Origin: Dictyostelium discoideum
Lineage: Eukaryota
Length of the DNA: 64,000 bases
Assembly (NCBI GenBank): GCA_000004695.1
Contig: CM000150.2
Location: 4,352,001-4,416,000 of the forward strand
Direction of reading: 5' to 3'
Shown here: in pieces, positions 1 through 64,000 of the stretch
Position numbering within the stretch: position 1 is the first letter of the stretch
How the letters are laid out: each line of letters opens with the position of its first letter
Position numbers and translations under genes: made by a program
The notes under the pieces: generated by a model
What the model was told of the DNA's origin: nothing
The model's input: only the letters and a program-made list of their open reading frames with translations
Databases searched by the model: none

Positions 1-23
1 ACTTTTTTTTTTTTTTTTTTTTT

Positions 24-116
24 GGTTTTGTTTTTTGTTTTATTTATAATAATTTTTAATTTTTACATTGATTTTGACCCACATATATAATGTTCACTAT
101 GATTTTGAGAAAAATT
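24..116. repeat. Copy A of a ~95-bp dispersed direct repeat (copy B at 2368..2485, about 90% identical)
   Basis: Shared core: (gtttt)n ttatttataat..tttttaatttttacatt..atttt.acccacatatataatgttcactatgattt.gag.aaaat. Both copies sit in the same orientation, 2.36 kb apart, in the gene-poor 5' end of the window. Confidence 0.8.
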
Positions 117-623
117 AATATCTTTTCCAGTAATCAATTCAATAAAATAAAATTTAGACCTTTTCCAAATATTCAATTTTCAAAGAAATTATCATTGACA
201 TCAGATGACCAATCACAATAAATTCATCAAAAAAACCCATTTTTTTTTTTTTTTTTTTTTTTATAAAAGCCAGATATCGATTCCAATTAAACTCCACATA
301 AAAAAAAAATTTGTTGATTCTAAAAAAAAATGATTAACTTAACTTATAATCACTAAAGATATTTTATATATATAAAAATAAATTAAATACCTATCTAAGA
401 TTTATGAAATTTATTTTCAATTTGCACCAAATCGCCAAAGAATGGATTTTTTTTTTTTTTTTTTTATTTTGAAATAATAAAATATTAATAAAAAAAAAAA
501 AAAAACAACAAAATCAAAAAGTATAAATAACTGGATTTTTTTTAAATTTTTTATATTTTACTTATACTTTTATAAATTAATTTAATTTTATTACATTTTA
601 ATTCAAATAATAAGCAAAAAAAA

Positions 624-878
624 ATGGCCAATTGTGAAGGTTGTGGTGGTACTGCCTCTGTTACTTGTGGTGTAACTGGTTGTGGAAATAAAGGATGTCT
701 TGGGGCTGATTGTTCATTCATGACAGCTGTTTCAAGATTTACAAATACTTTCAATGCAAGAAATGTTACAAATACAATTAATCGTAATTCTCCATTCGGT
801 GCAAACATGTCAAATACTATGTTTGAATGCAGTGATTGTAGAAATGCCAACTCTTCTTCATCTTCTGAAGACTCATAA
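624..878 (+). CDS. hypothetical small Cys-rich protein (84 aa), single exon
   Basis: ATG at 624, stop at 876-878. Codon composition is clearly less A/T-biased than the flanks. The N-terminus CEGCGGTASVTCGVTGCGNKGCLGADC has 8 Cys in 27 residues. No recognisable family, and no obvious splice donor before the stop. Confidence 0.4.
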   Translation: MANCEGCGGTASVTCGVTGCGNKGCLGADCSFMTAVSRFTNTFNARNVTNTINRNSPFGANMSNTMFECSDCRNANSSSSSEDS

Positions 879-1247
879 AAATATTAAACTTCAAATAATA
901 ATTCCATATTCACAAGAAATAAAACTAACTTGGTTATACTATTTAAAAAATTAATTAATATTAATTAATAAAAAAAATAAAAATAAACAAGAAGTAGAAT
1001 TTTTTATTAAAATTAATTTTTAATTATGTTTTTGGAAATAAATTAATACTTTTATTTATAAAGAAATAATTTTTTTTATTTTTATTTTTAATTCCTTAAT
1101 ATCGCCCCACTTGGTGGTAAAACATTGCGATATTCATTAAATTTTGACTAAAACGATTTCTTTGAAAATTATTGTTTCTTTTTTTTTTTTATTTAAATAA
1201 ACAATAAAAAAAACTTCTTGTCAAATCTAGATTGATTTCCAAAAAAA

Positions 1248-1294
<47 letters not shown>

Positions 1295-2336
1295 ATTGAT
1301 GGATATTATTTGTTCAATTTCAATTAAAAAATACTAAACCCTAAAAAAAAAAAAAAAAAAAGCGCCTAATGGTGAAAGATTTTTTATTTTTAGCTTTCTA
1401 GTTTTTTTTTTAAAAATTTAATATTGCCTTATTATTTTTTAATATTAATCACAGATTAAAACAAAATTGTTGATTGTTTCTATGACATTCATCATAATAT
1501 TTATTATTGATTATTTGAATTTGAAAATCACAGTTGATTACCTAAAATTATTTAATTCTAATTTCTTTTTTTTTTTTTTTTATTTTTAAATTATTTGTTT
1601 TTTATTATTATTCCATTCTTTTTGTTTTGATACTTACACATTAAGTGAAATTTAGGAATGAAAACAAAAAAAAAAAAAATTAAAAAAAGTATCTTTTCAC
1701 TTTTTTATTTTTTTTTTTTTTTAATTTCACTTTTTTTATTTTTTTTTTATTTTTTATTTTTTTTTTCGTCAATTGAATCTTAATTTTATTTCTTTATTTG
1801 AACAGATTTTAAAAAAAAAAAAAAAAACAAAATAAAAATTTGAAATTTAAATTATAATAATAAAAATTAAAATAAAATTGATTTTCAATTGAAATTAATT
1901 GAAAATAAATCGTATTACAACAACAATAATAAAACCAAATAATATTATAAAAAAAGAAAAAAAAATTAAAAAAAAAATTTAAAAAAAAAAAAAATTAAAA
2001 GAAATAAAAAATAAAAAATAAAAAAATTTTAATATTAATGTTAATGTCACTATTATTTTTATTATTAAATTTGATTTGAATAATAAAAAAAAAAAAAAAA
2101 AAAAAAAATTAAAATAATAAAAATAAATTTTCAAAAAAAAAAAAAAAAACAAAATAAAACAAAAAAAAAAAAAAAATATAAATAAATAAATAAATAAATA
2201 ATATATATATATATAATAATTTAAATGTTACTTTATTATTTTTATTATAACCAATTACTACTATTATTATCATCAAAAATATTAAAAATCTTTTAAAAAG
2301 GTAGAAATTGTAAATATTATTTTTATTTTTAAACTT

Positions 2337-2367
<31 letters not shown>

Positions 2368-2368
<1 letters not shown>

Positions 2369-2485
2369 TTTTTGTTTTGTTTTTTGTTTTGTTTTTTGTT
2401 TTTTGTTTTATTTATAATATTTTTTAATTTTTACATTTTATTTTAACCCACATATATAATGTTCACTATGATTTAGAGGAAAATG
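2368..2485. repeat. Copy B of the ~95-bp direct repeat (see 24..116), preceded by a (GTTTT)n expansion
   Basis: Direct alignment with 24..116. The unique core acccacatatataatgttcactatgattt is identical in both copies. Confidence 0.8.
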
Positions 2486-2997
2486 TATAAAAAAAAACTA
2501 TAAAACATACATTATATGTAATTTCTCTCCCACAATTTTCAATGTGTTTTTACATTTTTAAATTTTTAATTTTTTTTGTTTTTTTATTGAAATTGAAATA
2601 AAAGAATAATAGTTATCCACCACTTACCCACCACACATTAACACTAAAAAAAGGTATGTCTTTTTTAAAGACAATGCATAGAGTTTCGGAAATTTTGTTA
2701 AATTATAATTTATTTTAATAAAATTAAATAAAATAGAATTTTTAATGTAAAATAATAAAATTTAAATTGATGTTACTCATAGTATTAAAATTTTTTTTTT
2801 TTTTTTTTTATTTTTATTTTTTTATTTTAATTTATTAATTTTATTTTATTTTTTTTAAACTAAAAAAAATAATAAAAAATAATAAAAATAATTTCAATCT
2901 AAAAAAATTAATTATAATAAATATAAATATTATAATATTATAATATAAATTAATAATAATAATAAAAAAAACTAAAAATGTAAGAATTAATTAATTA

Positions 2998-3053
<56 letters not shown>

Positions 3054-3305
3054 ATATTTTATTTAATAATAAGATTTTATATTTTCAATTAATTATAATC
3101 AAAATTATACAATTAAAAAAAAAAGAAAATTTACTCAATATGGAATAATTGCAACACATTTAACCACTTTCACACTCGTTTTTTTTTTTTATTTATTTTT
3201 TATAAAAAAGTTTTATTGTATTTTTATTTGTGTACAAAATCAATGTAGTTTACCCGTACCCAATATTTTTATATGTTTATAATTTTTAATAATAATAATT
3301 TAACA

Positions 3306-3342
<37 letters not shown>

Positions 3343-3700
3343 AAATTAAAATAAATAATTAAATTTTATTGTTAAATTTTAATTATTATGGTGATATAAT
3401 AATGTGTGGTTGTATTTATTATTTTTAGTGTGTGATAGAAAAAATGAAATCTATTTGTTTTTTTGTAAATCTCAAAATTATTAAAATTTTTATAATTTTA
3501 TAATTTTAATTTTGGGTTTATTTGTTTTTGTTTTTTTTTTTTGTTTTATTTTTTTTTTTTTTTTTTTTTAGGGCTTGGTTTATGATAATAAAAAATATTA
3601 ATAATAAAAATAATAATAATATAAATAATTATAAAAAATATTACCTTTGTGGTCCATTTACTTTTGCGAATTTCAAATAAATGTATTAATGTGTAAAAAT

Positions 3701-3744
<44 letters not shown>

Positions 3745-3969
3745 GTTTAAAGTGGAGTTTTAATATGTTACATTAATTACTGTTTTAAAATTTTGTTGTT
3801 GTTTTTGTTCTTAATTGTTATGATAAATGGTTTAAAAAATACATTTATTACCTGTTTATTTTTCAATGTTATTATATATGTTAAAAAAAAAAAAAAAAAA
3901 AAAAAAACAAAAAAAAAAAAAAAAAAAAAATTATTAAAAAAAAAAAAAAAAAAATATTAAAAAGTTAAA

Positions 3970-4002
<33 letters not shown>

Positions 4003-4103
4003 GTTAAAAAAAGATACCAATTAATTCAATAAAATAATATTGTTTGTTGTTATCATATCAAAAAATAATAATATACTTAATAATAACAATAAAATAATAT
4101 TAC

Positions 4104-4158
<55 letters not shown>

Positions 4159-4269
4159 GTTTTAATATTAAAAATAAAAATTATATGTATAATAGTAATA
4201 AAAATAGTAACAATAATTTTAAATTTTAATTAAATTTAAATAATTAAATAATTAAAAATAAAATAAAAG

Positions 4270-4301
<32 letters not shown>

Positions 4302-4678
4302 ACCTTAATCAAATTAGGGAAATTGTTTATCTTTGTTAAATAGGATATTTGTTTTTTTTTGTCCAAAATTTTATATAAACATTTTTATTATATTTTAGAA
4401 TTCTTCTAACAATTTTAAATAAAAAAATAAATATAAAAAAAAAAAAAAAAAAAAAAGAATTATAGCCAAAAAGATTGAAAACAACTAATAAGGAAAAAGA
4501 AAAAAAAAATAAAAGAAAAAAAAAAAAAGAAAAAAAAAATAATAGAATTTTAATTTATTCTAATACTCAATAAACTTTTGTTAAAATACTATTTATTAAA
4601 TTAAAAAACAAAGAAAAGAATAAAAAAAAAAATTAAAAAAAAAACAAAAACAAAAACAACAAATATTATTTATAAAAA

Positions 4679-6223
4679 ATGATTGATGATTCTTTAGCAA
4701 ATGTTTGGCAATTAATACCAACACGTAGATCACAAATGATCATAAACTATCAACAAGAGGTTATCCATTCTCCAACACCAATTGCCTCAATATCAAATAA
4801 AAATGATACAAATCAACAATTACAACCACAACTACAACCACAACAACCACAACAATTATCACCAAATGTTGATCAACATATGCAATTGGAACAACAATTA
4901 CATTACCAATTACAACAACAAGCTTTACAACAACAACAAGCTTTGCAACAACAACAACAACAACAACAACAAATACAACCATCATCAATTATTTCAACAA
5001 CACAAGAAACAACCGGATTTTTCCCAGTTGAAAGACATGGTCATACAACTTGTTTATATAAAAATAAAGTGATTTTATTTGGTGGTACACCTGATGGTTC
5101 ACATGGTTTAAGTGATTTATATTTTCTTTATTTAGGTAATTATTTTTATAATTATTTAAAAAAATAATTTATAAAATTTAAAATTATTAATTTATTTTTT
5201 ATTTTTTATTGATTTTTTGAAGATACATATTCTTGGGTTGAAATTAAAACAAAAGGAAATGCACCAAATGGTAGATATAGACATAGTGCAATTATAATAG
5301 AAGATAAAATGTATATATTCGGAGGATATAGGTCAAAATGTTTAAATGATTTACATGTATTAGATTTAGAGACATTTACATGGTCAGAACCAATTTGTAT
5401 TGGAGAAGCACCATCGGCACGTTCATCACATTCAGTTTGTTGTGTTGGAAAGATGATGATATTATTTGGAGGTAGTGGAGCACGTTACTCTAATGAATTG
5501 TTTTCATTGGACACTGTTACGATGCGTTGGACTAAACATGATGTATTGGGAACACCTCCCTCAGAGAGATGGTGTCATACAATGTGCAGTTTCGGTAAGA
5601 AGGTGGTTACATTTGGTGGCTCAAACGATAAGAGAAAAGATAATAAAGTTTATATATTGGATACCGATACGATGGAATGGTCGCAACCTCCCACCTCTGG
5701 AAACTGTCCAATACCCAGACAGTTGCATACTGCAGTGGCAATCGGCGAGAGTATGATCGTTTTCGGAGGCTGGGGTAAACATCAGGAATTGAATGACCTC
5801 TACATACTCAATACTCGTACTATGAAATGGGTTTGTCCAAAGATTGACAATGTCATACCTTGTTGTCGTCAACTTCATTCCGCTTGGGTATACAATGGTA
5901 AAATGTATACTTTGGGTGGCTATTTTAAAAACAAAAGAATGATCGATGTTTATTGTTTCACACCCGAACAAACCGTTTCAACTCTACGTGAATTTTGTAT
6001 TGAAACCATTGTCGAAGATGTTTTCAAATATGTACCAATGTTTAATCATTTCCCAGAGGAAATACTATATCAAATTTTCTCAAGATTATCTCAAGCTGGA
6101 AAATTAATACCACTTCAATTGGATTATTTAATTAGAAAATCTTATTTAGCCGACCAAGTTGCTTTAGTTTTATCTACCAATAAGAATGGTGGTACAATTG
6201 AAGAAACTCCAAATCCAATTTAA
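4679..6223 (+). CDS. Kelch-repeat protein with Q-rich N-terminus. Two exons: 4679..5135 and 5223..6223. Intron GTAATT...GAAG, phase 1.
   Basis: ORFs 4679..5167 and 5309..6223 join in frame across donor GT at 5136 and acceptor AG at 5221-5222 (junction codon g|at = D). Six kelch motifs are present (e.g. GxxPxxRxxHSAxxI...MYIFGGY, WSEP...APSARSSHS, LFGGSG). The N-terminus is poly-Q (CAA repeats). Confidence 0.8.
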
Positions 6224-6266
6224 AAATATTAATTAAATAATAAATAATTTTAATAAATAATAAATA

Positions 6267-6333
<67 letters not shown>

Positions 6334-6662
6334 TAAAAATTTATAAATAACAATCAGAAAAAAATAAAAATATTTTAAAAAATAAAATAAATTCTTTTTA
6401 ATTATAAATATCCGTTTCTATTTATTTGGAATTAAATTATTTTTATGGGTTTAATGTTTTTATTTCCGCCTTTTTCCATTTTTTCATTTTTCCCCTTTTT
6501 TTTTTTTTTTTTTTTTTTTATTTATTTTTATTTTTTGTTTTTTTATTTTTTTTTATTTTTTTTTTTTTTTCATTTTTTGTGAAATTTTCTTTTTTTTTTT
6601 TTTTATTTTTTTTTTTAATTACGCAAAAGAAAAAAAAAAATAAAAAAAAAAAAACCAACAAC

Positions 6663-7392
6663 ATGACTGTGAAAACCATTACAAAGAAATTGATAACAGT
6701 ATTATGTTTAAAAGGTTGCCATGGTAAGTAATTTTAAATCCTTTTTATATATTTATTAAAAAATCATTTTATAAGAATAAAAAAAAAAAATAAAAAATAA
6801 AAAAAAAAAAAAATATAAAAAAAAAAAAATAAAAAAAACAATAATAATAATGATAATAATAATAATAATAATATATGAATAAATAATTTAAATATTTTAA
6901 TTTTATTTATTTTTTTTTTATTTATTTTTTTTATTTAATTTTATTTTTTTAATTTTTTTTTTTATTTATTTTTATTTTTTTAATTTTTTAAATTTTTTTT
7001 TTTTTTTTTTTTTCACAATTTAAATTGTGTTGTGTGAGGATTTGTTTTCATTCACACTGTTTAAAATATGTAAATTTATTCAAAGTTACACATACACATA
7101 AAAATTAATAAAAAACAAATCCGTTTTTTTTTTTTTTTTTTATAATATAATAACAATAAATTTTAACATACTAACCTATTTTTTTTTTTTTCAAAAAAAA
7201 AATATTTTATTTTTAGGTTCGGGTAAGACTGAATTATGTAAATACTTTTCAAAAGTTGGGTTTACTGTCTTAGATGAAGCATTTTTAGACATGCCAACTT
7301 TTTCTATACCAAATCAATCACTAACCATGGAAACCGTTTGGGTCTCAAATTGGTTTCAAAGATTACTAAAGATGGAGTTAATTGAAAATTCA

Positions 7393-7424
<32 letters not shown>

Positions 7425-7839
7425 TAATAATAACCACAATATTAATAAATTTGATAACCAACATCATAAAGTTTTTATTGCTGACCGATCTCCATTTTCA
7501 GCTATTTTATATTCACAAAATAACGGTCATTATTTAGATCCAATCATAAGTGAACAAATTAAAGAATTAAAAAAATATACCAATATAGATATAAAAACCG
7601 TTTATTTAAGAGTTGAAAAAGATGTACTATGGGAAAGAATTCAAAAAAGATTACAAGAACAACCTGAAAGGAAAAAATATAATGAAGATAATTACCAGTG
7701 GATGCACGATACTGTCAACTTTTACGACTCTCGTAAATGGGATTATGTCATTGAAAATAACACCTTTTCCCCTGAATCAATTTTCACTCAATTAACAACT
7801 CCAATTTTAGAAAAACAAGAACAACAACAACAAAAATAA
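6663..7839 (+). CDS. P-loop NTPase, nucleoside/nucleotide-kinase-like. Two exons: 6663..6723 and 7217..7839, phase 1.
   Basis: Exon 1 is MTVKTITKKLITVLCLKGCH followed by GTAAGT. The acceptor TTTTAG at 7211-7216 restores the Walker A motif GCHG-SGKTELC across the junction. Downstream ADRSPFSAILYS resembles the ERS motif of deoxynucleoside kinases. There is an internal poly-N. Stop at 7837-7839. Confidence 0.7.
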
Positions 7840-7851
7840 TTATGGTATTTA

Positions 7852-7901
<50 letters not shown>

Positions 7902-8052
7902 ATAACAGTAATAATTTTTATTATTATTTTTTAAGATTATATTAAATTAAATAATATAATATATTTAATTATCATTTTAATTTAAAGATAAATTTAAAAA
8001 AACTGGAATTAAAATTTAAAATTTCCAAGAAAAAAACCAAAAAAAAAAAAAT

Positions 8053-8093
<41 letters not shown>

Positions 8094-8096
8094 TAG

Positions 8097-8130
<34 letters not shown>

Positions 8131-8750
8131 AAAAAAAAAAAAAAATCAAAAAAAAATTATCCAATATTTGTTGTGATATAATTGCAACTGAGTTGGGAAA
8201 AAAAAAAAAAAAAAGCTTTTAAAAAGAAAAAAAAAAAAAAAGGGCGCCACAAGTGTCGGTTATAATTTTTTATTTTTTTTAAATTTTTATTTTTTTCAAT
8301 TTTTTTTTTTTTTGTATTTTTTTATTTTTTTTTTATTTTTTTATTTTTTTTTTTTTTTATAATTTTTTTTTTTGAATTTTTTTTTTTTATATAAATTTTT
8401 AATTTTTTTTTTTTTATTTTTTTTTTTTTTTTATTTTTTTTTATTTCCAAATTTTTTTTGGTGACTTAATTTTTAACACACTAAATTTGTGCCACAAAAA
8501 CAAATTCACTCATTAAAAAGTTTTTTTTATTTTTCAAAAAAATTTTTTTTTTTATTTTTTTTTAATTTTTTTTTTTTTTTTTTATAAATTTTCTAGACAG
8601 TTATAAAAAACAATAAAATAATAGTTATAATAATTAAAAATAATAATAATAAAATAACAAAAAATAGAATAAATTATTATTATTATAATATTTGTTTTTA
8701 TATTTATATATACAATCTATCAAATAATAATTTTATATAAATAAATAAAT

Positions 8751-8791
<41 letters not shown>

Positions 8792-8880
8792 TTTATTTTA
8801 TTTTTTTAATTTAAAAAAAAAATAATAGTAAATTAAATATAAATATAAATATTTTTTATTTTTTTTTTAAAAAAAAAAAA

Positions 8881-9880
8881 ATGTCATTAGAACAACAGGA
8901 TGAAACAGTAGTTGAAGAAGAAACAAAAACAAGTTTTGAAACAAATAATTCAACTGCCAATAATACCAACAACAATACAGATAATACATATAAGGAGGAA
9001 ATTTTAAAGAGTACCGAATCTATAACTCGAAATGATGATAAAGTTGATCCCACTTCAGCAACAGCATTAGAAAAAGATATAATAAATAATGGTGAATATA
9101 GTGGAAGTAGCAGTAGTAGTGGTAATAATAATATTAATGGTAGTAATAATATAAAAAATATAGTTATTGAAAAAGTTGAGCAATTAGAAAGAGTGGTTGT
9201 TAATAATAATAATGGTGATGAGAATAATAAAGATATTCACGATAGTAGCAACAATACTGAAGATATTGATATTAGCAAGTCACATATTATAAAATACGAT
9301 AAAGATGAAATGTCAACTATATCTACAATACACTATTCAGATGATGAAAGTTCAAAAGAAAAACAAGATAACATTAATAGTAATAATAATAATAATAAAA
9401 ATAAAAATGAACAAATTATAAATAGTGAGAATATATTAGATACTCCTATGACAGAAGCTTCAGATCAAACAACTCCTTCTGATACACCACCAACTTTAAC
9501 AAATAACACATCATCAACAACTACTACTACTACCACCAACAATACAACAACTGCTGCAACTACTACAACCAATAGCAGAAGAAAACGAAATTCTCTTAGT
9601 ACACCTTCTAGGTATGTACCTTAATATATATATATATATTTTTTTAATATTACATTCTTTTTATACCTTTTCCTTTCTCTTTTTTTTCTTTTTTTCTTTT
9701 TTTTTTTTTTTCTTTTTTTTTTTCAATATATTAAATGGAATAAAGACAAATAAATAAAACTTTTTTTAAAAAAAAACAAAAAAAACAAAACAAACCAAAA
9801 AAACCAAAAAAAAAAACAAAAACCAAAAAAAAACAAAATCAATTTCAAGTGAATTTTATTTTTATTTTATTATATTTCCT

Positions 9881-9925
<45 letters not shown>

Positions 9926-12077
9926 AGTTTATATTTTTACATACTTTTTTAAAAGATTATATATTTATTCAATTTTTTTATTTTTATTTTTATTTTTTTT
10001 TTTAGTGAAATGGATCCAGTATTAGATTCAACATCAGAAAATAATACAACTAGAAAGACTAGAGGTTCAAGAAATTCTAAAAAAGAACCAGAAGAACTTT
10101 TACTAACACCAGAACAAGCAAAAGAATTATCAAATAAAAGTAAAAAATGGATATATGTCCCAATTATTGAAGCAGAAGCCAAAAAAGAAGAAGTTCTTCC
10201 TGCAAAGAGAGATAGAAAACAAGTATTTAACGAAAATATATTTTCATCATCAAGAAAATCAACAACAAAAGGTGGTGAAAAGAAAAATGATACAGCATCA
10301 ACAACCAATACACCAATTATAACAGCACAACAAAATACTACACCATTATCACCAACACAAACAACAACAACAACAACAACACCAACAACAACCACTGCAC
10401 AACAAAATACACCAGCACAAACAGAATCAAAACCACCAACAACCATTTCAATAAATATTAAAGGATCAAAATCACCAAAAACAACTGGTGGTAAACAACA
10501 GAAACCAACTCCACCTTCACCAGTGGTTATATCACAACCAGTAGTCCCATCTACACCAGTAGTTGCTACTACTAAAAAAACAAATAGTAGATCTAAAAGG
10601 TCAACTGCAAACAACAACAGTGAAACCACACAAACACCAGAAGTTGTTATTTCAGCACCAACTACAACTACGGCTGCCATTACAACACCAATAAATATAA
10701 CACCATCTTCTGATTCTGCAACTATTCAACAATTACAACAATCAATTTCAATGTTGGAGGATAAAATAAGATTAATTAGCTCAAATAATAAAGTAGCAAC
10801 CGAAATTTTAAATAATACAATAACAACAACTACAACAACAGCAGCAACATCAGCAATAAAAGATGAAGAAATTATCGAAAATACAGAATTACAAACAACT
10901 TTTACAAAAAGTTCAACTTTAGCACCACCTTCATCAGAAAGAAAATATTCAAATTTATATAGCGATGACGAAGACGATACTGAAATGGTAGATGTCTCTG
11001 TATCAATACCAATACCAATACCAATACCAACACCAACTCAAACCACAACTAAAAAAACAACTTTATCAAAAAAAAGAAAATCGAATACATCAACTATAAT
11101 ACCCACAACAACAATACAACAAGAACAAGGACAAGAACAAGGGCAACAACAACCACCACAACAACAACAACCACCACAACAACAACAACCACCACAACAA
11201 CAACAACCACCACAACAACAACCACCACAACAATCAACTTCACCATCAAAAACACAACAAGAAAATACATCATCAACCACTACTACAACAACCACTACTA
11301 CAACAACAACAAATACAGAAGATACAACAACTGTTATAGATAAAAAGCCAAAAAAGAAACCAAGACATTCAGCTCCATTGATACCACAAATAAAACCAAG
11401 ACTTCCATTGAACGGAGGTTCAAGTGAAAGAGCACAAAGATCATCAAGAGGTAGAATGGGTAAGGCAATGAGAGATGTTGTTTTAACACCAGTATTTAAG
11501 AGATGTTTAGATCTCTTGGAAGAACTTTTTGAACATCAACATTCTCCACCTTTTCTCGTTGCTGTGGATCCATACGCATTGGGAATCTTGGATTACTTTG
11601 ACGTCATCAAGCATCCAATGGATCTTGGAACTATTAAAGCCTCACTTATAGGTGGAGGTTACGATACCATTGATAAATTTGCCGAGGATTGTCGTTTGGT
11701 ATTTTCAAATGCTAAAACCTATAATCCTTCAACAAACCCTGTACATATTATGGCACAAAGCCTCGAAGATGTTTTTGAAAAAGGATTCCCAAAGGTTTTA
11801 ATTGAACCACCTTCACCACCACCAAAGAATGTCGATCAAGAAAAAATTGAAAAACTTTCAAATGATTTAAAAAATGTTACAAAAGAATTGGAAAAATTTA
11901 AAAAAGATGATAGTAATAGTATTAATAATAATAATAACAATAATAATAATTATAATAATAATAATAATAATAACAATAATAATAGTAGCAGTAGTAGTAG
12001 TAGATCTTCAAGTAGAAAGAGTCATAGTAGTGGTAGCAGTAGTAGTCATAGAAGTGGATCAAGTCGTTCAAGTCGTG

Positions 12078-12117
<40 letters not shown>

Positions 12118-12976
12118 CAGTAGTAGTAGTAGTAGCAGCAGCAGCAGTAGTAATAATAAAAAATATCCAAAGGTTACAACTGAAGAGAAAACAAAATTAG
12201 GTGCTGAAATTACTCAATTACCTGTAGATTTATTACCATCGATTCTCCAAATCATTCATAATACCAATTCATTACCTGAGCAAAAACCAGGTAGTGAAGT
12301 TGTTATTGATTTAATGAAATTTGATGACGATATATTAAGAAGATTGAGTAAATTTGTTGAACAATATAAAAATGGCGAAATACCACAACATGCCTTACCA
12401 TTGTCTGCTCCATCCTCTACTCACAGTAGCCATAGTAGTAGTCATGATTCAAGTAGTAACATTAGAGAAATTGAAAAACTTCAAAAACAACTCGATCGTT
12501 TGGGTAAAGGTCAACAAAATAGTAGTAGTAGTAGTAGCAGTAGTTCACACAGTAAAAGAATTTCAAAACCAATTTCAAAAGCTCGTGGTCGTAAAGTAAT
12601 TTCAACTAGCTCTTCAAATTTAAATAATAGTAGTAATAATATTAATAATAATAATAATAATATTAATAATTATAATAATAATAATAATTATAATAACAAT
12701 AATAATAATAATTTAAATAATAACAATAACAATAATATTAATAGCAACCTAAATAATAATTTAAATAATAATAATAACAAAGATGATATTGTAATTGATG
12801 GTTTCAAAAAAGAAAATTTCTCGTCTATCCCTGAAAAGGATGTAGAGACTGATATAAGTGAGTCTAGTGATAGTGAAAGTGATAGTGAAAGTGGCTCATC
12901 CGATTCAAGTAGTTCATATTCTGATTCTGATTTTAGTGATAGTGATAATGATAGACGTAGAAATTATAATAATAGT

Positions 12977-13013
<37 letters not shown>

Positions 13014-13935
13014 GTAGTAATAATTTCAATAATCAAAATAATAGTTATAATAATAGTAACAATAATAATAATAATAATAGTAGTAATAATAATAATAATA
13101 ATAACAATAATAATAGCAATAATAATAATAGTAATAACAATAATAATAATGTTAATAATAATAATAATAATCATAATAATAATAATCATAATAATAATAT
13201 TAATAATAATAATAATAATATAAATAATAATACAACTCAACCATCGCCATCACAACAATCTACATCACTAACAAATGAACCAATCAAACCACCAACCATC
13301 TTACAAACAGTTAAAAAACCTGCACTTCCGGTGACTGGTTCTGTTGCATCATGGAGTTTTGATCCAACAAATAATAAAGAATCTTCCTCATCATCATCTA
13401 CATCATCCACATCATCTACATCGAATACAACTTTAACACCAATCATTCAACAATCATCACTTACACATGCATCATCACCAATTTCTTCTTCAACATTTGT
13501 TTCCTTTTCATCTTCATCCTCAACCCCACCAACTAATAACTTATCTCCACCATCACCAGGTCTCCCAAATTCACCATCTATTAATTCACCATCCTCTCCA
13601 AGTGCAAATAATAATAATACCGATTCAGCATGGAACCATTTTAAAGCAAAGAATATTACATTAAAACAAAAGGAGAAAGAACGTGTTTTACAAGAAGAGG
13701 TATTAAGAAAAGAAAGAGAAGAAAAAGAAGAAGAACTTAAAAAAGAAGAAGAAAAGAAAAGAATTGAGATGGAAGAAATTAAAAGATTGGCAAAGGAGAA
13801 AGAAGAAAGAGAAGCTGAAGAAACAAGAAAACAAATTGAGTCTGAAAGAGCTGCTGCTAGAGAAGCAAGGGAAAAAGAAAAAGTATATTTTTATTTATAT
13901 AAATATACATATATATTTTTGTGAAAATCCACTAA

Positions 13936-13966
<31 letters not shown>

Positions 13967-14105
13967 ATTATTTTAGTTAAATAATTCCAAAGGAAACATG
14001 TCTTTTCAATATCAAATGGATGTGATGGCTTCTTTTGAGGACAATATCGATTCATCAGGTTCACTCTTAAACTTACAACTCAAACCTATTGAAGATCCGT
14101 TGTAA
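8881..14105 (+). CDS. Bromodomain + ET-domain (BET-like) protein, about 1600 aa. Three exons: 8881..9611, 10006..13882 and 13977..14105.
   Basis: ORF 8881..9624 ends at a GTATGT donor (9612). The AG at 10004-10005 joins in phase 2 into ORF 10010..13924. The bromodomain is [29 protein letters not shown]...YDTIDKFAEDCRLVFSNAKTYNP. The ET/NET domain is LPVDLLPSILQIIHNTNSLPEQKPGSEVVIDLMKFDDDILRRLSKFVEQYK. A C-terminal K/E coiled-coil is followed by donor GTATAT at 13883. The predicted short last exon LNNSKGNMSFQYQMDVMASFEDNIDSSGSLLNLQLKPIEDPL is open and non-AT-rich. Long (AGT)n poly-Ser and (AAT)n poly-Asn tracts occur throughout. The first and last exons are less certain than the core. Confidence 0.75.
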
Positions 14106-14267
14106 AACTATCAATCAAGATTTGGTTTTTTAAAAAAAAAAAAATATAAAAAAAAATATAAAAAAAAATATAAAAAAAAAAGAAAAAATACAAAAAGAAG
14201 GTCCATTAAAAAAAAAGAATAATTAAATAATAATAATAATAATTATATAAAAAAAGATAACAACTTC

Positions 14268-14300
<33 letters not shown>

Positions 14301-14497
14301 GCCTCATTCAAATTTATTTCTTCTATCAAATTAGGTGGTTTTTATTGGGTAATTTTTTTTTTTTTTTTTTTTTTACCTTTTTCTTCTTTTTAGTGATCCA
14401 ATGGACCAAAAAAAAAAAAAATATCAACCTTTTTTTCACAAATTATATATACATTGTTTAAATTATATTTATCTAAAATAAACTATTTTTTTTTTTT

Positions 14498-14914
14498 TCA
14501 CTTTAAAATTTTTTCAATAAAATCTTGGATTATTTTAATTGCTTTCTTTTCCCTATCTTCATAAGAACCATCCAATAAATTATATTCTATTTCAAATTCT
14601 TTACATTTTTCAATTAATTTAGATTGAAATAATTCTCTTTCTTTTTCTTCTGGAATTAATCTAAGTTCGTCACTTTTTAAAAAATAAAATAAAGATTAAT
14701 ATTTAATTTTTCAGTAATAAATAAATAATAAATAATAAATAATAAAACTATAATTATTTTTTAATTTCTTACTTTACCCATTTAGTTTTATAATCTAAAA
14801 ATAGATATAAGTCATATTTACTTTCTTTTGCAATTTTTAGTAATTCATTGGAATAATATCCAATTAATTTATCACTCCACTTTTTTTGTTTTTTTTTTTC
14901 AAAAAATTTATTTA

Positions 14915-14948
<34 letters not shown>

Positions 14949-15403
14949 GTTAATAATGGTAAATAATTTTCTGTTTTAAAAAAAAAAATTAAAAAAAATA
15001 ATATTTACAAGTAAAGTTACTAAAGGACATGTATCACAGATTAAAAAATTTGGATTATTATTTCTATCTATTGATAACTTTTCTAAATCTAATTGACCAT
15101 TCGCAACATTTAAAAAATCACTTTCGCCTATTTATAGTTTAAAAAAGAAAAATTGTTATTAGAACGAAATTAAAATTTTTAATAAAAAAAAAAAAAATAA
15201 AAAAAATAAAAAAAATAAAAAAAATAAAAAAAAACAATAATTAAAGACTTACAAAATGGATTTTTATCAAAATCTCTATTTTTAAAATATTCAATTGCAT
15301 ATTCCTCAACCCAAGGGCGATTAAAATATTTTGATAAACTTTTTGAAATTGTTGTTTTAAATGTTGATTCACCACCAATAATACAAATTTTTTTGGTTTT
15401 CAT
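14498..15403 (-). CDS. NadR-type ribosylnicotinamide kinase (AAA_28) domain protein, about 185 aa. Four exons on the minus strand: 15403..15253, 15127..15009, 14879..14773 and 14672..14498.
   Basis: The assembled protein is MKTKKICIIGGESTFKTTISKSLSKYFNRPWVEEYAIEYFKNRDFDKNPF-C-ESDFLNVANGQLDLEKLSIDRNNNPNFLICDTCPLVTL-WSDKLIGYYSNELLKIAKESKYDLYLFLDYKTKWV-N-DELRLIPEEKERELFQSKLIEKCKEFEIEYNLLDGSYEDREKKAIKIIQDFIEKILK. It aligns along its whole length with the C-terminal RNK domain of bacterial NadR (GGESSGKS...WEYGREF...IDTD...EWVDDGLR). The donors are GTAAGT, GTAAAT and GTAAGA, and the phases are consistent (1,0,2). Confidence 0.75.
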
Positions 15404-15708
15404 TTATTTTTTTGGTTTGAATGTGTGTTGGTGAAATAAAGAAGAAAAAAAAAAAAAAAAAAAAAAAAGGATTGTGAATGGGTGTCTATTAATATGATTA
15501 TTGATTTATATTGTTTTGTTTATTGATGGCGAAAAATGAAAAAAAAAAAATTGAAAAAAATTAAAAAACGAAAAATAAAAAAAAGATATTTTTTTAGTTT
15601 TGAGAAATGGGTTGTGTTTTTTTAAAAAAAAAAAAAGTGGGAATAAAATTATTACTAAACATAACAAAAGAAGTTTTTTTTTTTAACACACCTAAATTTT
15701 TATTTAAG

Positions 15709-15767
15709 AGATTCAAATATTAACTATTCGTTTTTTGACAGATTCAAATATTAACTATTCGTTTTTT
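15709..15767. repeat. Tandem duplication of a 28-bp motif agattcaaatattaactattcgtttttt (two units separated by gac)
   Basis: Seen directly in the divergent promoter between the NadR-like gene (minus, ATG 15403) and aprt (plus, ATG 16158). Confidence 0.8.
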
Positions 15768-16121
15768 TTTTTTTTTTTTTTTTTTTTTCAAAGTCAGGTC
15801 GGAAAATGTAAATGAATTTTTAAAAATCTCCTTTAGACCAAAAAAAATAAAATGGTAATGGTCCCATTACCCCCGATTAATAAAATTTTTTTTTTTTTTC
15901 AGTTTTTTTTTTTTTATTTTTCAACAATTTTTTATTTTTTTTTTTTTATTTTTTTTTTTTTTCTCTCTTTATTTCACCAACACACATTCAAACCACACAA
16001 ATACATATATATATTTTTTTTTTATTTCTAAAAATATTACTTTTATTTTTTTAAAAATAAAAAAAAAAAAAAAAAATAAAAAAATAAAAAAATAATAAAA
16101 TAAAAATAATAATAATAATAA

Positions 16122-16155
<34 letters not shown>

Positions 16156-16157
16156 TA

Positions 16158-16757
16158 ATGCAAGAATCTAAATACCAAGAATTACAAAAACAAGCAGAAA
16201 AATCAGTTAAGGAATCAATGACATTATTCCAGGATTGGCCAAATAAAGGTGTTGGATTTCAAGATATTTCAAATCTATTTTTATGTTATGATAAATTTTC
16301 AGATGTTTTAGATTATTATGAACATAGATTTAGTGATGTTGATTTAGTAGTGGGACTTGAAGCTAGAGGTTTCATATTGGGTACAGCATTTGCACAACGT
16401 ATGAAATTACCAATGATGATGATTAGAAAGAAGGGAAAATTACCAGGTCCATGTTTCCGTGAATCTTATAAAAAGGAGTATGGAACTGATGAATTTGAAG
16501 TTCAAGAGAAAGCTTTATCAAAAGTTGTAGTAAAACCTTCTAAAAAATATCACGTATTAATCATGGACGATATTTTGGCCCCTGGTGGTACAATGGCTGC
16601 TTCCATAGAGTTGACAAAAAAAGTATTAATAAATAATGGAATTAAAGATTTCAAAATTTCAACTTCTCTCATCAGTAGTATTAAAGTATTAAATGGTAAA
16701 GAAAAAATTTATGAAAAATATAATGATGTCAGTGTTGATATTATAATTGAAATGTAA
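16158..16757 (+). CDS. aprt: Adenine phosphoribosyltransferase (APRT), single exon
   Basis: The 199-aa ORF carries the PRTase type I signature VLIMDDILAPGGTMAA and the upstream VVGLEARGFILGTAFAQ. It is collinear with APRTs from bacteria to mammals. Confidence 0.93.
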   Translation: MQESKYQELQKQAEKSVKESMTLFQDWPNKGVGFQDISNLFLCYDKFSDVLDYYEHRFSDVDLVVGLEARGFILGTAFAQRMKLPMMMIRKKGKLPGPCFRESYKKEYGTDEFEVQEKALSKVVVKPSKKYHVLIMDDILAPGGTMAASIELTKKVLINNGIKDFKISTSLISSIKVLNGKEKIYEKYNDVSVDIIIEM

Positions 16758-16765
16758 ATAAGAAT

Positions 16766-16801
<36 letters not shown>

Positions 16802-17392
16802 AAAAATGAATTAAAAAATAAATTTTTAAAAAAAAAAAAAATAATCAAACCAAAATGAAAAAAAAATTATTTCAAAACAATCATCCTTTTTTTTTTTTGA
16901 CTTTTTTTTTATTTTGATTTTTTTTTTTTTTTTTTTTGTGAAATTTTATTTGAATAAAAGGAACACTGAAAATTTTTTTTTTTTTATTTTATTTTATTTT
17001 TATTTTTTTTTTTTATTAAATTTTTTTTTTTTTTTTATTATTTTCCAAAACACAACAAAAAAAATAGATCTTTTCTTTCTTTCTTTTTTTATATTTTTAT
17101 TTTTTTTTTTTTCTTTTCTATTTATATGTGAAATTTAGTAACTATCATCCAATTTGGATCGGGTTTAAGGATATTTTTAAAGTTAGATTGCCCAAAAAAA
17201 AAGACAAAAAATTTAATTTAATTTTTATTTTAAATTTTTTTTTTTTTTTTGAAAAAAAAAAAAAAAAAAAAAAAATCTTGCAATAATAAAAAAAGAAAAA
17301 AAGAGAAAAAAAAGAAATAGATTGTTGTATTATTAATTTTTTTAAATATAAAATCTTTTATTTTTAGTATTTTTTTTTTTTTTTCACATTCT

Positions 17393-17439
<47 letters not shown>

Positions 17440-17702
17440 TATTAACACACCACACTAAAAATAAAAAACAACCCAGCACTTGTATTATTATATCATTTTC
17501 AATTATTATTTTCACACACTAAATTTGTATGTAAAATTTTTTTTTTTTTTTTTTTTTTAATAAAATATCATTAACAAGAAAAAAAGGGACAAAAAAAAAA
17601 AAAAAAAAAAAAAAAGATATTAGATATAACTAAAAATATTGTATTATTAAAAAACAAAAACAAATAAAAACACCCAAATAAAAAATTGTACACCAAAAAA
17701 AA

Positions 17703-17734
<32 letters not shown>

Positions 17735-17736
17735 AA

Positions 17737-22066
<4,330 letters not shown>

Positions 22067-22183
22067 AAAAATAATAATTTAAATTAAAATAATTAAATAA
22101 ATAATAAATAAATAAAATAAATAAATAAAATAAATAATAAATAATAAATAATAAATAATAAATAATAAATAAAATAATAAATA

Positions 22184-22285
<102 letters not shown>

Positions 22286-22787
22286 TCATAATTACATTAA
22301 TATGATAATATATATATTTATATAGGAATACTAATAAACTTTAAAAAATAAAAAAAAAAACTCCAAGTTTTTTTTTTTAAGATATATATTTATAAATTTA
22401 ACTTTTAAGGGGTGTATCATTAAATTTTTTTTTTCATTAATTTTTTTTTTTTTTAAATTAAAAAAACCTTTTGCTAATTAATTTTTTATTTAATTTATGT
22501 TTTTTTAAGTTAAGTTTAAAATGTTGAGTGTTTAATAGTTGTGTGGGTGGCCCATGGAAGGTGATTATCCATTCATCGTTTCTCGTTGTTATAATGTAGT
22601 TAACGGTTGAATTAGATTTATCAAAACAATATCCATTTGAGGAGGATGATGCTTAATTAATTATTTGCGAGATCTAGATTTAGATATTTGCAATAGTAGA
22701 TGAATATTTAGATTTTTTTTTTATTTTTATAAGATTAACTAATTAAATAAATAACAAAACTAAATGATTAAATAATAATATTAAAAA

Positions 22788-22821
<34 letters not shown>

Positions 22822-23991
22822 GGATATTCATTGTAATTATTTTAATTTAATTATTCTAATTTAAAATTCTAATAGAATTGTTGGTACCCATCACCAGTAA
22901 GAAGAGAGTAGGTGACAGTGGATCACTTGTTTTACTCCTGTCACTACAATAGTTTGTTTCATCTATTAAAAATCTTCATGTTACGAGTCCTTTCTGATTA
23001 TTGTTAACAATTTTTGGGAGATAGGATATTAGTTTATTATTGCTTTAGATTGGATTTTGTATATACAGTTTGCCAAAGTCATCGGCTTCCGATTTTAAAT
23101 TGATTCTTTGGAATTGTGATAATCAGCCCTTCTTTATATTGGTTTTTAATGATAAGTGGATTCTTTATTGCATCATTGAAAGTTGATGCATGAACTTTGT
23201 TGTTGTAAATAGATTGCTCCTAAGGTATTTTCCCAGAGGAAGACCATTGGTATGATGCAATGGTCCATTGAGTCAACAAATTGGATGATTTAGAAATGCA
23301 CAAGAAAAATAAAAGAATTTAAAAAATGGACAGTTGACGAAGGTTTTCTTTGAATGTAAGGAAATGTGAGAATTGCTGTAAGGTCAACTTATTTGTTATT
23401 CACATCTACAAATTATATATAAAATAATTTTAAAAGGAAATTATAATTTAAAAAAAACTTTATGGGATTTTATTTCTTAACCATTTTCCCCTTAATCTCA
23501 AAAAAAAAAATAAAATTTTTTTTTTTTATTCTTTGAAATTTATTTCTCAAATATTTATTAGAAAACAGATTAACATAACAAAAACATGATAGATTTAATC
23601 TATGCAAAACATGGGTTAAAAATCTAAATTTAGTAAAATAAAAATTTTTAAAATAAAAAAGTATGAAAAAATGGGAAGTTTTTAAAATTCTTAAAACCAT
23701 AAACTCAAACCTAAAATCTCAAATGTCTTTTTTTATTACCTAATTAAAAAAAAAAAAAATTTCTTATTGTAAATAATGAAACTAATATTAAGTTAAAAAT
23801 TAATATTTTATATTTGAGCAATTTATTTTTTAAAAAAAAAAAAAATTTAAAAATATTTTTAATTATTAATTATTAATTATTATTATTATTAATTATTAAT
23901 TATTGATTATTAATTATTAATTATTATTAATTATTATTAATTATTATTAATTATTTATTATTTATTAATTATTAATTTTTTTTTTTTTTTT

Positions 23992-25095
23992 TTAAGGAAT
24001 CCAAATTGATAAACATTTATCATAAAATGAACAGCAACCAATGAATTGTTTATCAAAATTATTTTTATTAAAAGACCAATCAACACCATATGCAATAGAT
24101 TTATGAGGACCATTATAGGATTGTTCAATTTGTAATGTTGAGAAATCATTTATATTTTCAGGATCAGTTGATAAGATATGAAAACCACCACCCATACAAG
24201 CGGTAACTAATTTATTTTTTTGAAAAGGATGCCATTTAATACGCCAAATTCCACCACCTAAAGAATCTGTTGTTATTATTGGTTGTTTTAAAGATTTTAA
24301 ATCCCAAATTCTTAAACATTCATCATAACTACCAACTGCAATTAAATTTTCAATAGTTGGATGACAATGAATTGAAGTTACACCCATATCACATCTTTTG
24401 GTAAATTTTGGAGTTGGTGGTATACCAATGTCGTCGTCGTTATGATTCAACAATTGATTTAAATCCCAAATTTTAAATTTACAATCATCACCACCTGAAA
24501 ATACTATTGATTCATCATGATAATTGAATGCACAAATCCAAGCTTCATAATCATGTGCTTTCCATCTTTTCTCTTCTGTTACTTTTGAATAATCTTTTGT
24601 CACTTTAAATAAACCAATATTCCCATCACTAAAACTACAAATTAATTTATCACCACTTTTATTCCAATCTAATGATAATGATAATATATCATTTGATAAT
24701 GAAATTTCTGTTGAACTTTTTAATTCTAATTTCTTTTCAACTTCATCATATTGATAAATATTTAATTCACCTTTTGACATTACAACACCAAGTATTCTAT
24801 CTTTATTATTATTCCATTTCATATCTAAAATACCACTATTAAAATTAATATTTTGAATTTCTTTAAATAATTTATTATTATTATTATTTTCATTATTATT
24901 ATCATTTTCTTTTTGTTGTTGTTCTTCTTCAATTTCAAATAAATATAATTTCCCTTTTCTTCTTTCTTTATATTCTGTATCACCTTTTTCAATTTCATAT
25001 GTACCACATACAAATATATTATTATTAAATGGATAAAATTCAACACTATCTGATGTATAATCTAAATATTTAGTATTTTTTATTATTTCTGTCAT
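23992..25095 (-). CDS. dph7: Diphthine methylesterase DPH7 / WDR85 WD-repeat protein, single exon
   Basis: The 367-aa ORF is collinear with human DPH7. Matching motifs are SVEFYP..FVCGTYEI, ILDMKWN, LSLDW, WKAHDYEAWICAFNYHDESIVFSGGDDCKFKIWD, VTSIHCHPTIENLIAVGSYDECLRIWD, GGGIWRIKWHPF and CCSFYDKCLSIW. Confidence 0.9.
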   Translation of the reverse strand: MTEIIKNTKYLDYTSDSVEFYPFNNNIFVCGTYEIEKGDTEYKERRKGKLYLFEIEEEQQQKENDNNNENNNNNKLFKEIQNINFNSGILDMKWNNNKDRILGVVMSKGELNIYQYDEVEKKLELKSSTEISLSNDILSLSLDWNKSGDKLICSFSDGNIGLFKVTKDYSKVTEEKRWKAHDYEAWICAFNYHDESIVFSGGDDCKFKIWDLNQLLNHNDDDIGIPPTPKFTKRCDMGVTSIHCHPTIENLIAVGSYDECLRIWDLKSLKQPIITTDSLGGGIWRIKWHPFQKNKLVTACMGGGFHILSTDPENINDFSTLQIEQSYNGPHKSIAYGVDWSFNKNNFDKQFIGCCSFYDKCLSIWIP

Positions 25096-25186
25096 TTTTT
25101 TATTTTTATAATTTCGTTCGTTTTTTGGTGGAATTGAATATAAAATAAAAAAAAAAAAATAATAAAAAAAAGATCCTTTTTCTGAA

Positions 25187-25217
<31 letters not shown>

Positions 25218-25382
25218 TTTTTTTATTCCAATCACAACGCTTTGTCTAAAAAAAAAAAAAAAAAATTCATTGTTTTAAAAAAAAAGAATCAAATTATATT
25301 CAACCCTTTTTTATTTTTATTTATTATTTTTTTTTTCTGTACATATATAAATTCAATTTGTGTTTATTTTTTTAAAAAACAA

Positions 25383-25413
<31 letters not shown>

Positions 25414-25431
25414 AAAATAAAATAAAAAAAA

Positions 25432-25910
25432 ATGTGTAAACATATTCTTGTAAGTTAAAAACCAAAAATTTAATTATTAAAGAATTATAATTCTAAAGTA
25501 AAATAATTAAATTTATATATAAATATATAAAATAATTAATTTTTCTATTTTTTATATTTATATATATATAGAATACACAAGTATCAATTAGAGCAAAATG
25601 TTGTAATAAATGGTTTGATTGTGCAGATTGTCATAGAGAAGTATCAGATCATGATATTTATAAAAGTGATGAAATGATATTTGCATGTAAAAAATGTAAA
25701 AAAGTATTTAGAAAAACTATATCAACATTTGAAGAAGCAGATGAATATTGCCCACATTGTGATAATCATTATTATTTAGAAGCCGTAAAACCACAACCAA
25801 AAATTTCAATTGAATTAGATGGTGATGAAAGACTTGAAACTTTAATGTTAGATCCAAGACAAAAAAGATTAGATAAATCAATGTATGATGGTCAAGAATA
25901 TGAACAATAA
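25432..25910 (+). CDS. CHY-type zinc-finger protein (about 118 aa). Two exons: 25432..25449 and 25572..25910.
   Basis: Exon 1 is MCKHIL followed by GTAAGT. There is a 122-nt AT-rich intron and a TATAG acceptor, then in phase 0 NTQVSIRAKCCNKWFDCADCH...CKKCKK...CPHCDNHY, which is the CxHY...CC..Y.C..CH spacing of zf-CHY. The short first exon is supported by motif completion, but the start is unverified. Confidence 0.6.
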
Positions 25911-25986
25911 AAGAAAAAAAAAAAAAATTTTAAAAATTTATTATTATTTATTTTATTTTTATTTTTTATTTTTTTTATTTTTTATT

Positions 25987-27075
25987 TTAAAGAACTTCAT
26001 ATAAATGAATTTCTTGATAATCTGGAAAAGTTGGATCATCTTGTGGTACAGGTGAATCTAATTGAATTTTTTTAATCCAACCTTTTAATTTTAAAGGTAT
26101 TTTATTATTTTTAAAAGATTCTTCTAATGAAGGTATAGTTAAGATTTTTAAACCTTTTTTTGATTTTGTTTGATTTTGAATGAATTGCCAAAATTCGATA
26201 TGTTTCTTTTTATCTTGTTGAAAGAATTCTAAAACATTATTCATATAGATGATATCAGATTGTTGAATTAACTGTTGATTATCTATGATATTACCATGAA
26301 CAATTTCAATACGGTCAGTCATTTTATAACGGTTGATCATTGATTTTTGAAGATCAGAAAAGTATTGATTAATTTCACAACCAATTAATTTCTTTGTATC
26401 ACTAAATAGATAACCAGTGTATAACAATGCACCCAATCTCGAGCCGATGTCCAAGATAGTGGACTGTTTTAAATTACAGTTACCACCAAGTACATCACTA
26501 CTAAACATATATTTCAATTGGTTTGGTGTAGTTGAATGAGATATGAAATTAATTGGTTGAATTGATTTCGATGCGCAATCTAAACAATAGTTATTCTTTA
26601 ATTCACCAGATTCTATCAAATCGTCGATATCCTCTTCGGTGTATAGAAATCCATCGACATTGATAGTATTCTCTTTGGTATATCCTTCGAATGATGTATT
26701 CTTTGGTATTGTTATCTTTTCATTTGGTGCTTCAGTTGTTATACTTGGTAATTGATCTTTTAAATCTTGAATTATAGTTTGTAATATACTATCTTGTTTC
26801 GATTCTTTATTAACTGCTTTAATTGGTTCAATATTTACATTCAATTGTTCACATACAAAACTAATAAATTCAATCTTTTCTTCTTCATCTTTAATTAATC
26901 TATAAAGATCTTTAAATCTTTTTTTTAAAATTTCAATTTCAACTTTTTCTTCATTTTTAATTATTGTATCGTAATCATCATCGTCATCATCTTTATCATT
27001 TTTATTTCCTAAATTTTCATTTGATTGAATTGGTATTTCTTCTTCTTTTTTTCTTTTATTACTTTTTTGTGTCAT
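25987..27075 (-). CDS. Hypothetical protein with a putative class-I SAM-methyltransferase-like core, single exon (362 aa)
   Basis: A clean ORF with an acidic/K-rich N-terminal half. A possible motif I is ILDIGSRLGALLY and a post-motif is DIIYMNNVLEFF. The function call is weak. Its stop lies only 76 bp from the stop of the convergent CHY gene. Confidence 0.6.
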   Translation of the reverse strand: MTQKSNKRKKEEEIPIQSNENLGNKNDKDDDDDDYDTIIKNEEKVEIEILKKRFKDLYRLIKDEEEKIEFISFVCEQLNVNIEPIKAVNKESKQDSILQTIIQDLKDQLPSITTEAPNEKITIPKNTSFEGYTKENTINVDGFLYTEEDIDDLIESGELKNNYCLDCASKSIQPINFISHSTTPNQLKYMFSSDVLGGNCNLKQSTILDIGSRLGALLYTGYLFSDTKKLIGCEINQYFSDLQKSMINRYKMTDRIEIVHGNIIDNQQLIQQSDIIYMNNVLEFFQQDKKKHIEFWQFIQNQTKSKKGLKILTIPSLEESFKNNKIPLKLKGWIKKIQLDSPVPQDDPTFPDYQEIHLYEVL

Positions 27076-27265
27076 ATTTTATTTAATATGTGTATGTGTG
27101 TGTGTTTATAATATTTATTAAAAAAAAAAAAAGGAAATAAGAATTTTTTTTTTTTTTTTTTTACCGAAAAACGATGGATATTTTTTTTATATAAAAAAAA
27201 AAAAAAAAAAAAAATAATTTTAATTTTATTTTTATTTTTATTATAATTTTAATTTTTTTTTTAAT

Positions 27266-28433
<1,168 letters not shown>

Positions 28434-28507
28434 TGTATTTTTATCTTCAATGTTTATTAAAACTTAAAAAAAAAGAAAAAAAAAAAGAAAAAAAAACCCT
28501 TCTGAAA

Positions 28508-28552
<45 letters not shown>

Positions 28553-28633
28553 TTTTTTTTATTTTTTTTTTTTATTTTTATAAATTTTTTTGACTAAAAA
28601 CGATTACAAACTGATAGAACTAAAGTTTATTTA

Positions 28634-28664
<31 letters not shown>

Positions 28665-29023
28665 TTTTGACATTTATTAATCATTCTATTCTATTCTTTT
28701 TTTTTTTTTTTTTTTTTTTTATTTAAACAAAAATTTTATTTTTAGAATTAAATTCTAAGAATTTAAAAAAATTTGTAATTGTTTTTTTTTTTTTATTTCA
28801 AAGAACAAATAGGGAATAAATTTTTATTTTTATTTTTATTTTTATTTTTTATTTTTAATTTTTTAATTTTTAAATCAAAGAAATAATTGAATTAAAATTG
28901 GATTATTTTTTTATTTAATATATTTGTTGTTGGGAGATTACCAAAAAATCATTAAATTCAACCCCCACCCACATGTTTTTTTCGATTTATATAACAAATA
29001 TTACTATTTTTTTTTTTTTTTAC

Positions 29024-29058
<35 letters not shown>

Positions 29059-29138
29059 GGGTTGAATTTTCCTGTTTAGTTGTTTTTTTAAAAAAATGAA
29101 ATCTTTTTTTTTTTTTAAAATATCTTGAAAAATATTAT

Positions 29139-29236
29139 AATCGAATACAAAAATAAAAATATAAAAATAAAAATATAAAAATAAAAATATTAAAATAAAA
29201 ATATAAAAATAAAAATATAAAAATAAAAATAAAAAA
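29139..29236. repeat. Minisatellite (aaaataaaaatata)n of about 7 units
   Basis: Tandem array in the divergent promoter between the GDP-fucose synthase gene and the Ctr gene. Confidence 0.8.
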
Positions 29237-29271
29237 AAAAATAAAAAAAATATAAAAAGAAATTAATTAAA

Positions 29272-29856
29272 ATGATGATGAAATATTTTCATGGTGGTAT
29301 AGATGAAATTGTATTATTTAAAACATGGATAACATATGATTTAGGTTCATTTATTGGAACTTGGTTTGCAATTTTTGCATTTTCATTTTTTTATGAATTT
29401 TTCAAGACTTTTAGAAGTATTATAGAAATTAATTGGAGAAGAAATAATAATAATAATGATAATAATAATAATAATAATAATATTAAACAAGATGAAGAAA
29501 TAAATATGAATAAAATTTCATTTTCATTTTTAAAAGGATCATATCCTTCATTTACTTATAAAGAAATAATTGTAAGTTTTTTTTTAATTTTTTTTAATTT
29601 TTTTTTTTATTATTATTTTTTTTATTATTATTTTTTTTTTTTCAAACAAAATGATTAAATTAAATTATTAAAAATTATAATTTAGGGAGGCATATTTTAT
29701 GGAATTGAAACTGGAATGAGTTTAATTTTAATGCTAATTGTAATGTTATTTAATACCGCTTTATTCTTTTCAATTTTAATGGGAATTGTTTGTGGAAATA
29801 TTTGTTTCGGAAGATTTAATCAATTTAAACCAAAATCATCATCATCTTGTTGTTAA
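29272..29856 (+). CDS. Ctr-family copper transporter (about 157 aa). Two exons: 29272..29571 and 29686..29856.
   Basis: The N-terminus MMMKYFHGGIDEIVLFKTWIT matches the Ctr TM1 consensus (FHxG..D.VLF..W). GTAAGT donor at 29572 and TTTAG acceptor at 29681-29685. Exon 2 has the MxxxM motif (MLIVM) and the GxxxG motif (GIVCGNICFG), ending CC*. Confidence 0.8.
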
Positions 29857-30127
29857 AGAATTAAGGAGGAGGGGTTGAGTGTAATTTAATTTGGAAAAAA
29901 AAAAAAAAAAAAAAAAAAAAATAATAAAAAAAAATATAAAATTAAAAATAATTGAAAATTTTTTTTTTTTTTTTTTAAAATTTTTTTTTTTTAATTTTTT
30001 TATTTTTTTTTTTTTAAATTAAAATTTGTCAACTTCATCATTTTTTTTTTATAATTTTTTTTTTTTTTCCACACACTACATAAACATATTTTTTTCATTA
30101 TACATATAAACAAATAAATCAAATACC

Positions 30128-31279
30128 ATGGATGAAAGTATTAAAAAGTTACCAGATTTAGCTATTGCTGATTTAATTTTCACTGTTAAATTAGAAGGTA
30201 AAACTGGTACTGAATCATATAATAAATTAATTAAAGAAATTGAAACACACAGTAAGTAATATTAATAGTAATAATAGTATTAATAATAATAATAATAATA
30301 GATATTTTTAAATTATTATTATTATTGTTATTATTTTTTTTTTTAAAAAAAAAAATAACTTATTTTAATTTTTAATTTTTTTTTTTTTTTTTTAAAAAAA
30401 AAGAAATGTTACCATTATATAAAATACTTGTAGAACAATTAAAATGGACAGAAGATCAAGGATTAGTATCAAAATTAAAAGCTGAAAATGAAAGTGAATT
30501 AAAAGCATTAGATAATAAAATTACTGATAGTGTTGAAAATTTTGGTGAGTCTGAAATTAGAGAAGCATATTTAGCAAAATCTGATTTCTATTGTCGTATC
30601 GGTGATAAAGTAAATATATAAATATATAAATATTTAAATTTTATTTTATAAAATTATTTAATTATTAATTTTTTTTTTTTTTTTTTTTATTCTTATTTTT
30701 TTATTTTATTTTATTTTATTTTTTTTAAAAAAAAAGGATACAGCAGTTGAAATGTATAGACAAACGTTTGAAAAAACAGTACCATTGGGTCAAAAATTAG
30801 ATATTGTTTTTACATTAATTAGAATGGGTATTTTTTGGATGGATCATGATATTGTAACAAGAAATTTAGAGAAAGCTCAATCATTAGTTGAAGAAGGTGG
30901 TGATTGGGATAGAAAGAATCGTTTGAAAACATATGAAGCAGTTTATAAAATGTCCATTAGACAATTTAAAGAAGCCTCCGATCTCTACTTGGAAACTGTT
31001 GCAAGTTTCACTTCAACTGAATTTATCGATTATAGTAGATTCATTCAATATTTAATTTTCACTTCATTACTTCATTTGGATAGAGTTTCCTTAAAACAAA
31101 AAGTTATCGATTCACCAGATGTACTCTCTGTTATTAATGACACTCCAAAACTTCAAGATTTATTACAATCTTTCTATAATGGTGATTATGCTAATTTCTT
31201 TGGTGCTTTAGGTAATTATTTATTTATTTATTAAAAAATTGATTTTTAATTTATACTAATTTTTTTATTATTTTTTATT

Positions 31280-31311
<32 letters not shown>

Positions 31312-31766
31312 TTCAATTAGCTCATTTCTCTGATTCAATTAAAGGCGATAGATATTTAGCTGAACATTCACGTTTCTTTACTAGAGAAATGAGAATTTTG
31401 GCTTATAATCAATTTTTAGAATCTTATTCATCTGTAAAATTAGAATCAATGTCAAATCAATTTGGTGTATCTTATGATTTTATTGATAGGTTTGTTGTTT
31501 ATTATTATTATTATTAATATTTTATTTATATTTTTTTTTAATATTAATAAATTTTCTTTTTTTTTTTTTTTTTTTTTTTTTTAATCTTCAGAGAATTATC
31601 ACGTTTTGTAGCAGCAGGTCGTTTAAATTGTAAAATTGATAAAGTTTCAGGTGTCATTGAAACTACCAGAAGTGATGCAAAGAATCATTTATACAAAACT
31701 ACACTTCAACAAGGTGATAACTTATTAAATAGAGTTCAAAAATTATCTCGTGTAATAAATGTTTAA
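30128..31766 (+). CDS. psmD6: 26S proteasome regulatory subunit Rpn7 / PSMD6 (PCI domain). Five exons: 30128..30251, 30404..30609, 30737..31211, 31321..31489 and 31592..31766.
   Basis: The protein is collinear with human PSMD6. Matching segments are [71 protein letters not shown] and [31 protein letters not shown]...[14 protein letters not shown]. All five junctions are phase-consistent (1,0,1,2) with GTAAGT, GTAAAT, GTAATT and GTTTGT donors. Confidence 0.9.
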
Positions 31767-31991
31767 ATTCATAATAACTTTTCCAACAATATTTTGTGGA
31801 AAAAAAAAAAATTACAAAAAAAAAAAAAAAAGTTAAATAAATAAAAAAAAAGATAAAAATAAAAAAAATTATTGATTGTAAATATCAAAAAAAAAAAAAA
31901 AAAGTATTTATCAGTGATTGGAAAAAAAAAAAAAGAAAGAATATTATATTTAATAAAAGAAAAAAAAATTATTTTTTAAAAATAGAAAATG

Positions 31992-32027
<36 letters not shown>

Positions 32028-32589
32028 TAACCAAATCATAATTAATACTGGTTATTTCAGAAATTTATAATTTAATTATAATTGGGTTTGGCACGAGGTG
32101 CTATTCCCCAAGATAGATATTTATCAAAGTTATTGATATACTTTGCATTTATTATTTTGGAGAACATATAAGTTCTTCCCCCTTTTTAAATAAAAAAAAA
32201 AAAAAAAAATTAATTAAAACCTTATTTAATATCCAATTCTCAAAGAATTTATCCCAATTTAATAGGTATCTCACTCATCAAATCATCTTCCAAAAACTAT
32301 TCATGTGGACCAAAATCAAAACTCAACAACCTAAAAGAAATTGAAATTTATTACATTAAAGTGTATGAAATTTTAAGAAATTATTAAAACATATCAACCA
32401 AGATAAATTAAAATATAATTTCAAAGTTTGGAAAAACTCCCAACCATTAAAAATAAAAAAAATAAATAAAAAGTTAAAAATAAAATTAATAATTAAATAA
32501 TTAAATAATTGAATATAAAATAAAATAAATAATTTTTATTAATATTATTATTATTATTAATATTATTATTATTATTGTTAAATATAATT

Positions 32590-32620
<31 letters not shown>

Positions 32621-32628
<8 letters not shown>

Positions 32629-33769
32629 GAGTAAATGTAATTACAGTACTACTAGAAACAATATAACCAAATGATAAAGTTTGACCAGGACTAATTTGGT
32701 TATTCCAACTTGTAAATGAAACAATATTTGAACTAACTAAATTCAATTCCCAAGATGATGATGGAGTTTTATCAATTGCAAATCTTGGAATAGGAATTGG
32801 ACTACTTGATGGATTGGTTAATGTACAATCAACCAAAGTATTTGTATTTGTACCATCAAACCAAGTTTGTCTAATAGTTTGTTTAATAACTGCTTTAACA
32901 TTTGATGATCCAGTTGTACTTGATCCACCAGTGGTTGTTGTTGTTGTTGTTGTTGTTGTTGATGGTTTAGTTGTAGTTGTTGATGAACCTGATCCACCAG
33001 TGGTTGTTGGTTTACTAGTTGTTGAACCTGTTCCAGTTGTTGTTGTTGTTGTTGATTGTGAAGCAGTTGTAGTTGAACTACCAATTGTTGAAATTGTTGA
33101 AACTTGACCAAGACAAATTTGATTACCATTTGGAGTGAATTTTGAAGGTGAAGAATTAATTTTTCTTAAATAATTCATTGTTTTTTGATTAACAGTTTTC
33201 CAATCTTCATATAAAATTGAATCAGTATCAGCAGAATCTGGATTTAAAGAGAAGAAAAGATGTGATTTCATATTTTTATCATTTAAATATTGAGTGAATC
33301 TATCCATAAATAATGAATTTTTAGTGGTGTTTACTTTACAACCCCATTCACCTAATAAAACTGCATATTGATTGGTTGGAACATTATCAGCCAAGAAACC
33401 AAATTCAGCGTCCCAAACGGTTGGCATATTATTTGGATAATCTGGAGCATTGAAAAATTCTTGATCGAAAACACTTGAACAATAGGTATGTGGAGCGTAG
33501 ACAACACGATTTGGTTGATTCAAATAAATTGGGAAACATCTTACTGGTGACATATTACCACCCCACCAATTATTATACATATTTGAACAAATTCCTTGAT
33601 TATTTTGAACACCTTCAATAAAATAAACACCATTGAAATTTGTTGATGAATCAATTTGATTTACAATTCTAACAAATGCTTTATCCCAATCTGTTGAAGG
33701 ATTACCAGTACCCCATGTAACTGGGTCATGTGGTTCATTTTTAATATCTAATGCCCATAAATTCCAACT

Positions 33770-33800
<31 letters not shown>

Positions 33801-34445
33801 TATTTAAAAAATTAAAATTAAATAATTAAAATAATTGAAATAATTGAAATAATTAAAAAAAAAAAAAAATACTTACTATTGTTTAAATAAATTTGTTAAA
33901 TTAATCCAAGAATCAATTACCATTTGTTCAGTATAATTTATACATACACCATCAACATTTTTAAAACATTCAGTTGTATACCAAAGTGGTGAAATATAAT
34001 CAGCTGGATCAAATCTATGTTGTTCAAGTACAATCAAAATACCACGTTTACCAGATTCAGAAGTTATATATTGTAATACTTCAAGTGCTGTCTTACCTTG
34101 TAAATTTGGATTTAAACTATAATTAATATGATTTGGATAACGTTTATTAATAAGCATATCAACTGAAAATGGTAAACGTAATGCATTGAAACCAGTTGCA
34201 ACTAAAATATCTAAAATTGATTCAACACTTTGACTTTGTAAACCACCTGGTGAAAATGTACCAGTTTCCATACCAAACCATGCAATACCTTGAATTGTAA
34301 TTTCTACACCATTCAATGTTAATTTACGATCACCACCACTTCTCCAACTTAAATTATCTTTATTCCAACATTGTTGACCATTTACAATAATTGTTAAAAA
34401 AAATGATAAATATAAACAAATAAATAATTTTAAATAATTATTATT

Positions 34446-34448
<3 letters not shown>
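32621..34448 (-). CDS. Secreted glycoside hydrolase family 5 (cellulase-like) with Thr/Ser-rich linker and C-terminal carbohydrate-binding-module-like domain. Two exons on the minus strand: 34448..33877 and 33767..32621.
   Basis: There is a signal peptide (MNNNYLKLFICLYLSFFLTIIVNG). The GH5 hallmarks are GFNALRLPF, the catalytic NEP (ALDIKNEPHD, spanning the phase-2 junction) and GEWG. A (T/S)n linker encoded by (ACA/ACC)n is followed by a 90-aa beta-rich module (WFDGTNTN...SWNNQISPGQTLSFGYIV). The donor is GTAAGT and the intron is 109 nt. Confidence 0.8.
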
Positions 34449-34501
<53 letters not shown>

Positions 34502-35585
34502 AAAAAATAAAAAAATAAATTAATTTATTTTTATTGTATAATTATTATTTTTTGTTTTTACAATTTTATTGATTTTATTAAATCTATAATATTTAATTAT
34601 ATATATTTATATATTTTTTTTTAAAAAATTGTTATTACTATGTGATTGTTATTTGTTAATTATTTCAAGAAAAAAAAAAAAATTAATTCTATTTATACAT
34701 ATTTTTTTTTTTTTTTTTCTTCTTATTTTTCTTGTTTTTTATTATTTATTTTTTATTATTTTTTTAACGTTTTGATTTATTTCTATTTATTTTATAATAT
34801 TGTTTTTTTAATTGTTTTTTTTATAATAAAAAATATTATTTTTTATTGGTTAATAATACTACTTGATGGGTGTGTATTCTATCCTCAATTAATAATAATT
34901 TTTTTAAAATTTCTATTTTGTTTTATTAATTTATTTGTGTATTTAGGTGTTTTAATTGTTATTCACCTATTGTGTGTGTATTTAAAATTTTTGTGTGTTA
35001 GTGGTGGTGTAAGTAGTGGTGTTGATTTAAAAGTGTGAAAATTTAAATTTTTCTGTTTGGGGGTAATAATTTATAAAAATAATATATAAATAATTAAAAA
35101 AAAAAAAAAAAAAAAAAAAACCTTTGATGTCAAATGTAATCTTCAATTTTAGATCCTATTGTAAATAAAATTTTTATTTAAAATTGTTTATATTTGTTAG
35201 TGTGTTTTTTTAAAATTAATATTTATTTTTAAAATTAATATTACAATCTGATTAAAAATTCTCACACACACTTAATAGATACTACCCTAAATGAAAAATT
35301 AGTGTGTGAATATTTGACAATAACCTATAAATAGAACCCATTAATAAACAAAGGGGCATTATTAACAATAAAAAAAATAACAATAGCTTTTTTTAAGAAA
35401 AATTAAAAAAATGAAAAAAAAAAAAAAAAAAAAAAATATAAAAGTTAAAATATGGTTTATTGTATATAAACATCAAATTTTTAGATGATGAAATTATTTG
35501 TGTATACTGACATCCAGAAAAAAATATCTCAAATAACCAATAATAATTTCACCCACTCACATTTATTTAAATTTATAAATTTTTT

Positions 35586-35632
<47 letters not shown>

Positions 35633-35798
35633 AATTAAATTTGGTTTGATGTTTTTCAAAAAAATTAATAATTTATTTTAAAAAATTACTCATTATTATG
35701 AGACAATAATATAAATTCTTTTAAAAAATAAAAAATAGATATATCAATTGATAAAAACTTACTCTATAAGATTAACACATAGTAAAACGTTAATTTCC

Positions 35799-35834
<36 letters not shown>

Positions 35835-36401
35835 GTGTGATATCTCGTCTTTCTTGATTTCAAGAAAATAGATCATTTGTAAATAAAATTTTATTTATTT
35901 TTTTTTTTTAATAATTTTTTTTATTTATTTATTTATTTAATTTTAATTTTAATAACAAATATTTGAAATAAATATTAATAATTACTATTTATTTATTAAA
36001 TTTATTTATTAATTTTATTAATTTATTAATAAATTTTATTTATTTATTAATTTTATAAATTTAATTATTAATTTATTTATTATTTATTTTATTTTATTTT
36101 ATTATATTTATTTTGTTTATTAATTTTATTTTATTTTATTTTATTTATTTATTAAATTTTATTTATTTTATTTTATTTTATTTATTTATTCCTCAAAGGT
36201 ACAATCATTTGTATATTTGTAAAAATTAGGTTTTCGCTATTATTGTTAATTTTTATTAATATGTAGATTAATTTATGAATTTTATTTTTGAGCTTATTGT
36301 TATTATTTTTTTTATTGTCAAAGAGTTGTTGTTAAAAATAATTATTTGAATTGTTATTGGTTTTTTTTTTTTTTTTTTACAAGATTTATTTAATACCAAA
36401 T

Positions 36402-36544
36402 AAATTATTACAATGCTTTACGAAAATGAAAAAAAAAATTTATGATAATTGTGAAATAAAATAAAAAAAAACAAATACAAAATATATATTTAAAAATTAT
36501 CATAAATTTTTTTTTTTTCATTTTCGTAAAGCATTGTAATAATT
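36402..36544. repeat. Near-perfect inverted repeat (palindrome): two arms of about 47 bp separated by a 44-bp AT spacer
   Basis: Left arm 36402-36450: aaattattacaatgctttacgaaaatgaaaaaaaaaatttatgataatt. The reverse complement of the right arm 36495-36544 is identical except for a 2-nt length difference in the A-homopolymer. It lies in the 2.8-kb divergent promoter region between the GH5 gene (minus) and the HGSNAT-like gene (plus). Confidence 0.85.
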
Positions 36545-36571
36545 AATCCTTTTTCCGATTTTAGGGATTTG

Positions 36572-36602
<31 letters not shown>

Positions 36603-36625
36603 TGTATCACTACTTGAAAAGGGTT

Positions 36626-36656
<31 letters not shown>

Positions 36657-37262
36657 AAAGGTCTTTGGGACCTCAATTATTAAAAAAAAAAACTTTTTTT
36701 TTTTTCAATTTCCCTAATAGAAATATAAATAGTGGTACATACATTAAACATAAAATTATTTTATGTGAATACAAAAATATTACTATGTGAAATACTATTT
36801 GTGGCTGTGTAACAAATAAATACACATTAAAAAAAAAAAAAAAAAACCAAAACTATATTTTTATCTACACACACAATATAAATAGATATATTCATATTTT
36901 TTTTTGTGCATGTATTATTCAATTAAAAAAAAAAAATTTTGCTTTCTTGACCTGTTTTAACTGTAAAGTAAAGTGCAGTGGCTTTAAAAAATGAAAAAAA
37001 ATTAAAAAATGAATAAAGATTTTTTTTTTCCCAATTGTTATCCGATTTTCCCAAAGATATTTATTTTTTTTTTTTATTTTATTTTATTTTAATTTTATTT
37101 TATACGATTTTTTTTTTAAAAAAAAAAAAAAAAAATTTTATTTTTTTTTTTATTTTTTTTTTTTGATCAATAGTCTAAACTAGTTAATTTTTATTTTTAT
37201 TTTATTTTTTTTTTTATTTATGCATAAACAAAAAAAAAAAAAAAAAAAAAAAGTTTTTACAT

Positions 37263-37483
37263 ATGATGGTGCCAAATTATAAAAATATACAAGATGAAGA
37301 GTCAAAACCATTGATTGAACATAGCAGTAGTACTCATATTAATCATGGAAAAGATACAAAAACTAAAATTATTGAATACCTTAAACCAGTTCAAAGAAGA
37401 ATGGGTAGTTTAGATGCTGTTAGAGGTCTAACTATTTTCGGAATGATGTAAATATTTACATTTTAAAAATTTTTAATTTATTT

Positions 37484-37544
<61 letters not shown>

Positions 37545-37779
37545 TTTATTAAAATTATAGTTTAGTTGATAATCAAGCTGGTAATGATGTTATTTGGCCA
37601 TTAAATGAAACTGAATGGAATGGTTTATCAACTGCTGATTTAATTTTCCCATCTTTTATTTTTATTAGTGGTTTTTCAATCGCTTTAGCTTTAAAGAATT
37701 CAAAAAATACAACATCAAGTAAGTAAAATAAATTTATTTTCTTTTATTTATTTATTTATTTTTTTATTAATTTATAAAT

Positions 37780-37842
<63 letters not shown>

Positions 37843-38889
37843 TAAATAGCATGGTATGGTATTATTAGAAGAACATTATTATTATTTTTTATTCAATGTT
37901 TTTTAAATTTAATGGGAGATCATTTTAATTTTACAACATTTAGAATTATGGGTGTTTTACAAAGAATTGCAATTTGTTATTTTTTTAGTTGTCTTTCTTT
38001 TCTTTGTTTTCCAATTTTCCTTCAAAGATTATTTTTATTAAGTGTAACTGTAACTTATATTTCAATTATGTATGCATTAAATGTACCAAAATGTGGTAGA
38101 GCAAATTTAACTCAAAATTGTAATGCTGGTGCTTATATTGATTCAAAAGTATTTGGTTTAAATATGTAAGTAGAAAAAAATAAAAATAAAAAAAATAAAA
38201 TATATGTGTGTATGTTTATTAATTATTATTTTTTTATTTTTTTTTTTTTTTTTTTTATTTTTAGAATGAAAGAAAGTAATTTAAATGGACCATATTATAA
38301 TGATCCAGAAGGTTTAATTTCAACAATGAGTTCATTTATTACAGCATGGATGGGATTAGAATTTGGTAGAATTTTTACAAGATTTTATAAAAAACATGAT
38401 TTTGGTAATACTGATATTATTGTAAGATGGATTTTATTGGTTATTTTATTTATGGTACCAGCGATTTCATTAGGTGCAACAGTTATGCCATTTAATAAAA
38501 AGATTTGGAGTTTTAGTTTTGCTTTATTTACAGTTGGTGCAAGTGGTTCATTAATTTTAATTGCATTTATTTTAATTGATGTTATTGATTGGGAATCATT
38601 AAAATGTGAAAAAGTTAGAAAAATAATCGATTTAATTATTAAACCAATGAAATGGATTGGTCAAAATCCAATCACAATCTATTCATTAATGGTTTTCATT
38701 GAAATCATTCTAATGTATTATATTAATGTTGGTTCAAATTCACTTTGGGTTCAAATTTATGAAAAAATGTATTTATCTTGGTTAAAAAATGGTTACTTAG
38801 CTTCAACTGTTTTTTCAATAGGTTGGTTAATATTTTTTATTTTAATTGCATATATTATGCAAAGAAATAAAATATTTATTAAACTTTAA
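37263..38889 (+). CDS. Heparan-alpha-glucosaminide N-acetyltransferase (HGSNAT)-like multipass membrane protein. Four exons: 37263..37447, 37561..37718, 37850..38165 and 38265..38889.
   Basis: The protein is collinear with the human HGSNAT transmembrane domain. Matching segments are WNGLSTADLIFPSFIFISG, RIMGVLQRIAICYF, YNDPEGLISTMSSFITAWMG and the C-terminal IMQRNKIFIKL. Donors are GTAAAT, GTAAGT and GTAAGT, with phases 2,1,2. Introns 1 and 2 each carry a (TAA)n tract of about 50 bp. Confidence 0.85.
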
Positions 38890-39051
38890 AAAAATAATAA
38901 AAAAAAAAATAAAAAATAAATAAATTTAAAAAATTATTAAAAAATTTTGAAAATTAAAATATTTAATCATAAATAAATCTATATTTAGAAAATAAATTTT
39001 TATTAATTAAATATATTTTATTAATTTTTTTTTTTTTTTGGGAAAACACAC

Positions 39052-39096
<45 letters not shown>

Positions 39097-39157
39097 CATT
39101 TTATTTCAAAAAAAAAAAAAGATTCACATTAAAATAATAATTTAGAAAAAAAAAAAA

Positions 39158-39944
39158 ATGGTCAGACAATCAATTTCATTAAAAGCTGAATTAGAAGAAA
39201 TTCAAAATATTTTTCCAGCAACATATAAAATATTTTTTTTAAAGATTAAATGTTCAAATTGTGGTGAAATCCCAGATAAATGGATTGGTTTAGATAAATC
39301 AAATATTGAAGTCATTGGAAAATCAAATGTAAATTTAGCAAGTATGTTTGATATAAAAATAATTTATAAATGATTGAAATAAAAAAATTAAAAAATTAAA
39401 AAAATTATTAAGTAATTAAAATACTGATCAGTATTTTTATTCACTCATTTCAATTAATCATTTAATAAAATATATATATTAGCAAAATGTAAGGGTTGTA
39501 ATAGGGAAAATAGCATTGTAATTGAAGATACTGATTATTCATCAAGAACAATTGAATCAGAAAAAGATTTTGAAATTGCTAGATTTGATTGTAGAGGTGT
39601 TGAAATTGAAGAATTTGATCCAAGAGTAATAATACTATCAATATTAAATATTTAAATAATTTCAATTTTTAAAAACAATTACTAATAATAAATAATTAAA
39701 AAATAGGATAATTGGATTGTTGTCTCATCATCTGGTAAAGAATATAAAGATGTCGATTTAGAAGAGTAATTATAAATATTCAAATACAATATTTATATGT
39801 GATTGTTTTAACTAATAACCATTTTTTTTTTTTTTTTTTTATTATTATTATCTAAACAGAGGAGAATGGTCAGAATTTGAAGAAAGAACTTCAACTTCAT
39901 TAACTATTTTAAGTATTGAATCTTCTATTAAAAAAATCAAATAA
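39158..39944 (+). CDS. CXXC-motif zinc-binding protein CZIB (DUF866 / C1orf123 family). Four exons: 39158..39341, 39483..39625, 39707..39765 and 39860..39944.
   Basis: The assembled 158-aa protein is MVRQSISLKAELEEIQNIF...KIKCSNCGE...KCKGCNRENSIVIE...ARFDCRGVEIEEFDPR...DNWIVVSSSGKEYKDVDLEEEGEWSEFEERTS.... It is collinear with human C1orf123 (KMKCGNCGE, KCKLCARENSIEI, EFECRGLEP). All junction phases are consistent (1,0,2). Confidence 0.85.
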
Positions 39945-40082
39945 AAACAAATTAAATACATGTATTTATTTAAAAAAAAAAAAAAAAAAACAAAAACAAA
40001 AACACTTTTGTCTTTAAACAATCAAAACTTTTTTTTTTTATTATTTTTATTTATTTTTTTTTTTTTCATTTTTTCATTTTTT

Positions 40083-40121
<39 letters not shown>

Positions 40122-40159
40122 TGTTTTTTATCAAAATTTTGCTTCAACCACACACAAAA

Positions 40160-40426
40160 ATGATGAGATTTTCAAAGTTAGTCAGATGTACTAATAGTAT
40201 CATCAAATCAAACCAAATTCAAAGATCATTTATCTCAACTTCATTTGTACAACAACAACAACCATCAAAATCAGTTTTAACTTTAAACAACAACAACAAT
40301 AAATATATTCAAAAGAGATCTTATGCATCTGGTAGTGAAGATGAACCATGGTTATTAGAAAAAGCTGGTAAAGTGTTTTACATTTTTTATTTTTTAATTA
40401 TACTATCTTATAGTTTTGTTTATTAT

Positions 40427-40457
<31 letters not shown>

Positions 40458-41069
40458 CATACTAACAATGAAATTTTAATTTTTATATAAATATTACAGA
40501 TCCATCAATTCTTCAAGATGATCGTAGGTTTCAATTTTATTTATTATAGAGTTTTAGAAATTATTTTGATAATTATGATGATTACATGTTAACACATACA
40601 TATTTAAATTCATACACACATATACATATATATTTATATTATAGATCCAGGTTATCCATTTTCAGAATTAGTAGATACAACACTTCCAGAATTTAGCATT
40701 CAAGAAGTCTCTCGTCATAATTCAAGAGAGGATTGTTGGATTATCATTAATGAAAAAGTTTACAATGTTTCCTCATATGTTTCATCTCATCCAGGTGGTG
40801 ATATGATTTTACAAGTAAATATTATTATTATTATTTATTTATTAATAAATGGTTTTCATAACCATTAAATCATTTTTAATTATTAATTATTATTATTATT
40901 ATTATTATTTCTATAGAATGCAGGTGGTGAATCAACAACTTTATTCAAAGAAGCACCAATGACTTCATATGCACATGTTATCATGAAAGATTTTCATATT
41001 GGATATTGTCGTCATCAAAGAAGATTTGATGGCTTCACTCCAAGACAACATGACGAAGATCATCACTAA
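40160..41069 (+). CDS. Cytochrome-b5-like heme-binding-domain protein with probable mitochondrial presequence. Exons 40160..40367, (40500..40523), 40645..40814 and 40917..41069.
   Basis: The N-terminus MMRFSKLVRCTNSIIKSNQIQRSF is presequence-like. The cyt-b5 core is FSIQEVSRHNSREDCWIIINEKVYNVSSYVSSHPGGDMILQ-NAGGESTTLFKE...HIGY. The 24-nt micro-exon (DPSILQDD) is optional. Both AG|ATCCA acceptors (40499 and 40644) keep the reading frame. The ORF-track extension to 40121 starts at TTG. Confidence 0.72.
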
Positions 41070-41509
41070 ATTCATTTAATCTATACTACTATTATTATTT
41101 TTATCATCATACCAATCCGAATTTTCTCATTTAAAAAAAGAAAAGAAAAGAAAAAGAAAAAGAAAAAAAAAAAGAAAGAAAAAAAAAAAAAAAAAACCAA
41201 GTAATATATAAAAAAAAAAAAAGAATAAAATATAAACTAAAAAAAAAAAAAAAAAAATAAAAATAAAAAAAGAGAATTTTATTTATACTTTTTTAATTTT
41301 TATTTATAGATTTTTATTTTTAATTTTATTTAAACATTTTTTTTTATTTTATTTTTATTTTTTTTATTATTTTTTTTTTTTCTTTTTTTAACTACACACA
41401 TGCAATATTTATGAAATCTGTACTTCATTTAAAATTTATTTTTCGTTTTTTTTTGAAAATAAAATAAAAAATAAATAAAAAATAAATAAAAATTTTTTTT
41501 TTTTTTTGA

Positions 41510-41543
<34 letters not shown>

Positions 41544-41613
41544 CATTTCATTTCCTATTGCATATATGTGGTAATATCGTTAACAGATTTTAATATTACT
41601 AATATTGTAGAAA

Positions 41614-43336
<1,723 letters not shown>

Positions 43337-43637
43337 ATTAAATTAAATAAAATAAAAATAAAATAAAATATAAAAAAAAAGAAAAAAAAAATATTAATAA
43401 TAATATAATAATAATAATAATTATAATTATAATAATGTTTTTACAATCAAATTGTTTATTATTTATTGATTTTTTTTTTTTTTTTTTAATATAAAATTTA
43501 TTTTAAATATATGTAAAACTTAATTATAGCATCAATTAATAAATTTAAATTAATTATAAATAAAAAAAATAATTTAAAATAAATAAATAAAAAAAATGTT
43601 GGCCATTGTTTTAATATTTTTTTTTTTTTGTTTAATT

Positions 43638-43678
<41 letters not shown>

Positions 43679-43944
43679 AAAAAAAAATTGTAATTATCTG
43701 TTTTTTTTTGTTTTTTACTTTTTTTATTTTTATTTTTATTTTTTTATTTTTTATTTAATTATTATTATTATTAAACTAAGTTTTAAGATAATATTTATTT
43801 TTTCCACAAATTAATTAAATTAATTTAAAATCTTTTTTTATTTTTTTATTTTTTTTTTTATTGCCAAATTAAAATTTTTATTTTTTTATTTTTTTATAAT
43901 TATTTCAAACAACAGATAATAAATAAAGAAATAAATTGTAAAAA

Positions 43945-44774
43945 ATGGGTAAAACAAATAAAAAAAAAATTGAAGAAGAATCAGAAGAAGAAGAAGCAGG
44001 AGATGTTTTTGAAGTTGAAAAAATTTTAGATAAAAGAGTTCAGGTAAGATATTAAAATGGACTGAAATAAAAATTTAATAATTAATAAAATAAATTAAAA
44101 TCTAAAAATATACTAACCAAAAGGTTTTTTTTTTTTTTAATTATAAAAAAAAGCATGGAAGAATTCAATATAATATAAGATGGAAAGGATTTTCAGCAGA
44201 TTATGATACATGGGAAGATGAAGCTAATGTTGTAGGTTGTCCAGAACTTGTAAGAGAATTTGAAAGTTCAAGAATTAAAGAAAAAAAAAAAAATAGAAAA
44301 AGAAAAAATGTTATAATTGATGAAGATCCAACAGAAGAAATATCGTCATCATTATCATCAATATTATCATCACCTCAACCACAACCACCACCACCATTAC
44401 AACTAACCAACCACTCACCAGCATCATCAGAATTGGCAATAACAACAAATACTTTTTTAATTTCTAATTGTACATCAACATCTAATAAAACAAAAATTTC
44501 AATAGAAAATGAAGAAATTATTAAAAATGACCATGCAAGATATGGTGTACCATATGTTGAAGGTATTGGTTTTGAAAATGGTGATTGTGTTGATGAGATT
44601 GTTGGATGTAAACCCTTTGGTGAAAACAATTTATTATATTTCTTTATTAGGTGGAGAGGTAAAGAAAAATTATCATGGGTATCAAATGAATCCATTAAAC
44701 AGAAAGAACCCTTACAATTAATTGAATTTTATGAAAGTAGACTTAAATTTGGTTATAAAGGTGAAGAAAATTAA
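43945..44774 (+). CDS. Heterochromatin protein 1 (HP1)-like with chromodomain and chromoshadow domain. Two exons: 43945..44043 and 44154..44774.
   Basis: The exon 1 acidic N-terminus plus FEVEKILDKRVQ, followed by GTAAGA, joins HGRIQYNIRWKGFSADYDTWEDEANVVGCPELVREFE, which is a canonical chromodomain split by a phase-0 intron. The C-terminal chromoshadow is GCKPFGENNLLYFFIRWRGKEKLSWVSNESIKQKEPLQLIEFYESRLKF. It could be any of the Dictyostelium hcp paralogues, so no symbol is assigned. Confidence 0.85.
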
Positions 44775-45166
44775 AAAAAAAAAAAAATAAAACATTTGTA
44801 TATTTAAAATCATTAAAAAAAAGGTTTTGTTTTTTTTTTTCAAAAAAATAATTAATAAAATATTTAATTATTTTATATATATATTTTGGAATAAAAAGAA
44901 AACAAATAAAAATATTTAACTAAAAATATTGAAAAACAATAAAATTCAGATAAATAATATAAATGATTTATTTATAAATTCAAATACTAATAAAAATAAT
45001 AATAATAATAATTATAGTTATAATTAAAATAATAAATAAAAAATAAAAACTCAAAATAATATCAAAACTTAAATCAATTGATTTAACTATTTTTATAATT
45101 TAAAAAAAAAAAAAAAAAAAAATTATTATTTTATTTTTATAAAAATTATTAATTAAATATTAATTA

Positions 45167-47472
<2,306 letters not shown>

Positions 47473-47858
47473 CTGTATATTATTATTTTGATTATTATTA
47501 TTATTATTATTATTATTATTTATTTTTTTTAGTAATAGAAACTCATATTATTATGTGTATCTTCTTTAATTTATTGGTTTTTAATTTTTTGTAGTCATAT
47601 GAATATTTTTTTAATTATAAAAAAAAAAAAAAAATAAAAAGAAAATTTTAATTTTAAAAATTTCAAAAAAAAAATAATTAAAAAAAAAAAAAATAAAAAA
47701 AAAAATAAAAAAAATAAAAAAGTTGGGAAAAAAAGAGAATTGATAATAAAAAAAGAATTAATATCATTTTTTGATTTTATTGTTTTTAATTCACCTTTTA
47801 TCATTTAAAATTATTTATATATAAATTTAAATATATATATGAACATTATTATTATTAT

Positions 47859-47909
<51 letters not shown>

Positions 47910-48103
47910 CATTTAATTTAATTAATTTAAATTTTAAAAGGAAAAAAATTAAAAATAAATTTAAAAATTATTAAAAAAAAAAAAATAAAAATAAAAAAAA
48001 ATAAAAAAATTTTCGTTCGTTTTTTTTTTTTAATTTTTTTTATTTTCAATTTTTTTCTTTTTAAAATATATTTATATTTATATAAATTATAAAAAAATAC
48101 AAA

Positions 48104-48817
48104 ATGAATTATAGTAATATTGTACAACAAAATTTAGAACAACAAATTCAACAACAACAAATTCAACAACAACAAGAACAAAATTTACGTGAACAACAAA
48201 TTAGACAACAAATTGAAGAACAAATAAAGAGAGGTCAACAAAACCAAGAAACAACACAAGTTGATAATAGACCAGAAGGCGAATATTGGCAAATTTTTGA
48301 TCAAGCAGTATTAAGAATCTTTAAAGAATGGACAGCACTTCAATTGGCAATCACCAATGAATGGGGTGGTAATAAAACCTCTGAAAGAGCTGAAGATATG
48401 AGACAAGATGTTTTAGATTTATTTTTAATGGGTAAACAAGTTTATTCTGATCAAATTGAAAAGATCTTGGATGAATGTTTATCTCAAGATTTAAATACAG
48501 TTGCTGAAGATGATAGTTGTAAACAAGTTGCAACACTTATTATTCAATGTTATAATTTAGCAATCAATGGTGCCTATAATGATATGGTGTCACTTTTAGG
48601 TCCTGAAACTGCTTCTGTAATTAGTAGTTGTATTAAAGGTGCTGGTAATGATTCTGATGATGAAATTGATGCTCCTGAATCTGAAATGGGTGATGATGAT
48701 TATGATGATGAAATGATGGATGATGATGATAATAATGATAATAATAATAATAAACCAAAAAAATATAGTGAACCTGATGAAGATGGTTGGGTAACTGTAA
48801 ATTCAAAAAGAAGATAA
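48104..48817 (+). CDS. tsr2: Pre-rRNA-processing protein TSR2 (WGG domain), single exon
   Basis: After a Q-rich N-terminus, the ORF has FDQAVLRIFKEWTALQLAITNEWGG (WGG motif), LFLMG and ILDECLSQDLNTVAEDDS. It has an acidic tail ending DGWVTVNSKRR, as TSR2 orthologues do. Confidence 0.88.
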   Translation: MNYSNIVQQNLEQQIQQQQIQQQQEQNLREQQIRQQIEEQIKRGQQNQETTQVDNRPEGEYWQIFDQAVLRIFKEWTALQLAITNEWGGNKTSERAEDMRQDVLDLFLMGKQVYSDQIEKILDECLSQDLNTVAEDDSCKQVATLIIQCYNLAINGAYNDMVSLLGPETASVISSCIKGAGNDSDDEIDAPESEMGDDDYDDEMMDDDDNNDNNNNKPKKYSEPDEDGWVTVNSKRR

Positions 48818-48951
48818 AAATAAAAAAATAAAAAAAATAAAAATAAAAATTTATGTAAAATTCTAAAATTAAAAATTAAGGTTTTTAAGATTTATTTATT
48901 TATTTTACAATATCCAAATAAATTTTTTTTTTTTTTTAAAAAAAAAATCTT

Positions 48952-48984
<33 letters not shown>

Positions 48985-49510
48985 AAATTATTGATTCTGA
49001 ATGTTAAATTAGAAGAAGTTGAATATCATAGAACAAAAGGAAAATACACAAGAATTTAATATAAACAAATTTATGAGGGGTGAGTTGAGTGGAAAATAAA
49101 AAATAAAAATTGAAAAAAAAAAGAGGTAACCAACCCACCACCGCCACATATAATTTCTTTTAATTCTTAAATTTTTATATCTAGCCTACCTAACAAATTC
49201 AAAATATGTATTTTTTTATTTTATTTTTATTTTTTTTTTTTTATTAAATTAATAATAGTTTAATTAAAAAATTGTTAGGAAAAAAAAAAAAAAAAAAAGT
49301 AATTATTAAAAAATAAGGCTTTCATTGGGATTTTCAAAAGAAAGGTTCTGAAACAAAAAAAAAATTTTATAAAATCCTGGGACAAACAATTGTTTATGAT
49401 ATTTAAGATATTTTTTTTTTGTCGGCGAATTTTTCAAGCTTAAAAAAAAAAAAAAAATTATTCTAACGTTTTTTTATTTTTATTTTTATTTTTATTTTTT
49501 TAGGTTTTTG

Positions 49511-49544
<34 letters not shown>

Positions 49545-49608
49545 GTTTTTTTTGCATATCATATATAAACCATTATTGGGGACACATAGATGTACACAAC
49601 AAATATTA

Positions 49609-49653
<45 letters not shown>

Positions 49654-49702
49654 AAATTAAAACACACTTATATAAAAAAAAAAAAAAAATAAAAAAAAAA
49701 AA

Positions 49703-51287
49703 ATGGGAAGTGATGAAAGAAAACCACTTTTATCAATTAATGATGGTGATGATGATTTTAATCATCAAGATGTATCAACAAAAACACCACCAATTAAAAA
49801 AGAATCATTATCTAATAAATTTAAAAGTTTTTTAAAAAAATCAATGACAAAAGAAACTCTTCCAATTTTAATATATGTTTTATTATATATTATTTCTGGT
49901 GTTATTAATGTTGTTTTATTAAAAAAACTTATGATTAAATTTGTAAATTATGGTTTTTTCCTTAGTCAAATAACAAATTATGGGTAACTTTTAAAAATTA
50001 ATTTTATAAAAATAAAAAAAAAAAAAAAAAAATTTATTAACTTTTTTATTTATTAATAAAGTTATTTACCAATTTTTTTAGTTGCAATGTGGTATAAAAT
50101 GTATTGTACAAGTGATGTACCAAAAGAAACTAGAAATTTTCCACAATATAAATTTGTGATAATGGGATTATTGGATGCAATTAATGGTTTTTTCGTTGTG
50201 ATTGGTGGTGTTTCAACATCGGGTCCATTGCAACAGTTATTGAATCAAGCTATTATTCCATTCACAATGATTGCATCATTTATATTTTTAAGAGAACGTT
50301 ATTCATTATTTCAATTGGGTGGAGCAGCAGTGATTTTAGGTGGTGTTATAGTTTCATTGATTCCATCATTGGTTGGTGGTTCCTCTGGTGGTAATATTTT
50401 ATTTTATAATTTTTTTTACTTAATTTCAGTTATTCCAGGTGCACTTTCAAATGTTTATAAGGATATAGCTTTTCAATCGATTGATATGGATGTTTGGTAT
50501 TTACAATTCTGGGATTGTCTTTATCAATCTTTATTTGGTAGTATTCTATTCCCAGTTAATAATTGGTTACCACCACCAGCAACTATTAAATTCACTGAAA
50601 TTATACCATCTGTATGTATTTAATTTAATTACAATTCAATTAAATAATTATTTATTAATTTTTTATTTTTTTTAATTATAGATGAGAGATGGTGCATTAT
50701 GTTTAGGTGGTAAAAATACTATTTTACCAATTTTTAATGGTACAACATCAACATTGGCATTTGGATCATGTGGTATTAATGATAATTTTGTTTGTGATGA
50801 TTGTCATAATACATGGATTATAGTTTTAATTTATATGACAGTTAATATCGCTTATAATATTTTCATTTTATTAGTATTGAAACATGCTGGTGCAACCGTT
50901 TATTCAATTGCAAATACTGTGATTTTACCATTAACAAATATTTTCTTTTCAATTCATTTCATTATGGGTGCTGCAACTACACCATTCTCTGCTTTATCAG
51001 TTGCTGGTTTACTTTTAATTCTATTTGGTTTAGGTGGTTATCGTATTGGTTCAATGATTAAAAAACCACCTCCAGATTCAAAGAAAGATTCAGAACAACA
51101 AGGTGGTGAAGGAGGTGCTGGTGATGGCGATTCATCTGATAATAAAAATAATTTAGGTGATAGTGCTGAAATTCCTCAACAAATTCAACCAAAGACTCAA
51201 TTACATTTAAGAAATCAATTCTTTGGTAGATTAGGTATTGATATACCTGAATCAAGATATAGAGCTACAAATATTATTAATAATTAA
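49703..51287 (+). CDS. CRT-like (chloroquine-resistance-transporter family, DMT superfamily) membrane transporter. Three exons: 49703..49983, 50062..50611 and 50682..51287.
   Basis: Ten predicted TM helices and CRT/CLT-family blocks are present (LLYIISGVINVVLLK, FVIMGLLDAINGFFVVIGGVSTSGPLQQLLNQAIIPFTMIASFIFLRERY, ILLVLKHAGATVYSIANTVILPLTNIFF). The intron 1 acceptor at AAAG|T (50060-50061) is the only phase-2-compatible AG. The more obvious TTTTAG at 50080 gives an immediate stop. The intron 2 donor is GTATGT and the acceptor is TATAG. Dictyostelium has several crtp paralogues, so no symbol is given. Confidence 0.78.
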
Positions 51288-51942
51288 ATCAATGTATTAT
51301 TATTTTTTTGATTTTTAATATTTATATTCTATACATATATATATATATTTTTTTTTATTTAAAAAAAAAATAAAAAAATAAAAAAAAAATAAAAAAATAA
51401 TTATTATTATTTAAAAAATTTTAAATAAATAAAAATAAAAATAAAAAATAAAAAAAAAAAATAATATATATATGTTTAACTTTTTTTTTTTTACCAAATA
51501 ATTCATAATTTTTATTTTTCTTCATTTTCTTTTTTTTACTTTTTTTTTAACCCAGACCATTTTCATTATTTTTTTTATTTTTTTTTAAAAATATTATTTT
51601 AGTTTTTGGAAATAAAAAAAACAATAATATATTGGAAAAAATGATACTCAATTAGGTACACCATCGGGTATTCTTTTAATAATCAATTTTTTAAAAGTCA
51701 TTGAGAAATATTAATGTTTTTATAAATAAGTTATAATCAATAATTCAAAATTATAAAAAGAAAAAAAAAAAGAATTAAAAATGTTTAAATTATAATAAAA
51801 GATAGAAAAGGATTCAAATTTTAATAGATTTTTTTTTTCCCCCAATTTATATTTTTAAACACATTTTCCATAAAAAAAAGTGTAAACTAGTATTAAAATC
51901 TAATAGTAATAATATTAAAAATAATAATAATAATATTAAAAA

Positions 51943-52146
51943 TGTTGATAATAAGTTAATTTATGTCCATTATGTAAAAAAGAAATTTCATCAGTAATTA
52001 GAGTTTTTTAAATAAAAATACCAACGTTTCTTGGTTACAAACAACACTTGTAAAAAAAAAAAAAAAATAAAAAATAATAAATAAATAAATAGAAAAATAA
52101 AAATAAATTATTAGTTTAAATTTCATTTGGAAGTGGTTGTCAAAGA
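51943..52146 (+). pseudogene. Degenerate partial copy of the last ~20 codons plus 3' UTR of the downstream TPR/Kelch/MYND/RING gene (compare 56026..56205)
   Basis: gttgataataagttaatttatgtccattatgtaaaaaagaaatttcatcag...aaataaaaataccaacgtttcttggttacaaacaacacttgtaaaaaa...tttaaatttcatttggaagtggttgt aligns with 56026-56205 (gttgataacaagttaatttcatgtcccttatgtaaaaaagaaatttcatcag...aaataaaaataccaacgtttattggttacaaccaacacttgtaaaaaa...tttaaatttcatttggaagtggttgt). A 1-nt deletion breaks the RING reading frame. Confidence 0.75.
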
Positions 52147-52289
52147 AAGAAGGTATTGGTGATACTAAAAATAAAATAATTTATTGGTGAAATTCAATTC
52201 ATTTTTTTTTGTATTTTTTAAAAAAAAAATAATTATTTTTTTTTTTTATTTGAGTTTTTTTTTTTTTTTTTATTAAATTATAAAACAAT

Positions 52290-52395
<106 letters not shown>

Positions 52396-52423
52396 TAAAA
52401 ATAATAATAATAGTAATAATAAA

Positions 52424-56096
<3,673 letters not shown>

Positions 56097-56195
56097 ATAA
56101 AAATACCAACGTTTATTGGTTACAACCAACACTTGTAAAAAATAAAAAAATAAATAAATAAAATTATAGCCTTGTTTAAATTTCATTTGGAAGTG

Positions 56196-56244
<49 letters not shown>

Positions 56245-56355
56245 TCCACCAACTCGACAAAAGTCAAATATTTTTATATTTTTTTAAAATTATTAAAATT
56301 CAAATTTCATTTTTTTTATTCCAATTTTTTTTTTTTTTTTTTTTATAAACAAAGA

Positions 56356-56401
<46 letters not shown>

Positions 56402-57287
56402 AATCCACCATTCTTTTTTTTTCTTTTTCTTTTTAAAATTTTCAAAACTTTTATAAATTCAACATATATTGTGTAGATTTATTCATATAAAATTTTTTTA
56501 TTTTTGATATTAATATTAATTAACATGTTTTCTGGAATTTTTTTTTTTCAAAATAAAATTTAAAAAAAAATTATTCCAATTTGTATAATTTAAATAAAAA
56601 TAGTAATAATAAAATAATTACAATGTTTATAGTAATTAACAAGAAATCTAATCAATAAATTAAAAAATACTAATTTCAATCATTCTTTTTTGTTGGAATT
56701 TTCACAGTAAAATACGCTGTGTATACGTAGTGATAAAATTCACTAAAAATTTTTTTTTTTTTTTTTTTTAATATTAAAAACTATTAATTTAACCAAAACA
56801 ATAAAAAAACTATTTATAAACAGTTTTTTGATTGTTTTAAGATTATAATTTACAATTTACTTTCAACACCAAATTTTTTTTTTTTTTTTTTTTTTTCAAT
56901 TTTTGCTCCCTTCGTAAAAATGAAATAAAAAATTAAAGAAATATGAAAAAATGAAATAATAACAATAAATATTTTATTATTAATAATAATAATAATAATA
57001 AATAATTATAATAATTATAAATATAAGATTCAAAAGATTCAAAAGAAGAATTTTCATTAATGTTTATTAATTTAGAACGTAGTTGAAATCATAGAATCAT
57101 GACCCAACCAAAATTTGGTGGATTATCAAAGAAACCAACCCATCGATGTATATTGAAACATCTGTAAAAAAAAAGTTCATAAAACTTGGCCTTAAATCAC
57201 CTCAGATTACATAAATAAATAAAAAAATATATAAATAAAAAAATAAAAAAAATTAATTCACTGTGTAATAAATAAAAAATAGTAATA

Positions 57288-57313
57288 AAAAAATAAATAA
57301 ATAAATAAATAAG

Positions 57314-57364
<51 letters not shown>

Positions 57365-57400
57365 GTAAATAAATAAGTAAATAAGTAAATAAATAAAAAT
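57288..57400. repeat. (TAAA)n / (AAGTAAATAAAT)n compound microsatellite
   Basis: It produces the artefactual minus-strand ORF 57197..57424 (YLFIYLFI...). It lies in the convergent 3' intergenic region. Confidence 0.85.
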
Positions 57401-58083
57401 TACTCCACAACCTTTTTTTTTCATTTATTTTTTTAACTCAAAAATTATATCGTTCTCTCCTTATTTTATAAAATTTTATTCTTTTCTTTTTTTTTTTTTT
57501 TTTTTTTTTTTTTGTTAAACGTCATTATTGTCTTTAAGATACTCTCAATTGATATAAAAAAAATAAAAAAATAACAAATAATTAAATTTTAGTATTTTTT
57601 TTTTTTTCAAGTGAAATTAATTTTTTAGTTAATACCATAGCTTACATATTCCCAAAGCACAATATATACTTTTCTAAATATATGAGACCAATTAACTTAA
57701 AAAAAAAAAAAAAAAAAAGAAATTATTAGGGAAAAAAAATGGAAAATTTAAATGAAGAAATTAAAAATAAAAGTTTTTCCTCATATTAAAATTATTTAAA
57801 TTAAAATTTTATGTATTACTAAAATTATAGGAATGGATATATTATATACCAACATTTTTTGGTATATCTGGCAAAATTGAGATCAAGATTTTTGTCCTGG
57901 CTTCACCATACAAACATAAACATATCATGATAACAGCAAATTACAATAAGAATGTTAATAAAAAAAAAATTCAAAAATAAAAATATTAATGTGTACTATA
58001 TATGAGAAGCTTTATTGATTTTACTAACTTATTATTTTTTAAGAAATCTATTTGATAGAGATGTTTTCCTCTGAAAAATTCCG

Positions 58084-60006
58084 TCAATCTAATTCGTCTA
58101 CTTTGTTGTTTGAACTCTTTGGTGAATCATTTGACATACCACCTGGCATACCACCACCTTGTGGCATACCTCCTTCTTGATAGAGTTTACTCATGATTGG
58201 ATTGACAACTGCTTCTAAGGCTTTCATCTTATCTTCATATTCATCCTTTTCTGCGGTTTGATTTGATTCTAACCATTTGAGTACACTTTCAGTTTCAGAT
58301 TCAATAGTTGATTTATCTGAATCTGAAATTTTGGCTGCAACTTTTTCATCTTTAATTGAATTTTTAACAGTGAATGCATAATTTTCCAATTTATTCTTTG
58401 ATTCAACACGATCTTTTTGTTGTTCATCTTGTTGTTTGAATTTCTCTGCATCAGCAACCATTTTTTCAATTTCTTCTTTTGAAAGACGACCTTTATCATT
58501 GGTAATTGTAATCTTTTGTTTGTTACCAGTTGATTTATCTTCAGCTGATACATTTAAGATACCATTTGCATCAACATCAAATGTAACTTCAACTTGTGGT
58601 ACACCTCTTGGTGCTGGTGGAATACCAGAAAGTTCAAATTTACCCAATAAATTATTATCTTTGGTCATAGCACGTTCACCTTCATAAACTTGAATTAATA
58701 CACCTGGTTGATTATCAGAGTATGTAGAGAAGGTTTGAGTTTTCTTACATGGAATTGTTGTATTTCTTGGAATAAGAGTTGTCATAACACCACCAGCAGT
58801 TTCTAAACCCATTGATAATGGTGCAACATCTAACAATAAAAGATCAGCAACTTTAGCACCACCTTCATTTGAAAGAATTGCAGCTTGTACAGCGGCACCA
58901 TAAGCAACAGCTTCATCTGGATTAATTGATTTATTCAATTCTTTACCATTGAAAAATTCTTGTAATAATTGTTGTACCTTTGGAATACGAGTTGAACCAC
59001 CAACTAAAACAATTTCATGAATTGATTTCTTATCCAATTTACTATCTTTTAATACTTTTTCAACTGGATCTAAACAACCACGGAAAAGATCAGCACAGAG
59101 TTCTTCAAAACGTGCTCTAGTAATTGAAGTATAGAAATCAATACCTTCAAAGAGTGAATCAATTTCAATTGAAGCTTGAGCAGATGATGAAAGAGTTCTT
59201 TTGGCACGTTCACAAGCAGTTCTTAAACGACGAACAGCACGTTGATTACCCATAATATCTTTTTTATGTTTACGTTTAAATTCATCAACAAAGTGAGAAA
59301 CGAGACGATTATCAAAATCTTCACCACCTAAATGAGTATCACCAGCGGTGGCTTTAACTTCAAATACACCATCTTCAATGGTAAGGAGAGAAACATCAAA
59401 TGTACCACCACCTAAATCGAAAATTAAAATATTCTTTTCACCAGAACCTTTCTTTTCTAAACCATAAGCAATAGCAGCAGCAGTTGGTTCATTAATAATA
59501 CGTTGAACATTTAATTTTGAAATTGTACCAGCATCTTTGGTTGCTTGACGTTGACTATCATTGAAATAAGCTGGAACGGTAATTACAGCATTATTAATGG
59601 TTTTACCAAGATAAGCTTCAGCGGTTTCTTTCATTTTTAAGAGTACCATTGAAGAGATTTCTTCTGGTGAGAAAACTTTAGTTTCACCTTTGAATTCAAC
59701 TTGAATATGTGGCTTATCACCATCCTTTGGAATAACTTTGAATGGCCAATGTTTCATATCACTTTGAACTTCTTTGTCACTAAATTTACGACCAATTAAA
59801 CGTTTAGCATCAAATACTGTATTGGTTGGATTCATTGCAACTTGATTCTTTGCAGCATCACCAATTAAACGTTCTGTATCAGTAAATGCAACATAAGATG
59901 GAGTGGTTCTATTACCTTGATCATTTGCAATAATTTCAACACGATCATTTTGCCAAACACCAACACATGAATATGTTGTACCTAAATCAATACCAATTGA
60001 TGACAT
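58084..60006 (-). CDS. hspB: Cytosolic Hsp70 / Hsc70 (640 aa), single exon
   Basis: Complete Hsp70 with [27 protein letters not shown] and C-terminal GGMP repeats, ending in the EEVD-variant tail VDELD. The symbol is my best recollection of the Dictyostelium constitutive Hsc70 and should be checked. Confidence 0.95.
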
Positions 60007-60294
60007 TTTTTAATATTTAATTATTTAATATTCTTTTATAAAAAAAAAAAAAAAATTTTAAAATGTTAATAAAAAATAATTATTTAATAAAAAAAAAAAT
60101 AAAGTAATAATAATAATAAAAATAAAAAAAATAAAAATTTGGAATTTATTAAAAAAAAAATAATATATATATATATATAAAAATATATAATAAATTAAAT
60201 AATACAAAAAAAAAAAATAATTATTATTATTATTTTTTTTGTTGTTCAAATTAAATAAAAAATATAAAAAATATAAAAATTTTTATTCTTGATA

Positions 60295-60347
60295 GTGTGT
60301 GTGTGTTTGTTTGTTTTGAATGTGTTTGTGTGTTTTTGTTTGGTAAC
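60295..60347 (-). promoter_or_regulatory. CA-rich (GT-rich on plus) element about 290-340 bp upstream of the Hsp70 ATG
   Basis: gtgtgtgtgtttgtttgttttgaatgtgtttgtgtgtttttgtttgg is a conspicuous non-A/T island in an otherwise AT promoter. On the gene strand it reads as C/A-rich. It contains a GAAtgTgTT half-HSE-like core. This is a weak call. Confidence 0.3.
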
Positions 60348-60846
60348 TTACTATATGTATGTGTGTGAATTAAAAAAAAAATTATTATTTATTTATTTAT
60401 TTACAAAAATTTATATACAAAAAAATTAATCTTTATATATTTATACTATTATTATTATTATAAATTAAATTGAACTACTGAATTAACAATAATGAAAGAT
60501 TTTTATTTGGGGTTTAAATAATTTTTTTTTTTTTTTAAATTTTCAACCACTGGATTTTTTTTTTGGTTTTTGGATGAAATTTAAAAAAAAATCCATAAAT
60601 TTTTATCGTAAAATTTTGAGATTTAATGGGATTTCACATAGTTTCACCCAAAAAGGTTTCAAGATCCCAAATAAAAATTTTTTAAATTTTTTTTTTTTTT
60701 TATTTTTTTTTTTTTTATTTTTATTTTTATTTTTTTATTTTTTTATTTTTTTTTTATGTTGAATCGTAAAAAAAATTAATTTTTTTAAAATTTTTTTCCT
60801 TATTAATTTTTTACGATCCAATGAACGCATGTGATTAATTTTATTG

Positions 60847-60884
<38 letters not shown>

Positions 60885-60998
60885 ATGATAATAATAATAA
60901 TAAATAAATACAATGAATTTACTTTAAAATATGGAATAGTAATAAAACAAAAAAATTTAATGGAAAGAAGAAAAAAAAAAAATAGTGGAAAAAAAGAG

Positions 60999-61030
<32 letters not shown>

Positions 61031-61093
61031 ATAATAATAATAATAAATAAATACAATGAAGTTAACTTACTACTTTTATTTTAACAATAATGA

Positions 61094-61125
<32 letters not shown>

Positions 61126-61498
61126 TATTATTAAAAAAAAATTATTAAAAAAAAAAATAATAAAAAAAAAAATAAAAAAAAAAATAAAATTAAATCCAAT
61201 TTCGAAAAAAAAAAGGGGTGCGAGTTCAGTGGCAAATTTACTTTTTTTTTTTTTGAAAAATAATTATTGTTAACACAAAGATATTTTTAATTTTTTTTTT
61301 ATTTTTTTTTATTTTTTTTTTTTTTTTAAATTTTAATTTTTTTAATTTTTTATTTTATTATTAAAACACTGTAAATTAATTTCTTATTTTCACATTAAAT
61401 AAAAAAATTCAAGTTTTATTGTAATATTTTTATTTTAATTTTAATTTTTATTTTAATTTTTTATTATTATTTATTATTATTATTTTTTTTTTTTTTTA

Positions 61499-62514
61499 TT
61501 AAAAATTTAAAATATTTAAATTATTATCAATTGAACCAATTATTAAATTATTATTATTATTATTATTATTTAATAATAAATCAAATGATTTTATAAAATC
61601 TAAAGATTTATATTTAAAAATAATTTCTTGAGTTTTAATATTAAAAATTTTTAAATATGAATCATCCGATATTGAAATTAATTCATTAAAATTATTTTCA
61701 TTAAACGATAATTGATTAATACCTAATTCATGTAATTTCCAATTTTTATTATTATCATTATCATTTGAATTATCGATTGAATTGGTTGTTGGTGGTGGTG
61801 TTAAAACTCTAATATCAAATTGTTTAATTGTACCATTTTTTAAACCTGCATAAAATAAATAATCATTTTCTTTACTCCAACAAATTGAATTTACTGGTAT
61901 ACCATTTGTTTCATTTAAAAATATACTTTTATTTTTATTACCACCATTATTACCAATATTACTAATATTAATTCTTGAATCCCAAATTACAATACCATTA
62001 TCTGATGCTGATAAAAATAAAAAATCATTAAATTCTGACCAAATCGTTTGATTAATTTTTTTATAATGTACTAAATTTATTATAAATTATTAAAAATAAA
62101 AAAAAAAAAAAGAAAAAAAAAAAAAAAAGAAAAAATTAATATCACATGCAAAAAAAAATTAAAAAAAAAAAAAGAAAAAAATTTACATGAAAATTCAGAA
62201 ATTAAAGAATTTGTATTAATATCCCATTGTTTAATTAATTTATCCCAACCAGATGATAATAATTGTTTTGTATTTAAATTTAAATTTAAATGAGAAATTA
62301 TAGAGTTATTATGAACTTTTTCAAATAAAATATCATCATCTTTTAATATATTCTTTTTTGATGGTTTATCTTCATTATCATTTTCTTTTAAACAACTATT
62401 TAATAAATAAATATTTGAATCATCACCTGAAACTAAACATTTTTCATTATCAATCCATTCTAAACATGTCGTACCAGAATAAAATGGTATTGATTTATTT
62501 GGTATTTCATTAAA

Positions 62515-62550
<36 letters not shown>

Positions 62551-62682
62551 GATAATATTATTATTTATATCAAAAAATTCTACTGAACCATTCCATACAG
62601 AATTTGTAAGATTACTTTTACAAACACCTAATTTTGTTTTATCATTATTTAATTTTAAAAAACTAATTGAAGATGGTATCAT
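61499..62682 (-). CDS. WD40-repeat protein (about 355 aa), function unknown. Two exons on the minus strand: 62682..62187 and 62070..61499.
   Basis: ORF 62080..62682 ends at GTAAAT (minus-strand donor at 62186). A 116-nt intron precedes the TTTAG acceptor at 62071. The exon 2 frame is open for 190 codons with WD-like blocks (DNGIVIWDSR, LFYAGLKNGTIKQFDIR, ISISDDSYLKIFNI). Exon 1 has SGDDSNIYLL and SSGWDKLIKQWDI. Phase 1 is consistent. Confidence 0.72.
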
Positions 62683-62713
62683 TACTTTATTAATTTTTTT
62701 TTTTTTTTGAATG

Positions 62714-62747
<34 letters not shown>

Positions 62748-62778
62748 TGGTGATTTTCGAGATTTTTTAGAAAAAAAA

Positions 62779-62810
<32 letters not shown>

Positions 62811-63135
62811 ATTTAATTAGTTTTCACCCAAAGCCTCACAGTTTTTTGATAATGCCTAAAAAAAAAAAAAAAAAAATTTTAAAAATTAATCCAAATTTTT
62901 TTTTTTAAAATAAAAAAAAAAAAAAAAAAGTAAGTGGGAAAATTGTTTAAGAATTAAATTCGGGTCTTGATCCGAATTGGATGGAATTATATAAAAAAAA
63001 AAAAAAAAAAAAAAGAAAATTTTATTTATTTATATATTTATTTAATTTTTTAGATACAACACTTGTAAAATTACAATTTTTTTTTTATTTTTTTTTTTAA
63101 TTTTTTAATTTTTTTTTTTTTTATTTTTAAAAATA

Positions 63136-63508
63136 TTAATATAACATTTGACCCATTGAATCATAAAAACAAATCATTTTACAAAATTTATCAGAATTTG
63201 AAGCAGCTTTAATAAATTCTTCTTTATTCATTCCTTTTTTTTTATTTGACATATTTTCAGCTGAACAAATTGAAAATACATAATTTGTTACACCACTATA
63301 ATCCATACCCAATGATGTACCACATGCAACTGCAACTCCAATTAATTTTTCAACTTCATCAACTTCAAGATGACCACTTTGATCTTTATCAAATAAATCA
63401 AATAAAAGACTTAATTTTTCAACAACTGGTGCTTTTGTCATAATATATAATGATGTTACAAATTCTTTAAAATCTAATATTCCATTCTAATTAATTAATT
63501 AAATAAGT

Positions 63509-63547
<39 letters not shown>

Positions 63548-63868
63548 AAATTAATATTATTAATAATTAATTATTATTTATTATCTAATATTATTTTATT
63601 AATTTTTTTTTTTTTTTTAAAAAAAATAACATACACAATCAGTATCAAATAATTTAAATAATTGTATTAATAAATCTTTATCCCAATCTCTGAAACGACA
63701 ATAAAAGAAATCTATAAATTCAGATTCTGTAAAACCAGATTTTTTATCTTTTGATGAGTATTCATTATAATCTTTACTAAGTTTATCAATTTGATCTTTT
63801 GTATAATTTGTTTTTTTAATTAATTCATTAATTTCTTCTTTTGATAATTTTGTATTTCCAGCTCCCAT
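63136..63868 (-). CDS. Neuronal-calcium-sensor / recoverin-family EF-hand protein, N-myristoylation consensus MGxxxT. Two exons on the minus strand: 63868..63635 and 63486..63136.
   Basis: The N-terminus is MGAGNTKLSKEEINELIKKTNYTKDQIDKL, compared with NCS-1 [30 protein letters not shown]. The EF-hand loop DTDC|NGILDFKEF spans a phase-0 GTATGT..TTAG intron. A second EF-hand is DKDQSGHLEVDEVEKL. Confidence 0.82.
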
Positions 63869-64000
63869 TTTTTTAAATTTTTTAAATTAAAAAAAAGTTA
63901 TATATATATATATATATATTTATTATTTATAAAAAAAAAATAAATAAATAATTATTAAAAAAAAAAAAAAAAAAAAAAAAAATATCTTTTTTATAAATTA

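Follow-up and report, generated by a model that had tools for sequence, protein, structure and literature searches.

The window analysed here is a stretch of 64,000 nucleotides from Dictyostelium discoideum (GCA_000004695.1, CM000150.2:4352001-4416000), with a GC content of about 20% throughout. Its minus strand carries, at positions 14498-15403, a gene of four exons that joins into one clean open reading frame of 183 amino acids (AA). An exact-sequence look-up identified the product as XP_646598.1 / DDB_G0270172 / UniProt Q55C83 of D. discoideum AX4. Databases already list the gene with its domain assignment, and Q55C83 bears the name "NadR/Ttd14 AAA domain-containing protein". In the literature we found neither relevant work on DDB_G0270172, Q55C83 or a Dictyostelium nicotinamide riboside (NR) kinase nor biochemical or expression data, and a search for PF13521 or AAA_28 gave only unrelated accession-like matches. 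The features of the locus are the following.

10010-13924, bromodomain open reading frame, in a large gene convergent with DDB_G0270172
15253..15403, minus strand, exon 1: ATG at 15403-15401, codons 1-50 and base 1 of codon 51, Walker A motif inside, donor GTAAGT
15350..15376, minus strand, Walker A motif (P-loop) GGESTFKTT, codons 10-18: Phe15 is TTT (15359-15361) and Lys16 is AAA (15356-15358)
15293..15295, minus strand, codon 37 (Ile), in place of an Arg invariant in 98 bacterial homologues (alignment A4)
15128..15252, minus strand, intron 1: 125 nt, phase 1, within the Cys51 codon, GC 8.8%
15009..15127, minus strand, exon 2: codons 51-90, Walker B-like motif ICDTC (Asp82)
14880..15008, minus strand, intron 2: 129 nt, phase 0, between Leu90 and Trp91, GC 8.5%, long poly-A tract inside
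14773..14879, minus strand, exon 3: codons 91-126
14673..14772, minus strand, intron 3: 100 nt, phase 2, in codon 126 (KWV/NDELR), GC 7%
14498..14672, minus strand, exon 4: codons 126-183 and TGA stop (14498-14500), lid motif WVNDELR (Asp127, Arg130)
15404..16157, no strand, divergent promoter region shared with the APRT gene, 754 bp
15405-15468 and 15940-16003, 64-nt inverted repeat within this intergenic region
16158..16757, plus strand, APRT, head-to-head neighbour: 199 AA, NCBIfam NF002636 at 144.8 bits against a cutoff of 125

The splice model is based on comparative evidence and on database annotation. It is checked independently by the alignment of the protein to the NadR ribosylnicotinamide kinase (RNK) structures 9x6f, 8x7f, 6gye and 1lw7, which runs collinearly through all three exon junctions, each of them free of indels. 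The introns all begin with GT and end with AG and have a GC content of 7-9%, against 21-25% in the exons, in agreement with the preliminary description, made from the sequence alone, which had noted three GT-AG introns of host-like, AT-rich composition; the protein length of 185 AA given there is corrected to 183. An alternative acceptor for intron 2 (aaaacag, just before 14971) was rejected because it runs into in-frame stops, so that the poly-A tract belongs to the intron.

The protein stands alone, with a single domain that is homologous to the RNK domain of bacterial NadR. Its sole Pfam domain is AAA_28 (PF13521), matched over positions 1-164 of the 164 of the profile (E=6.4e-41, 140.7 bits against a cutoff of 27), and the amoebozoan orthologues score 92-138 bits with the same profile. 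The models for NadR equivalogs, TIGR01526 and NF005988, gave scores far below their cutoffs (99 bits against 341 and 73.5 bits against 201), matching over their C-terminal third alone, the RNK part. A sequence search of the PDB returned NadR proteins only, with E values of 1e-11 to 1e-14. An AF2 model made from an alignment of 107 sequences (pLDDT 94, pTM 0.89) has the fold of a thymidylate kinase-like P-loop kinase, as does the NadR RNK domain. Its best Foldseek match is the NadR structure 8x7f (TMq 0.86, rmsd 2.4 A), with 1lw7 and the 6gy* entries also found; the NadR RNK domains in the PDB matches span TMq 0.74-0.86 and are followed by thymidylate and deoxynucleoside kinases. No NRK1/2 structure was among the top 50 structural matches of the model, and the protein has no Nrk or uridine kinase-like Pfam match. 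Nrk1 and Nrk2 are also P-loop kinases and share the presumed ancestral reaction (NR + ATP to NMN), but they belong to another family, AAA_28 being the only Pfam match of the amoeba protein. The end-to-end homology to the NadR RNK domain proposed earlier is thus borne out by the full-length profile match, the collinear structure alignments and the fold, and the profile search assigned the protein to AAA_28 and to no eukaryotic kinase family. The accompanying view that the domain is essentially prokaryotic was overstated, as Drosophila TTD14 and its invertebrate orthologues carry AAA_28 (PMC4624897); InterPro names the family NadR/Ttd14. Compared with the NadR RNK domains of Haemophilus influenzae (1LW7) and Lactococcus lactis (6GYE) and with 8X7F, which have the same fold, belong to the same family and are collinear over the whole domain, the amoeba protein is eukaryotic, encoded with introns, and without NMNAT or helix-turn-helix domain.

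The gene is truly integrated in the genome and is conserved among dictyostelids. Its GC content at third codon positions (GC3) is 10%, as in neighbouring genes, compared with 27-44% in bacterial homologues. An AAA_28 gene is present in all four dictyostelid groups, and the order bromodomain gene, AAA_28 gene, APRT is conserved across the groups, the synteny being observed in ten genomes from independent projects. In every dictyostelid locus fetched the gene is paired divergently with a phosphoribosyltransferase of 195-203 AA (PF00156) and has a large convergent gene on its other side. The 64-nt inverted repeat of the promoter region was not found in the orthologous intergenic regions. In four Group 4 species the introns have identical positions and phases, with lengths of 83-292 nt and diverged sequences: identity among the Group 4 species is 71-86% in coding sequence versus 27-51% in introns, and pairwise dN/dS values of 0.12-0.22 indicate purifying selection. 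Intron 1 is at the same codon and in the same phase in D. purpureum, D. firmibasis, D. dimigraforme, P. violaceum, Tieghemostelium lacteum and Cavenderia fasciculata. The position of intron 2 is common to Groups 1, 3 and 4 and P. violaceum, T. lacteum and C. fasciculata included, and Group 4 and P. violaceum alone have intron 3, which T. lacteum and C. fasciculata lack (Acytostelium subglobosum, whose annotated model is 'partial', was left out of this comparison).

The glycine that precedes the Walker A lysine is among the most conserved residues in biology. In DDB_G0270172 the sequence departs from the canonical GxxxxGK[ST] motif by the presence of Phe15 in place of this glycine. The preliminary description had noticed this replacement, TTT versus GGT, and was right about it, although it counted the codon as 14; Phe is residue 15 and Lys residue 16. 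Glycine occupies this position in about 375 of the 377 non-amoebozoan homologues retrieved (about 99.5%), the two exceptions being an Ala and a Trp. In contrast, Phe or Tyr is found in nine dictyostelid species, belonging to Groups 1, 2 and 4 and including P. violaceum. The residue is Phe in D. discoideum (TTT), D. dimigraforme (TTT), D. purpureum (TTC), Heterostelium album (TTT) and A. subglobosum (TTT), and Tyr in D. firmibasis (TAT), C. fasciculata (TAC) and P. violaceum (TAC, in an N-terminal exon missed by its annotation). Glycine is present in T. lacteum (Group 3; GGT), in the transcriptome of the variosean Soliformovum irregulare and in two further relatives.

The occurrence of Phe or Tyr codons in nine species excludes an assembly error and makes re-sequencing of codon 15 unnecessary. 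More generally, an artefact was considered, such as contamination by bacterial DNA, a pseudogene in decay or a misread codon 15, and only the odd first impression of a bacterial-type domain whose motif is broken spoke for it. The chance of it is negligible, and it is refuted by the three spliceosomal introns, the eukaryotic flanking genes in a window of 20% GC, the synteny in ten dictyostelid genomes, the intact reading frames with dN/dS well below 1 and the Phe or Tyr codons across species. We regard the reality of the substitution at position 15, together with the identity and the age of the gene, as near-certain.

Dictyostelia are generally split into Groups 1+2 and Groups 3+4. On such a tree, the distribution of residues at position 15 requires a minimum of two events, the aromatic residue having been gained twice, or gained once and lost again by reversion in Tieghemostelium, and every event between Gly and Phe or Tyr at codon 15 amounts to two nucleotide substitutions. 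The orders recorded for the species agree with the division into Groups 1+2 and 3+4.

The remainder of the active site is largely preserved. Residues G10, E12, G15, K16, L23, E34, A36, R37, D82, T83, Y112, W124, D127, R130, P133, R138 and R166 are 100% conserved in the 98 bacterial sequences of the alignment, and in D. discoideum only G15 (Phe) and R37 (Ile) differ. K16, T17, D82, D127, R130, R138 and R166 are invariant across all dictyostelids. On L. lactis NadR, K16 and T17 map to the Walker A motif (187-195), D82 to Walker B (254-260), and D127 and R130 to the lid (304-318). The Walker A Lys and Thr, the Walker B Asp and the Arg of the lid motif WxxD(G/E)LR are common to the NadR RNK domains and the amoeba protein, which differs from them by Phe at the Walker A glycine and Ile at Arg37. 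Ile37 is present in D. discoideum, D. firmibasis, D. dimigraforme and C. fasciculata, and Arg37 is kept in D. purpureum, Heterostelium, A. subglobosum, P. violaceum and all Gly-bearing amoebozoan sequences (T. lacteum, Soliformovum). Arg37 was lost twice, in the clade of D. discoideum, D. firmibasis and D. dimigraforme and in C. fasciculata, in both cases in lineages with Phe or Tyr at position 15. A general decay of the family signature in the Phe/Tyr lineages was considered and rejected, as their Pfam scores are comparable to those of Gly orthologues (140.7 bits for D. discoideum, 132.4 for T. lacteum, and 129 for a bacterial member). C. fasciculata is the exception, with a score of 92.6 bits and the further changes W31Y, Y115C, D127E and P133E.

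The origin of the gene was addressed by an exhaustive HMMER search of 1.84 billion representative proteins with a Dictyostelium-only profile. The top matches were other dictyostelids (209, 208 and 147 bits), followed at about 120 bits by bacterial or metagenomic stand-alone proteins, a P. violaceum fragment and Soliformovum, and then by NadR fusions; no animal or fungal protein was named among the top 150, and no TTD14-like sequence was found there. With an Amoebozoa-wide profile a gap separated amoebozoan-type sequences (208 bits or more) from bacteria (154 bits or less), the bacteria named being Cyclobacteriaceae, Flavobacteriaceae and Sphingobacteriales. A scan of prokaryotic species representatives (GTDB) yielded at least 566 relatives, of which the best 80 (30-39% identity) are mostly from Bacteroidota, a ranking biased by search patterns drawn from a Bacteroidota-dominated alignment. 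A scan for related loci with the T. lacteum sequence alone found nothing.

The closest non-amoebozoan sequences are stand-alone bacterial AAA_28 proteins (from Bacteroidota such as Ferruginibacter, Fontibacter and Flavobacterium), which are 30-40% identical to the amoeba protein, have a single domain in about 170-190 AA as it does, and are annotated either 'AAA family ATPase' or 'nicotinamide riboside kinase'. They carry the canonical GPESTGK[ST] and Arg37, and in 65 of the 80 best loci a homologue of pnuC, the gene of the NR transporter, lies immediately upstream and ends within a few tens of bases of the AAA_28 start. This gene context is strong evidence that the stand-alone bacterial proteins are NR kinases, and it points to an ancestral job that was almost certainly to trap imported NR as NMN. 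Unlike these bacterial relatives, the amoeba gene has no transporter partner, lies head-to-head with APRT and encodes a three-residue insertion with the motif RD[FL]xxxPF.

This insertion bears on the age of the gene. Between EYAxxY and a conserved GQ there are 21 residues, RD[FL]xxxPF among them, in all dictyostelids, in Soliformovum, in the environmental sequence P0283, from a contig of 33% GC with a long untranslated tail, and in P0145, from contigs of 31% GC on which it adjoins an RMD1-3 gene, specific to eukaryotes. The spacing and the motif were found in none of about 375 other homologues, which are bacterial wherever their source is named. We infer from these shared features that the amoebozoan-type gene arose once, before the split between Dictyostelia and Variosea; the gene would have entered, or already been in, an amoebozoan ancestor that predates the radiation of the dictyostelids, and the ancestor shared with Soliformovum is suggested by the common insertion and motif. 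Since then it would have gained two or more introns and taken on the base composition of its host in full, as seen in Dictyostelia. In a neighbour-joining tree of dictyostelid, other amoebozoan-type and bacterial proteins, from which Ttd14-type and fungal AAA_28 sequences were left out, 200 bootstraps supported the dictyostelids at 92%, Group 4 at 98% and Groups 1+2 at 93%, the bacterial sister group received 1%, and Soliformovum was not joined to the dictyostelids (7.5%).

A bacterial origin, and an old one, is plausible and the most economical reading of these data, since the nearest non-amoebozoan matches are bacterial stand-alone proteins; the donor is not settled by the tree. Of the earlier proposal of an old transfer followed by domestication, age and domestication stand, on the presence of the gene in four groups, the two shared introns, the flanking genes, GC3 and dN/dS, while the transfer itself is unproven; likewise, the phylogeny called for at that stage recovers the dictyostelids as monophyletic at 92% but gives its bacterial sister group a bootstrap of 1%. 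The gene might instead descend vertically from an ancient eukaryotic AAA_28 gene, of the same stock as animal TTD14, that was lost in most eukaryotes. AAA_28 does occur in animals, in TTD14, a trafficking protein that binds GTP and phospholipids and has an additional CYTH domain (PMC4624897), the amoebozoan gene is found in two classes of Evosea and on a eukaryote-like contig, and the 1% bootstrap of the bacterial sister group leaves room for such a descent. We consider it unlikely, however, as below the amoebozoan-type sequences all nameable matches among the top 150 from the 1.84 billion representatives are bacterial, and the length and single-domain architecture of the protein are those of bacterial stand-alone proteins. 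TTD14 is eukaryotic and has the same P-loop domain, in a non-kinase role (binding of GTP and PtdIns3P, TRPL trafficking), but it is 475 AA long, adds a CYTH domain and carries a genuine GxxxxGKT motif (PMC4624897), compared with 183 AA and one Pfam domain in the amoeba protein.

The reading that we favour for the locus as a whole, a domesticated homologue of the NadR RNK domain that has been weakened or re-purposed in D. discoideum, appears to us somewhat more probable than the alternatives taken together. In most dictyostelids the glycine before the catalytic lysine was replaced by Phe or Tyr. In the D. discoideum protein the P-loop Lys and Thr, the Walker B Asp and the lid Arg would still hold a phosphate-bearing ligand, and the strong constraint on these residues argues that the site is still used. 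The P-loop has probably changed in geometry, and R37, a further residue that is normally invariant, has become dispensable. The replacements of Gly15 by Phe and of Arg37 by Ile would then yield a weakened or re-purposed enzyme that is not an efficient NR kinase; it may be a low-affinity nucleoside kinase, or a protein that binds nucleotides or NAD precursors. The pseudo-kinase put forward in the preliminary description is a reasonable idea, for which the comparative data point in both directions. As to the state of the activity itself, we lean towards a weakened or re-purposed protein rather than a fully competent NR kinase with confidence that is about even.

The protein might, on the contrary, be a fully active NR kinase, or a kinase of another nucleoside, in which the aromatic P-loop residue is tolerated or adaptive and which, like its pnuC-linked bacterial relatives, makes NMN from NR, here set free by the digestion of bacteria. 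The invariance in dictyostelids of the seven residues listed above and the dN/dS of 0.12-0.22 fit a fully active kinase equally well, as does a family signature without general decay. The T. lacteum orthologue, which is syntenic and has Gly, also speaks against a weakened enzyme: Gly and Phe/Tyr orthologues have common synteny and introns, which shows that one state can give way to the other while the scaffold stays as it was. With the Trp of the bacterial homologue included, this site has become aromatic on two or three occasions. On the other side stand the presence of Gly in about 99.5% of homologues, the loss in D. discoideum of the bacterially invariant Arg37 as well, and the finding that even a Gly-to-Ala change at the equivalent position of RAS lowers nucleotide affinity (PMC8936000). 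A fully active kinase is thus a serious possibility, to which we give about one chance in three.

The Trp exception is a protein of a Flavobacteriaceae metagenome-assembled genome. Its gene still belongs to a pnuC operon, and a single nucleotide separates its Trp codon from a Gly codon; it hints, as a single sequence, that an aromatic residue may be tolerated at the site.

A more specific version of re-purposing, which we find rather improbable, is that GxxxxΦK[ST], where Φ is Phe or Tyr, is a functional non-canonical P-loop, selected in a kinase of bacterial descent, possibly on two independent occasions, and kept in most Dictyostelia. The NR kinase would here have moved to a new ligand or role, for example that of a sensor of NAD precursors or adenine nucleotides or of a low-affinity buffer, co-regulated with APRT through the divergent promoter, whose arrangement has been conserved since ancient times.

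DDB_G0270172 may matter in the salvage of NAD precursors in Dictyostelium; as it is already annotated, the practical stakes are modest. The conserved aromatic variant of the P-loop, its distribution over the phylogeny and the deeply conserved pairing with APRT appear to be new. The gene would provide a well-dated example of the domestication, by amoebae that feed on bacteria, of a bacterial-type NAD salvage gene. A bulky aromatic residue has replaced the P-loop glycine naturally and for a long time in a protein that is otherwise under full constraint, and the Gly orthologue of T. lacteum, in a sister lineage, acts as a built-in natural control. Together they form a system for asking how much change in P-loop geometry can be tolerated before nucleotide binding or catalysis fails, and how an enzyme drifts to a pseudo-enzyme. 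An NRK engineering study (PMC13256911) does not address the position equivalent to residue 15. The known case at the equivalent motif position of GxxxxGK[ST] is RAS G15A, a standard mutant of reduced nucleotide affinity (PMC8936000); it is an engineered mutant of a GTPase, whereas the amoeba change is natural, introduces a bulky aromatic side chain and has been fixed for a very long time.

The AAA_28 gene (DDB_G0270172) lies between a convergent bromodomain protein gene and the divergent adenine phosphoribosyltransferase (APRT) gene (window 10010-16757), and this order is kept at the orthologous loci L003-L010. The three-gene order is common to all four dictyostelid groups and to P. violaceum, a microsynteny that is unusually deep for dictyostelid genomes and that hints at co-regulation of APRT with the AAA_28 gene. 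The divergent promoter region between these two genes carries repeats.

Window 15405-15468 and 15940-16003: inverted repeat of 64 nt in the divergent promoter, arms 91% complementary.
Window 15710-15767: tandem repeat of GATTCAAATATTAACTATTCGTTTTTT in the AAA_28-APRT intergenic region, 31-nt period, family D3.

The inverted repeat contains the exact 23-mer TTTCACCAACACACATTCAAACC, present in one copy per strand versus 0 expected by chance, and places the same T-run and leader upstream of the AAA_28 gene and of APRT alike. It was not found in the orthologous intergenic regions of the five other species searched.

Three of the orthologous gene models call for comment. The P. violaceum protein CYY_007307 (121 aa; locus L009, AJWJ01000382.1) is a truncated annotation, upstream of which lie an unannotated exon and, after it, intron 1 in its conserved place.

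L009 about 3677-3820: unannotated P. violaceum exon 1, upstream of CYY_007307, encoding KICVIGGESVYKSTLCQKLSEIFKCPWVKEYARDYLQDRDFDKNPFC.

The A. subglobosum model (L008; 211 aa) is labelled 'partial' and has a dubious N-terminal extension, and a search for GT-AG exon chains did not reproduce it. The C. fasciculata model (L007) has a lineage-specific third intron, with the stop codon only 17 nt further on; this intron may be an annotation artefact.

Additional protist lineages probably carry this AAA_28 gene, represented by L093 and L094 (Logan SRR10663368/65) and by L011 (JGI 3300030548). These are AT-rich contigs (31-33% GC) on which the genes are intronless and encode proteins with the canonical P-loop glycine and the amoebozoan-type RD[FL]xxxPF signature; on one contig of this set a eukaryote-specific RMD1-3 gene adjoins the AAA_28-type gene.

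Among bacterial homologues, the NadR-like proteins P0212, P0235, P0243, P0257, P0275 and P0213 have lost the Walker A lysine and retained the glycine, with forms such as GAESTGTTT, GAESTGSTT and GPESSGNTT. Degenerate P-loops therefore have more than one origin in this family. A Flavobacteriaceae MAG (locus L092) has a pnuC - AAA_28 - DUF4301 operon, and in the 705-aa protein P0144 AAA_28 may be fused to a C-terminal part resembling DUF4301. Finally, the 1326-aa protein P0190 from a Legionella MAG, for which an amino-acid adenylation domain is annotated, has a C-terminal match to the AAA_28 profile, over residues 1155-1322.

Follow-up and report, generated by a model that had tools for sequence, protein, structure and literature searches.

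To our knowledge, all non-LTR retrotransposons of Dictyostelium discoideum are TREs, and these elements have been described as strictly tRNA gene-associated. Insertions of TRE5 elements lie head-to-head (in opposite orientation) with tRNA genes, about 50 bp upstream of them (PMC5391098, PMC5006619). [quoted passage not shown] In D. purpureum, only TRE3-like TREs have been reported (PMC5006619). The TRE3 group (TRE3-A to TRE3-D) belongs to the L1-like clade.

Class I RNA, including DdR-30, is reportedly to be traced to Avesson et al. 2011 together with Kjellin et al. 2021. The published DdR-30 locus is DDB0232428 (chromosome 1) 4375329–4375388 on the minus strand; its RNA-seq counts are 194,666–518,737 reads at 0–8 h, with the read coverage flagged as positive, and show high expression (PMC7919456). 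The T-run terminators led Kjellin et al. to consider that Class I genes are possibly transcribed by Pol III (PMC7919456).

Here, we describe a block of about 950 nt located between two convergent genes in a 64-kb window of D. discoideum DNA (the whole stretch that was analysed, 64,000 nt). The block very probably consists of a live DdR-30 gene and dead TRE3-type mobile DNA. The coordinates of its features are collected in Table 1.

Table 1. Features of the intergenic block and its flanks, in positions of the 64-kb window; HSPs are tblastn matches of the P0001 protein.
Feature	Position	Strand	Remarks
LRR-PP2C gene ORF	18956-22066	+	stop at 22066 bounds the intergenic region on the left
Sub-block A	22500-22700		30% GC; core ~22556-22690 specific to D. 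discoideum sensu stricto
AT-rich spacer	22701-22869		7.7% GC; T29 run at 22793-22821 (A29 on the minus strand)
RT relic, probable full extent (sub-block B)	~22870-23305	-	32% GC throughout; the FIZ shared flank ends at ~23306; boundaries inferred
RT relic, solid core	22889-23189	-	collinear with P0003 residues 324-502; three frames, one in-frame stop, ~67-codon deletion
HSP 4	22933-22889	-	P0001 residues 314-328; 73% identity
HSP 3	23041-22937	-	P0001 residues 205-246; 45% identity, one in-frame stop
HSP 2	23106-23032	-	P0001 residues 182-206; 72% identity
HSP 1	23189-23106	-	P0001 residues 150-177; 68% identity
T6 run, likely Pol III terminator	23321-23326	-	4 nt past the RNA 3' end
DdR-30 mature RNA	23331..23388	-	58 nt, GUUGACCUUACAGCAAUUCUCACAUUUCCUUACAUUCAAAGAAAACCUUCGUCAACUG; identity to the published sequence and Rfam RF01414
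TGTG box variant AGATGTG	23401-23407	-	13 nt upstream of the RNA 5' end; 59-60 nt from the DUSE
DUSE	23460-23467	-	TCCCATAA; 72 nt upstream of the RNA 5' end
dph7 ORF	23992-25095	-	stop at 23992; convergent with the ORF 18956-22066

Composition of the Intergenic Block

The product of dph7 matches its D. discoideum AX4 counterpart at 100% identity. The preliminary description of this region had claimed a raised GC content in the convergent intergenic region, a coding-like level of 30–35% GC and the lack of any ORF. The rise itself is real. The mean GC content of non-ORF 200-nt windows across the 64 kb is 15.1% (sd 6.4%), and seven of the twelve such windows with at least 30% GC fall inside the block, which is flanked by sequences with 5.8% GC (22067–22494) and 11.3% GC (23441–23991). 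The coding-like level applies to two sub-blocks of a bipartite structure, 22500–22700 (sub-block A, 30.3% GC) and 22870–23400 (32.0% GC), but not to the region 22495–23440 as a whole, which has 26.5% GC. The AT-rich spacer lies between the two sub-blocks. The lack of an ORF was confirmed: the longest open stretch, put at about 70 codons in the preliminary description, comprises 64 codons on the minus strand (22652..22461) and starts with the peptide quoted there, ASSSSNGYCFDKSNSTVNYIITTRNDEWIITFHGPPTQLLNTQH, and all other open stretches have at most 46 codons.

A search for a paralogue of the block elsewhere in the window returned low-complexity A/T runs only. A spliced protein-coding gene was also considered and rejected: AT-rich intron-like intervals are absent from sub-block B, and frameshifts relative to the homologue break its reading frames.

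Class I RNA Gene at the Right Edge of the Block

The preliminary description overlooked a 58-nt RNA gene located within its own coordinates. The minus strand sequence 23388..23331, GTTGACCTTACAGCAATTCTCACATTTCCTTACATTCAAAGAAAACCTTCGTCAACTG, coincides letter for letter with DdR-30 in the supplement of Kjellin et al. 2021 (PMC7919456). The Rfam model RF01414 (Dicty_Class_I_RNA) scores 54.2 bits here against a gathering score of 41.5, and the full model (positions 1–56) is matched. An earlier Rfam scan of the same region in E-value mode had returned no match; this discrepancy is unexplained, and the earlier result is treated as a false negative. The 11-nt motif CCTTACAGCAA is located at 23373–23383 on the minus strand directly after GTTGAC and is the sole match in the window, even when one mismatch is allowed. 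In the minimum free energy fold of DdR-30, a terminal stem of 6 bp is formed, in which GUUGAC pairs with GUCAAC. The length of the RNA lies inside the 42–65 nt range of Class I RNA.

The DUSE, the TGTG box and both spacings at the locus agree with the DdR-30 entry in the Kjellin supplement (PMC7919456), and the 59–60 nt between the two elements fit the Class I arrangement, in which a DUSE precedes the TSS or a TGTG box by about 60 nt. The T6 run behind the RNA likely acts as the terminator of DdR-30, a role that we assign following the discussion in PMC7919456. When the locus is compared with Class I RNA genes, the 58-nt sequence, the 6-bp stem, the 11-nt motif CCUUACAGCAA, the DUSE/TGTG spacing, the intergenic position and the published strand are all shared, and no difference can be noted: the locus is the published gene DdR-30, and the published reads demonstrate its expression. 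The RNA covers only 58 nt of the block of about 950 nt, or about 140 nt together with its promoter.

Two other small RNA candidates picked by eye in the block were rejected. The box C/D snoRNA-like motifs include no canonical C/D boxes and have no Rfam match. The other candidate, a further Class I copy in degenerate form (GTTGAC...CCTTAGGAGCAA), has its motif apart from the stem and likewise gives no Rfam match.

Reverse Transcriptase Relic in Sub-Block B

A chimeric query assembled from all open stretches of the block in six frames matched two D. discoideum proteins with the PF00078 domain. A tblastn search with one of the D. discoideum RT proteins, P0001, revealed four collinear minus-strand segments in three frames (Table 1). 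Residues 247–313 of P0001, corresponding to residues 421–487 of the full-length relative P0003, are absent from the relic. When P0003 was used as a tblastn query against the whole 64 kb, the only matches were found here, with a summed E of 2.4e-17 for three HSPs at 22937–23189; the short distal HSP at 22889–22933 was detected only in region-restricted searches. The top four matches of a family HMM built from 117 sequences and run against the six frames of the window are likewise located here and are collinear. Pfam RVT_1 gives a sub-threshold score on the stitched relic peptide (14.4 bits, E 0.031), which is expected because only 110 damaged residues are available. Judged by these alignments, sub-block B is a frameshifted and internally deleted fragment of the RT of a non-LTR retrotransposon.

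The surviving relic spans about 180 codons' worth of ORF2. No match to an APE domain, a zinc finger, ORF1 or a 3' UTR was found in it, and only part of the RT region survives. A target-site duplication cannot be recognised, and the ends of the relic are bracketed only by means of relic-free relatives (at about 23305 and within 22420–22700). The similarity of 23190–23305 to RT is non-significant, with LLTQWTI aligned against MLENWTV. An extension of the relic upstream to about 23280 by this motif is suggestive, as the same motif was picked in four families, but it is not significant and was not adopted. The A29 run at 22793–22821 was considered as a poly(A) tail and found to be uninformative, as the window contains dozens of A/T runs of this length. 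The spacer 22701–22869 may derive from the element itself by decay or from the remnant of a poly(A) tail.

Affinity of the Relic to TRE3

The RT families were typed as TRE3 or TRE5 by genomic context in one reference locus (L006). In this locus, an intron-containing tRNA gene is followed, 61 bp downstream and in the same orientation, by the start of a P0003-type copy, behind which a second copy lies in tandem, so the P0003 family, placed according to the published TRE3 rules, was taken as TRE3-type. A P0024-type copy with a truncated 5' part is located upstream of a tRNA-Thr gene in the opposite orientation and ends 49 bp from it; because this upstream and opposite placement fits the published rules, the P0024 family was taken as TRE5-type. 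The nearest relative of P0001 outside D. discoideum is a D. purpureum protein with 67% identity.

The four HSPs of the relic, 110 aa with 61% identity to P0003, sum up to 146 bits against this TRE3-behaving family, the closest one, 140 bits against P0005 and 52 bits against the TRE5-type P0024 family. Because the scores against P0003 and P0005 far exceed that against P0024, the relic is assigned to TRE3; on sequence comparison, it is TRE3-like rather than TRE5-like. Nucleotide alignments gave identities of 67% and 78% with a copy of the P0003 type and of 72% and 80% with one of the P0005 type (67–80% overall). With 67–72% nucleotide identity to these two TRE3-type copies, no named subfamily can be given for the relic.

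The arrangement of the locus can also be compared with the known elements. The relic lies on the strand of DdR-30, and its start is located between about 25 nt (the end of the flank shared with FIZ) and about 142 nt (the first significant RT match) past the RNA 3' end. The relic thus follows a small RNA gene with probable Pol III transcription and shares its orientation, which is the geometry of TRE3 at tRNA genes. Like many non-LTR copies, the relic is 5'-incomplete. The differences from TRE3 are that the landmark is a Class I RNA gene, with no tRNA gene and no internal or external B box, and that the relic lacks an APE domain, a zinc finger, a 3' UTR and a clear poly(A) tail and is damaged by frameshifts, a stop and a deletion. 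TRE5 elements (e.g., TRE5-A) belong to the same superfamily as the relic, have RT motifs in common with it and target Pol III genes; however, they insert upstream in the opposite orientation, whereas the relic is downstream in the same orientation. A complete TRE3 has two ORFs, with APE, RT and zinc-finger domains in ORF2, a 3' UTR and an oligo(A) tail; as such losses are expected in a relic, the copy is filed as TRE3-derived debris and not as an element. No tRNA gene was found in the 64-kb window, and no B box with up to two mismatches was found either in 22000–24000 or in the six orthologous intergenic regions.

Orthologous Loci in Other Assemblies

The syntenic regions of six other assemblies were located through the dph7 orthologues. 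The genomes of D. discoideum FIR and FIW, which are about 90% identical to AX4 across the intergenic region, keep the DdR-30 orthologue, a short RT remnant only and sub-block A (85% identity). Their RT remnant consists of PKKGDPEPF*NRK and LENCIYKIY. Because the KKGDPE motif, lost in AX4, is retained in FIR and FIW, the remnants decayed independently from one ancestral copy.

No RT remnant was found at the other four loci. In D. cf. discoideum FIZ, the Class I orthologue is intact, the flank is shared with AX4 only up to about 23306, and only the distal end of sub-block A (about 22470–22555) is present. D. cf. discoideum FIY has a truncated pseudo-Class I gene and no sub-block A. The D. citrinum locus contains an intact Class I gene in the same place with a different variable region, and sub-block A is absent. 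In D. dimigraforme, both the Class I gene and sub-block A are absent; homology to the window ends at 23988 and restarts at 22405.

The DUSE and the TGTG box are kept in all intact Class I orthologues, and the core CCCAYAA is located at −78 to −80 in five orthologous loci; the terminator run varies from T6 to T9. In the simplest history, the Class I gene predates the split of D. discoideum and D. citrinum, and D. discoideum sensu stricto is the only lineage that the TRE3-like copy entered, or at least the only one in which it survives; deletions have been eroding it since. Instead of a gain in D. discoideum, the relic may have been lost from D. citrinum and D. cf. discoideum.

Sub-Block A

The core of sub-block A is confined to the three lineages of D. 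discoideum in which the RT remnant is present as well and is missing from the D. cf. discoideum, D. citrinum and D. dimigraforme loci. An exhaustive phmmer search with the 64-codon frame against 1.84 billion representatives returned no match. No similarity was found between sub-block A and the TRE ORF2 proteins or two TRE3-type loci, ORF1 and UTRs included. Sub-block A has no Rfam match, its fold z-scores (−1.65 and −0.92) show no excess over shuffles, and no DUSE is present in front of it on either strand.

Two further candidates for the origin of sub-block A were rejected. A continuation of the RT, suggested by eye from ATSSKLNIDKSSS against ASSSSNGYCFDKSNS and NELINYCNDKRINGIITLY against NYIITTRNDEWIITFH, gives Smith–Waterman scores not exceeding the shuffle mean and no HMM match. 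When the core was compared with the DNA right after the Class I gene of FIZ, 75 of 500 shuffles scored as well. Because of its co-occurrence with the RT remnant, sub-block A is treated as the same debris; we assign it to the relic tentatively and only on its presence in the same lineages, and an unrelated indel would explain it equally well.

Discussion

The preliminary description had offered a long or structured ncRNA gene, a decayed pseudogene and a degenerate transposon fragment as explanations of the block. The last one is borne out for the largest part, as sub-block B proved to be TRE-type RT debris; the comparison with TRE repeats proposed there, run with D. discoideum RT proteins and element copies, revealed this homology. 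The Rfam scan, also proposed there, detected RF01414 at the right edge and nothing else in the block at E ≤ 5. Accordingly, the first explanation survives in the form of the 58-nt DdR-30, but not as a long or structured RNA over 0.9 kb. It is highly improbable that the whole block is such a gene, either independent or an extension of DdR-30. The raised GC content without an ORF and a bona fide ncRNA promoter, the DUSE, at the upstream end on the minus strand would suit it; however, the RNA driven by this DUSE ends at the T6 run, the folding of sub-block A and the RT-coding origin of sub-block B do not agree with it, and in the closest relatives the block is missing or mostly deleted, while the Class I gene is retained. 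The elevated GC content is read here as fossil coding composition and not as a long ncRNA. For a pseudogene, no evidence was obtained apart from the transposon ORF. The coding-like GC content and the broken frames of sub-block B would also be seen in a decayed host gene unrelated to transposons, but we regard this origin as practically negligible: the sole significant homologues are retrotransposon ORF2 RTs with PF00078, which form multi-copy families, and no paralogue occurs elsewhere in the window.

The reading of the block as DdR-30 and TRE3-type debris leaves two points on which other explanations carry more weight. Sub-block A may be separate from the TRE3-like insertion, being a fragment of another mobile element (e.g., a DNA transposon or an LTR element) or a lineage-specific small RNA. 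This seems rather unlikely, although it would agree with the lack of similarity to TRE ORF2, ORF1 and the UTRs of two TRE3-type loci, with the 7.7% GC spacer between sub-block A and the RT relic, and with the FIZ locus, where the sequences flanking the core are adjacent, so that the core behaves as its own indel. The results on the other side are that the protein search with the sole long frame found nothing, that no Rfam match, structure signal or upstream DUSE on either strand was detected, and that sub-block A is confined to the lineages with the RT remnant. The second point is the position of the relic. It may lie beside DdR-30 by coincidence, either through a rare untargeted TRE insertion or through targeting to a tRNA gene or an external B box that has since been deleted, and we consider this explanation evenly poised. 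The published rules link TRE3 to the B boxes of tRNA genes (PMC5911963), no B box is present in or around DdR-30, the intergenic region underwent several deletions in different lineages, and the evidence comes from one locus only. However, neither the trace of a tRNA gene in the window nor B boxes in the six orthologous intergenic regions can be found, and the start of the relic about 25–140 nt past the RNA 3' end in the same orientation reproduces the 40–150 bp geometry of TRE3, and, by a rough estimate, a randomly chosen site would be unlikely to show this placement, as the genome measures 34 Mb and contains about 40 Class I genes. That a Class I gene driven by a DUSE can serve TRE3-type elements as a landmark for integration, despite the lack of a B box, is suggested by the geometry of this single locus and seems improbable to us.

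For a block made of DdR-30 and TRE3-type debris, we infer a history in which the time and mode of insertion, the targeting to the Class I gene, the neutrality of the decay and the origin of sub-block A are our reconstruction. DdR-30 already occupied this site on the minus strand when D. discoideum and D. citrinum separated. Later, in the lineage of D. discoideum sensu stricto, a TRE3-type element may have landed behind DdR-30, in its orientation and within a few tens of bases, either 5'-truncated at arrival or losing its 5' part later. Neutral decay, with frameshifts, a stop and the 67-codon deletion, would have left about 300–430 nt of the RT region in AX4, and the FIR and FIW lineages would have independently deleted most of the element. 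The 30–32% GC would then be the residual composition of the ORF2 coding sequence, not yet eroded to the intergenic level of about 15%. Most likely, the relic has no present function.

The finding is mostly ordinary: a decaying retrotransposon fragment, a published ncRNA gene and about 200 nt of lineage-specific DNA. DdR-30 was already known, and a candidate “mystery lncRNA” is removed. In an extremely AT-rich genome, ORF-less islands of coding-like GC content serve in practice to recognise coding DNA that died recently; before such an island is taken for an ncRNA, all of its frames should be compared with transposon proteins. The TRE3-like insertion behind DdR-30 is compatible with Pol III transcription of Class I genes. 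If these genes do serve TRE3-type elements as landmarks, a complex of the Pol III type, or else a chromatin state, that the TRE3 machinery recognises would form on them, and such relics could act as a genomic footprint of Pol III-bound non-tRNA genes in Dictyostelium. The locus thus gives a hint, from a single case, that DUSE-dependent small RNA genes may occasionally be landing sites of TREs, which, if so, would bear on the question of which polymerase and factors transcribe the Class I genes.

Class I RNA Locus in Dictyostelium Relatives

The published 58-nt Class I RNA gene DdR-30, which lies on the reverse strand between the LRR-PP2C gene and dph7, was assigned to RF01414 with a score of 54.2 bits for 23331–23388 both when the whole window was scanned in gathering mode and when 22400–23520 was scanned in evalue mode. 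The evalue-mode scan of 21900–24100 gave no match, though this region includes 23331–23388.

The syntenic dph7 regions of relatives were compared (Table). In D. citrinum, the Class I gene differs from DdR-30 in its variable region and is preceded by a TGTG-like box and, at −80, by a DUSE. The D. cf. discoideum FIY orthologue has a mutated 5′ stem, CTTACAACAA as its motif, and a deletion of the 3′ stem. In D. dimigraforme, several spaced copies of the AAAGTGAAAA(T) motif are present in the syntenic intergenic region (L002 6380–6470), where they occupy the place of the D. discoideum Class I gene and of the TRE3-like reverse transcriptase (RT) relic downstream of it.

Two other stretches can be noted in these regions. 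A fairly GC-rich stretch located 3′ of the D. citrinum gene (L003 6430–6560) terminates in a T6 run (GGGACGACCATACAATTCGACTGGTATTCCAGGAGCCTCTATCAACTTTTTT). It lacks an equivalent in strain AX4 and shows no RT similarity; it may be either an additional small RNA of the Pol III type or debris of some other kind. In the FIY region, a different insertion, ~1.5 kb long, lies between the Class I locus and dph7 and carries an intact 242-codon ORF that has neither Pfam annotation nor RT similarity (L005 6876–7604).

Features located in the window and in the compared loci
Feature	Sequence	Coordinates	Remark
Class I RNA gene, intact	L003 (D. citrinum)	6356–6413	Syntenic with DdR-30
Truncated pseudogene	L005 (D. 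cf. discoideum FIY)	8061–8110	DdR-30 orthologue
Exact WCCCAYAA matches (nine)	Window	2528, 6443, 11101, 27605, 32023, 37946, 49978, 50962, 59248	Besides the DdR-30 DUSE
Further non-ORF 200-nt windows	Window	551–751, 28101–28301, 31551–31601, 37251, 40551–40951, 63151–63301	GC at least 25–30%
TRE landscape	L006	2613–2696, 2758–13330, 14485–15432, 15481–16028	tRNA genes and TRE copies

DUSE Matches and GC-Rich Segments of the Window

With the DdR-30 DUSE included, the window contains 10 exact matches to WCCCAYAA versus 9.4 expected, which is about the chance level, and none of the nine further matches is followed by an Rfam-detectable RNA. The other GC-rich non-ORF windows may represent short exons, other relics or ncRNAs; no Rfam match at the gathering score was found for them in the scan of the window, nor did they match the TRE RT profile.

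TRE Elements and a Transposase Gene in Loci L006 and L007

The reference locus L006, from another D. discoideum assembly, presents a textbook TRE landscape. A tandem pair of TRE3-type copies (period, 5293 bp) begins 61 bp after an intron-containing tRNA gene. Beyond this pair, an inverted tRNA-Thr duplication includes a tRNA-Thr gene that has a 5′-truncated TRE5-type copy 49 bp upstream. In the 10.7-kb L007 locus, a DDE_Tnp_4/HTH_Tnp_4 transposase gene (8512–10153) adjoins the P0005-type TRE3-like element, and ARAGORN found no tRNA gene.

3′ Flank of the LRR-PP2C Gene

(AAT)n/(ATA)n repeats form a long microsatellite immediately 3′ of the LRR-PP2C stop codon (22070–22285), and reading the sequences of two orthologous loci revealed a trinucleotide run at the matching site in D. 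dimigraforme (L002 6760–6950) and D. citrinum (L003 ~6720–6860). A ~340-nt segment of the 3′ flank (22066–22405) retains 86–92% identity; this conserved segment probably corresponds to the 3′ UTR of the LRR-PP2C gene.

Follow-up and report, generated by a model that had tools for sequence, protein, structure and literature searches.

In this report we describe a short stretch of DNA upstream of a TPR/Kelch/MYND/RING gene, hereafter the parent gene, in extremely AT-rich Dictyostelium DNA; the whole stretch of DNA that was analysed, 64 kb in length, will be called the window. The product of the parent gene is matched in Pfam by TPR, Kelch, and C3HC4 RING domains, and its MYND finger, with the segment scanned alone, reaches 22.7 bits, which is exactly the gathering score. 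An exhaustive search of representative proteins gave no match from the D. discoideum group; only the distant amoebozoan orthologue P0009 (EukProt; 1063 aa, 28% identity) was returned. This orthologue carries an N-terminal part, TPR, Kelch, MYND, a coiled coil, and RING in the order that makes up the architecture of the parent gene—as judged from this comparison, the architecture is old and common to both proteins. When the N-terminal part of the parent protein was used as the query, generic TPR proteins only were returned, and a literature search found no study on the parent gene. Its two introns are both located towards the 5' end and fall outside the segment that has been copied.

The upstream neighbour of the parent gene is a CRT-like transporter gene on the same strand, which ends at 51287. 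The fragment of interest is found between these two plus-strand genes and therefore falls inside a 1136-nt intergenic region. Most of this region has a G+C content of 0-10%, apart from two islands (51620-51700 and 52146-52197) that reach 25-35%; neither has another match within the window, and the second holds TATTGGTGA twice, 28 nt apart. These islands may be promoter elements or older relics. On the downstream side lies an Hsp70 gene (58084-60006) in convergent orientation. The gap that separates the 3' ends of the parent and Hsp70 genes (56097-58083) is unusually long, at approximately 2 kb, and includes A38 and T43 tracts together with G+C-richer patches, for example at 56690-56740, 57060-57210, and 57830-57950, for which no Rfam match was obtained.

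Repeats are found within the parent gene and directly before it. An (AAT)n array of approximately 50 units (147 nt, 52276-52422; TRF) ends 2 nt short of the parent ATG, so the parent 5' UTR is probably a nearly pure AAT repeat. The same repeat also encodes the poly-Asn tracts of the protein, which provides in-phase substrates for unequal exchange. Further into the gene, an exact 30-nt tandem duplication at approximately 55548-55607 encodes NSFYKWIGSL twice and begins a third unit; it sits between the poly-Glu and poly-Asn tracts and reflects recent slippage that kept the frame.

The intergenic region upstream of the parent gene contains a broken copy of that gene's tail, with homology far beyond chance. 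The copy is approximately 250 nt long (51889-52141), has the orientation of the parent, and lies 283-535 nt upstream of the parent ATG; the start-to-start spacing of copy and parent is 4060-4085 nt. The coordinates of the individual parts are collected in Table 1.

Table 1. Features of the parent gene and of the parts of its upstream copy (positions are those of the window).
Feature	Position	Strand	Remarks
Parent gene (TPR/Kelch/MYND/RING)	52424-56096	+	Modelled exons 52424-52629, 52745-53069, 53163-56096; 1154 aa
Parental counterpart of the copy's 5' extension	55301-55347	+	Codons ..VLKSNNNINN..; starts at the exact end of the 42-nt tandem array 55199-55301
Parental source segment	56012-56200	+	RING end, stop codon 56094-56096, 104 nt of 3' UTR; local alignment, BLASTN
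Genome-encoded A38 tract in the parent	56202-56239	+	Directly past the 3' limit of homology; without counterpart in the copy; TRF
Probable 5' extension of the copy	51889-51942	+	AGTATTAAAATCTAATA and an Asn-rich AAT-like stretch, equivalent to gene 55301-55347; frame as in the rest of the copy
Copy of the last RING codons (VDNKLISCPLCKKEISS...) to the stop codon	51943-52011	+	62/69 gap-free sites identical to 56027-56096
Copy of 3' UTR block 1 (ATAAAAATACCAACGTTTCTTGGTTACAAACAACACTTGT)	52012-52051	+	38/40 sites as in 56097-56136; two occurrences in the window
A-rich, AATAAA-containing UTR middle of the copy	52052-52113	+	62 nt, against 37 nt in the parent (25 nt longer); several indels
Copy of 3' UTR block 2 (GTTTAAATTTCATTTGGAAGTGGTTGT)	52114-52141	+	27/27 sites as in 56174-56200; first mismatch with the parent at 52141

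By local alignment, 51943-52141 pairs with 56027-56200, which comprises the last 23 codons of the parent gene, its stop codon, and 104 nt of its 3' UTR. This alignment scores 211; across 200 Markov shuffles the mean was 40.4 (sd 8.3) and the maximum 69. BLASTN recovers the homology as two separate blocks: 51943-52065 matches 56027-56150 with 91.1% identity over 124 columns (E = 1.3e-36), and 52114-52140 is identical to 56174-56200 at 27 of 27 positions. The longest exact runs shared by copy and parent measure 25 nt (51970-51994), 27 nt (52003-52029), and 27 nt (52114-52140), and substitutions are found at 9/136 gap-free sites (6.6%). Each of the two UTR blocks occurs exactly twice in the 64-kb window when up to three mismatches are allowed, with a chance expectation of 0. 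An assembly artefact is unlikely because copy and parent differ by substitutions as well as indels. A preliminary description of this DNA had reported a frameshifted copy of the parent 3' end upstream of that gene's own start codon, and had named an identity below 70%, or the presence of the block at many loci, as evidence to the contrary; the identity of 91.1% and the two occurrences of each block within the window bear the report out.

The same description placed the copy at 51943-52146, and both limits differ here. At the 3' end the homology stops at 52140, where the parent enters its A38 tract; the sequence onward from there (CAAAGAAAGAAGG...) continues into the parent gene's own upstream region, and a comparison of 52142-52423 with the parent's downstream flank gave nothing above background (within the range of the controls). 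A comparison with the region upstream of block A of the alignment also stayed within the control range. A long alignment past 52141 that appeared in the first local alignment was rejected, as it consisted merely of matching T and A runs.

At the 5' end, the copy very probably starts at 51889 and not at 51943, a placement that draws mainly on one 17-mer in AAT-rich sequence. The exact 17-mer AGTATTAAAATCTAATA at 51889 equals gene positions 55301-55317, is not of low complexity, and is collinear with the rest of the copy; non-low-complexity exact matches of this length occurred in 3/611 AT-rich 100-nt control windows (empirical p ~0.005). In addition, when 51288-51942 was aligned locally to the gene with composition weighting, 51889-51942 against 55301-55354 came out best. 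Its score of 37.2 compares with a Markov null of 19.6±2.1 (maximum 25.5) and with 30.1 for a reversed-sequence control, which is as high as this because of the AAT repeats. The extension doubles as a local array of three 21-nt units (TRF). As the 17-mer is collinear, in frame, and rare among the controls, the extent of the copy is taken here to be 51889-52141. With a start at 51889, the copy would have lost approximately 660 nt of the parent, a stretch that encodes the tracts of Asn and Glu, the coiled coil, and the RING as far as its sixth zinc ligand. The 42-nt tandem array identified by TRF ends exactly at this parental 5' boundary, 55301.

Upstream of the copy no further trace of the gene was recovered: a composition-weighted, repeat-masked local alignment of 51288-51888 with the gene scored no higher than 16.4, whereas the control median was 19.6. 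A tblastn match at 51602 (VFGNKKNN.. against VIGNEKNN..) was rejected, being driven by low complexity and not collinear in its spacing. A repeat search of 51500-52300 revealed no direct repeat bracketing 51889-52141 of the kind left by a target-site duplication, although short AT-rich duplications could have decayed.

The lesions of the copy can be followed along its length. Immediately 5' of 51943, six nucleotides of the parent (TGTGTT) are absent. The 1-nt deletion noted in the preliminary description is real; it lies at 51962/51963, where the copy reads TTAATTT-ATGTCC and the gene TTAATTTCATGTCC, and it shifts the frame. Two isolated substitutions in the coding part are third-position, synonymous changes from C to T/A, and five clustered T/A transversions turn the last three variable codons from DFC into VIR. 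The copied 3' UTR, put at approximately 110 bp in the preliminary description, corresponds to 104 nt of the parent and includes both blocks; its A-rich middle differs from that of the parent by several indels, and in the copy it contains a 22-nt array at 52055-52108 (TRF). The copy is thus disabled: it carries a 1-nt frameshift, lacks approximately 1100 N-terminal codons as well as most of the RING, and has no intact open reading frame (ORF). No ORF with a start codon covers the fragment in the intergenic region.

We put the probability at roughly 0.7 that 51889-52141 is an unprocessed pseudogene fragment without coding capacity or function, left behind when the parent gene underwent a local head-to-tail duplication. 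Its geometry is that of the head-to-tail junction of a tandem duplication—the end of the parent's 3' UTR abuts sequence found 283 nt before the same gene's ATG. The parent orientation and the inclusion of the 3' UTR would fit a genomic copy of more than the coding sequence alone, though the mRNA would also carry the 104 nt of UTR, and the homology stops by the presumed transcript end. The locus is also visibly prone to slippage and unequal exchange, as the preliminary description had proposed: it combines AAT and other triplet arrays, the 42-nt array ending at 55301, and the exact 30-nt duplication in the parent.

Homology, its limits, and its lesions, like the lack of functional signs discussed below, are seen directly; the order of events and the mechanism we infer as follows. 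A unit of approximately 4.06 kb, from 52142 (approximately 283 nt before the ATG) to the end of the 3' UTR at 56200, would first have been duplicated in tandem, with the start of the downstream A-tract joined to an A-rich motif upstream of the promoter. The partners at the junction are both A-rich (GTTGT|TAAAAA.. in the parent and GTTGT|CAAAGAAAG.. in the copy); an exchange mediated by microhomology where the A-tract begins would be compatible with this. The redundant upstream copy would then have been deleted 5' of gene position 55301, and a second deletion, of approximately 660 nt, would have removed the stretch from the Asn-codon repeats to the end of the RING. The tail and the junction would have survived and drifted neutrally, gaining 6.6% substitutions, the 1-nt frameshift, and changes of repeat length in the A-rich part of the UTR.

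A footprint of an ancient tandem duplication, with the upstream paralogue lost except for its 3' end, was among the explanations offered in the preliminary description. The footprint itself is favoured by the orientation, the 3' UTR, the head-to-tail junction, and the lesions; for a whole paralogue, no further relic was detectable in 51288-51888. The word "ancient" is to be taken as a relative term, for the divergence is merely ~6.6% at gap-free sites. Breakpoint junctions of tandem duplications, including those that arise from the re-integration of circular DNA, resemble this locus in the joining of a 3' UTR end to the gene's own 5' flank, in the presence of a defined unit (here ~4.06 kb), and in an A-rich junction. 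They differ in that nothing of the upstream unit beyond the 250 nt next to the junction survives here, so the full duplication is something that we infer and do not observe.

This missing remainder gives some weight to a different origin, in which a break or a stalled fork between the two genes was repaired in one step by copying approximately 0.25-0.9 kb of the parent 3' end, 4 kb away, and a full upstream paralogue never existed. Template switching, synthesis-dependent repair, or the capture of a DNA fragment could each be the route. In the absence of any trace of the remaining paralogue, the tandem model needs at least one large deletion (~3.2 kb) and an internal one; a one-step insertion requires fewer events and is in that sense more parsimonious. 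It would also agree with the sharp ends of the homology, with the lack of any other relic of the gene upstream, and with the position of the source boundaries at repeats that are able to stall replication—the 42-nt array ends at 55301, and the A38 tract begins at 56201. However, the join of the fragment's 3' end to the gene's own upstream region is predicted by tandem duplication without extra assumptions, and neither a flanking target duplication nor clear microhomology is seen at the 5' junction. The present sequence is compatible with both models; we hold one-step insertion to be the less probable of the two, though the foremost of the alternatives.

A second question is whether the fragment has been retained for a function, as a UTR or terminator module kept upstream of the promoter by selection; it could terminate read-through from the CRT-like gene there, serve as an element of a promoter or enhancer, or be bound by the factors that bind the parent 3' UTR. 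Several features would suit such a role. The copy sits 140-390 nt upstream of a T-run/(AAT)n region that probably holds the core promoter, its UTR blocks have a G+C content of 30-35%, which is relatively rich for Dictyostelium non-coding DNA, these blocks are nearly unchanged (65/67 sites), and AATAAA motifs are retained. The UTR is nevertheless not significantly more conserved than the dead coding part: substitutions affect 7/69 coding and 2/67 UTR sites (Fisher p = 0.17, or p = 0.68 when the cluster of transversions is counted as one event), and exact runs of 27 nt are expected by chance at the observed divergence (P = 0.90). The pattern of divergence in the copy looks neutral, on what are small numbers.

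The search for RNA-level signals gave a similar picture. Folding of both UTR copies was no better than that of shuffled sequences on either strand (z = -0.43 and -0.17), and Rfam (15) returned no relevant match for 51200-52500 (E <= 10) or for 55900-58200 (E <= 5). Two roles raised in the preliminary description find no support here. Antisense complementarity to the parent 3' UTR does not fit the orientation of the copy, which is that of the gene; complementarity would require transcription from the minus strand, of which there is no indication. As for a contribution of polyadenylation signals, AATAAA is kept in the copy, yet the CRT-like gene has many such motifs of its own directly past its stop codon (within 200 nt of it, and 650 nt before the fragment). 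A scan for bacterial-type promoters and terminators, which is irrelevant in a eukaryote, yielded fewer matches than shuffled sequence. From these comparisons we found no sign of function or of selection acting on the copy, and a selected cis-element is a very improbable reading. The same slim chance is given to a later co-option of the relic. As a second 3' UTR/polyadenylation module approximately 150-400 nt before the promoter, it could protect that promoter from CRT-like read-through in the manner of a terminator or insulator, or its two G+C-richer blocks could be bound by one factor acting at both ends of the gene, for example in 5'-3' gene looping or autoregulation.

An origin through RNA was weighed as well. 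A non-LTR retrotransposon might have reverse-transcribed the 3' end of the parent mRNA and inserted the product upstream, leaving a 5'-truncated retrocopy. LINE-type 5'-truncated processed pseudogenes share with this fragment the presence of the transcript 3' end only and an end near a plausible polyadenylation region; the homology stops approximately 40-45 nt past the last AATAAA motifs, near a possible mRNA end. In contrast to such pseudogenes, however, the fragment adjoins its source gene and has neither a poly(A) tail nor a target-site duplication. The sequence after the end of homology (CAAAGAAAGAAGGTATTGG) is not poly(A), though the parent locus encodes A38 at this point, and the missing tail argues against a retrocopy. 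For an insertion to land only 4 kb away, in matching orientation and right before the very gene it came from, would moreover be a coincidence. These points make a retrocopy less probable still than a selected element. Finally, the least probable reading is that the fragment belongs to a dispersed repeat, or to the 3' end of a gene family with many copies, and is no copy of this particular gene: its blocks are found only twice in 64 kb, gene-specific coding sequence is contiguous with UTR inside the homology, the repeat search found no terminal repeats at the copy, and a search of metagenome contigs with a 27-mer of the copy gave 0 matches. A second metagenome scan, for related loci and strains, was likewise empty.

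Seen beside known systems, the fragment looks like an ordinary duplication scar or pseudogene fragment. In Dictyostelium, partial gene fragments have been documented beside their parent genes at the tgrB/C locus (PMC12745789). The relic described here, probably a genomic copy, resembles the tgrB/tgrC fragments in being a partial copy with non-coding flank that is linked to the parent, truncated, frameshifted, and drifting. The differences lie in scale and setting—here there is one very small relic (~250 nt), located in the parent's own promoter-upstream region, with no sign of a dynamic multi-copy cluster or of a role as recombination donor.

The practical value of the relic, apparently non-coding, is small. 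Masking it, or annotating it as a pseudogene fragment, would keep primers, probes, knock-out arms, and short reads meant for the parent 3' end from going to a second site at a distance of 4 kb. It also serves as one example, dated in principle, of how a local duplication decays in a genome as rich in repeats and A+T as that of Dictyostelium. It would become more important only if it were conserved or affected transcription.

Other repeats and RNA features were observed elsewhere in the window. A non-coding direct repeat (26-115 and 2394-2484; 93% identity over 91 nt, 2.4 kb apart) contains TTTTACATTGATTTTGACCCACATATATAATGTTCACTATGATTT and adjoins no ORF of at least 60 aa; a further duplication scar is one possible reading, a repeated element with a regulatory role or an association with an ncRNA another. 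Two inverted repeats lie in non-coding DNA: one at 15413-15468 / 15939-15995 (96% over 57 nt; BLASTN), and one at 36403-36450 / 36495-36544 (96% over 50 nt), whose arms, separated by only approximately 45 nt, would fold into a long hairpin. At 15709-15767 there is an exact 28-nt tandem pair. On the minus strand, 23331-23388 is a full-length match in Rfam to the Dictyostelium Class I RNA family (RF01414, Dicty_Class_I_RNA), with 54.2 bits against a gathering score of 41.5.
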